Source: Poseidonia sp.
GTDB lineage: Archaea; Thermoplasmatota; Poseidoniia; Poseidoniales; Poseidoniaceae
Assembly: GCA_030827745.1 (NCBI GenBank)
Contig: JAURDW010000003.1
Span: forward strand, 1 to 60,120
Reading direction: 5' to 3'
Length of the DNA: 60,120 nt
Positions 1 to 60,120 of the stretch are shown here, piece by piece. Under the pieces are notes generated by a model. The model made no database searches. It was not told where the DNA came from and worked only from the letters and a program-made list of their open reading frames with translations. A program made the translations under genes and the position numbers. The stretch's first letter is position 1. The number at the start of each line of letters is the position of its first letter.

Positions 1-213
1 GCTATAGCCTTAGAATTGGGTGAGCGCACGAAACCATATGGTATTGAGGATGCTTTCGAGAAATTAAAAATGCGAATTTTATTTGAAGACCCTTGGTGGG
101 AGGGAGGTTTGAAGTTTGAAATTATTCGATTCAAAGAAGACGACGGGCCTTTACCTTGGAAGGATGATGGAAGGGTCATTGTCACCTTATCAATGGAGAA
201 AGAATCCAATTAA
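1..213 (+). CDS. 3' end of a hypothetical protein (partial, frame open from base 1)
   Basis: Frame open from position 1 to TAA at 211-213 (AIALELGERTKPY...SMEKESN*); about 40% GC by hand count (86/213); rich in TTA/ATT/AAA/GAA codons, unlike the rest of the window. Confidence 0.6.
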   Translation, partial: AIALELGERTKPYGIEDAFEKLKMRILFEDPWWEGGLKFEIIRFKEDDGPLPWKDDGRVIVTLSMEKESN

Positions 214-318
214 ACCGGGAAACACACAGGTTCAGGGACAACGTTCCAATCACGTCCCAACCCCAAGAGGAAACAAAATCAAGGCAAGCCTCTTCAATCG
301 GCACGGCCACCCAAAACC

Positions 319-3300
319 ATGGCGGTCAACCCACCGAAGGTATGGGTTCCGGTTTTCGTTGTCAGCCTGTTCCTCCTTTCCGGATGGTCCTCGGTTTACG
401 AGCCCGTCCCGTCGCACGACATCCTCAACGAATCCAGCGAGATCCTGCCCACCATCGCCACTCAACAAAATTTCACCACCCAGCAGGGGTTCACCCTCAC
501 CAACCTCAGCTACGATACCGCCACCGGACTCACCTCGCTGAAACGGCCCGATGTCTCGTGGACCACCACCACCGGTCTTGGACTCAGCACCTTGCGCACC
601 GGTGCCTGTTCGGCCTACTTGCCTGCCACCAACGAGGTCTTTTTGGTCGGCGGTCGCATGGATGCAAACCCTACTCAAACCGGTGATGAGGCCCCGACGA
701 AGATGGTTGAAATCTTCGATGTCACCAACAATTCATGGTCGCCGGCCCTTGAAGACCTCAAAACATCCCAGCAATACCACGGTTGCGCTGTAGCCGGCAA
801 CAAGATTTACGCCGTCGGCGACCACTACCCCTTCGCAACCCCTGCTCAGCAAGCCACCGGGCTGGTCCAAGTGTACGACCCCGCTCAAGGCAACTGGAGC
901 TACGGTACTTCGATGCCCGCTAACAAGGCTGTGGGGCTGGCCGGCATCACCTCCATGGGTGGCATGGTCTATGTCGCAGGTGGTGTGACCGCCTCCGACC
1001 GTTCGGACATGAACGACCGCTTGATGCGCTACGACCCCGTCAACGACACGTGGTCGCAAATGGCGAGCATGAACAACAAACGCCATTCGTTTGACTTGGT
1101 GGCCTTCCGCGGAAAACTCATCGCTTATGGCGGGGTGGCCACCTTCTTTGACCCGGTCGCCAACACGACCGTCCAGAAAGAAACAAACTTGACCGAAGCG
1201 TACGACCCTGCAACGAACACATGGTCGCAACTCCCCAACGCCACCTACGCCATGTCGGCGTACGCCGCTGAAGTCTTCAACGACGAAATTATCGTTCACG
1301 GTGGCTATGAACTGACCGGGTGGTCCGGCACGGCCAACGACAAGACCTACGGCTATGACCCGTTCACCAACCGATGGTCAACACGGGCCACCTTGCAACT
1401 CGGCATGTACGATTCAACCCTTGCTCGAGCCAACAACACCCTGGTCTACGCAACGGGCGATTCAAGTTACACGCGTTTCAACACGTGGAGCATTCAATAC
1501 CTCGCAGAAACCGAATACCACGTGAACCCCACCGAGCAGGCCGGCCTGTTGACCTCAGCCATCCAAGACCTGCGCAGCCACCCCCAAGGGGCAGCGAGCA
1601 TGCTGTGGTTTGCATTTGATACGCTGGAACCCGCCGGTTCGTCCATCGGTGTTCAGTACCGGACGGCACAAACCCAACAAGCCATGGCTTCGGCTTCGTG
1701 GAAACCAACCTCCGTTCCTGTGAACACCTACCTTTCTGCTGGGAACACGTCGCTGACGGACACGCTGGAGGACGCTCCCTACATCCAATACAGGGCCCGT
1801 TTCACAACAACACAGGTCATGGCTTGGAAAACGCCCACCCTCTTGAGCGTGGAGATTGGTGCCGATTCGGCTGCTTTCGTGTCAAACATTCCCGCATCCC
1901 TCCAACCCACCTCCACGGCCATCACGCTGACAACCTCCCATCATGCAACGACCCAAAGCGGGACCTACGCCTTGCAACTCCACCCCAGCGACAGTGTTGG
2001 CGGCCTCATGTTCGGGGAAACATGGACGCAACTCCTTTGGAACACCTCCACATCAACGCTGAGCGTCGTGGATGAAGCGGGTTTGTTCTTTGGACAGCCT
2101 ACGGCTGCGGTCAGTTCTGGTGCAGGCAACGGCGACACGGTGGATTGGAGTTTCTCCCTTGGCGGCACCATGCCCTCAAGTCATCTTCGCATCAAGACCA
2201 CGACCCATGCTGAGCGAAACGCCACCTATCTCCACCCCGACGTGATTGGAATTGACCGAAGCGTGACCGTTGAAATGACCGGGATCACCGCCGATGCCTC
2301 CAGCGAAGGCGATGCCACCTTGGAATCCGGCGAAGTCGTCCCAGGAAACACCAAACTGAACATAACGCTTGACCACCGCTTCACCAACAGCGGCCTTCGG
2401 CTCTTGGGTGGCAACATCGAGGCTCGGCTTCACCTCGACATGGAGACCTATGAGGAGGACGCCTTTGGGCAACGGATTTGGGCCAACGAAACCTCGTCTT
2501 GGTTCCGTTTGAATCCCGGCCAACTCCATCATGCTCACCTCAACGTTCCCGAAACCCTGTCGGGCGACGTGGCGTTGTGGATGGAGGCTCGGACCAACGA
2601 GGATTGGTCGCTAACTTTCAGCAACGTGCCCCATGAATTCATCGTGAATGCTCATGCTCCTGTGCTTCAGTCCGTGACCCCTGTGCTTGATGCCTACATC
2701 AACGAAGATGCCTCCCAACACGTCTCTTTCACGGTTTACGACCTTGGTGGATTTACCAACGAGACGCTTTTTGCTTATGCGTGGGTTGAAAACGTGCACG
2801 ACGGAAGCAGTGGACAAGCCAAAGACGGCGTGGCGCAGCGCACAGAATACACGGCCGCCGCCTACACGCTGGAACAAGACGGAAACCTCTGGCATGTCAA
2901 CCTCACCGTAAACGATACCGCCAACGAAGACCACCACGACGTGCGAATTCTGCTGGAAGGAACCGACGTGGCGGGTTACGCAGTCCCCCTCGCAACCGCT
3001 GAAGACGGCCACGCACGCTGGATATCTCGCACACCGTCCAAGAGCGAACTTGTCGACTTTTCACCAACAAAGAACCTGCTTTCCGACACGCTGATGCGGT
3101 TTGAGCCTTCCCAAGAGGTGGGTTGGTCGATCGTGGTCACCGACGCCAACGGCCTGCAAGACCTGATCGACCTCAAACTTGAGTTGGGCAACGACGAGCG
3201 TTTGGGCTTCACCTACACCGTGCTTGACAACACCTGCTCGGCGCTGGACGAGCGGCTGCAACTTCTTGCGACGGGGTGTGTCGTTTCCGTTGACAACGGA

Positions 3301-5010
3301 GAACTAACCCTCGATGTCACGGCCAAGGTTGAATGGGCGTTGACCGATGCGGGCCTCATCGCTGGTGAGGTTGACCTTACGGTTCGGGACCTTGATGGTT
3401 CGCAACGGTATGCGTTCAGCGAGGCTTGGGTGCTTGAACGTTCAATGAGCATTGACCTCAACAGTTTGGTGGACGACGATGGCGTCGTGACACAAACCAT
3501 CGAAGAGGGTTCCGTGGTCATGGCCGGTGACCGGTTGAACCTCTCTGCCGAAGTCCGTCACCTGACCAGCGGAACGCCCTACGCCGGCGACCTTCGCTTG
3601 CGATGGGACGGAACCGTCCAAGGCGAGGATTGGCGAGGCGGTTTCCCCGTCACCATCGTCGCCGGTGAATTGGTCGCATCCATCCCCACGCCCGAAGAAT
3701 CTGGCTTGGTGCAAGACCTCACCGTCTCTTTGTGGGACCCGCTGCAAACCGAGGTGCTGGCCACGCTGAACGTTGCCAGTTTCCAAATCGACGCTCAACC
3801 ACCTGCCCTTCTGCCCTCAAGCCTCTCCAACACCATCTCAAGGTACCACCTGGATGCCGTGCAGGTGGGCGTGAACATCGATGAGCCCGAAGGGTGGACC
3901 TCGCCGTTAACCGTCACGTGTCAGGTCCGTTCACTGGCCGTTCAATGGGAACCCATCACCCAGCAACGGAATGCAACCACCGTCTTCAACGGAAACACCA
4001 TGTTCAGTTTCACCTACGATTTCAGTCAACTTGGCGACCCATCAACCCTTTCTCCGCAAGCCACCTTGGCCTGTTGGGCAGAGGGGCAAGACGATGCGGG
4101 CTGGTCGTTGACCTCGTCGTCAGGGAATTCTGAACTTGACCCGTGGCTGGAAGCCTCCCTCAACAACATCGGCCCGGACTTGGCGTTGGAAAACGTTGAG
4201 GTCACGGGTGGAGCAAAAGCAGGGGAGAAAGTCTCCCTTTCGTTCTATGTTGTCAACGAGGGTGAGGGCTTGACATCGCCCTTCAACGCAAGCATCGAGC
4301 TGGTTCAAGGCGATCAGCGGACCCTCGTTGGTCGCTCCATCTTCACCACCATGGACGAGAACACGGCAAAATCCGTTCGTCGTTCCTTCACTGCCCCCGC
4401 AGGTGAATGGTCGTTGGAAATTACCGTTGACCTCGAACAACTCATTTGGGAAATTGATGAAACCAACAACGTGTACGCTGCTTCGTTCACCAGCGACACC
4501 GGTGGCATAAGTTCGCTCGTCTTGTTGAGTGGAGCCGGTGTTTTGGGCATGCTTGGCCTCACCGTCTTCCTCCGGCGACGGAAGGAAGGCACGTTGGATG
4601 AAGAGGCCCTCGCCGCAGCCATGGGCAAAGAAGGCACGGTACCTGCAAGCACGCCAGAACCCACCCCCTCAACACCCCCCCAGCGAGGACCGCCCGGTGG
4701 AAAAATCGCTACAACACCCGCCAACCGTCCTTCCAAGGGACCACCGAAGGAACCACCAAAGAACCCTCCAAAAGAGGCTGTTTCGGAAGATGAATCCCCC
4801 CAGGCGATGGCAGCCAAATACATGGATGCCTTGGGAGCGCCCGCTCCAGCGGCAAGCATTGAACCGCTTGAAACACGCGTTGAGGATTACAGTCAACTTC
4901 CGGGCGGTGGTGAATACGAATACACGGCGGAGGGGACGTTCTATGTCGGCGAATCCTGCGGACGTTGGGTGTTGAACGAAGACAAATCCTTCACGAGGGT
5001 CACGGAGTAG
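319..5010 (+). CDS. Large secreted, membrane-anchored Kelch-repeat surface protein with CARDB domain, C-terminal TM helix and Pro-rich cytoplasmic tail
   Basis: 1563 aa; N-terminal hydrophobic signal; about 6 Kelch repeats (LVGG..YD/FD..W..M, approx. 600-1500); CARDB-like GPDLALENVEV...VVNEG...IDETNN (approx. 4170-4480); TM followed by RRRK; tail LPGGGEYEY...GRWVLNEDKSFTR. Confidence 0.85.
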   Translation: MAVNPPKVWVPVFVVSLFLLSGWSSVYEPVPSHDILNESSEILPTIATQQNFTTQQGFTLTNLSYDTATGLTSLKRPDVSWTTTTGLGLSTLRTGACSAYLPATNEVFLVGGRMDANPTQTGDEAPTKMVEIFDVTNNSWSPALEDLKTSQQYHGCAVAGNKIYAVGDHYPFATPAQQATGLVQVYDPAQGNWSYGTSMPANKAVGLAGITSMGGMVYVAGGVTASDRSDMNDRLMRYDPVNDTWSQMASMNNKRHSFDLVAFRGKLIAYGGVATFFDPVANTTVQKETNLTEAYDPATNTWSQLPNATYAMSAYAAEVFNDEIIVHGGYELTGWSGTANDKTYGYDPFTNRWSTRATLQLGMYDSTLARANNTLVYATGDSSYTRFNTWSIQYLAETEYHVNPTEQAGLLTSAIQDLRSHPQGAASMLWFAFDTLEPAGSSIGVQYRTAQTQQAMASASWKPTSVPVNTYLSAGNTSLTDTLEDAPYIQYRARFTTTQVMAWKTPTLLSVEIGADSAAFVSNIPASLQPTSTAITLTTSHHATTQSGTYALQLHPSDSVGGLMFGETWTQLLWNTSTSTLSVVDEAGLFFGQPTAAVSSGAGNGDTVDWSFSLGGTMPSSHLRIKTTTHAERNATYLHPDVIGIDRSVTVEMTGITADASSEGDATLESGEVVPGNTKLNITLDHRFTNSGLRLLGGNIEARLHLDMETYEEDAFGQRIWANETSSWFRLNPGQLHHAHLNVPETLSGDVALWMEARTNEDWSLTFSNVPHEFIVNAHAPVLQSVTPVLDAYINEDASQHVSFTVYDLGGFTNETLFAYAWVENVHDGSSGQAKDGVAQRTEYTAAAYTLEQDGNLWHVNLTVNDTANEDHHDVRILLEGTDVAGYAVPLATAEDGHARWISRTPSKSELVDFSPTKNLLSDTLMRFEPSQEVGWSIVVTDANGLQDLIDLKLELGNDERLGFTYTVLDNTCSALDERLQLLATGCVVSVDNGELTLDVTAKVEWALTDAGLIAGEVDLTVRDLDGSQRYAFSEAWVLERSMSIDLNSLVDDDGVVTQTIEEGSVVMAGDRLNLSAEVRHLTSGTPYAGDLRLRWDGTVQGEDWRGGFPVTIVAGELVASIPTPEESGLVQDLTVSLWDPLQTEVLATLNVASFQIDAQPPALLPSSLSNTISRYHLDAVQVGVNIDEPEGWTSPLTVTCQVRSLAVQWEPITQQRNATTVFNGNTMFSFTYDFSQLGDPSTLSPQATLACWAEGQDDAGWSLTSSSGNSELDPWLEASLNNIGPDLALENVEVTGGAKAGEKVSLSFYVVNEGEGLTSPFNASIELVQGDQRTLVGRSIFTTMDENTAKSVRRSFTAPAGEWSLEITVDLEQLIWEIDETNNVYAASFTSDTGGISSLVLLSGAGVLGMLGLTVFLRRRKEGTLDEEALAAAMGKEGTVPASTPEPTPSTPPQRGPPGGKIATTPANRPSKGPPKEPPKNPPKEAVSEDESPQAMAAKYMDALGAPAPAASIEPLETRVEDYSQLPGGGEYEYTAEGTFYVGESCGRWVLNEDKSFTRVTE

Positions 5011-5054
5011 AACGGACGCTCACCTTCATGAAGTCCCGCAGTCTCCATGCTTTC

Positions 5055-5648
5055 ATGGGTGAAGAGGTGGAGGACATTCGGCGTGTCCTCACCATTGCCT
5101 TTCGTGGCACGGACGGCCTTTCACCCCAAGACTTCGAGCGGACCCTCTCTTTTGACATGGAGTGGGTTGCCCCCCACGAAGCAGAAGCCGCCGTGAAGGC
5201 CCTGCACCGTGCAGGATGGCTCAAGGAAGTGGAAGGATTGCTGGTGCCCGCTGTTTCCGTTCGGGATGTCGCCGTTCCCTTTGGCTGGTTCCCGAGGCCG
5301 AGTCGACTTCTCCAACCGGTTCCAGCCTCACAGGCAACCCTTCCCCCAAAGCCAGCCTCAGCCGACGCAAAATCTGCATCGAATCCCGGTGACGACAAAG
5401 AGCGCCGTAAAACGACGCCTGCGCCCGTTCCGACACGGGACACGGGCGACCCAAGGGCACGCCTGCTCCAGCGGGTCATTGGCTACGTAGCTCGGCAGAG
5501 CGGTTTGGAACGCGAAGAACTTCAACGCCGAGCAGAGCGAAAACAAGCAGCGTTTGATTTGATCACGCCGTGGCTTGCCTATGCGCTTGTGGCTCGGGAA
5601 CAGGGTCTTGAGATGAACGGCATCGTGGATGCGCTGGCAGTGGTGTGA
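5055..5648 (+). CDS. DUF2240-like archaeal uncharacterised protein
   Basis: IRRVLTIAFRGTDGLSPQDFERTLSFDMEWVAPHEAEAAVKALHRAGWL resembles the DUF2240 N-terminus; ATG at 5055 preferred because the 4965 start overlaps the upstream gene. Confidence 0.65.
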   Translation: MGEEVEDIRRVLTIAFRGTDGLSPQDFERTLSFDMEWVAPHEAEAAVKALHRAGWLKEVEGLLVPAVSVRDVAVPFGWFPRPSRLLQPVPASQATLPPKPASADAKSASNPGDDKERRKTTPAPVPTRDTGDPRARLLQRVIGYVARQSGLEREELQRRAERKQAAFDLITPWLAYALVAREQGLEMNGIVDALAVV

Positions 5649-5650
5649 AA

Positions 5651-8209
5651 TCACTCAATCTGTGTTGTTTCTTGGCCTCGAGCCGCCAGTTCGACCAAGA
5701 CGGGAAGCAACATCAAGGCCAACAGCAACGAAAACAAGACGGTCACCGCCGTGATGAGACCGAAGTCCTGGATGATGGGCATGGGCGAGAAGAGCAAGAC
5801 GGCAAAGCCGGCCATGGTCGTCACAGCACTGAGCATCAAAGCAACGCCGGTTGTATCGAGAGCCGCTCGAAGCGCTTCCCAATGGTCGCCTCGCTTCGCC
5901 ATCTCAACCTCAAAACGCCGCCACATGTGAATGGAGTAGTCAATGCCAATTCCAAGCGTGAGCGCCGTGACCATCACCGTCAGCACGTTCCACTTCAACC
6001 CGAGGAGAGCCATGGAACCCACCACCCAGAGGGAGGCGACCCCAACAGGGAAGAGGACGATGATGGCCGGCATGAGGCGGCGTGTCAGCGCAAAGAGCAC
6101 GAGGAAGGAGACGATGAGAGAGATAACGGTGCTTTCGATTTGCGTCAGGCTGAGTCCGTCAAGAACGGTTTCAAGCATCACCAAATCCCCCGTCACGTAA
6201 AGTTGGGCATGACCGTCGAGTTGGGCTTTCAATGTCCCTGATTCATCCGGAGAGCCAAGAATTTCGACAAAATTCTCAATCACTCGGCTGGATTCAACAG
6301 AAGTGGAGGCCTCAACGCGAATTTCATGGCGAAGGTGGACGATGTTGTCCCCGTTGAGATGGACGACTTGAGCCACCCGGTCCTGCCATGTTTCTCCTGT
6401 CAGCGGGTCGGCCACCGTGGTGTTTTGCGAGAGAGCAGCAAAGAACATCCCAAGGTCGATGCCCTCGTCCCGGTCCACACGAAGGACCTCCCCCCCGTCC
6501 ACTTCCATGTTGTGGGCCTCGCCAAGCCCCGTGTCGCGAAGAATCGCATCCCGAACGACGGGCAGTGGACCTTCGTACGAAGGGGTGGGAACGCCGACCA
6601 CATCGTTGTTCGACTCAAGGTCCGAATGGAAATAATTCAATTCCGAAAGAAGGGTGTGATCGCCAGGAATGTAATCCTCTCCGTCAACGGGTTCCAAGAG
6701 GACATAGATGACTTTCCATCCTGCACTTTCGTAACTGCTGTCGATATCGCCCCTGATTTGCATGATGGGCATGTCTTGATTGACGAAGTCGGCGAGGTCA
6801 AAGTCTGTTTCCAATGATGCGGCGCCGTAAACTGCAAGACCCGAAATGAGAACGGTGACAAGGAAGACGCCCACTTGCTGTTTTTGTTGCACCTTGAGGA
6901 TGTTTTCAGACAACTGCGGGAGCGTGAGCACGGCAGGCCCTGGACCTTCCAATTCTTTGCCTGCAAACATGACATGGAGGGCGCCAACGAACACTGTTGA
7001 GGAGACAAAGGCAGAAACCACGCCCAGCGACAGAGCGTAGCCCAACGTTGCAAGAGGCGGGAGGGGCGAGATGATGTTGGCCAAAAACGCCGCCACCGTG
7101 GTGACGACGGCCAAAGACAACGGCACCGAAAGGTGGCCGACCGAGCGAAGCCAAGATTCGGCGGGGTTCGGGTGGCTCTCCGAAATTTGCCGTTGGGAGC
7201 GTTGCAGGTGGATGGCGTAGTCGATGCCCAGCCCCAAGACCAAGGGGGCAACGGTCGCTTCCAGAGCGGTGAACACGGCTCCTGAAAGGTTGAGGATGCC
7301 GTAGGTCCAAATCAAGGCGCTTGTCAAACCAACCAGTGGAAAAACCACCGGTTTGACCGAGCGGAAGGCAATCCCCAGCATGAGGACGACCACGAGCGAG
7401 GCAAGGAGAACCAGCAACAGAAGGTTGTCAAAGGTGCCTTCGTCAATGTCATGAACCAGCAAATCGTTTGAGATGACCTCGTAGGTGAGCGGAGAGGATG
7501 ACGAGCGTTCATCAAACACCGTTCGAAGTTGGTCTTGCAACTCCCGCCGGGGGTTTTCCTCAAGCTCGGGGTCCACCTCCAAGACCCACATCGTTGAGGA
7601 GGCGTAGGGCGTTCCACTTCCTTCGCCGCTGTTCAGGTAATCGCACACCGGGTCATAATCCAAATCTTTGTGCAGGAGGGCCGCTGACGCGTAGGTGGCT
7701 GCTGAAAGCAATTGATCGTCGACGCCAAGACCGCAAGTTTCGTTTTCGTTGAACACCAAGTCGAGATAGGCTGGCCAGTCGCCAACATCGCTGAGGAGGG
7801 TTCCATTGGCCTCTTCATCCAGCGCCAGTTGAACGATGCCGGGTGCCGTGGTCCACACATCGACGACGTTTTGTCGCTTTTCAGATTCAGCCTTGAAAAA
7901 AGATAAATCATCGCTCATGGCCTGAAGTGTATCCAAGGCAAGCACGTTGCTTTCGTCGTCCACGGTCACGTGGACGAAGAGGGGGCGCATCTCCTTCGGG
8001 AAGTGGTCGTGAATACGGTCGTGTGCCGCCGAAGACTCTGTTTCGGGGGAGAAATCGTTGAGGTCGGTCTGAAAGGTCGGCGGAGAAAGGTAGAGATTTC
8101 CAGCAAGAAGAAGCGTAACGAGAGAAAACATCGCAACGATGAGGGGGGCTGACCGTTCAAACTGAGGAGCAAATTCGGCGAGACGTTCCTCAAGGCCCGC
8201 CGTATCCAT
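5651..8209 (-). CDS. MMPL/RND-family membrane transporter
   Basis: 852 aa; two repeats of TM + large extracellular loop + 5 TM; motifs GLGIDYAIH and GIGIDYSIH. Confidence 0.88.
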   Translation of the reverse strand: MDTAGLEERLAEFAPQFERSAPLIVAMFSLVTLLLAGNLYLSPPTFQTDLNDFSPETESSAAHDRIHDHFPKEMRPLFVHVTVDDESNVLALDTLQAMSDDLSFFKAESEKRQNVVDVWTTAPGIVQLALDEEANGTLLSDVGDWPAYLDLVFNENETCGLGVDDQLLSAATYASAALLHKDLDYDPVCDYLNSGEGSGTPYASSTMWVLEVDPELEENPRRELQDQLRTVFDERSSSSPLTYEVISNDLLVHDIDEGTFDNLLLLVLLASLVVVLMLGIAFRSVKPVVFPLVGLTSALIWTYGILNLSGAVFTALEATVAPLVLGLGIDYAIHLQRSQRQISESHPNPAESWLRSVGHLSVPLSLAVVTTVAAFLANIISPLPPLATLGYALSLGVVSAFVSSTVFVGALHVMFAGKELEGPGPAVLTLPQLSENILKVQQKQQVGVFLVTVLISGLAVYGAASLETDFDLADFVNQDMPIMQIRGDIDSSYESAGWKVIYVLLEPVDGEDYIPGDHTLLSELNYFHSDLESNNDVVGVPTPSYEGPLPVVRDAILRDTGLGEAHNMEVDGGEVLRVDRDEGIDLGMFFAALSQNTTVADPLTGETWQDRVAQVVHLNGDNIVHLRHEIRVEASTSVESSRVIENFVEILGSPDESGTLKAQLDGHAQLYVTGDLVMLETVLDGLSLTQIESTVISLIVSFLVLFALTRRLMPAIIVLFPVGVASLWVVGSMALLGLKWNVLTVMVTALTLGIGIDYSIHMWRRFEVEMAKRGDHWEALRAALDTTGVALMLSAVTTMAGFAVLLFSPMPIIQDFGLITAVTVLFSLLLALMLLPVLVELAARGQETTQIE

Positions 8210-8230
8210 GATTTGCCCTAAGCACGGAGA

Positions 8231-8238
8231 TTAAAAAG
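8231..8238. promoter_or_regulatory. Putative bidirectional TATA box (TTAAAAAG / TTTTTAAT) between MMPL and rpoL
   Basis: AT-rich octamer about 22-29 nt from the MMPL ATG (leaderless spacing) and about 25 nt upstream of the structured rpoL leader. Confidence 0.45.
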
Positions 8239-8342
8239 AAACAGGTCACTTTGTGGCCCTCTTCTCGTCATCGTCAGCCAACCGGGGGTCTTGAAGGAGG
8301 CGAAGGTTCAAGACAAGAGGGCCGGTCGGCGGATTGGTCATC

Positions 8343-8600
8343 ATGTCTGTCACGGTGCTTAAGAAAGAGAAAAACGAACTCCGACTTCGCATTATCGGCG
8401 AGAGCCACACCGCCCTCCAAGTGTTGCGAGAGCGTCTCAACGGCCACAAGGACGTTGATTACGCCAACTACTTCCCTGGCCATCCCGAACTTGACGACCC
8501 AGAGTTCTACATTCGCACCACCTCAAAAGCCGGTGTGGACAAAGTGTTGAACGCCATCATCAGCGGCGTCGCCTCTGAGTTCGACAACGCAAGTCTCTGA
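8343..8600 (+). CDS. rpoL: DNA-directed RNA polymerase subunit L (Rpo11)
   Basis: NELRLRIIGESHTALQVLRERL...VDYANYFPGHPELDDPEFYIRT, the typical Rpo11 motif. Confidence 0.92.
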   Translation: MSVTVLKKEKNELRLRIIGESHTALQVLRERLNGHKDVDYANYFPGHPELDDPEFYIRTTSKAGVDKVLNAIISGVASEFDNASL

Positions 8601-8613
8601 GCGGGTCGATGCC

Positions 8614-10008
8614 ATGTCCGACCCTTTGGCCGAAGCCATCGGCCTGGTCGGCTATGCAACACAAACTCTCGGCGTGGGTGGCATCATCAAAGCACGAGTC
8701 ACCGATTTTCGAGTTGAAGAAATCGCAACACCGGTTCACCTTGACAACCGTGGACGATTCACCGTCGCCAAGGTAACCTTGACGAACTGGGAAACCAATC
8801 GCTTTTGCAATCAACTCGCCGCCAAACTTCGTATCCCACGAAACCGCATCTTCTTCGCAGGAACCAAGGACAAGCGTGCCGTTACCTCCCAACTCTTCGT
8901 CATCGATGCCCCGATGAACAAAGTCGCAGACGTTGAGCTCCCCGATGTAGAAATTGAGGTCCTTGGACGTACGCACCAAAAAATCGGATTTGGAAACCAC
9001 CGCGGAAACCGATTCACCATCGTCGTCAGAGGTTGCTGCGACGCGAATGGTCAGCCACTTTCCGACGCCGAAGCCCTCGAAGAGGTTGAACGCATCAAAG
9101 CCGCTATGGAAACCTCGCTCGGCGCCAACCGATTCCCAAATTGGATTGGCCCTCAACGCTTCGGCTCAGGTCGCCCTGTTACACCGTATGTTGGCCGTGA
9201 AGTGGTCCGAGGAGATTTCGAAGCGGCCGTGATGACCTACCTGAGTTTGGAGGGCGAGAACGAAGAAGAGGAGGCGGCGACCGTTCGCAGAACCATTCGA
9301 GAAAACGGCATCACGGAAGGCATCGTTGAAACGATGCCGCGATGGATGGGGTTTGAACGAAAGATGGTTGAACATTTGCTCGCCCATCCAGAGGACCATG
9401 TCGGTGCTTTTCGCCAGCTGCCCAACAACCTTCAGTTGATGACGGTCCACGCCCTGCAGTCCGTCGTCTTCAACAAATCTCTTCAACGCAGAATTGAGGC
9501 AGGTTTGCCTCTGGCGACGCCCGTAAAAGGCGATGTTGTGGGTCGGATTGATGAAAAAGGACAGTTGGACGTGAACTCTTGCATCGTCGCTGAAACCCGA
9601 ACCCTCCCCCGCATCTCGAGAAATTGTGAACTCGGTCGCTTGATGACAACGGGGCCCCTTCCTGGAAGCGAGATCAGCACCTCACAGGGCGAGCCCGGCG
9701 AAATCGAACAAGCCACGATTGACGCCGAGGGGTTGTCGGACACCACGTGGGAAGTGGAAGCCATCCCTCGCCTCTCCACCAAAGGGACACGACGTGGTTT
9801 GGTTGCTCACTTTGATGAATTCTCGGTGGACACGGTACCCATCGCTGATGCTCGAACCGTGGGCAAACGCTGGGAAGAAGGTCCGCAGGATGGTGATCGC
9901 TGGCATCCCGAGGGGGCGTGTCTCCGGTTCCGGTTTACTCTTGGATCGGGCAGTTACGCCACCGTTCTGTTGCGAGAGTTCATGCAGGGTCCACTTGCCA
10001 AAATGTGA
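8614..10008 (+). CDS. truD: tRNA pseudouridine(13) synthase TruD
   Basis: DFRVEE, FAGTKDKRAVTSQ, GNRFTIVVR, PNWIGPQRFG and FTLGSGSYATVLLRE motifs. Confidence 0.95.
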   Translation: MSDPLAEAIGLVGYATQTLGVGGIIKARVTDFRVEEIATPVHLDNRGRFTVAKVTLTNWETNRFCNQLAAKLRIPRNRIFFAGTKDKRAVTSQLFVIDAPMNKVADVELPDVEIEVLGRTHQKIGFGNHRGNRFTIVVRGCCDANGQPLSDAEALEEVERIKAAMETSLGANRFPNWIGPQRFGSGRPVTPYVGREVVRGDFEAAVMTYLSLEGENEEEEAATVRRTIRENGITEGIVETMPRWMGFERKMVEHLLAHPEDHVGAFRQLPNNLQLMTVHALQSVVFNKSLQRRIEAGLPLATPVKGDVVGRIDEKGQLDVNSCIVAETRTLPRISRNCELGRLMTTGPLPGSEISTSQGEPGEIEQATIDAEGLSDTTWEVEAIPRLSTKGTRRGLVAHFDEFSVDTVPIADARTVGKRWEEGPQDGDRWHPEGACLRFRFTLGSGSYATVLLREFMQGPLAKM

Positions 10009-10107
10009 GCCAACGCCCGGTCGTTTGAAAACCAAACTCGGTTCGAGTTTGCACTCAAGCAGAAGAGTCTGCGCAGGTGCGTCCGCCCGCAAGACCGAAG
10101 GTGAATC

Positions 10108-10380
10108 TCACAGAAGGCCCATGGAGAGGACTTCGATTTCACCAACGCCGTGAATGGCGCTCATCATGGCTTCAAAAGCGTCAGCGAGGCCCTCGCCATC
10201 GTTCATTTTAACATGGACTTGGACGAATTTTAGGCCGAAAGCCAACGGTTTTGTTTCCACCGCCTGAATGTCGTAGTCGTCGTTGCGCAAAGCAGCAATT
10301 TGCTCGGCAATGGCGTCGGTATCGACATCCTCAAGTTCGGAGTTCGGATTCACCTTGTACGTCATGACAACCATACCCAT
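10108..10380 (-). CDS. ef1b: Translation elongation factor 1-beta
   Basis: MGMVVMTYKVNP...ETKPLAFGLK...GVGEIEVLSMGLL. Confidence 0.95.
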   Translation of the reverse strand: MGMVVMTYKVNPNSELEDVDTDAIAEQIAALRNDDYDIQAVETKPLAFGLKFVQVHVKMNDGEGLADAFEAMMSAIHGVGEIEVLSMGLL

Positions 10381-10390
10381 TCAAATCACC

Positions 10391-10558
10391 TCAGGGACCA
10401 ACAAAGCCGCATTCGCTGCACTTGTAGAGGACGCCTTGATTGCGTACTCGTGGACTTCGACCGATTGGTTTGAAGCAACCCGGACAGGGGAACGTGGTTG
10501 AGCCCTCTTGAGCAAGGGGGACGCCGGACGATGTGCAATGGTCTGCTCGTTCACTCAT
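10391..10558 (-). CDS. Small Zn-ribbon protein, DUF1610/HVO_2753 family
   Basis: MSERADHCTSSGVPL...FPCPGC..IGRSPRVRNQGVLYKCSECGFVGP; conserved position upstream of ef1b; start refined to ATG 10558. Confidence 0.85.
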   Translation of the reverse strand: MSERADHCTSSGVPLAQEGSTTFPCPGCFKPIGRSPRVRNQGVLYKCSECGFVGP

Positions 10559-10985
10559 GGGGATGCCTCGTAACGAATCTGCCCATGACCTCCCCTTCTT
10601 TATGGTTGCGTGAGGGCTCATCCCTTCCTTTTGTGTCAAATCGGCTCACGACGGTCAATCGTCCGTGCTTCCCAGTGCTCACGACCAGGGCACCGTCCCG
10701 TGAACGGCACCAACCAGCGTGAAGACGAACGACATCGCCGATCACCACCGATTCAATTTGGTCGCCCCAAAGGACAATCCCAACCAAGCCCGTTTCGTCT
10801 CGACCGCAGGCGGCAGCAACATATCCGGTGTACCTCGGCGAAACGATGAGGCGCTTTGGATAAATTCGAAGCACCACCAACTCGAGGTCCTTCACGGGAG
10901 AGTTTGGTTGAAGGTTCGCGATGCGGTTGGCGGGTGTGGGCCATGAGAGTCCGTGGTTGGGCTGCATGACCGATAACTTCGCCAT
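10551..10985 (-). CDS. Single OB-fold (SSB/RPA-like) nucleic-acid-binding protein
   Basis: IANLQPNSPVKDLELVVL...GRDETGLVGIVLWGDQIESVVIGDVVRLHAGW...STGKHGRL; ATG overlaps the rlmE stop (TGATG). Confidence 0.8.
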   Translation of the reverse strand: MAKLSVMQPNHGLSWPTPANRIANLQPNSPVKDLELVVLRIYPKRLIVSPRYTGYVAAACGRDETGLVGIVLWGDQIESVVIGDVVRLHAGWCRSRDGALVVSTGKHGRLTVVSRFDTKGRDEPSRNHKEGEVMGRFVTRHPHE

Positions 10986-11740
10986 CAACGCTCTTCAATG
11001 TCTTCCTTGGTTTTCTTCTTCAACACCTTGAACGAGGACGCAACGGGTTCGGGTTCATCGGCGATTTCACTCCCCCCCAACACGACATCAAGTTCGGCTT
11101 CAAACCGCTGCCGCAAACTGGTCTTCGGGGCTTTCCATGGTGTGTGATGTTTGCAAACCAAATAGACCTCTGATGATGAGTTTCGCGATGCATCGGGAGA
11201 AAAGCGGCGCACGCTTGAAAAGTGCGGTCGCACCGCTCGTATCAGTTCTTCAACACCGACACCCTGAAACAATTTTGTCGTAAAACCGCCCCCTTTCTTC
11301 AGCAAGGGGAGCGAAAAATCCATCACATCGGCCACCAAAGTCAATGCCACGGATTGGTCCATGTCCCATTTCCCAGTGATATGAGGCGAAATATCGGATA
11401 CGATGACGTTCAACAATTCACCTTCGAGTTCGCCAAGAATGCGCTCTTGGGTCATGGGGTCCGTGATGTCGCCGGTCAACAAGACCGCTCCTTCCACCGG
11501 CGCACAAGGCTCCAAGTCAACGCCAACGACTTTCCCCTTCTCACCGACCAGTTCAACGGCGACCTGTGCCCATCCACCCGGGTGACACCCCACGTCCAGA
11601 ACAAAGTCACCCTCTCGAACAAGTTGGAACCGCTCCTGAATTTGTTTTAATTTGAAAGCCGAGCGGGCACGGTACCCGCTCGCTTTTGCTTGCCGTCGCC
11701 AAGAATCGCGTTTGTGATTCTCTACCCAATGGTCAGCCAC
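10985..11740 (-). CDS. rlmE: 23S rRNA (uridine-2'-O)-methyltransferase RlmE/FtsJ
   Basis: GYRARSAFKLKQI, VLDVGCHPGGWAQ, VIVSDISP, KLFQG, SRNSSSEVY; GTG start at 11740 preferred over the 11932 extension. Confidence 0.93.
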   Translation of the reverse strand: MADHWVENHKRDSWRRQAKASGYRARSAFKLKQIQERFQLVREGDFVLDVGCHPGGWAQVAVELVGEKGKVVGVDLEPCAPVEGAVLLTGDITDPMTQERILGELEGELLNVIVSDISPHITGKWDMDQSVALTLVADVMDFSLPLLKKGGGFTTKLFQGVGVEELIRAVRPHFSSVRRFSPDASRNSSSEVYLVCKHHTPWKAPKTSLRQRFEAELDVVLGGSEIADEPEPVASSFKVLKKKTKEDIEER

Positions 11741-11854
11741 GGCGAGGTCTCCGTTGACCCCTGCTGACCTCGCCCTCATGAATCCTTTTCCCGCATGAAA
11801 GGAAAAGCAAGCAATCAAGGACTCCGATGGCTTGGCCGGTGTGTGAGCAAGAAC

Positions 11855-12793
11855 ATGGTGTATGTTCATCGCAGTAGAAACGCCATGGCCATGGCCTTGC
11901 TCGTGATCCTCGTCACATGCATGCCCAGCCAAGGCATCGTGGTGAGCACGGACACCCCGCTTGACAGCCCGGTTGCAAGTGAAGTTGGGGGCCGAACCGT
12001 CCTCGTCCAGGAGTTAACCGCCACGTGGTGCCCATCGTGCGCTGAAATCGACCCTGAACTCGTCCAGGTCGCCGACAGCCACGGGTCAAGAATTGCCCTC
12101 ATCGCCCTTCATCCAACCGACGGGGTCGATGCCTTTGAGCCACCTGCCGCCCTTCATCGCATGGAACGGTTGAACATCACGCACGCCAGTGCGATTGGCT
12201 CTACACCCACGTTTGTGGTGGAGGACAGACCTCCGCGCGTGGGCTACGAAGCTTGGGGTGAGGTCCAACGGGACATCCTCGACGCCGAAGTCCAACGTCA
12301 AGCGGTCTCGGAACTTGGTTTTGAGGTGGTTGAAACAAAAGAAGGGCTTGAAGCAAAGGTGGTTCACGCTCTTCCCGTTTCTCGGGCAGACACCCAACTT
12401 ACATTTTTGTTTCTCGAGCATCAAAAACCCATGCCGGAAGGAAGCATAAACCCCGGGGAAACAACCCGGGATCGTGTTGTTGTGGGCGTCGCCTCGTGTG
12501 ACCTCGCATCCAACACCGTGAGTGAACAACACGGCACCCTCACCGCAAGCGTGGATTCGGGGTGCACCGAAGATTTCGCTGCAGTTTTTCCAACGACCAA
12601 GGCTTGGAGCATCCTGTTGATTCACGAACACACCGAAGCGGCCTTGGAAAACGGTTCAGGTGCCGAATCTCTCGGGGTGGTGGAACTCGCCTACAGGGAC
12701 CGTGCGGAGGCAAGCAGCGAGGGAGGGCTTTCTTTGGTCTTGATTGGTGGCGTCGCCATGCTCGCCTTGGCTGCAATCGTTCCGAAAAAGTAA
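11855..12793 (+). CDS. Exported thioredoxin-fold (CPSC) protein with C-terminal membrane anchor
   Basis: Signal-like AMALLVILVTC; VQELTATWCPSC; STPTFVV cis-Pro loop; C-terminal TM followed by PKK. Confidence 0.75.
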   Translation: MVYVHRSRNAMAMALLVILVTCMPSQGIVVSTDTPLDSPVASEVGGRTVLVQELTATWCPSCAEIDPELVQVADSHGSRIALIALHPTDGVDAFEPPAALHRMERLNITHASAIGSTPTFVVEDRPPRVGYEAWGEVQRDILDAEVQRQAVSELGFEVVETKEGLEAKVVHALPVSRADTQLTFLFLEHQKPMPEGSINPGETTRDRVVVGVASCDLASNTVSEQHGTLTASVDSGCTEDFAAVFPTTKAWSILLIHEHTEAALENGSGAESLGVVELAYRDRAEASSEGGLSLVLIGGVAMLALAAIVPKK

Positions 12794-12909
12794 CTTTTCT
12801 TTGAAATCTTTTCACATGAGCGTAAGAAACCAGTATTTTTCCCCGTTATCCGGTAAAGAGCCTCACGGGAAGACCAAGGTTTGATAAATGGCCAAGCCAA
12901 TGTAACACC

Positions 12910-13179
12910 ATGACAAACACATGGGAAGACGTGGCATGGGAAGATTCTGCACCCGCAAAAGAATGGGTGGTTGAATACATCGCCAAAGTTGAATCCGACG
13001 CCACCCATCACCTTTCGGTGTTGCTGGGAACGGACATGGAGGACGTTCAACGCAGCCTGATGAGAGAACTGAGAGCAACGTACCACACGGCCGCTGAAAT
13101 TGAGGTGACCGTGCTGCGAATGGAAGAGATTGAAAAAGAGCCCAATGCCGCTTTGTTCGCAGGAGCCTTTACGCCTTGA
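12910..13179 (+). CDS. Small acidic hypothetical protein
   Basis: 89-aa ORF filling a gap; TTGATAAAT TATA-like element about 25 nt upstream (leaderless spacing). Confidence 0.65.
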   Translation: MTNTWEDVAWEDSAPAKEWVVEYIAKVESDATHHLSVLLGTDMEDVQRSLMRELRATYHTAAEIEVTVLRMEEIEKEPNAALFAGAFTP

Positions 13180-13734
13180 TCAAGCGATTTCTCGGAACAC
13201 CAGTTCAATGTACTGCTTGTCTTCAAGGACAAGGTTCTCGAAATCGTCAACTTGCTCCCGAGTGTTTGGGTCAACCACGACGTTTCCTTGATCGTCGTAG
13301 TCGTAGGTGTTGAGGAACATCAGAAACTCGTGGTTGTCGTCCACGCGGTGTTCGTCAAAGCCCGTGGCGTCCATGTGTTTGCCCCAGGTGTCAAAGAAGG
13401 CTTCAAGCGGGGCTTCAATTCCCTTCTCTTGGAGTTCAACGTGAATTTTACCAGAGGGATCGTGTGTGTGGACCGGTCGCATGCTGCACCCCGGGTCATT
13501 CAAACCCACGTTTCCAGGAATCTCAACATCTTCCCCGAGCACCGAAATGGTCAGGATGGGATGAAAGTGCTCAACGATGGCACTGCTGTGGCCGCCGATG
13601 CACTCGTCAGCCAGCGCATGTCGCTCATCAGCGGTTGAAAAGAGCGGCCCCCCGTCGCTTTGCCCCAACAAGATGCCGAGGGTTGACAGGGCTGCGAGCG
13701 TCACGATGAGCCAGAAAAGCGTCTCCTTATTCAT
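13180..13734 (-). CDS. N-anchored exported protein with HxHP...HTHD..GxIHvE His-rich (putative metal-binding) motif
   Basis: N-terminal TM; EHFHP and PVHTHDPSGKIHVE; two Cys. Confidence 0.75.
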   Translation of the reverse strand: MNKETLFWLIVTLAALSTLGILLGQSDGGPLFSTADERHALADECIGGHSSAIVEHFHPILTISVLGEDVEIPGNVGLNDPGCSMRPVHTHDPSGKIHVELQEKGIEAPLEAFFDTWGKHMDATGFDEHRVDDNHEFLMFLNTYDYDDQGNVVVDPNTREQVDDFENLVLEDKQYIELVFREIA

Positions 13735-13740
13735 CCTGAA

Positions 13741-14361
13741 TCACTCCTTGCTTTCTGATTCAACGACGGCCTCATCGTTCCACTGACCACGGTCGTGCAT
13801 CTGCCCGGCCTTCCAGAAACCAAAGAGAGCCACGACGTTCGAGATGTGGGCCATCGTGCAGAACTGACAGATTTTTCCCATTTGAATCTCGTACGAAACC
13901 AACAAGGCGATAACGGCGAGACCCGCCCCGGTCATGTACATGCCGTATTTGAGATAACGTTCTGCCCAGAGCGCATCCGGTTCCTTGTTGACCGAGTTTG
14001 TGATGAATAAAATCGCACCAAAGGCAACCATCCCAATCAGACCCCAAGAGAGGCCAAAGACTGGGTCGGTGTTGTAGGCAGCGTTGCCCAAAACGTCATC
14101 GCAAGAAAACACCGTCGCTGAGGAACACACATTGCCGCCTTCGCTGATTTTATTGGTGATCCAGAGCGTGTGCACCGAGACGATAAAGCCCGTGATAGCA
14201 ACGAGGTTCATCCCGAGCATGTGTCGTCGTCGAGCATGGACCATGAGTGGGTTGCGCGAAACGAGCAGGTTGCCGAACAGGGAGGCCCCCGTCGGTGTCA
14301 TGAGCAAGAGGCCAACGACGACGGGAACAATGTAAGCGATGAGGATGAAGTTTTGTTCCAT
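13741..14361 (-). CDS. Vitamin K epoxide reductase (VKOR) family disulfide-bond formation protein
   Basis: Loop Cys pair CSSATVFSCDDV and TM CQFC motif, multiple TMs; GGAGGAGG SD upstream of ATG 14361 (alternative GTG 14367). Confidence 0.9.
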   Translation of the reverse strand: MEQNFILIAYIVPVVVGLLLMTPTGASLFGNLLVSRNPLMVHARRRHMLGMNLVAITGFIVSVHTLWITNKISEGGNVCSSATVFSCDDVLGNAAYNTDPVFGLSWGLIGMVAFGAILFITNSVNKEPDALWAERYLKYGMYMTGAGLAVIALLVSYEIQMGKICQFCTMAHISNVVALFGFWKAGQMHDRGQWNDEAVVESESKE

Positions 14362-14363
14362 CT

Positions 14364-15050
14364 TCACTCCTCCTCCAAGGTCAGCCTGAAGATGGCATCC
14401 CGGACCTCTTCGTTCGAGTTTTCAGAGGAACTCCAAGCGACAATACCGTCCGGCTGAACCAAGTAGTAGGCTGGGGTTCCGGGAACTTTCCATGCCTTCA
14501 TGTTGTCTTGGTCGATGTCGTCGATGTAAACAAAGGCGTGAGCCCCTCCTTGCCTGGTGGCACAGGCTGAGCCACCGCATTCTTGGTCGCCGGTTTTGTC
14601 CCGAAAGCCAACAATCTCCTCGCGGCTCGTCTCGTGGTTCGGAATATCGAGTTGTGTTGCACTGGCGATGAAATTCACCGTGGGTCCTTTCCAAGCAGGC
14701 GTGCCATCGTTGTCTTTATCGATTTTCATAAAATAGTTCGAGTTTTGAGCCACCTCACCTGCTGCACGAAGACAAAACGTACAGTCCGTGTCCATGAACT
14801 CAACGAGCATCCATTCTCCAGAGGGGTCGCCCTTGGTCCAATTCGTGATGAAATAATCCGACATTTCAAATGACGTCCACCCGCTTCCGTTGTAGGCCAT
14901 TCCCTCCAGATTTGGAGCACGCTCGCCGGCCTTCGTTCCGGTGGCGATGGGGTCGGTGGTAAAGGCGAGGAACATGATGGCAGCGAAGAAGAGCGCCAAA
15001 ATTTTGATTCCAGTGTCGGTTCGTACATCCGCTTCAAGGTCGTGTTTCAT
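14364..15050 (-). CDS. Membrane-anchored thioredoxin-like/redoxin (TlpA/ResA-like) protein
   Basis: N-terminal TM; GERAPNL; EFMDTDCTFC; VPGTPAYYLVQPDGIV. Confidence 0.85.
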   Translation of the reverse strand: MKHDLEADVRTDTGIKILALFFAAIMFLAFTTDPIATGTKAGERAPNLEGMAYNGSGWTSFEMSDYFITNWTKGDPSGEWMLVEFMDTDCTFCLRAAGEVAQNSNYFMKIDKDNDGTPAWKGPTVNFIASATQLDIPNHETSREEIVGFRDKTGDQECGGSACATRQGGAHAFVYIDDIDQDNMKAWKVPGTPAYYLVQPDGIVAWSSSENSNEEVRDAIFRLTLEEE

Positions 15051-16006
15051 GGTTCATCCTCCAGTCCAATTTCTTCGAGCAGGCAGGTTGCTGTATGACG
15101 TATGGCATCCTCGCTGTTCATGCGAACATCAAAGCCACTGCGGACCATGTTGTCAATCGCCAGGCGAGCTCGTGGAATGTCGCCAGCCCAGCCTCGGTCA
15201 CCGCCGGTGTACTCGATGCGGGCATCGGAGCAACCGGTGACCTCGACCACGATTTCGGCGATTCGACGAACGGAAGCGGTGTCGTGGCTCCCGAGATTGA
15301 AAAGGTTCAGCGGTTCGTCGGTGTTGGCCATCACGTGGAGGATGCCGTCGACGCAATCGCCAACCTCCATGTAGGATTTTTCTTGCATGCCGTTGCCGAG
15401 CACCTCGAGGCGGGTTGGGTCCTTCCTGAGTTTGTGAATGAAGTCAAAGATGACACCATGGGTCCCCCGAGCACCGACAACGTTGGCAAAACGGAAAATC
15501 CACGCCTGAAGGCCGAAGGTCCCCACCCAACTGCTGATGAGGCCCTCGCCGGCTTGTTTTGAGGCACCGTAAAGGGAGATGGGAAGGCAGGGGCCGTGAT
15601 CTTCAGGCGTTGGCATGGGTGCGTTTTCTCCGTACACCACAGAACTTGACGCGAACGCAATTTTTTTGACGCCCGCAAGACGCATGGCTTCCACCACGTT
15701 ATAGGTGGCAACGGTCCCTTGCTTGAGGTCAGTGTCCGTGATACGGGTTCCCAAACGGATATCTGGGTTGGCAGCGAGGTGAAACACACAGTCAATGTCC
15801 ATAGCCATGGCTTTTTTGACATCGTCCATGGAACAGATGTCGCCGTTGACAAGGTGAGCATCGCCCCGCTCCAAGTGACCCTGGATGAAGGAAAGGTCGC
15901 CGCTGGAGAGGTTGTCCAAAACAACGACGTTGTCGCCACGGGCAACCAACCGGTCAATCAAGTGGGAGCCTATGAAACCCGCACCACCCGTAACCAAGGC
16001 TCGCAT
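15047..16006 (-). CDS. NAD-dependent epimerase/dehydratase (UDP-sugar 4-epimerase-like)
   Basis: MRALVTGGAGFIGSHL, ASSSVVYG, YGASK, RFANVVG. Confidence 0.93.
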   Translation of the reverse strand: MRALVTGGAGFIGSHLIDRLVARGDNVVVLDNLSSGDLSFIQGHLERGDAHLVNGDICSMDDVKKAMAMDIDCVFHLAANPDIRLGTRITDTDLKQGTVATYNVVEAMRLAGVKKIAFASSSVVYGENAPMPTPEDHGPCLPISLYGASKQAGEGLISSWVGTFGLQAWIFRFANVVGARGTHGVIFDFIHKLRKDPTRLEVLGNGMQEKSYMEVGDCVDGILHVMANTDEPLNLFNLGSHDTASVRRIAEIVVEVTGCSDARIEYTGGDRGWAGDIPRARLAIDNMVRSGFDVRMNSEDAIRHTATCLLEEIGLEDEP

Positions 16007-16131
16007 TGAAATGACCAACGGCCGCATTCGTATAAGGTAAATGGTTCACGAACTCGTACTGGGGAGGGCTTGATAACCGTTAGCGCTCTCCTTCCGGGTC
16101 CTGAGGAACAAACCTTGGGGGAGGTGAATGA

Positions 16132-16380
16132 ATGAAGAAATCGAAGACCGAAACACAAACCGAAGTGCAAGACAACAACATCCTGGTGGGTTATGTTCGC
16201 CGCAGCAATGCCGGTGGAGCGCTCAAGCTCTCCATCAACACAGCAGCCTTTGCTGACTGCAGCACGTACATGACCAGCGACGGCCAAGCCTACGTGCCGT
16301 TGGTGATCTCGATGGGGGCGCTTGAAAAAGTGCTTTCCGGAGAGCGAGCCGTGACCACCGTGACGCAGTTGCACGACTGA
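16132..16380 (+). CDS. Small beta-rich hypothetical protein
   Basis: 82 aa; strong GGAGGTGA Shine-Dalgarno; own TTGATAA promoter-like element near 16070. Confidence 0.8.
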   Translation: MKKSKTETQTEVQDNNILVGYVRRSNAGGALKLSINTAAFADCSTYMTSDGQAYVPLVISMGALEKVLSGERAVTTVTQLHD

Positions 16381-16522
16381 AGCCTTTGTCAGGCAGACGG
16401 CCCATCCTTCTCACCGAGAAGTACAACGCCCTCGTGGTGGCCACGGCCAACACGAAGGCCATTCCTTGTTTGGCCCTCCCTTTTTCAAAAGCCCATATAT
16501 AGAACATAGCGAACGGCAATTT

Positions 16523-17458
16523 GTGTCACAAGGCACCGAGCCTTCAAAACCGTACATCGTCGCAGGTATGCCGATGTACAACGAAGAGGAGACCATTGGC
16601 TCGGTGGTTCTTCGCACCCTCCGCCACGTTGATGCAGTTCTCTGCATCGATGACGGTTCCTCCGATTCCAGTGCCCGCATCGCTGAAGCCTGCGGTGCGA
16701 CCGTTATCCGCCATCGCGTGAACAGAGGCTATGGTGGCGCCCTCAAAACGCTCTTCCTGAAAGCTTCCGAAATGGACGCTGACGCCTTGGTCCTCCTCGA
16801 TTCGGACGGTCAACACGACACGGAAGACATACCCTCCATGCTGGAACCTATTCTTTCAGGAGAAGCCGATTTCACCATTGGTTCGCGCTTTGTTGACGGC
16901 GGGGGAGGCACCGACATGCCCGCCTACCGAAGGCTGGGAATCAAAGTCATCACCGCAGCCTCCAACCTCTCAAGTGACCTCGGCATCAAGGACACGCAAT
17001 CTGGCTTCCGCGCCTTCTCGAGAACCGCCCTTCAACGCCTTCGCTTCGATTCTGAAGGCATGGAGTTGTCGCTTGAGATGCTCGAGGATGCTCATGAAAA
17101 ACAACTCCGGGTCAGAGAGGTGCCGACCATCATTCGTTACGACGTTCCCAAGGGCTCCAATTTTACCGCCGTATCCCATGGGTTCACGGTGATGACCTGG
17201 GCCATGCTTTCTCTTTCCCAGAAGAAGCCGCTCCTGGTCCTTGGGATTCCCGGTTTCGGACTCCTCGCCACCAGCGCCGCCATGGGCATGCGGACTGCTC
17301 AAGAGTTCACCCTTCAAATCGACAGCATCATCGGCCACGGCATTTCTGCTGTATGGATTGGATTGCTTGGTCTTTCCCTGATGGCGACAGGCTTGGTTTT
17401 GCAAAGCGCACAGCGATTTTTGCGCCTGCTGTTGGTCCGAGAGTTCGGATTGGACTGA
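16523..17458 (+). CDS. GT2 glycosyltransferase (polyprenol-phosphate glycosyltransferase-like) with C-terminal TMs
   Basis: MPMYNEE, IDDGSSD, NRGYGGA, LLDSDGQH, DTQSGFRAF; GTG start about 25 nt after CATATATAG. Confidence 0.92.
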   Translation: MSQGTEPSKPYIVAGMPMYNEEETIGSVVLRTLRHVDAVLCIDDGSSDSSARIAEACGATVIRHRVNRGYGGALKTLFLKASEMDADALVLLDSDGQHDTEDIPSMLEPILSGEADFTIGSRFVDGGGGTDMPAYRRLGIKVITAASNLSSDLGIKDTQSGFRAFSRTALQRLRFDSEGMELSLEMLEDAHEKQLRVREVPTIIRYDVPKGSNFTAVSHGFTVMTWAMLSLSQKKPLLVLGIPGFGLLATSAAMGMRTAQEFTLQIDSIIGHGISAVWIGLLGLSLMATGLVLQSAQRFLRLLLVREFGLD

Positions 17459-17459
17459 A

Positions 17460-17738
17460 TCAGCCCATCACCCTCGCAGCGAGAGCGAGGATGTACGGGA
17501 TGGCGAACAAACCAAAAAAGACAAACATGGCGATTCGGACCGTTTTCTGATTTTTTTCGTCTTTTTCGTTCTGCTCAATGCAGGCTTGTTGTTTGCAGAT
17601 TCGGGGGTCGGCAGCGACCGGAATCGGCTCTTGGCAGATACGGCAATGCTTGTGCGGCGGTACTTTTCCTGCAACGTTCCCGATGAACTGGTTTGCCTTT
17701 TTTGCCGCCATTTCCTTCACTTTCCTCGCATCGACCAC
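17460..17738 (-). CDS. DUF2116-family Zn-ribbon membrane protein
   Basis: VPPHKHCRICQEPIP...CKQQAC followed by a TM helix. Confidence 0.8.
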   Translation of the reverse strand: MVDARKVKEMAAKKANQFIGNVAGKVPPHKHCRICQEPIPVAADPRICKQQACIEQNEKDEKNQKTVRIAMFVFFGLFAIPYILALAARVMG

Positions 17739-17747
17739 GTTTCCACC

Positions 17748-18455
17748 TCATGCCTTGATGACCGTGCCTTCAAACAACGCTCCGTCCAAAGCACTGTCCA
17801 GCCGGGACAGATCTCGCCCGTCCAAGACCGCCAAATCCATTTTCGAATCGGTTGCTACTTGAACCGCCACGGGGTCGACAACAGCCGAAGCACCCGGTTC
17901 GAGCGGCTCACCAATGCCGGTGATGGCGGCCAATTCTTCCAAGGTCAACTCCGTGAGGGCTTCAGCGTCATCATGCTGCCTTGGGTCTTTTGAAAAGACA
18001 TGCGAGACGTTCGTTGCGATGATGCAGTGCCGTGCGTGCACGGCCGCAGCCAGTCGAACGGCGACGGTATCGGTCGTGTGACCTGGAACGGTACCCCCCA
18101 TCACCACCACGTGATGGTCTTCCAGTGCCTGCCGAGCCGCATCAACGGTGTGGGGCACGGTTGGGGCAACGTCGCATCCAATCTCGAGCAGCACTTGCTG
18201 CAGCACAGTAGCGTTGAGCCGCGTGCCCGCGATACCAATTTCGTCCAACCGGCGAGGGTCATTGACGGATGCTCTCGCCAATTCGATTCCTTCACGAGCG
18301 GGCAGGCCACCGCCCACCACAAAGGCGATTTTTCTGCCGTTGCCCTCGAGGTGGACCACAAGCTGCCGGAACTGACCCATCCACATCGTGCGGTCAGCAG
18401 CCTCCTCAGGCCGGAGCAGGCTTCCACCAAGGGCGACCACGTGAACGATGCTCAT
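17748..18455 (-). CDS. pyrH: Uridylate kinase (archaeal)
   Basis: VVALGGSL, VVGGG, DEIGIAGTRLNA, MGGTVPGHTTD, TNVSHVFSKDP, VVDPVA. Confidence 0.92.
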   Translation of the reverse strand: MSIVHVVALGGSLLRPEEAADRTMWMGQFRQLVVHLEGNGRKIAFVVGGGLPAREGIELARASVNDPRRLDEIGIAGTRLNATVLQQVLLEIGCDVAPTVPHTVDAARQALEDHHVVVMGGTVPGHTTDTVAVRLAAAVHARHCIIATNVSHVFSKDPRQHDDAEALTELTLEELAAITGIGEPLEPGASAVVDPVAVQVATDSKMDLAVLDGRDLSRLDSALDGALFEGTVIKA

Positions 18456-18576
18456 GGAGCACCTGCATCGCGGGCGAGTTTTCATCCTATCCCCGGGTCA
18501 TGGCATCGAGAAGAAGTTCGTAGATGTGTGCGAGGTTTGAAGTGCCGCGCCCCGACCCAACCAATGAGGGAAGTCC

Positions 18577-19836
18577 ATGGCAGATGACGCAAAAGTGTCT
18601 GCACGCCGCATGCGGCTCAAACTCGCCCTTGAAGAATTACGGGAAATGAAGGGGTTTGGAACCGAACTCGTCACCCTCATCATCCCACCCGACCGACAAG
18701 TTTCTGACGCTCGCTCCATGCTCCAAAACGAACACGGTCAGGCGGCCAACATCAAGTCAAAAGGCACGCGAAAAAATGTCCAAGGTGCCATTGAATCCGC
18801 CATCTCAACGCTCTCACGCTTCAAGACCCCAGGAGAGCACGGGCTGGCTATTTTTGTGGGCTCAATCATCATCGGCAACAACAAATCTCGCATGGTCAAC
18901 ATCGTGGTCCAAGACCCACCTCAACCCTTGATTTCGTTCCGTTACCGATGCGATTCTCGCTTTGAGTTAACCCAACTGGAGGACATGCTGGTCGACAAAA
19001 AGTCCTACGCCTTGTTCGTCATCGACCGCTCAGAAGCCGCCTACGGTATCGCTTCGGGAAAACGCATTCATGTCCAAGAGCACCTGGTCTCAAACATCAT
19101 GGGCAAACACCGACAAGGCGGTCAATCCGCTCAACGTTTTGAGCGGTTAATCGAGGAGGCAGCCCACAACTTCTTCAAACGAGCCACCGAACACGCATCC
19201 TCCTACTGGCTGCCCAATTTGGAGCACATTCAGGCGGTCATTATCGGTGGACCGGGTGCGACGAAGGATTTCGTGGTCAAGAACGAATACTTCCACCATG
19301 AAATTGCCAAGAAAATTGCAAAAACCACGTTTGACGTTGGGTATTCCAACGAATCGGGCGTACGGGAACTGGTTGAAAATGCTGGCCAACTGATGGGAGA
19401 GATTGAGCTTGACGCAGAGCGTCAAATCATGAACCGATTCCTCACGGAACTTATTCGCACCCACCCCAAGGCGACCTACGGCGAAATGATGATCAAAGAC
19501 GCCCTGAATAAGGGGGCCGTTGATACCCTGCTCATTTCAGAAGGCCTCCGTGGAAACATCGTTGAGTTGGAATGCAAAAAATGTGGTCACGGTGACGAAG
19601 GGTCTTGGGAAGAGCGACTCACTCGGCAACAAGAGTTGCCTGCATGCCCAAACTGTGAGGCATCCAACGACGCCGTTCGAGAACGGTCAAGTGTTTCGTT
19701 CATCGACTCCCTTTCCATGATGGCGGAGGAAAGCAACACCGAAGTCGTCTATATTTCGATTGATACCGAAGAAGGCTCCCAGTTGATTCAAGGCTTTGGA
19801 GGGCTCGCCGCCATCCTCCGGTATCCGCTGATGTGA
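18577..19836 (+). CDS. prf1: Peptide chain release factor aRF1
   Basis: GTELVTL, NIKS, YRCDSRF and GGQS motifs, GFGGLAAILRY. Confidence 0.97.
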   Translation: MADDAKVSARRMRLKLALEELREMKGFGTELVTLIIPPDRQVSDARSMLQNEHGQAANIKSKGTRKNVQGAIESAISTLSRFKTPGEHGLAIFVGSIIIGNNKSRMVNIVVQDPPQPLISFRYRCDSRFELTQLEDMLVDKKSYALFVIDRSEAAYGIASGKRIHVQEHLVSNIMGKHRQGGQSAQRFERLIEEAAHNFFKRATEHASSYWLPNLEHIQAVIIGGPGATKDFVVKNEYFHHEIAKKIAKTTFDVGYSNESGVRELVENAGQLMGEIELDAERQIMNRFLTELIRTHPKATYGEMMIKDALNKGAVDTLLISEGLRGNIVELECKKCGHGDEGSWEERLTRQQELPACPNCEASNDAVRERSSVSFIDSLSMMAEESNTEVVYISIDTEEGSQLIQGFGGLAAILRYPLM

Positions 19837-19845
19837 GGTGAACCG

Positions 19846-21603
19846 ATGCAGTTGCTCAAGACCCATGCACTCCCCTTGGTTCAAGCAGCCTTGCGGTCGA
19901 TTGGCGGCGACCCCAGCCTTGTTGAACGGGTGCTTCAACCCGCACGGGAAGCGGACCAAGGCGACCTGAGCCTACCTTGTTTCCCGTTCGCAAAATCTCT
20001 TGGGAAATCACCCGTAACCATCGCAGAAGACCTCTGTTCAGCCATGGCATCGCACGAAAGCATTGGAGAAATTCACGCCGTCAACGGTTATTTGAACATC
20101 CGAGTGAACCCCGTCTGGCTCGCTCAACGCCTCCTCACCCAAGGCATCGACAACGGGTGCGAGAAGAACGCACGGCGCGTGCTCATTGAGCACACTTCAG
20201 CCAATCCCAACGGACCTTTCCATGTCGGACGAGCACGAAACGCCATCCTCGGCGATACGCTCGTGCGTCTCCAGAGACTCTGGGGCAACGATGTCACGGC
20301 CGAATACTACGTTGATGACATGGGAAAACAGGTGGCGGTGCTTGCGTGGGCCCTCGAGGCCCTCAATCGAGACGAAGTTGAGGCCTTGCTCGAAGACAGG
20401 GAGGTCCCCAACCCCATGTGGGCCTCAAAACCTGACCACCAACGCGTCCGTTGGTATCAAGCCGCCCAACGGTTGAGAAAGGAAAGCGATGATGCACCGG
20501 AAATTGAACGGGCCATTGGCGAATTGGTCCACGCCAGCGAAAACGGGGACGAAGGTGTCCTCGAACAATTCGAGGCGGCTTACCAACCGGTTCTTGACGG
20601 CATGCTGGCCACCCTTGGCCGCCTCGGTATTGCCTACGACCGATTCACGAAGGAATCGGTCTTCGTGACCAACGGCGACGTAGCGGCGCTGATGGAAGAA
20701 TTGGGTGCTTTGGAAATCAACGGCCATGCTGAGAACGGAGCGCAGTACCTTGATTTGGGTCAGCGAGGACTCAAGGGGAAAACCGAGTTTTTCTACAGGC
20801 GTGGAGACGGTTCCTCGCTCTATGCAACCCGAGACATTGCCTACCACCGGTGGAAGTGGACCCAATGCAACGAACTGATCAACGTTCTTGGAGAAGACCA
20901 CAAACTGCAAGCACAGCAGGTTGGGTTGACCCTTGAGGAATTGGGGGCACGACGCCCGGAAGTGATGTTTTACTCCTTCATCAAGTTGCCCGAGGGGAAA
21001 ATGTCAACTCGGCAAGGCAACGTGGTGTTCATGGACGACCTGCTTGAAGAAGCAAAAGCCCAAGCCGCTGCGGTGGTGACCGAACGACGCCCCGAGTACG
21101 ACATGGAGACCGTGGCGACCATCGCTGAGGCGGTGGGTACCTCGGCCGTCCGTTTCAACATCGTGAACGTGAGTCCCGAAAAAGGATTTACGTTTCGCTG
21201 GGAAGACGCCCTGAGTTTTGAGGCCGGTTCAGCCCCCTTTGTCATGTACAGCCACACTCGCGCCTGCTCCATTCGAGCGAAGGTCCTCCAGCAACTGAAC
21301 GGAGCAAAACCACCAACATCGTACGAAATCACCGAGTCCATGCCCGAAGGTTTGGTCCAACTCCTCAGAACGCTCGCTTTGCACGATGATGGCCTCGAAA
21401 AGGTGATTCGGGAACACCGGCCTCACCTCTACGCAGAATACATTCTGCACCTTTCCAATGCGTACAATGGATTCTATAGAGACTGTCATGTCCTCGGAGA
21501 AGACGGCGTCAATGCGTTTTATTTCGCCGTTTCCGAACTCGCCCGCTCAACATTGAAGAGCGGCATGGAAGCCTTGGGGATTCAACCGCTTGAGACGATG
21601 TGA
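19846..21603 (+). CDS. argS: Arginine--tRNA ligase
   Basis: EHTSANPNGPFHVGRARNAILGD, YATRDIAYH, KMSTRQG, APFVMYSHTRACSI. Confidence 0.96.
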   Translation: MQLLKTHALPLVQAALRSIGGDPSLVERVLQPAREADQGDLSLPCFPFAKSLGKSPVTIAEDLCSAMASHESIGEIHAVNGYLNIRVNPVWLAQRLLTQGIDNGCEKNARRVLIEHTSANPNGPFHVGRARNAILGDTLVRLQRLWGNDVTAEYYVDDMGKQVAVLAWALEALNRDEVEALLEDREVPNPMWASKPDHQRVRWYQAAQRLRKESDDAPEIERAIGELVHASENGDEGVLEQFEAAYQPVLDGMLATLGRLGIAYDRFTKESVFVTNGDVAALMEELGALEINGHAENGAQYLDLGQRGLKGKTEFFYRRGDGSSLYATRDIAYHRWKWTQCNELINVLGEDHKLQAQQVGLTLEELGARRPEVMFYSFIKLPEGKMSTRQGNVVFMDDLLEEAKAQAAAVVTERRPEYDMETVATIAEAVGTSAVRFNIVNVSPEKGFTFRWEDALSFEAGSAPFVMYSHTRACSIRAKVLQQLNGAKPPTSYEITESMPEGLVQLLRTLALHDDGLEKVIREHRPHLYAEYILHLSNAYNGFYRDCHVLGEDGVNAFYFAVSELARSTLKSGMEALGIQPLETM

Positions 21604-22719
21604 TCACAGGTCGTGGCGGTACCAGCCTTCGGGCAATTCCATGGGGTTGTTTGGCCGAGCCGCTTTGACTTGCCGAACAATTTCCAAACGCATAGCGTCC
21701 AATCCAACGTTTTCCGTTGCTGACAAACACACCCTGCCTGACGGGTCGAAAAGAAGCGGCAATTCAGGCTCGCCGATTGAGCCGGCGTCCCGCCATTCTG
21801 CCTCTGCTGAGGCAACTTCTTCCCACATCGTTGGAAGCGGATTGAGCAAGTCGGCCTTTGAACTGACCATCATCAAGTTGGTTTCGGGAAGAAGGGTTTG
21901 CACTTCCTCGAGGAGGTTCATTTGTTCGCTGATGGGGGTTCCGCAGGATTCACTTTCATCCACCAAAAAGAGCACAAGTGAACCGATGTGTTCGAGGGCG
22001 GCGATGGCTTGCATTTCGATATGGTTTCGCTCCTCCATCGGACGGTCAAGAAGACCCGGGGTGTCCACCATTTGGTATTGGAGACGCCTGTGGGTGAAGT
22101 GCCCAACGTGGATTTGTTTGGTGGTGAACGGATAATGATTGACCTCCATCTTGCCTGTGCTGAGGGCAGAGATGAAAGCCGATTTCCCGACGTTTGGGGC
22201 ACCGCAAACAACAATGCAAGGGGAAACCGGGTCAATCTTCGGTAGCCGTTTCAGCGTTTCACGAGCCTCGCTTAACCACGTCAAGGCTGGACCAACCTGA
22301 CGCATGATGGAGGAGATGCGCCCGTAAGCTTCTCTTCGAGCCTCGTGCATCAAATCCGTTCGACCCGTTCGAATGATTTTCTTGGCGTTTTGTGAGGCAA
22401 TCCGTTGCACTTGGCCGGCAGCCCATTGAAGGGTTGCCAGGTTTTTCCGGTATTCATCGCAACCGACACAGGCGTCGATCATGGCCACGTCAAAGAGGGG
22501 CGACCGGTCCAAAGAAGGCCATGCAGCCACCAATTCTTGAAATTCTGTGGCGATGATGTCTGCTGCGGTTTGGACCATTCGCGTCATTTGTTTGCGGACG
22601 CGGAAGGTGCGGTCCGGGTCATCAACCCGGTCAGCGGCCTTCTTTGCCCGGGAGAACGCCTTGTCGAGAACCTCGTCCTCCAACAAAACCGTTGTCAGCG
22701 TTCGCCACGAGACATTCAT
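21604..22719 (-). CDS. NOG1-family GTP-binding protein
   Basis: GAPNVGKS, YPFTTK, DTPGLLDRP, SKADL. Confidence 0.92.
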   Translation of the reverse strand: MNVSWRTLTTVLLEDEVLDKAFSRAKKAADRVDDPDRTFRVRKQMTRMVQTAADIIATEFQELVAAWPSLDRSPLFDVAMIDACVGCDEYRKNLATLQWAAGQVQRIASQNAKKIIRTGRTDLMHEARREAYGRISSIMRQVGPALTWLSEARETLKRLPKIDPVSPCIVVCGAPNVGKSAFISALSTGKMEVNHYPFTTKQIHVGHFTHRRLQYQMVDTPGLLDRPMEERNHIEMQAIAALEHIGSLVLFLVDESESCGTPISEQMNLLEEVQTLLPETNLMMVSSKADLLNPLPTMWEEVASAEAEWRDAGSIGEPELPLLFDPSGRVCLSATENVGLDAMRLEIVRQVKAARPNNPMELPEGWYRHDL

Positions 22720-22830
22720 GTCAAGACCTCATTCCCCACCCCAACCTCACCCCTAAAAGAATCCATCCGTCAAGCAGGTCCTCGCCAAAGCAAAGGGGAG
22801 GTTCAAGTACGCTCGCCGATTCCAAAGAAC

Positions 22831-23271
22831 ATGGCGAAGAAAGGAAAGGTCACCTTGCCGGACTGGGCAAAACCAATGTGGAAAGACATGGGCAGTCCCG
22901 ACCTTGAGGGCTTGGCCCCCGTGCACAACGGGGACTTGCTTGAACGTCGCCAAGGGCTGCGACGCGACGATTTCATTGAAGTCCAGATGAATGTCCAAGC
23001 CTTCGCAAATCCAGAAGACGCTTTTCTTCGCGGACGCCTCATTGCCAGTGGAAAAAGCAGTCTTGAGGTCCTCGATGAGGAGGGAAGGAGCCACTTCGTT
23101 TCTCGAGAAATCATCGTTCACGTTCAACTTGTGGCCCACACCCGGCCCGCATACATCGACGACAAAGAGTTGCTTGCGTTTGAGCGGGAAGACATGAAGC
23201 GGCGTTCCAAACTCCACGAAAAGGTCGAGAAGGAAACCACCGGCAACGACGACTCCCACCTCTGGGGGTGA
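22831..23271 (+). CDS. Conserved-looking hypothetical protein (possible Sm/SH3-like beta-barrel)
   Basis: 146 aa from ATG 22831; LRGRLIASGKSSLEVLDEEGRSHFVSREIIVHVQL beta pattern; first gene of a tight 3-gene run. Confidence 0.7.
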   Translation: MAKKGKVTLPDWAKPMWKDMGSPDLEGLAPVHNGDLLERRQGLRRDDFIEVQMNVQAFANPEDAFLRGRLIASGKSSLEVLDEEGRSHFVSREIIVHVQLVAHTRPAYIDDKELLAFEREDMKRRSKLHEKVEKETTGNDDSHLWG

Positions 23272-23275
23272 GACG

Positions 23276-23527
23276 ATGAAAGCCCCGCAAGGCTGGGCCG
23301 TGGTCGAAAACCGGCTCATGAGAGAGTTTGCCTTTCCTGACTTCAAAGAAGCGAAAGCCTTTGTCGACCTTGTCAGCGACCTTTGCGAAGCCATGGACCA
23401 CCATGCAGAATTGCACTTCGGGTGGGGGTATGCCGTGGTAGAAACCTTCAGCCATGATGCACAGGGCATCACGCAACGCGACCTGGACTTGGCCTCCGCC
23501 ATCAACAAAGCGGAGGGAAGCGAATGA
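23276..23527 (+). CDS. Pterin-4-alpha-carbinolamine dehydratase
   Basis: LMREFAFPDFKEA...MDHHAEL...TFSHDAQGITQRDLDLA. Confidence 0.9.
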   Translation: MKAPQGWAVVENRLMREFAFPDFKEAKAFVDLVSDLCEAMDHHAELHFGWGYAVVETFSHDAQGITQRDLDLASAINKAEGSE

Positions 23528-23862
23528 CCAGCGACCCCAAAGGTCGTATTCAACCTGGTTTTGTCCGCCACGCCTTCGTTTGCGGCCACGAACGCCAAGA
23601 AGGTGCAACACGACCCTCATGCCTTCCAAAAGGGAGTCTTGACCTCATGCGGGAACTCAAGAAAGCGGTAAAAGAAGCCGGCCTTCGCGAGGTCCGCGTC
23701 CAAAAATCGGGATGCCTCGACCATTGTGAACAAGGACCTACGTGCGTGATTTACCCTGAAGGAACCTGGTATTCTCTCAAAGATGCGCAAGCGATGGATG
23801 CGGTGATTCACCACCTCAAAACCGGAACGGTGGACCCAACCAAAACCCTCGTCATGGACTAA
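23524..23862 (+). CDS. Thioredoxin-like [2Fe-2S] ferredoxin
   Basis: HAFVCGHER...SC...KSGCLDHCEQGPTCVIYPEGTWY. Confidence 0.92.
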   Translation: MTSDPKGRIQPGFVRHAFVCGHERQEGATRPSCLPKGSLDLMRELKKAVKEAGLREVRVQKSGCLDHCEQGPTCVIYPEGTWYSLKDAQAMDAVIHHLKTGTVDPTKTLVMD

Positions 23863-23865
23863 GCT

Positions 23866-24276
23866 TCAAAGTTTGACTGGACGGGTTGCACCGCACGCCT
23901 GACACTTGAGGAGGGTCGTTCGGTCTTCCTTGATGAAGTGGGTATCAGGGGCTGCACACTGGCTGCATTTGATGTAAGTGTTCACGTAATTTGCGATGGT
24001 TCCTTTGATGCGCTTTGGTGGGATTCGACCCTTGAACCGGGCACGTGGCCCATCTCGTGACCCAGATGTTCCCAATTCGTTGAGAATAAACTGGTAAACA
24101 TGGTTTTCATCACGGTCCATCATGGAAACGACCTCGTTGAAGTTTCGAAAGATCGTGTTGGACCCCTCGATCATAATCTGAGGCGCAGGCAACCGCCATC
24201 GAGACTTTGACGAGATTTCTTCGGGAATGTTTTCCCGAGCACGGTCAAGCAGTGCTTCGTAGTCAAAGTCGCCCAT
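23866..24276 (-). CDS. eif2b: Translation initiation factor 2 subunit beta
   Basis: DYEALLDRA...TIFRNF...YIKCSQCAAPDT...CQACGA. Confidence 0.96.
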   Translation of the reverse strand: MGDFDYEALLDRARENIPEEISSKSRWRLPAPQIMIEGSNTIFRNFNEVVSMMDRDENHVYQFILNELGTSGSRDGPRARFKGRIPPKRIKGTIANYVNTYIKCSQCAAPDTHFIKEDRTTLLKCQACGATRPVKL

Positions 24277-24373
24277 GATTCCCGCCCACGCTCCCCACCT
24301 TCAAGACTTTCGCCCAGCACATCGGGGCAGGAAAGCATTGATGAGCAGGCTTCAGCAGGCATGGGCGAGAGCC

Positions 24374-24958
24374 ATGGTCTTGAGCATCGAAGAACTGAAA
24401 GTGCTGGCCTCGAACCTCCGAAAGGAAGGTTTGAACACCCAGCAAATTGCTGACGAACTCTCGTTGTCCCAGGACACCATCACTTGGCTGCTCACAGGAA
24501 CCGGAGGGACCGACCGCCCAAGCGATGTTCGCATTGGGTGGAGAACGCTTGGTGTTCGCCCGCAACGCATCGCCGCCGTGGGCAGCATCATGGCCGATGT
24601 GGCTGACGAAGAGGTCGGGTACGACGATATTGACACGGTTGTGGGCATTTCAATCAACGGCATTGCATTTGCCTATGAGGTTGCTCGAACGCTTGAGTCC
24701 GACGTGACCGTCTTCAGGACCACCGACGAAGGGACAGGAAACGGTTCTCTTTCCAACAAGTACGGGCAAGTCGCAGGGAAGCGAGTTCTCATCATCGACG
24801 ATGTGTTGTCTTCTGGTGTGACGATGTCAAAAACCATCGAAGCCATTCGGGGAGCGGGCGGCGAGGTCGCTCTCGCCATCGTTCTCGTGAACAAAACCAC
24901 GAGGAACGAAATCGATGACGTGCCGCTTCGTGGATTGATTCGGGCCGTCGCCGTTTGA
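24374..24958 (+). CDS. HTH + PRTase-fold PyrE-like protein (GfcR-type regulator family)
   Basis: N-terminal HTH GLNTQQIADELSLSQDTITWLL; PRPP motif RVLIIDDVLSSGVT. Confidence 0.88.
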   Translation: MVLSIEELKVLASNLRKEGLNTQQIADELSLSQDTITWLLTGTGGTDRPSDVRIGWRTLGVRPQRIAAVGSIMADVADEEVGYDDIDTVVGISINGIAFAYEVARTLESDVTVFRTTDEGTGNGSLSNKYGQVAGKRVLIIDDVLSSGVTMSKTIEAIRGAGGEVALAIVLVNKTTRNEIDDVPLRGLIRAVAV

Positions 24959-24959
24959 G

Positions 24960-26570
24960 GTGAATCAAGTGCATTGGAGCGATGTGATGGCCCAACGCCT
25001 CGCAGAGCGGGGACAGGATCACATCGTGGCAACCGGCATCACGCCAAGCGGTGAATTCCACATCGGCCACCTCCGTGAAATTCTCACGGGCGACATGATT
25101 GTCCGAGCGGCCCGAAAAGCCGGCCTCAAGGCGCAATTGGTTTTCGTTGTGGACAATGCGGACCCTCTCCGGAAGGTCTACCCCTTTCTGAGCGATGCAT
25201 ACCAAGCGTTCATCGGCCACCAACTCGGTTCAATACCCGCCCCCGACAACGACGGCCATCCGGATTGGAAGCGCTTCGAGACCGAGGGCAGAAGTTACGC
25301 CGACCACTTCCTCGAGCCTTTTCTTGAGGCCTTGGCGCAAATCGGCGTTCACCCAACGTTGTTGCCCAACCTTGATGCCTACCAATCGGGAAAATTTGCC
25401 GCATCAACGAAACGGGCTTGCGACGACCCGGCGGCGATTCGAGAAATTATAGAACGGGTCTCTGGAAGGGAACTTCCCGAAAGTTGGTTCCCATGGCAAC
25501 CGCTTGACTCCCAAGGATCGCTCGATGGCGTTTCCGTGACCGGTTACGAGTACCCACTCGTGCATTGGACCGACGCCCACGGTGTCGAGGGGAGTTCTGA
25601 CATCACGAAAGGGGAAGGAAAGTTGCCGTGGCGCCTTGATTGGCCTGCAAAATGGGGCTTTAACGGCATCACCTGCGAACCCTTCGGCAAAGACCACGGT
25701 GCAGCAGGTGGGTCGTACGATACGGGGAAAGAAATCGCCCGGTTTTTCGGCCACGAACCTCCCCTCCCGCTTACCTACGAGTGGATCAGCCTTCGAGGTC
25801 AAGGTGCAATGTCATCTTCAACAGGCAACACCGTTGGCCCCATTGAGGCGTTGGCCTTGGTACCACCCGAAATTTTGCGCTTCTTGATTGCGAATTCAAA
25901 ACCCAACAAAGCCATTGAATTTGATACGGGGATGGGCCTGGTCAATCTAGCCGATGAATTTGAGCGGTGGTCCGCACGTGATTTGGAGGCTGAACTCAGC
26001 GATGCATCCCTCAGCCGACGGCAACGGGTCCAACTCGAAGACAGTGCAGCAGCCTTGGCCTTGGCCTCTCCCGACATTGAGAAGGCCGTCTCTGCAACCT
26101 CGGTGAGTTTCCGCCATTTGGCCTTGCTGGCCCAAATCAAAACCAGCGATGCCGAGGTGTGGGCAAGCCTTGCCGCATCCCACAATGTTGAGGACCCAAC
26201 CGACGAGCTCCGGGACCGTCTGCGTCGCATGCGAACATGGATTGACTCGACCCACTTCCCCGAGGAAATGCGCATCACGGTGCTCTCAACGCCATCGAAG
26301 CAGGCCTTGGAGGCATTGAGCCCTGAATTACGGCCAGTGATTAAACACTTGCATGTTGCGCTGAGCGACCATCCTTGGACAAATGAAGGCATCACGGCAG
26401 CGTTCAAATTTGCTGCTGAATCCTCCCAGACCAGCATGCGTCAACTGTACCGGACATGTTACGCCGTGTTCATGGGTCAGGAACGTGGCCCTCGTCTCGG
26501 CCCCATTCTTGCCAATTGTGACCGAACAACCATGCTCGATTTGACGTTGGCGTGCAGCCAAATGGTTTGA
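24960..26570 (+). CDS. lysS: Lysine--tRNA ligase, class I
   Basis: HWSD, TGITPSGEFHIGHLRE, KLPWRLDWPAKW, EPFGKDH, MSSSTG, GPRLGP. Confidence 0.96.
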   Translation: MNQVHWSDVMAQRLAERGQDHIVATGITPSGEFHIGHLREILTGDMIVRAARKAGLKAQLVFVVDNADPLRKVYPFLSDAYQAFIGHQLGSIPAPDNDGHPDWKRFETEGRSYADHFLEPFLEALAQIGVHPTLLPNLDAYQSGKFAASTKRACDDPAAIREIIERVSGRELPESWFPWQPLDSQGSLDGVSVTGYEYPLVHWTDAHGVEGSSDITKGEGKLPWRLDWPAKWGFNGITCEPFGKDHGAAGGSYDTGKEIARFFGHEPPLPLTYEWISLRGQGAMSSSTGNTVGPIEALALVPPEILRFLIANSKPNKAIEFDTGMGLVNLADEFERWSARDLEAELSDASLSRRQRVQLEDSAAALALASPDIEKAVSATSVSFRHLALLAQIKTSDAEVWASLAASHNVEDPTDELRDRLRRMRTWIDSTHFPEEMRITVLSTPSKQALEALSPELRPVIKHLHVALSDHPWTNEGITAAFKFAAESSQTSMRQLYRTCYAVFMGQERGPRLGPILANCDRTTMLDLTLACSQMV

Positions 26571-26655
26571 TGCGTTTCTCCCGTAGCCAAAGAATTCGGC
26601 TGATGGATAAAAATGAAACACACCCTTCAAAAGGTGTCAGCACTCTTGTGCGGAC

Positions 26656-27843
26656 ATGGGAGGAGTCTATTGCCCGACCTGCGAAGCAGGCGTGGAAGTA
26701 ACCGCCACATTCTGTCTTTCCTGCGGCCACGACTTGACCCTGCAAGGGCCCATCACCGCCACCGGTCACGACTTGAACCAACTGAAAGACGTGATTCGTC
26801 TTCGAGACGACCTCTCGATGGCTCAAAAATTTGACATGATCGCACAGGTGGAGACCGGTGCAGACCCGATTGCCCTCGGCATTGCAGCCGCCGGCGACGA
26901 CCACGATGACGGAGGGACAGACGAAGCGTTCTCTGCAACCGCCGAGGTCGCCCCTGGCCTTCGCACCACCCAGTGGAACCACAAAGCTGCTGATGCTGCT
27001 GTTGAACTCGCTGCGACTGGAACCACGCTTGGTCAACTGAAAAAAGGCGGTGCATTCAATGAAGTTGATGACCTTTTCAAGGAGGCCATGGACATTGGGA
27101 GGACGGCAACGTTGCACCTTCTCGAAGTGGCCCAAGGGGCGGTGTTACCAGCCAACGATGCATTGCAATCCATTCCCGTGCTTCAACCTCCAACCAAGAG
27201 TTTCTGTCCCAAGTGCGGGTCCGACATCCACGCCAACGCCATGCTTCAGTGGAAGAAATGGACGGACATGTCAACCGACGCTCTCGTCATTCAACTTGAA
27301 GCAGCCATGCAAGCATCAATGATGCACGTCGCTGCCTCGTACCAAGCGACCATTCGCGAGTTGAAGGACCAACTCAGCGATGCTGAAGAACGGGCAAAAA
27401 GCACACCTTCCCTCGCTTCCAAATCAGCATCCTCGACCCCGAATGCCGGGGCAAAGAGTGCAGAGAATAAGAAAATCCCTGAAAAGGAAAAGACGCCAGC
27501 CTCGGTCGATCCCAAGCCAGCAGAAAAGAAGGAAACCAAGGCGAAACCCAAACCAAAAGCAGGAGGGTTGTTCGGGGCAAAGAAGCCGAAGAAGACATAC
27601 GATGGAGAACCTGGAGGCAAAGCAGAATGGTTCCTCGCCGAAGCACTTGACACGGTGTATGACCCTCACGGCACAGGGAAACCCATCAAAGGGGCCATGA
27701 TTCTCGCCCGCTCATCCGAGGGCAACGTTCGCGTCCGCGACGTTGTCCGCACGTACGCCGCTGAGGGCGAAGGTGGCATTTCCGAACTGGCATGGACAAG
27801 TCCGCTCACGAAGTACCTCATCGAAGCATACGATGCATGCTGA
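26656..27843 (+). CDS. Hypothetical Zn-ribbon protein with coiled coil and Lys/Pro-rich linker
   Basis: CPTC...CLSCG at the N-terminus, internal CPKCG, predicted coiled coil, KPK-rich region. Confidence 0.75.
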   Translation: MGGVYCPTCEAGVEVTATFCLSCGHDLTLQGPITATGHDLNQLKDVIRLRDDLSMAQKFDMIAQVETGADPIALGIAAAGDDHDDGGTDEAFSATAEVAPGLRTTQWNHKAADAAVELAATGTTLGQLKKGGAFNEVDDLFKEAMDIGRTATLHLLEVAQGAVLPANDALQSIPVLQPPTKSFCPKCGSDIHANAMLQWKKWTDMSTDALVIQLEAAMQASMMHVAASYQATIRELKDQLSDAEERAKSTPSLASKSASSTPNAGAKSAENKKIPEKEKTPASVDPKPAEKKETKAKPKPKAGGLFGAKKPKKTYDGEPGGKAEWFLAEALDTVYDPHGTGKPIKGAMILARSSEGNVRVRDVVRTYAAEGEGGISELAWTSPLTKYLIEAYDAC

Positions 27844-27870
27844 TGTTACCCGTCGTAGCCCAAGAGCGGA

Positions 27871-30753
27871 ATGCTTCTTGAGCCTGCACCCTCTCGTCAA
27901 ACCATGGACCGCGAGGGCTCACCGTTTGAAGCCCTGCAACTCGCCGCTGAACGAGCGGCGTTTCGATTACGGCAAGGCGTGAGCGACCGACTGGAACGCC
28001 TTTATGGCACGGCCCTCAGTTCACCCGGCACCGTCTTGCTCCTCTTTGTTGTCATCAGTGCCGTGTTTGCTCAGCAGGGCATGGCTTTTCAACAACAAAT
28101 CGACGACGACGTTGAAATTTTCCTCCCTGACGGTGCACCGTCGACCACGCTCCTGCTCGAGGTGCGAGAGGAATGGTCCACCGACCTTGCCGTCATTTAC
28201 ATCCGTACGCCCAACGCGTTCAACCCCAACGACAACACGAACATCACCAACGAAGCTATTCTCAACGAAATAAGTTGGATTGAAGGGGATGACCGGAACA
28301 TCGATGGAGATTCAACCGGGCGAGGGATGGATTACGACAAAGACGACCACGGTCGTAACGATGGTGTGCTGTGGATCATTTCTCCTGCCCAAGTCATCAA
28401 GGAAATCAATTCTGCAGACGGGCGGTTCAACAACTCGCTGTGTGTTCATGGCGTGAACAACCGTCTTCCCATCGACCTCGATTGTTCATCGCTGCCCCCA
28501 GGAGGCGCCTATGCCATTCCAAGTCAGGATCGAATTGACCAAATCATCGAGGAGTCTGACGGGGCGTTCGAGGCCCTCATCAAAGACACCAACGACATGG
28601 ACCCAACGGTGGACAGCGACGGAGATGGAAATTACACCAACGATATGGACGGAGATGGCATTTGGGACACCACCGCCATCGTCGTCGGGTTGCACCATAA
28701 CCCTGCTGAAACCGGTGATTGGGAGGATTTCTCGGCTTTGCTCAACCACTTTCAAAACATCATTGATGACCGACCTGCCGAATACAGAAGCACCGATATG
28801 ACCGTCACGGGCTTGACCAAAGTTTTGGAAGATGTCTCGGACGCCATTTACGAGGACCTTCTGATGATTTTGCCTTGGTCGGTTTTGTTCACCGTCCTCA
28901 TCATTACCGCCCTCCACAGGTCTGCCAAGGTCGTGGTGATCACCGGAACACCCATTCTCATGGCGTTGGCCATCACCTTCGGTTCGTCGGTGGTGCTCGA
29001 CATCACCTTGACGCCGATGATCGTTGCCACTTTCCCGATTCTCATTGGCTTGGGGGTGGACTATGCGCTTCATATGGTGAACCGGATTGAAGAGGTCCGA
29101 CGAAAAGAGCTGAACAAAGCGCTCGACGCGAACGAGCGAAGGCGAAAAAGAGGCCAACCACCTGAACCCGTGCCCGACCTGTGGGACATGGAGTTCTACA
29201 AATCCTGTGTCATGGAAATGACCCGTTCAACCGGGGTGGCCGTCATGCTTTCAGCCCTCACGACCATCGTCGGTTTTTCCGTGCTCATCGCCCCCATGAT
29301 CGTTCCTGTAAGCCCCATTCGCTCCGTTGGCGTAACCCTCGTCATCGGGATTTCTTCGACCTTGATCCTCAGCATCGTCTTGGTACCAACCCTTGCATGG
29401 TTGCTGAAATTTAACAAACGAAGCAATCCCGGCGTTTGGAGAAACATCGGCCAAGCACCTGTGAAAGGTTTCCTGATCATCATCCTGCTTGCCACGTCAA
29501 TCACGGCCTACGGCGTTGCGAACATGGACGAACTCAACAAGCCCATCACGGGTTCATCGGAGGCACCGGACGGGATTGAATCGCTGAATTCCCTCGCAGA
29601 ATATTCTCGCCAATTCAGCAGTGGGCAAACATCGTTGTACATTTACGATGCATCAGAACGGCCCAACGCCAACGAAACCGACAACATCCGAGACCTGCCG
29701 GTGCTCGATGCCATGGACGAAATTGAGCAAGCCGTTGATGGCGTCGACGAAACCTCCACCACGAGCATCATCACCTTCCTCAAAGCGGTCCCTGCCTCCT
29801 TGACCCTTACCGATGGTGTCACGGTTGGTGATGGCTCACTTTGGGACCTCTTGCACGACCCCTGCTGGGAGAGCGAATCCCTGCTTGACCCAGAGTGCGT
29901 GGGTTGGACCGTCGTCCCGCTGAGCGAGCGTGAAGCACTCCGAAAGGACATGGTCAACGTCGCGGTTGACACCTTGTCTCCTGAAGTGCAGTCCATGCTG
30001 CTGAACGAAGCGGGAACGAAAGCCATCGTCTACGTCGCCCAACCGTACATGAACCTCAACGTCGCTGGAGAGTTGCGGGAAGAAATCGATGGCATCCTCG
30101 GAACAGGCCCGTCTCTCCTCAACACGAGGACGTCGCTTCTAACGGGAGGGTTGCCTGTTTCATTGGACATCAACGAGGGTATTCATGACACGCAATCCAC
30201 CACGACCCTGCTGACGTTGTTGATTCTCACCCTTGTTTTGATGATGGTGTTCCGTTCAGCCCGCCTGGGCATTTACACGATGCTTCCCGTGGCCGTTGTC
30301 ATCCTCTGGCAGCCCCTGCTCATGCGAAGCGGAGACGTCAATGTCAACATATTCACCGCCATGATTGGGACCATTGTCTTCGGCATCGGTGTGGACGATT
30401 CAATTCACGTCATGCATCGCATACGAGAAGAGGGAGAATCGCCCAGTGGACTCGCCGCAGCGGTTGAGGAAACTGGGCAAACCATCTTTGAGACCACCAT
30501 CACGACGGTATCGGGCATTGGAGCAGGTTTCCTTGCTGCGTTTCCTGGCTTGGAGAACTTCTTCATGCTGATGTGTCTGCTGATCATTTTCGCCTTCATC
30601 ACCAGTGCTTTCCTCCTCCCTGCGATCATCACAGCCGAACACGTTGTCAGAGCTAAAATCAACAAGCATCCAACATGGATTGATTTTGGTGAAGGGATTG
30701 CTGTTTCTCAACCCAGCGTCATGAAAACGCTTGATGCCGTTCTTGATGATTGA
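27871..30753 (+). CDS. MMPL/RND-family membrane transporter with DxDxDG Ca-binding-like insert
   Basis: 960 aa; GLGVDYALH and GIGVDDSIH; DSDGDGNYTNDMDGDGIWD in loop 1; start may be ATG 27904. Confidence 0.88.
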   Translation: MLLEPAPSRQTMDREGSPFEALQLAAERAAFRLRQGVSDRLERLYGTALSSPGTVLLLFVVISAVFAQQGMAFQQQIDDDVEIFLPDGAPSTTLLLEVREEWSTDLAVIYIRTPNAFNPNDNTNITNEAILNEISWIEGDDRNIDGDSTGRGMDYDKDDHGRNDGVLWIISPAQVIKEINSADGRFNNSLCVHGVNNRLPIDLDCSSLPPGGAYAIPSQDRIDQIIEESDGAFEALIKDTNDMDPTVDSDGDGNYTNDMDGDGIWDTTAIVVGLHHNPAETGDWEDFSALLNHFQNIIDDRPAEYRSTDMTVTGLTKVLEDVSDAIYEDLLMILPWSVLFTVLIITALHRSAKVVVITGTPILMALAITFGSSVVLDITLTPMIVATFPILIGLGVDYALHMVNRIEEVRRKELNKALDANERRRKRGQPPEPVPDLWDMEFYKSCVMEMTRSTGVAVMLSALTTIVGFSVLIAPMIVPVSPIRSVGVTLVIGISSTLILSIVLVPTLAWLLKFNKRSNPGVWRNIGQAPVKGFLIIILLATSITAYGVANMDELNKPITGSSEAPDGIESLNSLAEYSRQFSSGQTSLYIYDASERPNANETDNIRDLPVLDAMDEIEQAVDGVDETSTTSIITFLKAVPASLTLTDGVTVGDGSLWDLLHDPCWESESLLDPECVGWTVVPLSEREALRKDMVNVAVDTLSPEVQSMLLNEAGTKAIVYVAQPYMNLNVAGELREEIDGILGTGPSLLNTRTSLLTGGLPVSLDINEGIHDTQSTTTLLTLLILTLVLMMVFRSARLGIYTMLPVAVVILWQPLLMRSGDVNVNIFTAMIGTIVFGIGVDDSIHVMHRIREEGESPSGLAAAVEETGQTIFETTITTVSGIGAGFLAAFPGLENFFMLMCLLIIFAFITSAFLLPAIITAEHVVRAKINKHPTWIDFGEGIAVSQPSVMKTLDAVLDD

Positions 30754-30755
30754 GT

Positions 30756-31058
30756 GGAGGGAGTAGGGAGTAAGCCCCTTTCTGTTCCCTTACGGTGACC
30801 GCATTCAACTGTGCGTCCTACCTGTCCCTCGTCGTGCCGAGTCAACGGGACGGTTTGGACTTGCTCCGGCGGGGTGGCTCGTCTCATCGACCACAAGGCA
30901 ACCTCGGTCTTTCAACGTCATCGTACACACCTTGCATCGTTCGTTTCTGCAGCCTGAACCCAACCATTTCTGTTTGCTTCCTTATGGTAGCCGCCTGCAC
31001 TTTGGAGAGGGGACTTTCCTCAGAGTCGAACTCTGTCAGCGGTCCTCCTACTCCCTCC
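30756..31058 (-). ncRNA. rnpB: RNase P RNA (archaeal type A)
   Basis: Minus strand: perfect 12-bp P1 (31047-31058 with 30756-30767), P2 GACCGC/GCGGUC, GAGGAAAGUCC, GGAGCAAG, 3' AACAGAAAGGGGCUUA, P7 GGCGG/CCGCC, P6 GUGC/GCAC; TTGAAAT about 25-31 nt upstream. Confidence 0.95.
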
Positions 31059-31110
31059 GCTTCCGTAGCGAGGTCTCTTTGCATTTCAACCAGTCGGACA
31101 CCGCCAATTG

Positions 31111-34100
31111 TCAACGGTAGGGATTCTCACCAGGAGATGCTGAGGTGTCCGTTGCCCCGTAAGGTCCCTTCGGCACCTCGGATGACGAGGGTAGAGCAAC
31201 GGCTTTTTTGGGAACAGAAGTGGCCAAATTCGCACTGCTTGGAGGTTCACGCCTCAAGCCTACCAAAAGCAAGGCGACCAAAACCAAAACAAGAACACTC
31301 ACCACGGAGAGCAAAACAGGGTTCACAGAGCCGATGCTGCCCAAGACACCGTCGCTGCGCGTCTCATCCACCAAAACCGTAGAAGATTGCGCGTTGGGTC
31401 CGTTCATGATGCTCAATTCCAACCACTGGGTCCCTTCACGACCGGGCTTCCAAAGGTATTGGTACAGAACTTGTTCGCCCGATTGAATGTTCAAACTCCG
31501 AGCGTCCAAGCGCGTCCGGGCTCCGCTCGATTCCACGAGTTCAAGGACAAGGTTGGCTTCTCCATCGGCGAGGCCGACGTTGTTTATCATGGCGGCGACC
31601 TCTACGAAGTCGCCTTGACGAATGTCCGAACGGGGATCCATCTCAACATCAGACAACGTGAAGGAGGGAACCCGTTGTTCCAATGACCAAACCCGGAGAG
31701 GAGCGTCGATGTCGTTGAACACGCTATCGACGCTTAGGCCGGCCTCGTCGTTTCCGGAGACCCAGATACGCAATTCAACGGCTCGAGTTCGAAAAGCAGG
31801 GAGCATCAATGCATCAAGGTCCAAGACACATTGGAGCGGAACCGATTCACCGCTGAGCCGTTCACCCATCAAGGTCAAAGGAACCGACCCGTTGTCAAAG
31901 ACATAGGAATTCAGACCTAAACCTGCTTCATTCAAGGACCAGTGCAACGTGAGGCTTTCCTCGTCCAATCGGGCGTTTTCGGCCAATCGAAGCTCAAATC
32001 TCAGATCGTCCCAATCATCCTCGGTTAACAAGGAATTGTCACTTGGTTGGTCAACGGCGACGACGCTCGGTGCTTCGTTGTCGACGATGACCCAAACAAA
32101 AGCGGAATTGTCCCCCCGGTAGACAGCTCCATTGGGGGCATCAAACAACCCGCCAAACAAGCCGTAGGCTCCGTCTTGTAGCGGGGCAAGGAGGGCCCCC
32201 GTAAAGGAACCGTTGACCGCCTCAAAATTGACCGTGGTTTCACCTAGCCGAAGTTCAATGTCGAGGTCTTGTTGGGGCACGGTGCCCGTGCGGTACCAGA
32301 CCAAATCCCCCGAAACACCGAACGTGGTCCGTGGTTGGACCCAGTAGCCCAGCGCAGAGGGAGACTCATCCTCCAAGTCAATTTGGATGGAGGAGGTGGC
32401 AATAGCGAGTTCTCCCGAGAAACGCCAACCCAAGGGCTCGAGCAAGAACATGTTGGATTGACCGGATTGGTCGACCATCGTGAGGTGAGGCACACGGGTC
32501 ACCGAGGTGTCGGGGTCATACCCCCATTCAAGGGAGAAATTCACGACAAATTCTCCGTTCCTCGAGAAGAGGTCGTTGGTTTCCATCGCCACCAATTCAC
32601 ACGACAAAACCTCGACATACGGGTCAGTTGAGGAGCAGGTTTTGGTGGTTTGATTCCACAGAACCGTGGAAGGCTGGGCGGTGTTTGATGCGAGCTCAAG
32701 TTCCATTTCAGCCAAGTCAAAAATCCCGTTTTGCTCCCAGACCGGTACTCGGATTTGATTGACTTCACCGGGGTGGAACCAAGGCTCTTGTATCCCGTTT
32801 GGCCAACCAAGTGATGTGGCACCCAAGGAAGGGGCGCCGTTGGTGTTCAGTTGTACATGAAACATGGGCGAACTGGCTGAACCACCGTCTTCCATCACAT
32901 GGCCTGCGCTGTCGGCAACCTCCAGCCAGCCGAGGAAAAAGTCACCCTCTGATGCGTCGGAGGTGTCCACCGACAAGCCGTATTGACCCATCAAGACCGT
33001 GAGGTTGGTTGGGAGCGTGAGGGCATACCCGCTTTGTTCACCGTTGTCGAAGACGGAATTCTCATTGGCGTCATCCACCCAAGAACGCCACACATAGGCG
33101 ATGGCGTGGACGGGGAGATGGGGGCGGTCGGCGATGGTGAACGTCAACTCGTTGACCGGCTGTACATCGCGGTTGTCAAAGGTCGCCACGCTGCTGTCCA
33201 TCAAGGTGGGTGCGACGTTGTCAAAGAGGAAACGATGCTCCAAGGGGATGGTGCTCACGACGTTCTGCCCACGGAGGGGGACGACCTCCACGCTCAAATC
33301 AACGGATGGTCGTCCGGAGGGAACATTCCATGCAAAGGTTGCCACACCCTCGTTGAACAACGTCGTTGTCGCATATTCCGTTCCGTCAACGAGGAAGCGA
33401 ACCAGCGCTTGCCCCGACCTCGGGGTGCCTTCGTCAGTCCCCTCAAAACCCATCACCACCTCGACATTCACCAACTGCCCAGAACGTAAGTAAGGAAATG
33501 CTGGCGAGGAGCGAATGCCCTCGTCGGACACCACCGCCCAAGAGATCACCTCAAGGTCGTTCTCAACGCCCATGTCGCTGCCGAGTCCAAGCACTTTGGA
33601 GACGGGGAGCATGGGGCCACCGGTTGAAATCAAATGCACCGTTAGCACAGCAGAGTCCTCATCATCCCATCCATCTGGAAATTTGAATCGGTGCATGACC
33701 TCAAGATACGGACCAGAACCCACTGCCGAAATTGAGCCGGGGAGGCCTTCGTCAAACCAGAGGAGAGCCGTCCCCGAGGCGCTGCAAGAGGCGATGCTCA
33801 GGGGCGTCACGGGCAGACTTTGAACCGGACATCGCAGAACGGACCGTTGGTTCTGACCCACCAACTGCAATTCAACCTCCCATGCGGATTGGTGTGCATG
33901 CGTGATGGCGTCGCCGACATTCAATGGGGAGAAATCAAAGGTGCTTCGGGTTTCCACCCACTCGTTGCCAGGTACAAGGGTGTCCGTCACGTTTGAAAGT
34001 TCCATCGTGAGACCCTTGACGGAGGCTTGTGTTTGGAGGTCGTTGACCGTGAGGTAGACCGACCCAGTCCCGTCCATTCGTACCGGCAGGCTGACCGTTC

Positions 34101-36093
34101 GCTGGCCCTGAACGGGAACGATGTCTGCAAGCGCATGGTTCAAGCCCATCACCAGCGGGCTCGCTGCATTGAGACTCAAGTTGAGGGGCGTGGCGTAGGG
34201 GGCGAAAACGCCCCCGAAGTGCAGTTGGGAAGTGCTCAGCGATGACCCAATACGAAGTTCAACCGTTGCCATCGGCAGATCGGAAATGCCCTGTGTGTTG
34301 CTTGCTTGAGCGAGGGCATCGTTGAGGGTTTGGAGTTCACTTGCCGTCAAGCGCACCTCAACCAGGTCGTTGATGTTGGCCAAGTTCCGACTTAAGATGT
34401 CTTGACCGTTCACGGCCAGAGCGAGGAAGGGATTGGCGATGGGGCCAGTCGGTGAGGCGAGGGCAAAAGAAAACGCGTCAACACCTCCCGTCGGCAAGGC
34501 CACCTCCAAGGAAGCGGTGGATGCGGGGGCAATGGAACGCTCCACCCATGATTCACCCGAGACGAGCACATCTTGAAGACCCAAGGCGCCCAAAGCGTTG
34601 CGGTCCAAGGACCATTCCGCAGTTCCATCCAAGCCCACGTCCATTCGGAGACCGTCAACCACGGAGGTACGGACAAGTTCGACCTCAAAGGCCTGCCACG
34701 TGTAGGTACCCCCTGTTGAGTCCATTCGGAACTGAACGGAAAAGGCAGGCTCTTCCAAGGCCAAACGCTCCTGTGCACCGATGGTCTGCCATGACCCACC
34801 GCCATTAAGGGAAAACTGCAGCAAGCCCGGACCCGTATGGACGTTGTTGGCTTGAATGACTGAAAATCCGCTTCGAACGTCGTAGGTGTTGGACAGGACG
34901 ACGCCTGAGGATGAAATGGCGCCGTTGGCCCAAGAACCTGCTTGAATCTGCCACCCCTCAGCAGAAGGGTCCGTGGTGAACGATTTCGAAATCAGTCCGT
35001 TGTGTGAAAGGCTACGGACCTCTGACCCGCCTCCCGAGGCGGCTTCCTTCATGTGAACCTTCAGGCGAAGCAAGGGGTGGTCGTTTTCATCGATCATTCC
35101 CAAATCCACGTAAGGCAGGGTTAAGCGTTCAAAACCAGGAACTGGAGTCGAGGTTAAGGCGTTCAAGATTTGATATTCAAACACGGAACCTGGCAATTCC
35201 ATGAGGTCCATGTGAAGCAAACCATGTTTGGTGGATTCACCTCGTCCAAGCAACGTCGGCCCAAAGATGTCAGAGGTCCAATTTCCTTCCCCGTTGCCCG
35301 AACCCGAGGTCGGTGTGATCAGGATGTTGTCCACCCAAGCCGTGTCCGAACCGCTGTTGACGCTACCGTCTTTGGTGTATTTCCAGGTGAGCGTTTGAGC
35401 ACTCGCCGGGAACGAGAAGGTTTGGGTCCCAGAAGTTGACCCCGACCATCGGTTGGTGTAGCCGCTTGAGCGACTGCATCCGGTGTTATCGATGCAAAAA
35501 ACGAGGTAGTCAAAACTGGATTCCGAGGAGACACGGTATTGGAACGTCCCCGAGGAGGCGGGAAGTTGGGATACATCGAGGACCATGGTGGATTGTTGAT
35601 TGTGGGTGATGCTTCCGGCTTTTGCCCATTGAAGGCCCTGGAGATTGCTTCCTGTTTGAATGGCCCAATTGGAAGAGCCACTCAAGGTCCATTCCGAAGA
35701 GAAGGAACCGGATTCAAAATCATAGTTCCAATCCTGAGGAAGGAGTTTCAGTTCGGAGGTGTTGACGTCCATACCGTCGTAAACGGCGTTGTTGTCAAAA
35801 TCCCCTGCCTCGGTCATGGTGCTTGCCAGGGAGTTGGTCAACGTGCTTGCTTCGAGACCGATGTCGAGGGCCTTGATGGCATGCCCGTCCGGTACGCTGA
35901 GTTGGACCCGTTGATTGGCACCATCCGGCCATGAACCAACGGTCAAGCGAGTCGCTTGGCCGATGGGCGTTGTGTGTTTTGCATCGTTAGCATGCTCTGA
36001 AACGAGCGGAGCTGGGTCAACGGGCAGGGTTGAAACGAGCATGAGCCCGACGAGCGTCATGGCGAGCATGGCCTTCGGCAACCTCGGACCCAT
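31111..36093 (-). CDS. Giant secreted, membrane-anchored surface protein (jelly-roll adhesin-like module, repeated beta-sandwiches, CARDB, C-terminal TM)
   Basis: About 1660 aa from ATG 36093 (alternative 36135); signal peptide; VSSESSFDYLVFCID...WKYTKDGSVNSGSDTAWVDNI module; CARDB VAAMINNVGLADGE; TM followed by RRE and a Pro-rich tail. Confidence 0.85.
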   Translation of the reverse strand: MGPRLPKAMLAMTLVGLMLVSTLPVDPAPLVSEHANDAKHTTPIGQATRLTVGSWPDGANQRVQLSVPDGHAIKALDIGLEASTLTNSLASTMTEAGDFDNNAVYDGMDVNTSELKLLPQDWNYDFESGSFSSEWTLSGSSNWAIQTGSNLQGLQWAKAGSITHNQQSTMVLDVSQLPASSGTFQYRVSSESSFDYLVFCIDNTGCSRSSGYTNRWSGSTSGTQTFSFPASAQTLTWKYTKDGSVNSGSDTAWVDNILITPTSGSGNGEGNWTSDIFGPTLLGRGESTKHGLLHMDLMELPGSVFEYQILNALTSTPVPGFERLTLPYVDLGMIDENDHPLLRLKVHMKEAASGGGSEVRSLSHNGLISKSFTTDPSAEGWQIQAGSWANGAISSSGVVLSNTYDVRSGFSVIQANNVHTGPGLLQFSLNGGGSWQTIGAQERLALEEPAFSVQFRMDSTGGTYTWQAFEVELVRTSVVDGLRMDVGLDGTAEWSLDRNALGALGLQDVLVSGESWVERSIAPASTASLEVALPTGGVDAFSFALASPTGPIANPFLALAVNGQDILSRNLANINDLVEVRLTASELQTLNDALAQASNTQGISDLPMATVELRIGSSLSTSQLHFGGVFAPYATPLNLSLNAASPLVMGLNHALADIVPVQGQRTVSLPVRMDGTGSVYLTVNDLQTQASVKGLTMELSNVTDTLVPGNEWVETRSTFDFSPLNVGDAITHAHQSAWEVELQLVGQNQRSVLRCPVQSLPVTPLSIASCSASGTALLWFDEGLPGSISAVGSGPYLEVMHRFKFPDGWDDEDSAVLTVHLISTGGPMLPVSKVLGLGSDMGVENDLEVISWAVVSDEGIRSSPAFPYLRSGQLVNVEVVMGFEGTDEGTPRSGQALVRFLVDGTEYATTTLFNEGVATFAWNVPSGRPSVDLSVEVVPLRGQNVVSTIPLEHRFLFDNVAPTLMDSSVATFDNRDVQPVNELTFTIADRPHLPVHAIAYVWRSWVDDANENSVFDNGEQSGYALTLPTNLTVLMGQYGLSVDTSDASEGDFFLGWLEVADSAGHVMEDGGSASSPMFHVQLNTNGAPSLGATSLGWPNGIQEPWFHPGEVNQIRVPVWEQNGIFDLAEMELELASNTAQPSTVLWNQTTKTCSSTDPYVEVLSCELVAMETNDLFSRNGEFVVNFSLEWGYDPDTSVTRVPHLTMVDQSGQSNMFLLEPLGWRFSGELAIATSSIQIDLEDESPSALGYWVQPRTTFGVSGDLVWYRTGTVPQQDLDIELRLGETTVNFEAVNGSFTGALLAPLQDGAYGLFGGLFDAPNGAVYRGDNSAFVWVIVDNEAPSVVAVDQPSDNSLLTEDDWDDLRFELRLAENARLDEESLTLHWSLNEAGLGLNSYVFDNGSVPLTLMGERLSGESVPLQCVLDLDALMLPAFRTRAVELRIWVSGNDEAGLSVDSVFNDIDAPLRVWSLEQRVPSFTLSDVEMDPRSDIRQGDFVEVAAMINNVGLADGEANLVLELVESSGARTRLDARSLNIQSGEQVLYQYLWKPGREGTQWLELSIMNGPNAQSSTVLVDETRSDGVLGSIGSVNPVLLSVVSVLVLVLVALLLVGLRREPPSSANLATSVPKKAVALPSSSEVPKGPYGATDTSASPGENPYR

Positions 36094-36193
36094 CACTCTG
36101 TGACGGCGTGTTGAAGGTCTAAAGGCTTCGGACATGACCGTCTCGCTCCGACATGAGCGAAAGTCCTTAGATGGCGACGCACGGTTGCAAAGC

Positions 36194-36883
36194 ATGGACG
36201 TTGAATCATTGAAACAAGAGGCCGGCATCGCTGCTTGTGCGTACATCAAGGACGGCATGAACGTAGGGCTTGGGACGGGTTCCACGGTAAAATACACCAT
36301 TCTTGAACTCGGACGAAGAATTGAGAAAGAAGGCCTGCAAATCGTCGGCGTTCCAACCTCGCTTGCCACCGAGAAACTGGCGATTTCCGTTGGCATTCCT
36401 CTGGTGGAGTTGGACTCGCTCGACCATCTGGACGTGGTCGTTGATGGAACCGATGAATTTGACCCGGACTTTAACCTCATCAAAGGCGGTGGTGCAGCCT
36501 TGTTACGAGAAAAAATCGTTGCGCAAGCCTCCACGCAGATGGTCGTCGTCGCCGATGCACGAAAGCAAGTTGAGCGGTTGGGCGCTTTTCCTTTACCCAT
36601 CGAAGTCACGTGTTTTTCTTGGCAAACCACCCAACGAAGCATCGAAGCGGTCTTGGGATGCAGCACTGCAAGGAGAATGAACGGGGAGGAACCCGTCTTG
36701 ACCGACAATGGCAATTTCATCGTGGACGCCAGAACAGGGCCGACGATTCAGAACCCTGCTGAAACGGAACGAGAACTTCTCGCCATTGCGGGGGTCGTAC
36801 AGGTGGGCCTGTTTATCGGGATGTGCAATGTTGTGATTCTTGCAAAAGACGATGGTGTGGAAGTTCTATCAAAAGAAGAATGA
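36194..36883 (+). CDS. rpiA: Ribose-5-phosphate isomerase A
   Basis: VGLGTGST, DGTDEFD, IKGGGAALLREK, LPIEV, TDNGNFIVD. Confidence 0.96.
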   Translation: MDVESLKQEAGIAACAYIKDGMNVGLGTGSTVKYTILELGRRIEKEGLQIVGVPTSLATEKLAISVGIPLVELDSLDHLDVVVDGTDEFDPDFNLIKGGGAALLREKIVAQASTQMVVVADARKQVERLGAFPLPIEVTCFSWQTTQRSIEAVLGCSTARRMNGEEPVLTDNGNFIVDARTGPTIQNPAETERELLAIAGVVQVGLFIGMCNVVILAKDDGVEVLSKEE

Positions 36884-36939
36884 GGATGTCAATCCCAAGT
36901 TGCGTCAATGATTAAATAGACGGGGCAGGAGCCGAACTC

Positions 36940-37013
36940 GGGCCTGTAGCTTAGTCAGGTAGAGCGATGGACTCTTAATCCATCGGTCGCGGGTTCGAAC
37001 CCCGTCAGGCCCG
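36940..37013 (+). tRNA. tRNA-Lys(CUU)
   Basis: Acceptor stem GGGCCTG/CAGGCCC, anticodon arm GATGGA-CTCTTAA-TCCATC, GGTTCGAACCC T-loop; ATTAAATA TATA at 36911-36918. Confidence 0.96.
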
Positions 37014-37316
37014 CTTCACCTCACCGTTCCATTTCGCGAGAACCATCTCTCGGGAAACGGGGCCGAAATTGTGCGAGTCTTCTGTAGCGGTTGGATCGGG
37101 TTGGTCTCCGACCAAGAAAACAGCCCCGTTTTCTTGAATTTGATGGACCCGTTTCACCATCAAAACATCGGCTTTGAGGGGGTGTTGGGCAAGCACCACA
37201 ACACCCACGGAGAGAGCCTCAGGGGGCGCAATTGAATCAAAAAACAACACATCACCGCTACGAAAAGTGGGCCACATGCTTTCGCCTTGGAGGACAACCT
37301 CCAGTGGTTGCGACAT
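37005..37316 (-). CDS. sodX: Nickel-SOD maturation protease (S26 family)
   Basis: VVLQGESMWPTFRSGD, LMVKRV, VGDQPDPTATEDSHNFGPV; directly downstream of sodN. Confidence 0.88.
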   Translation of the reverse strand: MSQPLEVVLQGESMWPTFRSGDVLFFDSIAPPEALSVGVVVLAQHPLKADVLMVKRVHQIQENGAVFLVGDQPDPTATEDSHNFGPVSREMVLAKWNGEVKRA

Positions 37317-37325
37317 CTTGAGCCC

Positions 37326-37766
37326 TCAAGAGGCTCGAATCCAGGAAACTTCTCGGCCTTTCACTGACCAAAACATTTCGTGAATAGCCTGACACGCATC
37401 CATCAATTCTTGGGCGTGCTCTGCTGAAACCTCAACCTTGCATGCAGAGCAGAGTTTTGCGGCGTGCCAGAAGGTTTCGTGAAGGTCGGGAATGGCTTCC
37501 AAATGTTGAGGTTTGAAGAAATCGGTCCAAAGCACGAGCAATTCGTCTTTGCAGGTTTGTGCCTCTTCTTCCTTGATGGCGGCGTAACGTGCCATGGTGT
37601 TGAGGTAAGCGGCCATAGCACCAGCGTCTTCAGCACTCGGTGGCGTAAGAGCGAGCATCTTTTTGGTCATCGACTGGACTGCCTCTGCGGCAATCCGGGC
37701 ACTGGCAGGATCGTACACGCCACAAGGGCCATCACAGTGAGCTTCAGCAACAATTCGGGTCTTCAT
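37326..37766 (-). CDS. sodN: Nickel superoxide dismutase precursor
   Basis: MKTRIVAEA followed by the Ni-hook HCDGPCGVYDP; KEEEA..CKDELLVLWTDFFK...CKV...FW. Confidence 0.96.
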   Translation of the reverse strand: MKTRIVAEAHCDGPCGVYDPASARIAAEAVQSMTKKMLALTPPSAEDAGAMAAYLNTMARYAAIKEEEAQTCKDELLVLWTDFFKPQHLEAIPDLHETFWHAAKLCSACKVEVSAEHAQELMDACQAIHEMFWSVKGREVSWIRAS

Positions 37767-37809
37767 GATGACGCCGAGGCTCCGCCACCATATGAACATG
37801 ATTCTCCAT

Positions 37810-38721
37810 TCACCGACGAGGTTGGGTGACCGTTGTTCCACACTCACCGCGGAGAGCCTTCAAGACATTCCCCGGTGAGCAAAGCACCGCTGTGCCCCCG
37901 GAACGTTCCACATATTCTCTCAGTGCCCTTGCCTTCGGGCCCATCGAACCGGGGGGAAACTCACCCTCCGACTCCAATTGCCGAAGGCCCTCAGGGCTCA
38001 AGGTACGATGCTCGACGGCGTGGTCAGTACCAAAACTCGAGTAGATGGCGTTGGCTTCGGTGCTGATGATGAGAGCATCAGCATTCAAGTCCGAAGCAAG
38101 GCATGACGAGAGCAGGTCCTTGTCGACAACAGCCGGCACGCCGTGCGTCAAACCGTCCTGGCGAACAACAGGAATTCCACCTCCGCCACCGCAAATGACC
38201 ACCGCCTGGAGCGATACGAGGTGGCGAATCGTCTCGAGTTCAACCACCCTGAGTGGGACGGGGCTTGCCACGACTCGCCGCGGCCCGTGAATCGTTTGAG
38301 CAATGTCCCAATCGGCCGTCATAACGGTGGTTGAATCCAACACAGGGCCCACCGGTTTGGTGGGCCAAGAAAAACCATCGTCGTTTGGATCAACCTCTGC
38401 ATGCGTCAGCACGACCACGGTTCGTTCGGGTCGACGCCGTCGGTCAAGGATGCTCTGGAGGTGCTGCGAAAGTTGGTGGCCGATGGTCCCTTGGGTGGCC
38501 GCCACCCAAGCATCCAAGCCATGTGAGTGCTCACGGTCAAGGGCCAAGAGGTGCCCGACTTGGGGCCCGTTACCATGGGTCATAACAACCCGCCAATCCA
38601 TTTCAAGAAGGTCGACCACATCGCTCATCACCTTGGCCAGGACATCTGCCGACGTGTCCGAATCTCTTCCGGGAGCTTGCAATGCATTTCCCCCGAGGGC
38701 ATAAACCACCAGTTTGCTCAT
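37810..38721 (-). CDS. arcC: Carbamate kinase
   Basis: VYALGGNAL, THGNGPQVG, PTKPVGP, RRVVASP, GGGGIPV, AVVDKD, GSMGPK. Confidence 0.92.
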   Translation of the reverse strand: MSKLVVYALGGNALQAPGRDSDTSADVLAKVMSDVVDLLEMDWRVVMTHGNGPQVGHLLALDREHSHGLDAWVAATQGTIGHQLSQHLQSILDRRRRPERTVVVLTHAEVDPNDDGFSWPTKPVGPVLDSTTVMTADWDIAQTIHGPRRVVASPVPLRVVELETIRHLVSLQAVVICGGGGGIPVVRQDGLTHGVPAVVDKDLLSSCLASDLNADALIISTEANAIYSSFGTDHAVEHRTLSPEGLRQLESEGEFPPGSMGPKARALREYVERSGGTAVLCSPGNVLKALRGECGTTVTQPRR

Positions 38722-38847
38722 GCCGCAGGAACGGCATGGTTTGGTTTTGACCCTTTGGCCAAGGTGAATCATCTATCGCTTCCTTTGCCATGTTGCTGGA
38801 GGGAGACATTCACATAGGCAAGCAAGGTGCCAAAGAACGGTGCGAGC

Positions 38848-40197
38848 ATGGTCAAGACCGTTTGGATAGGTGATGTGCAAAAAGGCATGCACGACGGCAC
38901 ATCCGTCGAGCTCAAAGGATGGGTCAAGCGCACTCGAGGTAGCAACAAAATACGCTTTGTCGTCCTCCGGGATTCAACCGGAACCATCCAATGCGTCGGG
39001 AAGCGGGAAACGCTTGGCGACAGCATGTTTGACCTGCTCAAGAGCATGATCATTGAAACGAGCGTGGTGCTTCATGGAAGCATTCGTGTCGACGAGCGGG
39101 CGGACGGTGGCCACGAGTTGGACATCACCCAAGTCGAACTTGTTGGGCCCGTGAATTCAGAGCGCCCGTTCCCCATCACGGAAGCGGACATGCTGGTTGA
39201 AGATGAAGACGGTGAATTGACATACGGCGGAACCGAGCACACGCTCAACCATCGGCACCTGTACCTTCGAACCACGCGGGCCACGACCATGCTCAAATTG
39301 CGAAGCTCGGCTTTTGGCGCCATCCACGGTTATTTCAGAGGCCAAGATTTCCTTGAATACCAAGCCCCGAACTTCGTCGCTGGGGCCGTTGAGGGGGGTT
39401 CAACCCTGTTCGAGGTCCCTTACTTCGGAAAGCAAGCCTACCTCACGCAATCGTGGCAGTTGTATGCGGAAGCTGCCATGCCCGCCCTCGAACGCCTCTA
39501 CACCATCGCTCCGTCTTTCAGGGCAGAAAAGTCCAGGACACGTCGCCATCTTACTGAATTTTGGCATGCAGAAATGGAAATGGCCTGGGCGACCAACGAT
39601 GACATCATGGCCCATGGGGAGGGGGTCGTCCGTCACGTCGCCAAAACTCTCCTGGAGGAACGTGAGGAAGAACTCACATACCTTGAACGGGACCTTGAAC
39701 TGATTGCAAGGTACGCTGACACCCCTTACCCACGAATTCGCTACGATGAAGCCGTTGAAACCTTGCAGAACAAAGGCGTTCAAATTGAATGGGGTCAAGA
39801 CTTGGATTACTCAAAGGAAAAGATCCTCACCCAAGACTTTGATGTTCCTCACTTCCTCACCCACTATCCAAAGGTTGCAAAACCGTTCTATCATCGTGTG
39901 GACCCGGATGATGAAAACTATGTTTTGTGCCATGATTTGCTCGCACCAGAAGGCTACGGCGAAATCATAGGTGGTGGCGAGAGAACATGGTCCGAGGAGG
40001 AAATCCTGCAGCGGATCGACGAAGAAGGAACACCCCGAGAACCCTATCAGTTCTACATTGATGTGCGCTCCTACGGCGGCGTCCCTCACGGTGGATTTGG
40101 CCTCGGCGTTGACCGAGTGGTCAGTTGGTTGGCTGGCGCCACGCACATTCGAGAAGTGATTCCCTTCCCAAGGACTTCTCGTCGGGTCACGCCCTAA
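38848..40197 (+). CDS. asnS: Asparagine--tRNA ligase
   Basis: YLTQSWQLY, FRAEKSRTRRHLTEFW (AsnRS-type motif 2), GEIIGGGER, PHGGFGLGVDR. Confidence 0.9.
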   Translation: MVKTVWIGDVQKGMHDGTSVELKGWVKRTRGSNKIRFVVLRDSTGTIQCVGKRETLGDSMFDLLKSMIIETSVVLHGSIRVDERADGGHELDITQVELVGPVNSERPFPITEADMLVEDEDGELTYGGTEHTLNHRHLYLRTTRATTMLKLRSSAFGAIHGYFRGQDFLEYQAPNFVAGAVEGGSTLFEVPYFGKQAYLTQSWQLYAEAAMPALERLYTIAPSFRAEKSRTRRHLTEFWHAEMEMAWATNDDIMAHGEGVVRHVAKTLLEEREEELTYLERDLELIARYADTPYPRIRYDEAVETLQNKGVQIEWGQDLDYSKEKILTQDFDVPHFLTHYPKVAKPFYHRVDPDDENYVLCHDLLAPEGYGEIIGGGERTWSEEEILQRIDEEGTPREPYQFYIDVRSYGGVPHGGFGLGVDRVVSWLAGATHIREVIPFPRTSRRVTP

Positions 40198-40298
40198 AGC
40201 AAGGTCTCGCCGCATGAAGGGCACGGCATTCCAGGAACGAATGCTCCGAGAAGAAAGCCGCAGTGGGGGCAAATCGAGGTGAAGGGGTCTTCGAACAT
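40194..40298 (-). CDS. 34-aa double-CPxCG zinc-finger microprotein (not in the ORF track)
   Basis: ATG at 40298 to TAG at 40194: MFEDPFTSICPHCGFLLGAFVPGMPCPSCGETLL; fills the gap between the HAD gene and asnS. Confidence 0.75.
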   Translation of the reverse strand: MFEDPFTSICPHCGFLLGAFVPGMPCPSCGETLL

Positions 40299-40324
40299 GT
40301 TCGTGGGTGAACCAGCGAGCAGTA

Positions 40325-41086
40325 TCAAGGTTTTGGAATCCCAAACGTGGTGCAGATTAAGTCCAAAACCAAACCAAGATCACGCTCTTCAATGACATGA
40401 TGGGCGTGTTCTCTTGGCCGGTCATCCCATGGATTGAACAACACGGCACAAGCACTTTCGGCGAACATGCCCACGTCCCCCATGGAATCTCCGACGGATG
40501 CAGTGTTTTCCTTTGAAATTCCGAGGCGCCGTTGGAGCATACGTACGACGGCCCCTTTTCCGTTCATTTGAACCTGATACCTCCCATAGTCACCGATGCC
40601 GTACCCCCCACCTGGGAGGGGGGCGTCCATCAGCCAACCGTTGGTGAAGACATGCAGGCGTGTATCGAACCCGTTGCATTGTTCGCGTGCGGTGTGGCGG
40701 TCGATGCCGCCCCAGCGGCGGCGCCAGAGCGCCTTGCTTGGAAAGTTTGCAGCAATGTCACGTGCGGTTTTCTGCAAACCCCCGCTGACAATCGCTACTT
40801 CGACGTTGTTCTCGAGAAGATGGTGTATCAGGGCTCGCCATCCTTTCATCATCGGCATGCCCTCCATCAACTGCCGTAGGCTTCCGTCAGAAACAGGCAT
40901 GCTTGAAGAAGACTTGATCAGTTCTAAGTCAAGTTTTATCCATGCCCATTCATCCAAAAGCCCTTGATTGTAAAGGGCAAAGGACTCCTCATTTGAAATG
41001 CCAAGTTGGTCGTAAACAAACTGCCATGTGGACAGATGGTCAACCAGAACGCGGTCCATGTCCAAACAAACCAAATATGCACCCAT
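40325..41086 (-). CDS. HAD-superfamily hydrolase (phosphoserine phosphatase-like)
   Basis: CLDMDRVL (motif I), IVSGG (II), NGKG (III), VGDSMGD (IV). Confidence 0.85.
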   Translation of the reverse strand: MGAYLVCLDMDRVLVDHLSTWQFVYDQLGISNEESFALYNQGLLDEWAWIKLDLELIKSSSSMPVSDGSLRQLMEGMPMMKGWRALIHHLLENNVEVAIVSGGLQKTARDIAANFPSKALWRRRWGGIDRHTAREQCNGFDTRLHVFTNGWLMDAPLPGGGYGIGDYGRYQVQMNGKGAVVRMLQRRLGISKENTASVGDSMGDVGMFAESACAVLFNPWDDRPREHAHHVIEERDLGLVLDLICTTFGIPKP

Positions 41087-41095
41087 GCCATTCCC

Positions 41096-41995
41096 TCAAG
41101 CATTCCCTTTGGGCCAGTTGTATTGATGTTGAACCCTTGCGACTTGCTTCCCCATGATGTAGAGAATCAAGGCGACCATCATCGCAAACAAGCCGATAAG
41201 TGTCATGGCTATGGTGATGAGGGTCACGCCAATCGAAGTTGAATTGAGTTCCGTGAACATGCTTGCCAAATCGCCGGAAAGGCGGTAACCCAGCACGAAG
41301 AGGACGATGCCTGGGATTCCAAAAAGCAACAAAGGGTGCTTTGATTCAAGCATCCAGTAGAAAAGTTGTGCAAAACGCGACGCCGTTGCTAAGGATTGGC
41401 GTTGGGGCAACTGGATAGGTTTGGTCGCTTTTACGAGGCGAACCTTCAGTGAATCCTCGAGGGACAACGATGTTCCGGTTGGCTCAAGTTTTCCAAGAGC
41501 GAGACAACCGACCTGGCTTACGATGAGGTGGCCGAGTTCGGTTTTGGAGAAAACCACTTCATCGGTGGTGTCTTGACTGTTTGTACGGTAGAGGTGGTGA
41601 ATATCCCACCCCTCTCTTGCACGATTGACGCTCGACGGCAGGTCGGAGAGTTTCCAATCGGATGAAACAGGAACAAACAAGGTTGACCCCTCCACAGGTT
41701 CGTGAGTTCCGAGAACAGCGCAGAGGTTGATTGGCGTGACCTCGCCGGAAAACGGTACGATTTGGCACCCGACTTCACGGGCGAGTTCAAGCGTATCGTC
41801 TTGCGATCCTGTGTCGAAGAGGAGGACCTCATTCGCAACCTCCCTGCATCGAATGACCAAGGAGACAATCCGCAATTCAATATCGTGGCCGATCAACACC
41901 ACGCGACTCAAATGCTGACTCACGGGGGGGAGCCCCTGTCCCGAGGCTATGAACCCTGTTCTCAGTTCAAGGCGTTTGACCTCTGATTCGGGCAT
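41096..41995 (-). CDS. Degenerate GT2-like membrane protein
   Basis: LLFDTGSQDDT remnant but no DxD; C-terminal HPLLLFGIPG + 2 TMs match the 16523 GT2 (KKPLLVLGIPG). Confidence 0.72.
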   Translation of the reverse strand: MPESEVKRLELRTGFIASGQGLPPVSQHLSRVVLIGHDIELRIVSLVIRCREVANEVLLFDTGSQDDTLELAREVGCQIVPFSGEVTPINLCAVLGTHEPVEGSTLFVPVSSDWKLSDLPSSVNRAREGWDIHHLYRTNSQDTTDEVVFSKTELGHLIVSQVGCLALGKLEPTGTSLSLEDSLKVRLVKATKPIQLPQRQSLATASRFAQLFYWMLESKHPLLLFGIPGIVLFVLGYRLSGDLASMFTELNSTSIGVTLITIAMTLIGLFAMMVALILYIMGKQVARVQHQYNWPKGNA

Positions 41996-42002
41996 AGATT
42001 GA

Positions 42003-42968
42003 ATGGACCGACGCCTACCGAGGACCATGCTTGAGGGGTGGCACGTTGGGGTGGTCATTCCTGCACGAAACGAAGAGCAGTTCATCGGAAAGGTTCTCGA
42101 ACAATTGCCTCAATGGGTTGACCTTGCCGTGGTGGTGAACGACGGGTCAACCGACGCCACCGAACAGCGCGCTTCAGAAGCAAGGTCAGCATGCCCTGTA
42201 ACGGTTCTTCGCGGAGAAGGTGATGGCGTAGGAGCATCCATTGACCGAGGTCACCGTCATCTGCTCGACCATCTACCGCACCCTTTCGCGAGCGTCGTGA
42301 TGGCAGGCGACAACCAGATGCATCCCGATGACTTGCTCGCCGTCGTGACCCCGGTGGTTCAAGGTCAGTGCGACCATGTCAAAGGGAATCGTGGCCTCCA
42401 TCCCCAAGGGTACGAAGGGATGCCTTGGATGCGAAGGTTCGCCACAGTCCTCCTATCGCTGTTCACAACGCTTGCCACTGGCCAACGGGTTGGCGACCCG
42501 CAATGTGGGTACACGGCGACCTCATCAAACATCCTCAACAGCTGGGATTGGAAACGCTCGTGGAGAGGGTACGGCTATCCGAATCACTGGTTGATTCACC
42601 TCTCAAGAGAAGGTTGGCGATGGTTGGAAGTCCCTGTCCGCTCAATCTATAGAACCGAAGTAAGCGGTCTAAAGCCCATGCGTTTTTTCATGACTGTAGG
42701 TCCGATGATGGCTTATCAGCACCACCGTCGGAACATCGCTTGGCTTCAACCACCCCTCTTGCTCCCACACACTTGGTTTGCACTGATGGCCTACGCCATC
42801 GGATGGTCAGCACTGCTCCCGTGGGTGACCAACGACCTTGAGGCGGCATTGGTTCGTCGAAGCGTCCCCCTCTGGCTCATCACCCTCTTCTTTTGGACAT
42901 TAGCACATCTTTTTGACCGAACAGCTGCACGTGCAAGGCAGGAGTTGCGTTCCAATGCGAAGGCATGA
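42003..42968 (+). CDS. GT2 glycosyltransferase with C-terminal TMs
   Basis: VVIPARNEE, VNDGSTD, GVGA, MAGDNQM, DPQCGYTA; alternative start 42027. Confidence 0.9.
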   Translation: MDRRLPRTMLEGWHVGVVIPARNEEQFIGKVLEQLPQWVDLAVVVNDGSTDATEQRASEARSACPVTVLRGEGDGVGASIDRGHRHLLDHLPHPFASVVMAGDNQMHPDDLLAVVTPVVQGQCDHVKGNRGLHPQGYEGMPWMRRFATVLLSLFTTLATGQRVGDPQCGYTATSSNILNSWDWKRSWRGYGYPNHWLIHLSREGWRWLEVPVRSIYRTEVSGLKPMRFFMTVGPMMAYQHHRRNIAWLQPPLLLPHTWFALMAYAIGWSALLPWVTNDLEAALVRRSVPLWLITLFFWTLAHLFDRTAARARQELRSNAKA

Positions 42969-43284
42969 CCGACGAAAAAAACCTCGAAAAGCCCATGTAC
43001 GCCACATTCTTGTGGCGGGGAAACCCGATGCAAAGGCGCTCCTCGAGAACATCCAGTCTTCCAAAAAGCCCTTCAAGACCTTCAAGAAGCTTGCAAAAAA
43101 ACATTCCAATTGCCCCTCCGGAAGCAAAGGGGGCGATCTCGGAGAATTTGTAGAGGGACAAATGGTCCAAGACTTTGAGGAGGCTGTGTGGTCATCCGAC
43201 CTTGAAACAGCACCAACAGCGTACATCAAGACTCAATTTGGCTATCACCTTCTGTGGGTGCACAGCATCACGATTCCAGAGTGA
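42955..43284 (+). CDS. Parvulin-type peptidyl-prolyl isomerase
   Basis: AHVRHILV, LAKKHSNCPSGSKGGDLGEF..GQMVQDFE, KTQFGYH. Confidence 0.93.
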   Translation: MRRHDRRKKPRKAHVRHILVAGKPDAKALLENIQSSKKPFKTFKKLAKKHSNCPSGSKGGDLGEFVEGQMVQDFEEAVWSSDLETAPTAYIKTQFGYHLLWVHSITIPE

Positions 43285-43362
43285 TGGTGGGCGTACCAAG
43301 ATTTGAACTTGGGTCCAAGCGTCCCAAACGCCCGAGTATAGGCCAAACTAACCCATACGCCC
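43285..43362 (-). tRNA. tRNA-Pro(UGG), CCA genomically encoded
   Basis: Acceptor stem GGGCGTA/TACGCCC, anticodon loop TTTGGGA, CCAAG-TTCAAAT-CTTGG T-arm, ends ACCA. Confidence 0.95.
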
Positions 43363-43395
43363 TTGATGTGTGGCACGCAGTCTCCCCTATGAACT

Positions 43396-43836
43396 TCACT
43401 CAAGAAGCATCCAGCGACCCGGTCCACACCTCAGCACCAAACCTTCTCCCTCGGCTTGCGCCATGACTTCGTCAACGCTTTGTTCAACTCCCTTGCGTTG
43501 AAGGACGCCTAGGACCGCATCAGCAGTCAATTCACCAACGTCGTTGACCACCTGGCGCAGCATGCCAAACAGGGCGTTCGCCGACGTATCCGGTTCACGA
43601 GCACTCCTTTTCAGCCCCCGCTCCATCCGTTCCCGAAGTTCTGCTCGGAGCGGTTCGGGAGTGTTGGCCAAGGCCACCTCCATTTGCAACGCGTCTGTGC
43701 TGGAAACCGTGGCGACCACCTCAACCTCCCGCGAAAAGGACTGGCCACAATGAGGGCACCGGCCTTTTGCCAAACGGTGACCTGAACACTGGCCGCAGTT
43801 TGTACAGCGAAGCACCAGCCACGTCGTCTCGGACAT
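43396..43836 (-). CDS. Zn-ribbon + C-terminal winged-helix protein (DUF1922/DUF5817-like)
   Basis: RCTNCG...RCPHCG; C-terminal three helices plus wing EGEGLVLRCGPGRWMLL. Confidence 0.75.
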   Translation of the reverse strand: MSETTWLVLRCTNCGQCSGHRLAKGRCPHCGQSFSREVEVVATVSSTDALQMEVALANTPEPLRAELRERMERGLKRSAREPDTSANALFGMLRQVVNDVGELTADAVLGVLQRKGVEQSVDEVMAQAEGEGLVLRCGPGRWMLLE

Positions 43837-43844
43837 GGGACCCC

Positions 43845-44519
43845 TCACAGCGAAAAATCGTGGTTGTTTTGTTGTTGGCCTGGCCGACGAGCAGGCGCTG
43901 CGGGTGCCTTGGTGTCCACCCGTTTCTTCGGTTCCTCCGCGGTGCGGGTCAATGCCCCACGAACTGGCCCTGTCTTGGTTCTCGCCCCCAGCGAAAGCGA
44001 TTCTGGTAAAATGAGGGCGGCGACGGCGACGCCGTGGTGGTCTTGGCCAGCCGTCACCTCATCAACAGCAACATCAAACTCAACCACTTCGAGATCACGG
44101 CTTGCCAAACGTCGCTGTAAATTTCGTCGCAACAACAGGACCGTCTCTTCGTAATCTCGGTCGGTGCTGATGGTGGCAACGATGGCACATTCATCGCCCT
44201 CGGGCGTGACGCACATGGCCCAAGCAACGCCTGCTGAGGCGGAAGAACCGTTCCATGCATACGCTGTGGCCAAATGGCACTCGACCAACGAGCCCATCGG
44301 AAGAGGCCTCGGAGGCGAGACTCCAAAACCGAGCGGGAGCATGGCACCTTGGGCTTGAATCAAGCGAACATCACCCAAACCGAGCTCCACAAGGCCCTGA
44401 TCAAAGGCATCTTCCGCATTTTCACCCCAAGGGGCAACGGCGGTCATCAACCAACCCGGGCAAGAGGGTCCACGCGAGGCTTGCATGGAGGTGAATGGGC
44501 GCAACGGGTTCATGAACAC
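43845..44519 (-). CDS. Pyruvoyl-dependent arginine decarboxylase (PdaD)-like protein lacking the Ser-Ser cleavage site
   Basis: GENAEDAFDQGLVELGLGDVRLIQAQGAMLP...LPMGSLV aligns by eye to PdaD [30 protein letters not shown]...LPMGALV. Confidence 0.82.
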   Translation of the reverse strand: MFMNPLRPFTSMQASRGPSCPGWLMTAVAPWGENAEDAFDQGLVELGLGDVRLIQAQGAMLPLGFGVSPPRPLPMGSLVECHLATAYAWNGSSASAGVAWAMCVTPEGDECAIVATISTDRDYEETVLLLRRNLQRRLASRDLEVVEFDVAVDEVTAGQDHHGVAVAALILPESLSLGARTKTGPVRGALTRTAEEPKKRVDTKAPAAPARRPGQQQNNHDFSL

Positions 44520-44537
44520 CTTGGTTCTGTGAACACC

Positions 44538-44822
44538 ATGGCAGACGGCACTCGGCGGTTGCTCACCGTTGCCCTTTTCGCGGGGGCTGGAACCGTCTTA
44601 TTCGCAACGTTTTCCACAAGTGGACACATGCTTACATTAGCCCTTGGGACGCTTTTTGCTACCTTTTTTGGAACGGCCCTCTTGATGAATGCTGGTTCAT
44701 CAAACGCCGTCAAGGGTGCGCCTTTGGTGAACACCGGTTTGACCGGCTCAAACCTCTCCATTGAGAGCGGAGAGGAACAACTCCCCGACCCTCTTGCAAT
44801 GAACTTTGACGTCCCGTTGTAA
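44538..44822 (+). CDS. Small 2-TM membrane protein
   Basis: 94 aa from ATG 44538; two hydrophobic segments; C-terminal LPDPLAMNFDVPL. Confidence 0.72.
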   Translation: MADGTRRLLTVALFAGAGTVLFATFSTSGHMLTLALGTLFATFFGTALLMNAGSSNAVKGAPLVNTGLTGSNLSIESGEEQLPDPLAMNFDVPL

Positions 44823-46727
44823 TCAAAACAAGCGAACGGTTTCAAGGTTGCTTGGGGCGAAGGTCAAACAATTGTATCGCTCTCGTAGCGTCAGCCCCAA
44901 TTCGTTGCACTTTTGGTAATCGCCGTGGTGGCAAATGATGTTTTTCGGTGCTGGGTCGATTCGGTCGACGAAGTCAAGAAGTTGACGACGGTCAGAATGT
45001 CCGGAAAATCCATCGATGGTGACCATTTCGCAACCGATCTTTACGATTTCCGTTTTTCCGTTGATGAGCATCGGCACTTCACCAAAGCCCTTCTGCAACC
45101 GTCGGCCGAGGGTTCCTTCAGCCTGATAGCCGACGAAACAAAGCGAATTCCGTTCTTCGTGGGCCCAGTTCTTGAAATACTCCATCACGGGGCCGCCGTT
45201 GAGCATTCCCGAGGTCGCCAAGACGATGCAAGGAGAACTGTCCATCACAATGCTTTCTCGAAGTTCACGGCCTTTCACCGGTCGGAACCATTCGCTTGTG
45301 AAGGGGTTGGCACCGTCGTCTTGAAGCAAGGATTTCGCAAGAGCTTTTGTGAGGTAATTTGGATGCGACGCATGGATGGCCGTTGCTTCCTGAATCATGC
45401 CGTCAAGCCAAACGGGAACAGGTTTTACCGTTCCAGAGCGGAACAATTCGTCGATAGCGATCATCACTTCCTGGCTTCGGCCAACGGCGAAAACAGGGCA
45501 AATCATCTTCCCACCACGAAGAAGCGTCCTTGAGACGATGTCTTGGAGTTCTTGATTGGCTTCTTGCCGAGAAGGCTGGTAATCTCCGGATGCACCGTAG
45601 GTGGATTCAATCACCAAGGTTTCAACCCGAGGAAATCGTGTGTTTGCGGCATCAAACAACCAAGATTTCTCGTATTTTTGGTCACCGCTGAACACAATGT
45701 TGTGCTTTCCGTTGGCGATGTTGAGGTGAACCGCTGAAGAGCCAAGAATGTGGCCTGCGTTTGAAAAGGTCAATTTGACATCGGGCGCGATGTCGGTGGT
45801 GGAGTCCCAGTCCACGTCGACAACGTGCTTCATGCACATTCGAATGTCTTCCATATCGTAGGGGGTGCGCTTCCCTTCCGCCCCACCGACTTTCAGATAG
45901 TCCGTCTGCAAAAGCAACATCAAGTCGCGTGTCGGCGGCGTGCAGTAGACCGGACCTCGGTAGCCGTACTTGAACAGAACCGGGAGCATGCCCGCATGGT
46001 CAAGGTGAGAGTGGGTCAGCACAACGGCATCCAATTTGTCGAGGGGAAGCGCTTCTGGAGCGTTGAAGAACGGCATCGGGTCCGTATCAGAAGCGATGTT
46101 CACACCAACGTCGATCATGATTCGAGATTCGTTGGTGGTCACGTAGTGGCAGGCGCGACCCACTTCCCTGTACGAGCCCAGGGCAGTGACGCGAGCCCAT
46201 GTGCCGCCAGGACGGGTCGGGCGGTGAATGTTGAGACCGAAATCTTTCAGCAATTTCCGCCGTTCATCGCCGTTGGCTTGCCGGTACATACGGATGTCAT
46301 GAACCGTTTTTGAGAACAAAGGAGGCGTTCGTTCGACCTTGACCGACCACCCGGTTTCGTCGCGGATCCGCAAGTTGTTTTCTCCGCGCCGCCCAACGGC
46401 GCTTCCCGGGTTCTTGCACTGGATGGTCACTTCTCGGTAGCAGGAGTCAAAATACATCTCCGTGACTTCGGCATCCTCAGGAAGGATCGATTCGATATGG
46501 TTGCGTGCCTCGTCCATGTCCATCATGGCATCGAGGGGTGTTCGAAGAACGATCTTCCGTTTCACACGTTTGCTGATTTTTCCAATCAATCCGTTTTGTC
46601 CCGTGAAGGCACCGACCTCCTTGGTGATGATGGCAATGTTGCCCGCTTCCAAATCGAGTTCGTATTCAATTGAGCGCGGAATAATCTTCGCAATTTCGTC
46701 CTTCAGTTCCCGGTAGGTCATTTGCAT
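44823..46727 (-). CDS. fttA: aCPSF1 (FttA) KH-domain beta-CASP ribonuclease / transcription termination factor
   Basis: Two N-terminal KH domains, LGSYREVGRAC, THSHLDHAG, AGHILGS, ESTYG, DGFSGHSD. Confidence 0.96.
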   Translation of the reverse strand: MQMTYRELKDEIAKIIPRSIEYELDLEAGNIAIITKEVGAFTGQNGLIGKISKRVKRKIVLRTPLDAMMDMDEARNHIESILPEDAEVTEMYFDSCYREVTIQCKNPGSAVGRRGENNLRIRDETGWSVKVERTPPLFSKTVHDIRMYRQANGDERRKLLKDFGLNIHRPTRPGGTWARVTALGSYREVGRACHYVTTNESRIMIDVGVNIASDTDPMPFFNAPEALPLDKLDAVVLTHSHLDHAGMLPVLFKYGYRGPVYCTPPTRDLMLLLQTDYLKVGGAEGKRTPYDMEDIRMCMKHVVDVDWDSTTDIAPDVKLTFSNAGHILGSSAVHLNIANGKHNIVFSGDQKYEKSWLFDAANTRFPRVETLVIESTYGASGDYQPSRQEANQELQDIVSRTLLRGGKMICPVFAVGRSQEVMIAIDELFRSGTVKPVPVWLDGMIQEATAIHASHPNYLTKALAKSLLQDDGANPFTSEWFRPVKGRELRESIVMDSSPCIVLATSGMLNGGPVMEYFKNWAHEERNSLCFVGYQAEGTLGRRLQKGFGEVPMLINGKTEIVKIGCEMVTIDGFSGHSDRRQLLDFVDRIDPAPKNIICHHGDYQKCNELGLTLRERYNCLTFAPSNLETVRLF

Positions 46728-46804
46728 GTGTTCACCTCAAGCTCCCGCAGTTGCCGGTGGGTTGTGCCGAGGCACAATGCGGTAAAACCGCAGGAGTGTT
46801 TTGT

Positions 46805-47425
46805 TCACTTGAGGAGTTTTGCAATCTCGTCTTGTGAAACCTGTTGATAGCCAGTACCTGGCGTGATGACGGCCAAATCCATTCCGTTGCCGGAGGCCGC
46901 ATCGCGCTGTCCTGATGCATGGAGGGCTCGTGCAGCCAATTTTAAGGCCTCCGCTTGAGACATGTTCTCTTTGAAGCCGTCTTCAAGGACACCGTACATG
47001 TAGGGCGAACCCGACCCTGTGGCGCAGTAAACGTCGGGGATGGACCCTCCTGCGGAGTCGATGGAATACACGTGCCCTCCGTCTGCGTCAACACCGACGA
47101 TAAGCAATTGGACCCAGTGAGGTCGACCGGACAAGATGTTGGCCGTGAGCGTGGCGGCGCCCTTCACCGTCATGGGTTGTTGCCGACGAAGTTCAAACAG
47201 GGCCACTTCAGCCGTAAGGGTTCGTGAAAGGGATTGGGCATGGCCGACCAGACCCGCTGTGGTCAACGCAAGGTTATCGCCAATTTTGAAGAGTTTTTGG
47301 ACGCTCTTGTTGGCGATGAAATGGCCCATAGTGGCCCGATGGTCTGCCCCGACGACAACGCCGCCCTTGAAGGTGATACCGACGGTGCTGGTTCCGGTCT
47401 TCATGACATGTTGCTGTTCTGACAT
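46805..47425 (-). CDS. psmB: Proteasome subunit beta
   Basis: MKTG|TSTVG propeptide junction, GADHRATMG, ATGSGSP, RDAASGNG. Confidence 0.97.
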   Translation of the reverse strand: MSEQQHVMKTGTSTVGITFKGGVVVGADHRATMGHFIANKSVQKLFKIGDNLALTTAGLVGHAQSLSRTLTAEVALFELRRQQPMTVKGAATLTANILSGRPHWVQLLIVGVDADGGHVYSIDSAGGSIPDVYCATGSGSPYMYGVLEDGFKENMSQAEALKLAARALHASGQRDAASGNGMDLAVITPGTGYQQVSQDEIAKLLK

Positions 47426-47578
47426 GATACCCTCTCCACACCGACACTTCTTGAACCTTGAGGCTTTGAGAACTCAATCGGGCTTGAGGGCTTCGCTTCC
47501 CGTTGGGTCCACCAAATGTGGTCAACGGGAGCCTTTGACGAGGGGAGTGTTGAAGAATCTTCGGGCGGTTGCCTTGGC

Positions 47579-48202
47579 ATGCGACGGCGTCGAAGACGGC
47601 AACCAGACGAAGCCCAATCCTCGCTTGACAGGTTCACCCGGGAAAACCGAGCCCCCCCTTCGCCTGCGGAACCTCAAGTCCCCCCCATGCCTGACCTCGA
47701 CGTTCTTGAAGCCGCCGAAGCAAAGCTGGACGGCAGAGCGGTTGCGCCCCCCGTCGAACAGGAACCTCAGGTTGATGGACCAAGGCGTTTCCAAATGCCG
47801 AGCGAGAAGAGGGAAAACATCGCTCCACTCCCATCAACTTCAACCACCTACCACGACATGGGCATGTTGTATCCAAACGCCCCCGTCCCGCTCTATGAGG
47901 GCGAGATGGTCTTGCACAACGCAACGCTGGTTGACCTCACGGGTTGCGGAGTGCTGATGGATTGGGTCGCTGAGGGCCACGGATGCGTGGTGGAGATGAA
48001 GCGAATGATGGCTCAAAAAACCGAGTTCAACCTCGCATTAAGCACCCTCACCGAATTCATTGAAGGCGACGCTCAAGGTCAGATCATTCGAATCACAGAT
48101 ACACGGCTTCTTTTGCTCCCCCAAGGTTGTAGGGGTATTCGGGGGACGGAAATGGAAGGCTTTGCAGTCCCCCCCGGTGACCTCAAGGATGTGTACAAGT
48201 GA
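47579..48202 (+). CDS. SepF-like cell division protein with long disordered N-terminal half
   Basis: C-terminal VMDWVAEGHGCVVEM...LSTLTEFIEGDAQGQIIRITDTRLLLLPQG matches the SepF core pattern; adjacent to ZPR1. Confidence 0.62.
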   Translation: MRRRRRRQPDEAQSSLDRFTRENRAPPSPAEPQVPPMPDLDVLEAAEAKLDGRAVAPPVEQEPQVDGPRRFQMPSEKRENIAPLPSTSTTYHDMGMLYPNAPVPLYEGEMVLHNATLVDLTGCGVLMDWVAEGHGCVVEMKRMMAQKTEFNLALSTLTEFIEGDAQGQIIRITDTRLLLLPQGCRGIRGTEMEGFAVPPGDLKDVYK

Positions 48203-48840
48203 ACGAACAGGACATCGACATTCCTTGCCCGGTTTGTTCTGCCTCCGGCCAGGTCAAGATGATCTCGCACATTGACGAAATCCCCTATTTCGGCGAACAC
48301 ACGCAAGTCACCCTGCTTTGCGACGCATGCGGATGGCGCCAAACGGATTTTATCCCCGCCGAAGGGAAGAAGGCAGGGGCGTGGTCGATGGTCATCGATA
48401 GCGATGAGAAATTGACCGCTCGTGTCGTTCGCTCCTCTTCGTGCACCGTCGTCCTTCCAGAACTTGACCTCCAAGTCAACCCCGGGACCAGTGCAACGGG
48501 CTATGTGTCAAACGTTGAGGGCGTTTTGCAGCGTTTTCGGGAAGTGATCGACATGGTTGAGCGGGACCTCCTCTCCGATGTTGAAGCACTTGATGAAGGC
48601 ACACGAACAACCGTCACCGAACACTTGGCGACGCTGCAGGGCATGAAACTCGCCATTGGCCAACTCGGCAATCCCGAATCGAACCCGCTCACCTTGGTCC
48701 TGCTTGACCCGCACGGGCACTCCATGATTCTCCACCCGGAGGCTAAAGAGCGGGATCTCACCGAAGAAGAAATCGGAGTTTTACCGGTTGGACCGGACCC
48801 TGCTGTTTTCTCGAGTGACGAAGTTGAACCGTCATCGTGA
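48199..48840 (+). CDS. ZPR1 zinc-finger domain protein
   Basis: CPVC...IPYFGE...CDACGWRQTD, RVVRSSSCTV..PEL, GYVSNVEGVL, LLDPHGHSMI. Confidence 0.93.
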   Translation: MNEQDIDIPCPVCSASGQVKMISHIDEIPYFGEHTQVTLLCDACGWRQTDFIPAEGKKAGAWSMVIDSDEKLTARVVRSSSCTVVLPELDLQVNPGTSATGYVSNVEGVLQRFREVIDMVERDLLSDVEALDEGTRTTVTEHLATLQGMKLAIGQLGNPESNPLTLVLLDPHGHSMILHPEAKERDLTEEEIGVLPVGPDPAVFSSDEVEPSS

Positions 48841-50217
48841 GTCTTCGGCGAGGAAGGCGTCCACGAGGTGGGCGGTTTCGTCTCTTTTTTCGTGAAGTTC
48901 TTTCATCCACCGTTCTGCTGCTTCGGTGCAATGTTGTTTCATCTCACCTGCCAACAGGGCACCAGAGCGAAACGATGCGTTGAGTTCAGCCAAGAAGGCG
49001 TCATCCTCCTCAAAGAAATACATCATGTACTGATAAGCGACATCCACATCGGGATTTCCACCCAGACGTCGGTGTTCTTCAACGGTGGATTGCCCACCCG
49101 AAAAAGCCCGTTTGATCTTCTTCTGAACCGTGGCGAGGTCGTCCCTCAAAAACAGTGTTGTTTTGGGTTGACTGCTGCTCATTTTGTCCCCTGTCATCCC
49201 AACTGCAAAGTGGTGATAGGTGGAGGAGGGCGCAAGCAAACCCATGCCACCCATCGAGCGTTCAAGTTGAAGCAACGCCATGCGAATCCCGTGGGCATCT
49301 CGCGTGGTGGCTGAAGGCACGCGAACATGGCCCTGTTTCGGACTGGACAGAATGTCAGAAAAGCCAAGGCTGGTCAAAACATCAACAACACGCCCAAAGA
49401 CCGAGTTCACCTTTTCACGGTCAAGACGACCGTTTGGCATTTGCCCAAAAGCGGTAGCGTTCTCGTCGTGAACGGACAGGCTGATCAGGGCACCTCCTGA
49501 AGGCGCCTCCTTGAGGTTGAACCAATTGGTTTTCGCAGCCAACCCTCGGGTGAGGCGGAGGTGAGGGTCTTGGTCAACCCCCACGGGGACGACCACGGGG
49601 CGAAGCCCGCCATAAGCATCGAGTTGAGGGTGTAAAATATCACCTACTTGGACGAGAGGGGCTTGAACATGAGCAAGATTGGTTTCACCAGAAAAGCCGT
49701 AGATGGCTTCAAATTCGTTCAGGTTTGTTCGCTTACCAAGTTGAAAACCCAACCGTTGGACGACCGGGCGGGAGGATTGGAAGTAAACCTGGGTCTTGTC
49801 GGAGTCGAGGCCGAGGGCAGCGTAGTGGGCGAGGTATTCCTCCAAGGCAATCCTGCGGCCTTTTTCCAAAGAGACACCTCGTGTGGCCTGACTTTCCAAG
49901 TCTGCCACGGCGATGGTAACATCCCCTCCTAGCTCTTGAAACCACTTGGCTTGCTCAATCACCATGGAATGACCCAAATGCATCTGGCCGCTTGGCATCA
50001 ACCCAGTGAGCACACCAAACGCTTGACCCGTGCGGTGCGCCTCCGTGATTTGGTCCACGTCACGATGAGCGAACACAATGCCCCTGCGATGCAGTTTGGT
50101 GGGGTTCGGCATGGTTGAGGCGTTCAAAGGTGTCAATCCAAACTGGGTGATGATGCGTTCATAATCCGTCGACTGTGAACTGCCCCAGGGGTCGATGAGC
50201 ACTTCGTCTTCCCCCAC
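48832..50217 (-). CDS. trpS: Tryptophan--tRNA ligase
   Basis: LIDPWG, TGLMPSGQMHLGH, VPVGVDQDPH, KMSSS; GTG start at 50217 with GGAGG SD. Confidence 0.95.
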   Translation of the reverse strand: MGEDEVLIDPWGSSQSTDYERIITQFGLTPLNASTMPNPTKLHRRGIVFAHRDVDQITEAHRTGQAFGVLTGLMPSGQMHLGHSMVIEQAKWFQELGGDVTIAVADLESQATRGVSLEKGRRIALEEYLAHYAALGLDSDKTQVYFQSSRPVVQRLGFQLGKRTNLNEFEAIYGFSGETNLAHVQAPLVQVGDILHPQLDAYGGLRPVVVPVGVDQDPHLRLTRGLAAKTNWFNLKEAPSGGALISLSVHDENATAFGQMPNGRLDREKVNSVFGRVVDVLTSLGFSDILSSPKQGHVRVPSATTRDAHGIRMALLQLERSMGGMGLLAPSSTYHHFAVGMTGDKMSSSQPKTTLFLRDDLATVQKKIKRAFSGGQSTVEEHRRLGGNPDVDVAYQYMMYFFEEDDAFLAELNASFRSGALLAGEMKQHCTEAAERWMKELHEKRDETAHLVDAFLAEDSR

Positions 50218-50236
50218 GGTGATGCCTCCAACGAGC

Positions 50237-51532
50237 CTACGCTTCCTCTTGGACATCAAGCCTTTGCTTGGAACCATGAGGAGGGGCCGGGTTTGGGGCT
50301 TTCTTGAGAACCGCCAAATTTGACAGAGGCCCGAGCCCTTCACGGCCCAACACGCCGAGCATGGCGACAACGGTGAGGAACCCAACGCCCAACACAGCGT
50401 AGGGAATCCAGGCGTGAACACCTTCCACCGCTCTGGGTTGCACCAGCCAAGTGAACCTGACGTTGGTGTCCTCGAGGAAACGTTTGGACCAAGAGAACAA
50501 ATCCGTTGTTTGGTGCCCAGCAACGGTCACGGCCGACGAGAGGTTGTTGAAAAATTGGGTTTGACCGAGAATGTCGTACGATGCGTTGCGCTCGTTCAAG
50601 TGAATTTCAACTGGATGCCCGTTGACGAGAGCCAAAACGAGGGGCCCGTCGCCTTCTTGCCTCCAACCTTCCGAAAGCGTCTTTTTCCCCTCGAGGGAAG
50701 CCAATTCGCCGTCCGTCCCATCAACCGAAACCACTTCGGCACCCTCCGTGCTGATGAGCCAGGTTAACGGAACATTCCACGGAAGGTCCTTTGTGACGCC
50801 TGTACAGGCAGGCGTAAGGAGGGCTTCAAAAGCGAGAACAGTCCCGTTTTCGGAAGGACGTGTTTCATGCTTGAACTCGTAACAACGTTTTCCAGACCAG
50901 ACCGACCATGCCTCGCCCCATGTTGTCAGCCAAACATCCGGATGCGTATCGAGCAAAGACAAAACATCGCGGTCGTGGCGAACGGTCGCATCGTTGACCC
51001 GCCCAATCCAATACATGTTGAACAAGCCGCCTTCTGCAATCGCCGTTTCAACCGTTTCAAGCGAAGCAAGCTCTTTTTCCAAACTCCCCCCACGTCGGCC
51101 GAGGTTGTACCATTCCCAGAGGTCGTTCGGCTCGTCGTTTGAGCTGTGCCACGCTGTGTCAACAAGACCGGTGTCGTCGCCGTGGACGACGAAATTCTGC
51201 GAGGCCACCTTTTGGTGGTCGGCCATGGTCAGTGTATCCGGCGTGAAAATGGACAGGGGGTGGTGGCCCCATGCACTGGCATTGAGGCGTTCTTCGACAT
51301 AGGTCCTGCATGCCGATGCCACGGCACCGGGATCGTTGTCCCACGACAACCCTGGGACTCCGTAGCAACCAAATTCGTCGCCCGCTTCCAAACGGTCTTG
51401 GGCGTACGAAGTGCGTAGCCACCCATCTTCTTCCCAAGCAGATTGAGCCAGTGCAACTGGATGAATCGTGACGAGCAGGAGGGTGGAACACAACACGAGC
51501 GATGGGAGGTTGGAGGCCCACCTGTGTCGCAT
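50237..51532 (-). CDS. Secreted, C-terminally anchored hypothetical protein
   Basis: Signal peptide ...PVALA; C-terminal TM WIPYAVLGVGFLTVVAMLGVL followed by a basic tail. Confidence 0.78.
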   Translation of the reverse strand: MRHRWASNLPSLVLCSTLLLVTIHPVALAQSAWEEDGWLRTSYAQDRLEAGDEFGCYGVPGLSWDNDPGAVASACRTYVEERLNASAWGHHPLSIFTPDTLTMADHQKVASQNFVVHGDDTGLVDTAWHSSNDEPNDLWEWYNLGRRGGSLEKELASLETVETAIAEGGLFNMYWIGRVNDATVRHDRDVLSLLDTHPDVWLTTWGEAWSVWSGKRCYEFKHETRPSENGTVLAFEALLTPACTGVTKDLPWNVPLTWLISTEGAEVVSVDGTDGELASLEGKKTLSEGWRQEGDGPLVLALVNGHPVEIHLNERNASYDILGQTQFFNNLSSAVTVAGHQTTDLFSWSKRFLEDTNVRFTWLVQPRAVEGVHAWIPYAVLGVGFLTVVAMLGVLGREGLGPLSNLAVLKKAPNPAPPHGSKQRLDVQEEA

Positions 51533-51656
51533 GGCGGTGGCTCTGCTTTGCGCCCTTTGACGCTTGTCCTTGGCCCAAAGCATGAGCCCACGAAACGGGA
51601 GCCTCTACCTCAACGGGTGAAAAAACATCAAAACCCCGTGTTGTGACTCCGTGCCC

Positions 51657-52442
51657 ATGGTCGCAGACACCTCTCTTGCACGAGCATGGGAAAATCTGCG
51701 TCCGCATTGGGCCATCGAACCCAACGAAGGTTCGCTTCCCGCAACACCGGTCTACAGCGGCCTTCGCTTGTTTCTCTCCCCGTTGCTTCGGCCCGTGCTC
51801 CGCTGGAAAATTTCAGGTGCGCACCGTATCCCCCGCCAAGGCCCAACCATCCTCGCCGCCAACCATCTGTCTCACATCGACCCTATCGCGGTCATTGCTG
51901 CTGCCCGTCGCACCACGCATTATCTCGCAAAAGACGGACATTTCAGCAACCCAATGACCCGTTTTGTCATGCGGGCGACGGGCCAAATCGAAACCCAACG
52001 TGAACAAGGCGGGAACGAAGCATTGGCGAGTGCAGCAAACATCCTGCTGGAAGGGAAGGCGTTGGGCATTTTCCCCGAAGGCACGCGTTCCAAACGAAGC
52101 GAGGCGCCCTTTTTGCTGCCCGGAAAAACCGGGGTGGCGCGCCTCGCAGCAGCCCATCCTCAAGCCGTTGTGGTCCCTATTGCGCTCGTTGGCACCCGCA
52201 ACGTGATGCAACCGCAACACCACAAATGGCCTCGTTTGTGGCGGCGATTTCACGTCAACGCCGGTGAAGGAACAACATGGCTGGCGTGGTTGGCCGATGC
52301 CAACGGCGGCGGCATGACGGCTACGGATTTGGAAAACCTTCGACGAAAAGAAGACCATGAAATACGCAGCGCACTTTCAGGTTTGTTCAGGACGTTCACG
52401 GATCAACTGATGGGCAGTCTGAGCGCATTGGGTGCACCTTGA
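51657..52442 (+). CDS. PlsC-family lysophospholipid acyltransferase
   Basis: ANHLSHID (HxxxxD), YLAK, IFPEGTRS, GKTGVARLA, VVPIAL. Confidence 0.92.
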   Translation: MVADTSLARAWENLRPHWAIEPNEGSLPATPVYSGLRLFLSPLLRPVLRWKISGAHRIPRQGPTILAANHLSHIDPIAVIAAARRTTHYLAKDGHFSNPMTRFVMRATGQIETQREQGGNEALASAANILLEGKALGIFPEGTRSKRSEAPFLLPGKTGVARLAAAHPQAVVVPIALVGTRNVMQPQHHKWPRLWRRFHVNAGEGTTWLAWLADANGGGMTATDLENLRRKEDHEIRSALSGLFRTFTDQLMGSLSALGAP

Positions 52443-52474
52443 AGGTTCATCAAGGGTGAACCGACAAGACCTAC

Positions 52475-53281
52475 GTGGAGCACCCTGTGAGCCCGTTTGG
52501 ACCCTTTCGCTTGCGCGAGGGTTTGAGCCGACCCGTGGAGGGGGTGCAAGCCGAAGTGAGGGGTTTGTACCTCTTGCACCAAATCGCAACGGCCTCGAAT
52601 GCATGGAGCATCGAGCCTTCCGAGATCAATCCGTTGTGGTCGAGGATCGTGTCCACCGACGGCACACCCGTGGTGAGCATTGAACCAATGGCCACCGTAA
52701 CGAGCCATCTCAACAGATTCAACCAGCACCTCTACATCAAACTGGACAGAGTCTTGCTGTGCATTCTCAACGACGAGAACGTGAATTGCGCTTTAGTTGA
52801 CGGATTGATCACCACCGTTCTTCTGGGAGAAGCAGGTTGGCCACTCTCGCACACGCCTCGAGATTTACGGGAGAAATCGTGGGCAGCCAACAGACGGCGA
52901 CGGCGCAGCATAAAATCCAAACTTCGCAAGACAGGGAATCTGTTCGGACTCCCCTACAGGGCCAAACACCTTGACGATTTTGCACGCATGCAGCAGAAAA
53001 TGCGGGTTGGACCAGCCAATCAACGCTTGGCCAACCTCGGAGGTTATGCCCGAAAGCTGTACGTTGGATTTGGGTGCTCAAACCTTGAGGTCCAACGTCA
53101 TTTGACCCTGCTCATGGACTCAATTACGCCCAACGAAGTCACGGCGTACCTCAGCCAAGCAAGAGAACCAACCGATGCTTTGTTTTTTGCACCGCTTCTG
53201 GAAAAATGGTCTGAACAAGGCCTAAGTGCTGGCTTCGGAGACGACGAAGGGGGAAGGTCATGGACGCGTATTTGGAATTGA
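52475..53281 (+). CDS. Hypothetical protein with basic patch
   Basis: 268-aa ORF filling the plsC-thyA gap; [13 protein letters not shown]; overlaps the thyA start by 22 nt. Confidence 0.6.
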
Positions 53282-54054
53282 TGCGCCACATCCTCAACGA
53301 GGGCGTGGAGAAAGGCGACCGGACGGGCACGGGGACCAAGTCGGTGTTCGGTTACCAAATGCGGTTTGACCTCTCGAAGGGTTTTCCGATGGTGACAACA
53401 AAGAAACTCCACCTCCCGTCCATCGTCCACGAATTGCTTTGGTTCCTCAAGGGAGAAACCAACATCGGCTATTTGCAAGAAAACGGCGTTCGGATTTGGA
53501 ACGAGTGGGCCGATGAAAACGGCGACTTGGGCCCCGTTTACGGGAAGCAATGGCGGCGGTGGGAAGCGAAGGATGGGCGAATCATTGACCAAGTCGACGA
53601 AGCGATACAGGCCATCAAGACCAACCCGAACAGCCGTAGAATTATCGTTTCCGCTTGGAACGTGGGTGAATTGGACGAGATGGCTTTGATGCCGTGTCAC
53701 GCCTTCTTCCAATTCCACGTGGCAGAAGGCAAATTGAACTGCCAGTTGTATCAGCGCAGTGCTGATGTGTTTCTTGGTGTTCCGTTCAACATCGCTTCCT
53801 ACGCCCTTTTGACGCACATGATGGCTCAAGTTTGCGGCTTAGAAGCGGGCACGTTCGTCCACACTTTAGGCGATGCACACCTCTACAACAACCATTTGGA
53901 ACAAGCCGCACTCCAAATCACCAGAGAACCGCTGCCGCTGCCGAGGTTGAAGTTGAACCCAAACATTCACACCATCGACGGGTTCACCTACGAGGACATC
54001 GAAGTGATTGGTTACGAGCACCATCCCCACATCAAAGCACCCATCTCGATTTGA
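53260..54054 (+). CDS. thyA: Thymidylate synthase (bacterial-like)
   Basis: [50 protein letters not shown]. Confidence 0.97.
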
Positions 54055-54063
54055 GGGACGTCC

Positions 54064-54534
54064 ATGCTCACCATGATTTTTGCTTGCGACAAAGCGGGGG
54101 CCATTGGAAAAGAGGGGTCACTTCCTTGGAAGCAGTCCAGTGACCTCCAATTTTTCAAACAAATCACGCTCAACAAGAACGTGGTCATGGGACGAAAAAC
54201 CTGGGACAGTCTTGGTCGCCCATTACCCAACCGGCGCAACATCGTCATGACGAGGAACGAAGCGTTTGCCGAAGCTGAACGCATGACCTATGAGCAAGTG
54301 ATGGCGCTTGCAGAAAACGAAGAGGTCGTCATCATCGGCGGAGGAGAAATCTACGCCCTCTTTTTGGACCACACCAAGGAACTCCATCGAACGGTGGTCC
54401 ATACCTTGGTTGAGGATGCCGACACATACGCTCCTAATTTTGACCATCTCGGGTTCCACTTGCTCACAGAACGTCATGTGCCCGCAGGCCCGAGGGACGA
54501 GCACCCGATGACGTTTCAGCACTGGATTGTTTGA
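54064..54534 (+). CDS. folA: Dihydrofolate reductase
   Basis: IGKEGSLPWKQSSDLQFFK, VMGRKTW, LPNRRNIV, IIGGGEIY, ADTYAP. Confidence 0.95.
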   Translation: MLTMIFACDKAGAIGKEGSLPWKQSSDLQFFKQITLNKNVVMGRKTWDSLGRPLPNRRNIVMTRNEAFAEAERMTYEQVMALAENEEVVIIGGGEIYALFLDHTKELHRTVVHTLVEDADTYAPNFDHLGFHLLTERHVPAGPRDEHPMTFQHWIV

Positions 54535-54903
54535 TCACTCCGGACGGTATTCCGTCACGCGCACGCCAAGGCGACCTTGCAGCGCCTCTCGCTGCATAAT
54601 TCGAGCGTACTTTTTCTCAAAGGCTGCCTTGAGGTCAACCTCCATCGCAAGACTGTGCCCCATCAACAAAATCAGCACATCGGCCATCTCCTCTGCACAT
54701 TCATCCAAGGGTTTCCCCTTTGTCACCGCCGCTGCAAGTTCGCCAAGTTCCTCGACCGTCAGAGCGATACGGTAGCCCATGTCGTGGCCGTTTTTTCCTG
54801 CGAAATCATGTTTTTCGTGAAACATGGCGACCTTTCTCATCATTGTTTCCCATTCGTCTTGGGGTTCATGGGCCATCCATTCATCCACGCTTCGGCCTTC
54901 CAT
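54535..54903 (-). CDS. MazG-like nucleotide pyrophosphohydrolase
   Basis: EELGELAAAV...EEMADVLILL. Confidence 0.88.
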   Translation of the reverse strand: MEGRSVDEWMAHEPQDEWETMMRKVAMFHEKHDFAGKNGHDMGYRIALTVEELGELAAAVTKGKPLDECAEEMADVLILLMGHSLAMEVDLKAAFEKKYARIMQREALQGRLGVRVTEYRPE

Positions 54904-54939
54904 GCACTCGACTTGGAAGAAGAGCACATGAGTTTTGGC

Positions 54940-55719
54940 TTAGGACAACAAGCCAAGAATACATGCCCAAACAGGTTGAAGGCGCTCGTTGGCTTGTGCG
55001 GAAACTTCGAGATGGTCCAAGTCTTTTGAGGCATCCCCTGGCTCCCGACCAGCGGCCCAGTTTGACGAAATGCAAAGAGCGGCATAAGGCAGGTCAAGTT
55101 CGTTTGCAAGTTTGGCCTCACGCGGCATCGTCATGCCAACCATGTCCCCACCAAGCCGCTCAATGGCGTTGACTTCAGCGATGGTTTCGAATTGGGGGCC
55201 TTGCGTGAGCCAATACGTGTACTGCATGCACTCTTCCTGACCGAAGTTTTGAACCTTCACGAGGATGGATTGCAACGTCCGATTCAGGACCTCATCAAAC
55301 GGCACCGTCACGGATGTAAATCGGGCCTCATCGTCGTGAAATGTCGAGGGAACCCCTGTAAAATCGATGTATTGGTCTGCAAGGGCAACTTTCCCAGGAG
55401 GGAAATCCCGAGCGATGGCGCCGACCGAACAGACCGAAACTACAGCATCAACGGCGGCCCCGTGCATGGCCATGAGGTTCGCTCGGTGGTTGATGGCGTG
55501 GGGAGGGCAGTTGTGTCCCCCGTTCCGATGGTGGCGTTGCAAGAAAAAAAGTTCGTGAGCGACACCATTGCATTCCAGCGTAAAGGCACGAAGCGGGACG
55601 GAGCCAAACGATGTCTCCACCGTCATACGGTCGTCACGAATCAAGTGAATACCGTCGTCGAGTTGCTCGCTCAGGTCCATGTCCACCAAGCCCGTTCCCC
55701 CAATAACGCCCAGTCGCAT
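54940..55719 (-). CDS. 5'-methylthioadenosine/purine nucleoside phosphorylase (MTAP family)
   Basis: LGVIGGTG, FLQRHH, PPHAINHRANL, DQYIDFT, GPQFETIAE, VGMTMPREA, SNWAAG. Confidence 0.92.
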   Translation of the reverse strand: MRLGVIGGTGLVDMDLSEQLDDGIHLIRDDRMTVETSFGSVPLRAFTLECNGVAHELFFLQRHHRNGGHNCPPHAINHRANLMAMHGAAVDAVVSVCSVGAIARDFPPGKVALADQYIDFTGVPSTFHDDEARFTSVTVPFDEVLNRTLQSILVKVQNFGQEECMQYTYWLTQGPQFETIAEVNAIERLGGDMVGMTMPREAKLANELDLPYAALCISSNWAAGREPGDASKDLDHLEVSAQANERLQPVWACILGLLS

Positions 55720-55786
55720 GGGAAGAGACGCTCCGCCCGCCCATGTCAAACCTGCGGCGGAGAACGCCGTAAAAGCCGAAATGGCT

Positions 55787-56767
55787 TCATTCGTTCAAGC
55801 GAGCGATAAGGTCAGCTTTCTTTCCAGAGACCGGCTTTCCGGCAGCCTTCAGCAGTTCCTTGAGTTCACCAACGGTCATGGATGAATAATCGACGCCTTC
55901 CTCGTTGGTCTCTGCCTCGGCAGTTGCCTCTACCGTCTCGTCAGCAGCGACTTCCGCTGCTGGCTCAGCCGGGGCTTCAACCGCTTCTTCGGCTTCTTCA
56001 ACCTCGGCGTCGTCTTCTTCTTCGCCAGCCTCAGCTTGCTCGGCTTCTTCCTCCGCCATAGCAGCGGCAAGAGCAGCGGCTTTCTTGGCCTTCATCTCGG
56101 CAGCAGCACGCTGTTCATCAGCGTGAATCTCATCGAGGGTTGGTCCGAAAGACGCAACGGCCCCCTCCTGAAGGAGTTGGCTCTTGCGCACAACCACCGA
56201 ACGAACGGGGTAAATGGACTTGACACCCTTTTCGATGGCTTCTTCGAGAGAGCCGTCGAGCAAGGCGTTTTGGACATCGGCGTAGGTGCTTTTGGAAGCG
56301 TGGGCGATGATGATGTCTCGTGTTCGCGTGCGCATGTCCTGCTTGACCGAGGTCTGGACGCGCTGTTGGGTGATGATGAGGGGTTTCATCCGAACGAGGT
56401 AACCGTCGGTTGTGACGACATCGACAACATCGTCGACCTTCCCGCGGTAGCGTCGAACTTGTCGGCGGATGTGGTCGGCTTGGTGATAGTGTCCGATGAA
56501 GGTGGTCAAGGCGTCTTGACCAACGCATTCAGAAACCCTGAAACGGAGGACAACTTGCATCTTTGAGAAGTTGCCGTCAAATTCCTGCTGCGTCATTTCA
56601 TAGACGCGGCCGATGATATGATCTTCAGACTCACCAAGGGTTTCGCCAATTTGCTTGAAGTTGTGAGGATGGCGAGGGGCACGAATGGTGAACCATCGCT
56701 TTGTCTTCCACTTGTCACGTTGTTTACGCGCTGCTGCGCGTGCCTTTGCACTCACTTTCTTCGCCAT
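55787..56767 (-). CDS. rps3ae: 30S ribosomal protein S3Ae with acidic linker and C-terminal SAP domain
   Basis: DKWKTKRWFTIRAP...GRVYE...LRFRV core; Glu/Ala-rich linker; YSSMTVGELKELLKAAGKPVSGKKADLIARL. Confidence 0.94.
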   Translation of the reverse strand: MAKKVSAKARAAARKQRDKWKTKRWFTIRAPRHPHNFKQIGETLGESEDHIIGRVYEMTQQEFDGNFSKMQVVLRFRVSECVGQDALTTFIGHYHQADHIRRQVRRYRGKVDDVVDVVTTDGYLVRMKPLIITQQRVQTSVKQDMRTRTRDIIIAHASKSTYADVQNALLDGSLEEAIEKGVKSIYPVRSVVVRKSQLLQEGAVASFGPTLDEIHADEQRAAAEMKAKKAAALAAAMAEEEAEQAEAGEEEDDAEVEEAEEAVEAPAEPAAEVAADETVEATAEAETNEEGVDYSSMTVGELKELLKAAGKPVSGKKADLIARLNE

Positions 56768-56913
56768 GTCTTTCCCTCGGTCGTCTTGCGGGGGCTACCC
56801 CACATGCGAGTTTTGGGACAAACATCCCCTATTTGAAGGAGCCTCATGGCGTCGCCGGCCAAAGAAGACATGGCTTCGGCAACCTCTTGAAGAAGAGCCT
56901 TTTGAAATGCACC

Positions 56914-57372
56914 GTGGGCCTTCACCGAATCTCATGGCGGACGACCTGCACTGCTTTGAGCAACACGGACGCTGTTGCCGATGCCATGGCTTGGCTCATC
57001 GGGGACGGGGACGTTGTTGAAATTGACCGGAGCCGTTCCTTCCACGGACCCGAAGTCGTCTTGATTTACGCTTCCACCAGCAAAAAGCGGTTGGCCCTTG
57101 ACTCCTTCGCCCGATTGGGAGAAGATGGACTGGATGTGCTCCAGACGACCTACGAGGGGCGCTATGATGAAGCGCACGTGCTTCATTTTCGCTTGGAACT
57201 CCATGCGCTTCTGAACGGAGAGGTTTGTGTAGCCCAACATCCCGGTACGGACCAAGTGAAAGGCGAAATCAAAGTCGAGGTCTACCCCGGCCAATCCCCC
57301 GAAGCGGAGCTCCTCGCCATCATCGACCGTGCCAGAGAACGTGCGAAACGGCTTGAGGCGGTGACGGAGTGA
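56914..57372 (+). CDS. DUF54/COG1325-like RNA-binding protein
   Basis: HRISWRTTCT...SFHGPEV...LHFRLELHALLNGEV...KVEVYPG; GTG start at 56914. Confidence 0.75.
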   Translation: MGLHRISWRTTCTALSNTDAVADAMAWLIGDGDVVEIDRSRSFHGPEVVLIYASTSKKRLALDSFARLGEDGLDVLQTTYEGRYDEAHVLHFRLELHALLNGEVCVAQHPGTDQVKGEIKVEVYPGQSPEAELLAIIDRARERAKRLEAVTE

Positions 57373-59537
57373 AGGGGACAGCGGTCGGGTTTTCGTTGAT
57401 GGCCGCTGTCCTTCTCTTGGCCTTTGGCCATCTCGCCCCCGCTGCAGCATCGGAACCTCATGCGAACCAAACACCGGAGTGCAACGCTGACCGGACCACT
57501 TGGACGGTGGGCGTGGTGTACTGTGACGACAGGGCCACCGAAGGCTACACGCTTTTTTCGCCCATCCCCTCAAACACAACCTACCTCATTGACCAAGAAG
57601 GCCGAGAAATGCACCGATGGACCTCACCGGGAGAACATCGCCCGGCTCTCTCGGCGTATTTGCTCCCTGACGGGGATTTGTTGCGAACAGCGAACATCGC
57701 CAGTTCAGCGGTTGGCAATTTCTCAGGAGGAGGCACCGGTGGGAAACTTGAGCGCATTTCCTGGGAAGGTGAACTTGAATGGTCATGGGAGTACTCCTCT
57801 GAATTGTTCATCGCCCATCACGATGTTGAACCGATGCCCAACGGGAACATCCTGATGATCGCTTGGGAGGAACGAACCGAAGCAGAGGCTCTGCAAGCAG
57901 GGAGAAACCCTGAGATAGCAAGCGATTCGCCCGGTGGTCAAAACAACATTTGGCCCGACCACATTGTCGAGGTCGAACCGGTCGGAAACGACAGCGCTCG
58001 CATTGTTTGGCGCTGGCATGCTTGGGACCATCTCATCCAAGACCACGACCCGAGCAAGGACAATTACGGCGTGGTGGCTGACCACCCAGAACGCATCAAC
58101 ATCAACTATGCAGGAGGTACCGGGAATGCTGCGGGCCGTGCAGACTGGATGCACTGCAACGGCATTGATTACAATCCAATTCTCGACCAAATCGCTCTCT
58201 CGTGCCGAAGCATGCACGAGATCTACATCATCGACCACAGCACCACCACGGAAGAAGCAGCGGGAAGCAGTGGAGGAAACGCTGGCATGGGAGGCGACAT
58301 CCTCTACCGCTGGGGCAATCCACAAGTGTATCACCAAGGGCTTTCCTCCGACCAGCAATTGTACGGGCAGCACGATGTGAATTGGATTCCTGAAGGCCAC
58401 CCATATGCAGGTTCGTTGTCCATCTTCAACAACGGCAACGGCAGGTACCCAGCCTATTCCTCAGTGGAGATTCTCTCCCCCGAGACCCATGCGTCAGGAG
58501 ACTATGTCTTGCAGAGCAACGGGACCTTCGGTCCCAACGCACCCAACTGGTCTTGGGACCTTGGCGAAGCGATGTATTCCGGCTCAATATCGGGTGTTGA
58601 TGCACTGCCGAATGGAAACATGCTCGTCACCCACGGCACCCAAGGGACCCTGTTTGAGATCGATGCTGAGGGCGATGTTGTTTGGACCTACGTCAACCCC
58701 GTCGGCCCCGAGGGGGGTTACAACCAGAGCGAACCGGTCCCGCCGGGTCAGCGGGCGGGTACGACGGCAAACACCGTGTTCAAAGCCCACCATGTGCCGT
58801 TGAACCACCCCGCCATTCTCGAAAAAAGCCCCGTTCCCATGTCGTACATTGAACGCTGGACGGACCAATGTCCGGACGAGGACGCTTGGGGATGGGACCG
58901 GGATGGCGACGGGTGCGTGGACGACAGCGACCAAGACGGCGTCCGTGATCCCTATGACCGATGCATGGGCGGTGATGATGGAGAAGATGTGGACCAGGAC
59001 AACGTCCCCGATGCGTGTGATTCTTTGGTTGACAGCGATGCGGATGGTGTTGCTGATGGCGAGGATGCCTGTCCGGGTTACAACGACAGCACCGATGCGG
59101 ACAACGACGGTATCCCCGAACCCTGCGATGACCTTGTTGACTCCGACAACGACGGGGTGGCGGATGGTGAGGATGCTTGCCCGGGGTACAACGACAGCGT
59201 TGATGCAGACAACGACGGCGTCCCCGAACCCTGCGATGACCTGGTCGACGCCGACAACGACGGGGTGGCGGACGGATTGGACGTTTGCCCGGGTGGCGAT
59301 GATGCTGTTGATGATGACCAGGACGGTTCACCAAACGCATGCGATGAAACACCGAACGGAGAGGGCGGGGGCGCTCTGAACAACGGCACAGCGGACGAAG
59401 ATGACGAGGGGCAAAGAGCGAACGCAGCAACCGAAGAATCAACAGGCCTGCTCACTCAAGTTTCGGTTTGGTTTGCGATGGGGGTTGTCCTCGTCGGCGT
59501 TGCTTTCGGTGGACGTCGTTTTCGACAAAACACTTGA
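57369..59537 (+). CDS. Arylsulfotransferase (ASST)-like beta-propeller with thrombospondin type-3 repeats and C-terminal TM anchor
   Basis: Signal peptide; GYTLF, AHHDVEPMPNGN, DWMHCNGIDY, YGQHDVNW, SGVDALPNGN; DxDxDG repeats; TM followed by RRFR. Confidence 0.85.
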   Translation: MKGTAVGFSLMAAVLLLAFGHLAPAAASEPHANQTPECNADRTTWTVGVVYCDDRATEGYTLFSPIPSNTTYLIDQEGREMHRWTSPGEHRPALSAYLLPDGDLLRTANIASSAVGNFSGGGTGGKLERISWEGELEWSWEYSSELFIAHHDVEPMPNGNILMIAWEERTEAEALQAGRNPEIASDSPGGQNNIWPDHIVEVEPVGNDSARIVWRWHAWDHLIQDHDPSKDNYGVVADHPERININYAGGTGNAAGRADWMHCNGIDYNPILDQIALSCRSMHEIYIIDHSTTTEEAAGSSGGNAGMGGDILYRWGNPQVYHQGLSSDQQLYGQHDVNWIPEGHPYAGSLSIFNNGNGRYPAYSSVEILSPETHASGDYVLQSNGTFGPNAPNWSWDLGEAMYSGSISGVDALPNGNMLVTHGTQGTLFEIDAEGDVVWTYVNPVGPEGGYNQSEPVPPGQRAGTTANTVFKAHHVPLNHPAILEKSPVPMSYIERWTDQCPDEDAWGWDRDGDGCVDDSDQDGVRDPYDRCMGGDDGEDVDQDNVPDACDSLVDSDADGVADGEDACPGYNDSTDADNDGIPEPCDDLVDSDNDGVADGEDACPGYNDSVDADNDGVPEPCDDLVDADNDGVADGLDVCPGGDDAVDDDQDGSPNACDETPNGEGGGALNNGTADEDDEGQRANAATEESTGLLTQVSVWFAMGVVLVGVAFGGRRFRQNT
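58923..59354 (+). repeat. Four 108-bp (36-aa) coding repeats, thrombospondin type-3-like
   Basis: Units start at 58923, 59031, 59139 and 59247; consensus DSDxDGVADGxDxCPGxxDxxDxDxDGxPxxCDxLV. Confidence 0.9.
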
Positions 59538-59624
59538 CGCCCCTCAAACGCCAATCAAGAACGAGAGGTGCCCTTGACAAGGGGTTAAGTAGAGCATCCA
59601 TTGTGAGTGGACTGAGGAAATACC

Positions 59625-59903
59625 ATGCCCCACGTTGTCACCTCCGCCTGCGTCGATCACAAGTACCAAGAATGCGTTGCCGTCTGTCCGGTGGAGGCCT
59701 TCAGGGAAGCTGAAACTTACCTCGTCATTGACCCTGACGAGTGCATTGACTGCGGAGCGTGCATCCCGGAGTGCCCCGTTGACGCCATCTTTGCCGACAC
59801 CGATGTCCCTGACGGTGAAGAAGCATGGATTGACCGCAACGCCGAAGAGTCCGTTGACGCCGAAATCGCTGAAGGCGATTCGCCAGTCCTTGCGTCCGAC
59901 TAA
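59625..59903 (+). CDS. 7Fe-type (3Fe-4S/4Fe-4S) ferredoxin, FdxA-like
   Basis: MPHVVTSACVDHKYQECVAVCPVE...IDPDECIDCGACIPECPVDAI. Confidence 0.93.
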   Translation: MPHVVTSACVDHKYQECVAVCPVEAFREAETYLVIDPDECIDCGACIPECPVDAIFADTDVPDGEEAWIDRNAEESVDAEIAEGDSPVLASD

Positions 59904-59969
59904 ATTTGATTTCTATGGCAATGAACCAAGCGTCTTAAGGGACGCTTGAAAACACCGGAGCGAAGGACC

Positions 59970-60120
59970 ATGAACACCGACATCTCACAATTCCGCAAAG
60001 GCAGCGATTTGGTCAAGCGAGGCTTCGCCCGAATGCAACAGGGCGGCGTCATCATGGATGTCGTCGACCCTGAGCAAGCAGCCGTCGCCGAAGATGCTGG
60101 TGCCGTTGCCGTCATGGCGC
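59970..60120 (+). CDS. pdxS: Pyridoxal 5'-phosphate synthase lyase subunit (5' part, truncated by the window end; not in the ORF track)
   Basis: [50 protein letters not shown]. Confidence 0.92.

Follow-up and report, generated by a model that had tools for sequence, protein, structure and literature searches.

Results

The psmB-aCPSF1 locus and its transcript

The window analyzed here is the whole 60,120-nt stretch of DNA comprising positions 1 to 60,120 of contig JAURDW010000003.1. Near-identical loci in public MAGs are from Poseidonia sp. (Marine Group IIa, Poseidoniaceae, Thermoplasmatota). On the minus strand, an ORF for the proteasome beta subunit, psmB (46805-47425; 206 aa; Pfam Proteasome, E 5e-52), is followed by an ORF for aCPSF1/FttA (44823-46727; 634 aa; Pfam KH_TffA, Lactamase_B [metallo-beta-lactamase], Beta-Casp, and RMMBL). 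aCPSF1/FttA, the archaeal ortholog of eukaryotic CPSF73, is essential and terminates transcription throughout the genome. Between the psmB stop codon (TGA, 46807-46805) and the aCPSF1 start codon (ATG at 46727) lies a spacer of 77 nt (46728-46804). The Shine-Dalgarno (SD) sequence of aCPSF1, GAGGUG (46738-46733), is 5 nt ahead of the ATG, and its GGUGA is kept in nearly all Poseidoniales relatives.

One assembled metatranscriptome (Logan) contig covers 46717-46892, including the psmB 3′ end, the entire spacer, and the start of aCPSF1, and a second extends from inside aCPSF1 as far as 46782; querying with the locus of a relative yielded almost nothing. These RNA contigs support co-transcription of psmB and aCPSF1. 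Since they run through the fold described below, there is no sign of a separate aCPSF1 transcription start site downstream of the fold, a possibility raised in the initial annotation of this spacer. Contig depths were alike on either side of the spacer, which argues weakly against strong attenuation at this position, given that transcript ends and ratios cannot be read from assembled contigs. We rejected an aCPSF1 promoter within the spacer, as there was no conserved AT-rich box, a TTTTA in the loop of one hairpin (P2, below) was not conserved, and the RNA contigs begin upstream. No sigma-70-like site was found in the spacer, nor is one expected in an archaeon. A coding role was likewise rejected: the spacers of relatives (73-106 nt) do not keep to lengths divisible by three, and a 62-aa ORF at 46732-46920 is a frame artefact.

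Predicted fold of the spacer RNA

The spacer had been described as almost fully structured, and our calculations agree. The minimum free energy (MFE) is -28.7 kcal/mol (-0.37 kcal/mol per nt), with a fold that fills the entire spacer. Compared to dinucleotide shuffles, the z score was -2.93, and 1 of 200 shuffles was as stable. With mononucleotide shuffles, z was -3.3, while a comparison set of 92 same-strand spacers of 55-120 nt from the same genome, scored in the same way, had a median of -0.59 and a 5th percentile of -2.35, placing the psmB-aCPSF1 spacer in the top ~3% of its own genome's same-strand spacers. Since the spacer stands out against both shuffles and genomic spacers, its structure exceeds chance. 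Another spacer of this genome (C64:26098-26162) is also structured, with UCUCC closing onto GGGAGA beside the next gene's start.

The spacer RNA begins with an unpaired 5′ flank, ACAAAACA (46804-46797), that extends from the psmB stop to the closing helix. This flank is A-rich in the window's clade, while in most relatives it is pyrimidine-rich (about 78% C+U). The 5′ strand of the closing helix P1, CUCCU (46796-46792), pairs in the MFE structure with GGGAG (46746-46742). A conserved and covarying hairpin, P2 (UGCGGU-UUU-ACCGCA), occupies 46792-46778, exactly where the initial annotation had placed its first hairpin (hairpin 1). P3, the second annotated hairpin, is also correctly positioned (46777-46762). 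However, it had been drawn with a loop of 2 nt; because such a loop is sterically impossible, the hairpin consists of 6 bp with a CUCG loop (UUGUGC-CUCG-GCACAA). A C-rich linker, CCCACCGGC (46761-46753), takes the place of a hairpin, P4, that is present in most relatives. The linker is followed by AACUGCGGGAG (46752-46742), which consists of a strand that we term b′ (46752-46747) and the 3′ strand of P1 (46746-46742).

The spacer can also form the long-range helix that had been proposed. In this helix, CUCCUGCGG (46796-46788) pairs with CUGCGGGAG (46750-46742) in 9 bp that include two G-U pairs. The MFE structure adds two U-A pairs, extending the helix to 11 bp (46796-46786 with 46752-46742). 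The resulting rod encloses hairpin 2 and a 3-bp helix in which CGG of the linker (46756-46754) pairs with CCG (46782-46780). As annotated, the SD begins 3 nt past the long helix, the 3′ end of which is that of P1.

Conservation across Poseidoniales

In all 109 Poseidoniales loci examined, psmB lies directly before aCPSF1, with spacers of 73-106 nt that comprise 91 distinct sequences. We seeded a covariance model with 19 Poseidonia sequences and used it to align 60 spacers from two genera. The covariance-model alignment was required, as RNAalifold predicted only 3 pairs from a MAFFT-only alignment. The spacers share a common plan: a closing helix (P1), hairpins P2 and P3, and usually a third hairpin (P4). 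RNAalifold on its own recovers P2 and P3, the two hairpins of the initial annotation.

In the 60-sequence alignment, the four-helix model (P1-P2-P3-P4) had 92.5% of its cells paired. The covariation score was 0.332, compared to 0.155 for column shuffles (none of 500 as high) and 0.02-0.09 for slid partners. Changes on both sides were seen in 12 pairs: all six pairs of P3, three in P2, two in P4, and one in P1. P2, paired in 97% of cells, occurs as GCGGC/GCCGC, GCAGC/GCUGC, GCAAC/GUUGC, GCGAC/GUCGC, GCGGA/UCCGC, and GCGGU/ACCGC, and P3, which is closed by a tetraloop, is highly variable in sequence among relatives. P1 is paired in 94% of cells and has the consensus UYCCC/GGGAR; it is kept by sequence, not by covariation. 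Thus, the conservation on which the annotation was to be judged is present, with strong covariation in P2 and P3 and retention of P1, the core of the long-range helix.

The position of the fold relative to both genes is also constrained. P1 begins 6-16 nt (median 10) past the psmB stop. Its other end lies 11-19 nt (median 14) ahead of the aCPSF1 ATG, which places it 3-6 nt ahead of the GGUGA of the SD. P2 adjoins P1 without a linker. In most relatives, P4 abuts the 3′ strand of P1, giving a four-way junction; in the window's clade (L001, L002, L031, and L033), P4 is replaced by the C-rich linker. G-U pairs are abundant, and matches of the model on the opposite strand score ~75 bits lower, indicating that the RNA belongs to the sense strand.

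A second covariance model matched the window's genome once, at the spacer (E 9e-10). In 28 relatives, it gave one match per genome, each adjoining the aCPSF1 start. A search of Rfam 15 with positions 46400-47100 of the window gave no match up to E = 10, and the spacers of 8 relatives gave no Rfam match up to E = 5. Together, these results reveal a single-copy, covarying, sense-strand RNA motif that is specific to the aCPSF1 leader of Poseidoniales.

The initial annotation had stated that aCPSF1 is often encoded next to psmB. This holds: psmB is the upstream neighbor of aCPSF1 in 38 of 40 Thermoplasmatota families sampled and also in Methanococcus. Distant Poseidoniales (families f2 and f3, genera g13 and g14) are missed by the model, although by eye their spacers follow the same plan, and folding z scores within Poseidoniales, these groups included, range from -2 to -4.5. 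In other Thermoplasmatota, the spacers vary from 0 to ~290 nt and are mostly unstructured. As the structure is confined to Poseidoniales while the psmB neighbor is far more widespread, the motif is an order-level innovation on a much older gene pair.

We considered several known folds. A tRNA-like structure was rejected, as ARAGORN found nothing in 46500-47000, Rfam was negative, and the 3-4 nt loops of P2 and P3 do not fit D or anticodon loops. No conserved tandem G-A pairs of a K-turn were seen; the UGAUG of some lineages belongs to P4 and lacks conservation. Pseudoknots between the P2 and P4 loops, or between CAUG of the P4 loop and the start codon, were not conserved by eye.

One strand with two partners

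The initial annotation described two mutually exclusive folds that compete for one strand. The shared strand is real. The 5′ strand of P2, which we call a (GCGGUU, 46791-46786), pairs either with 46783-46778 to form P2 or with b′ (AACUGC, 46752-46747), extending P1 by 6 bp, making the two helices mutually exclusive. P3 is present in both folds. In the genus Poseidonia, a (GCGG) can pair with a′ (CCGC) in the hairpin or with b′ (CUGC) beside P1, and a′ can meanwhile pair with the 5′ strand of P4 (GUGG). With both exchanges available, the junction can branch-migrate into a rod.

The alternative pairing recurs with matching changes in several lineages. Three-strand complementarity occurs in L019 (GUUGCA/UGCAAC/UGCAAC), L020-22 (GCGAC/GUCGC/GUCGU), L088 (GCAGUU/CUGC/AGUUGC), the g14 sequence L161 (CGCGGCGUC/GCCGU/GAUGUCGCG), and the f3 sequences L027 (GGCGA/UCGCC/UCGCC) and L152 (UUGGCUAG/GCUAAG/CUAGCC-AA). 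Extension of P1 was stronger for cognate than for non-cognate strand pairs (Wilcoxon p = 0.005, 19 clades). Shuffling b′ weakened the a:b′ duplex (mean z -1.2), with p <= 0.05 in 30% of 49 representatives and p = 0.055 for the window itself. In other lineages, however, the overlap between the two pairings is just 0-2 bp (L016, L047/49, and L106/110), and in genus g12 the alternative pairing is weak and needs a shifted register. Pairs specific to the rod showed no both-side changes and were broken in ~1/3 of sequences, as counted in the model alignment, which leans toward the junction. We discarded pair counts from a strict-register alignment of the P1 extension because automatic anchoring gave inconsistent partners in g12.

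The balance between the two folds that the annotation implied was not borne out. In the partition function of the window at 37 C, pairs of the long helix have probabilities of 0.98-1.0 and hairpin 1 a probability of 0.002, such that the long helix is predicted to hold >99% of the equilibrium ensemble in the Poseidonia sp. genome. The rod is still the MFE structure at 10-30 C, and a single fold is predicted to dominate from 10 to 37 C. The P2 state of the window is predicted to lie 4.2-8.8 kcal/mol above the rod, and across clades the cost of this state varies from 0 to 7.4 kcal/mol. When folding of a growing transcript was simulated, it flipped to the rod once nucleotides 60-63 were made, and strand displacement from a P1-nucleated intermediate cost merely 3.4 kcal/mol. 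With hairpin 1 enforced (-24.5 kcal/mol), CACC (46759-46756) pairs with the GGUG core of the SD, with a barrier of 12.5 kcal/mol back to the rod; this CACC:GGUG pairing is confined to the window's clade.

From these energies and the folding path, hairpin 1 of Poseidonia sp. looks like a co-transcriptional intermediate at best, unless an external agent, for example a ribosome or protein, holds it. A true bistable switch, in which both folds are populated and a signal interconverts them, would account for the exclusive helices, the three-strand covariation of several lineages, and the SD pairing and the barrier found when hairpin 1 is enforced. However, it fits poorly with the equilibrium share of hairpin 1, the low cost of displacement from the P1-nucleated intermediate, an energy gap that is not conserved, SD exposure that does not depend on the state (below), and the lineages in which the overlap is missing or weak. 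We regard such a switch as a possible but weaker reading of the alternative pairing, and on balance an unlikely one.

Search for an output signal

If the two folds were regulatory states, they might be expected to differ in output. Across 19 clades, SD exposure provided no such difference and was rejected as the output of a switch: the unpaired probability of the SD was 0.17 with P2 formed and 0.20 without it (p = 0.68). The aCPSF1 SD is not unusually buried, with an unpaired probability of 0.38 compared to a median of 0.23 for other genes. In many MFE structures, the 5′ flank forms an anti-SD helix with the SD, but shuffling the flank left SD exposure unchanged (p = 0.43), and we rejected this helix as well. 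When the spacer was folded in a 137-nt context, the psmB codons CCUCAAG paired with CUUGAGG of the SD, a pairing limited to a few close relatives.

No intrinsic terminator (GC-rich hairpin plus U-run) was found on the sense strand of the window. The sole terminator-like site, at 46778-46792, is on the plus strand and is the antisense image of P2; the count of such sites was not above that of shuffles. The window's spacer contains no U-tract of at least 5 U: U runs in the flank reach 1-2 at most, and there is a U4 in the P2 loop. Since U5-U7 follow the psmB stop only in clades 5, 13 (part), and 17, a U-tract terminator was rejected as a conserved feature.

Discussion

To our knowledge, archaea have very few conserved cis-regulatory RNA structures, and we know of nothing on how the level of aCPSF1/FttA is controlled. 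Our literature search found no paper that links aCPSF1 with psmB by name and no account of an FttA leader or of FttA autoregulation. Judging from its conservation and predicted folding, the spacer between these genes probably represents a new control element for the termination factor. We propose that it would function as a single-copy, cis-acting structured leader within the bicistronic psmB-aCPSF1 transcript and set the amount of aCPSF1 made from this shared transcript. In the genus Poseidonia, where the strand beside P1 can also pair with the 5′ strand of P2, P2 would form first during transcription and then be displaced into the 11-bp rod.

The likeliest route for such control would be feedback by aCPSF1/FttA, a termination factor and RNA-binding nuclease whose target is naked nascent RNA. 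As the gap past the psmB stop is untranslated, it would be the one place where FttA could reach this transcript to terminate or cleave it, and the fold, together with the dwell time in the hairpin-1 intermediate, may decide how much of the gap is accessible. Although we rank feedback on this ribosome-free gap first, we put it forward tentatively, as a reading that could well prove wrong. It is placed first because the product is itself an RNA-binding nuclease and terminator, and autoregulation is the usual role of structured leaders in front of such genes, and because the psmB-aCPSF1 junction is a termination point in Methanococcus. Autoregulation of aCPSF1 through its leader is plausible, and published Methanococcus data offer an indirect precedent for it.

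In M. maripaludis, the junction between MMP0695 (psmB) and MMP0694 (aCPSF1) is an internal operon terminator (ioTTS) with an efficacy of 0.81 (Dataset S2, PMC10450193). The ratio of upstream to downstream signal is 5.3 in wild-type cells and 2.6 upon aCPSF1 depletion, and the site is classed as "dependent" (PMC10450193); the main text of that paper does not mention the psmB-aCPSF1 junction. As the depletion strain expresses aCPSF1 from an engineered promoter and cassette, this dependency is confounded for the psmB-aCPSF1 operon. The junction and the gene order are the same as in Poseidonia. Because the downstream gene of the Methanococcus ioTTS encodes the termination factor, and read-through into aCPSF1 is cut in what the authors class as an aCPSF1-dependent way, feedback is built into the layout. 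The two sites differ in form: in Methanococcus, the signal consists of a simple U8 tract, and the AT-rich spacer around it has no reported structure, while the Poseidonia spacer is GC-rich, folded, and without a U-tract.

FttA has been described as a Rho-like factor that loads and acts on nascent RNA free of ribosomes and prefers U-rich RNA (PMC13681488). Several observations run against feedback by aCPSF1: the window's spacer has no U-tract, whereas FttA favors U-rich RNA; the structure is limited to one order, while aCPSF1 is universal; several lineages lack the alternative pairing or retain just 0-2 bp of it, and its rod-specific pairs show no both-side changes in the model alignment; and the similar contig depths weigh weakly against strong attenuation. 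We also considered a more specific version of aCPSF1 feedback, in which, as the polymerase crosses the ribosome-free gap, transient hairpin 1 would leave the downstream strand open for FttA/aCPSF1 to load and cut until the rod closes it off, making the fold a feedback sensor. The rate of hand-over would then set the sensitivity with which aCPSF1 synthesis responds to the termination activity of the cell or to the spacing between the psmB ribosome and the polymerase. We consider this version rather unlikely. If true, no autoregulatory attenuator based on RNA structure would have been described earlier for the CPSF73 family, archaeal or eukaryotic-type.

Three other functions could explain a conserved fold at this position. 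The placement of P1 and P2 would suit translational coupling or tuning that requires no factor: the ribosome terminating on psmB would melt the 5′ strand of P1, P2 would snap shut, and the region before the SD would open, such that aCPSF1 synthesis follows psmB translation at a fixed, lower ratio. The onset of P1, at a median of 10 nt past the stop, is within reach of the terminating ribosome, P2 begins exactly where the ribosome footprint is expected to end, and P1, which ends a median of 14 nt before the ATG, reaches to the border of the 30S site. The pairing of psmB CCUCAAG with CUUGAGG of the SD in the 137-nt context, and the second spacer of this genome that closes UCUCC onto GGGAGA beside a gene start, also point this way. 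However, that psmB:SD pairing exists only in a few close relatives, the SD is not unusually occluded, and its exposure changed neither when the 5′ flank was shuffled nor between P2 and non-P2 states. As three to four conserved helices also exceed what simple coupling needs, we find this explanation doubtful. A role in mRNA processing or stability has a similar standing, being perhaps a little less probable. Here, the element would be a 3′ stabilizer for psmB or a 5′ cap for a processed aCPSF1 mRNA, blocking exonucleases after an endonucleolytic cut or termination and giving the two cistrons different half-lives. The proteasome beta subunit is needed in far greater amounts than a termination factor, and intercistronic hairpins stabilize and protect mRNA segments in bacterial operons. 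The stability of the fold across the entire spacer and the U5-7 directly upstream of it in some relatives are consistent with such a role. However, one stable hairpin would suffice for this purpose, while the sequence conservation of P1 and P2 (UUCCCGCNGC) and the multi-helix junction suggest specific recognition. Moreover, one RNA contig crosses the entire element with similar depths on either side.

Specific recognition could also be by another factor, with the four-way junction as its binding pocket: a metabolite (as in a riboswitch), a small RNA, or an RNA-binding protein, whether ribosomal or not. A multi-helix junction and conserved helix sequences beside the ribosome binding site would fit such a site, and since no known family matched, a new RNA class could be involved. 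Yet the junction and loop nucleotides, where riboswitch ligands make contact, show little conservation from genus to genus, the window's own clade does without P4, and the lack of a second copy in the genome argues that there is no regulon. We consider another factor improbable. In our ranking, feedback by aCPSF1 leads, factor-free coupling and processing or stability follow at about the same level, and another ligand or protein comes last.

Feedback by aCPSF1 on its own leader would have the same logic as the Escherichia coli rho leader, where Rho-dependent attenuation allows a termination factor to limit its own synthesis via its own untranslated leader. The parts differ. Rho is a RecA-type helicase, and its leader relies on unstructured, C-rich rut sites, whereas in Poseidonia the factor is a beta-CASP nuclease and the leader is a conserved multi-helix fold. 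Structured autoregulatory leaders also precede genes for ribonucleases and other RNA-binding proteins, including the rne 5′ UTR, rnc, pnp, and the archaeal L7Ae K-turn. Like these leaders, that of Poseidonia places a conserved stem-loop structure directly before the ribosome binding site of a gene for an RNA-binding or RNA-cutting protein. In contrast to these leaders, the Poseidonia leader is intercistronic and not at the 5′ end of a transcript, and action of aCPSF1 on it is putative.

The expression platforms of riboswitches and attenuators share with the Poseidonia leader a strand that has two partners, with the proximal one available first, and the three-strand covariation of several lineages. 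They differ in that the Poseidonia leader has no recognizable sensor domain and no state-dependent terminator or SD output, its two folds are unbalanced in energy, and the alternative is missing in some lineages. Bacterial intercistronic stabilizers, such as the REP elements in malEFG and those in the puf operon, are simple hairpins or many-copy repeats. As in those operons, a stable fold lies between cistrons that are needed in different amounts; the Poseidonia element, however, is a single-copy, multi-helix motif with sequence-conserved helices.

Marine Group II archaea are among the most abundant planktonic archaea, and the Poseidoniales are uncultured. The leader is kept across Marine Group II, at a junction where data from Methanococcus show aCPSF1-dependent termination, with the dependency confounded by the engineered promoter. 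It could serve as a mutable handle on possible self-regulation of termination factors in archaea, of the kind that bacterial Rho exerts. The ~90 natural variants, including the "locked" L047 and L106 that lack the alternative pairing, provide material on alternative folds in archaeal operons.

Sequence context of the aCPSF1 Shine-Dalgarno element

Folding of the 137-nt minus-strand context at 46698-46834 revealed that CCUCAAG, formed by the final psmB codons, pairs with CUUGAGG, which overlaps the Shine-Dalgarno (SD) sequence of aCPSF1. This helix is stacked beneath the rod, the minimum free energy fold that contains the 11-bp long helix. The pairing is common only to the window and the psmB-aCPSF1 loci of relatives L002, L005, L031, L033, and L034. 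Two loci of the Poseidoniales family f3 carry an additional small SD-holding hairpin 3′ of the closing helix (P1), with the SD in the stem in L026 (CCUC-UUU-GAGG) and in the loop in L155 (GCUCA-GGAG-UGAGC). Thus, the surroundings of the ribosome binding site are folded differently in Thalassarchaeaceae-like genomes.

Terminator-like sequences

In some Poseidoniaceae (L070, L100, L101, L107, L109, and L164), a run of U5-U7 lies directly 3′ of the psmB stop codon and abuts the fold. These runs are candidate internal terminators, resembling the internal operon terminator between psmB and aCPSF1 of Methanococcus maripaludis. Loci of the window's clade lack the run and carry ACAAAACA in its place. 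The sole terminator-like match in a consensus scan, at 46778-46792 on the plus strand, corresponds to hairpin 1 (P2) read in antisense, followed by GGAGTGTTTT. No plus-strand gene ends there, and such matches were no more numerous than in shuffled sequences. We attribute this match to chance.

Gene pairing and structured spacers elsewhere

Among 40 Thermoplasmatota families sampled outside Poseidoniales (L111-L150), psmB was the immediate upstream neighbor of aCPSF1 in 38, with spacers of 0 to ~290 nt. The gene pairing is far more ancient than the Poseidoniales RNA motif. A few of these spacers are long and strongly folded, such as those of L130 (189 nt, folding z −4.9) and L115 (117 nt), and other Thermoplasmatota lineages may have separate leaders of their own.

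Outside the window, five further same-strand intergenic spacers of its own genome had folding z scores of −2.6 to −4.7 (C64:26098-26162, C31:34226-34336, C33:14745-14807, C119:31104-31219, and C83:3038-3115); none of the five is a tRNA. Because in the C64 spacer UCUCC pairs with GGGAGA directly beside GGUGAGGGAG upstream of the next gene, this fold may be an SD-sequestering coupling structure.

Individual relatives

In L013, from a congeneric MAG (G008:C4:38841-40742), the 92%-identical aCPSF1 orthologue is intact apart from a single in-frame TAG, which could be explained by an error in sequencing, recent pseudogenization, or read-through. L038 is a Poseidonia psmB-aCPSF1 locus of 94% identity on a contig (NZEQ01000062.1) that was deposited as 'Verrucomicrobiales bacterium' and is probably from a mis-binned or mislabelled MAG.
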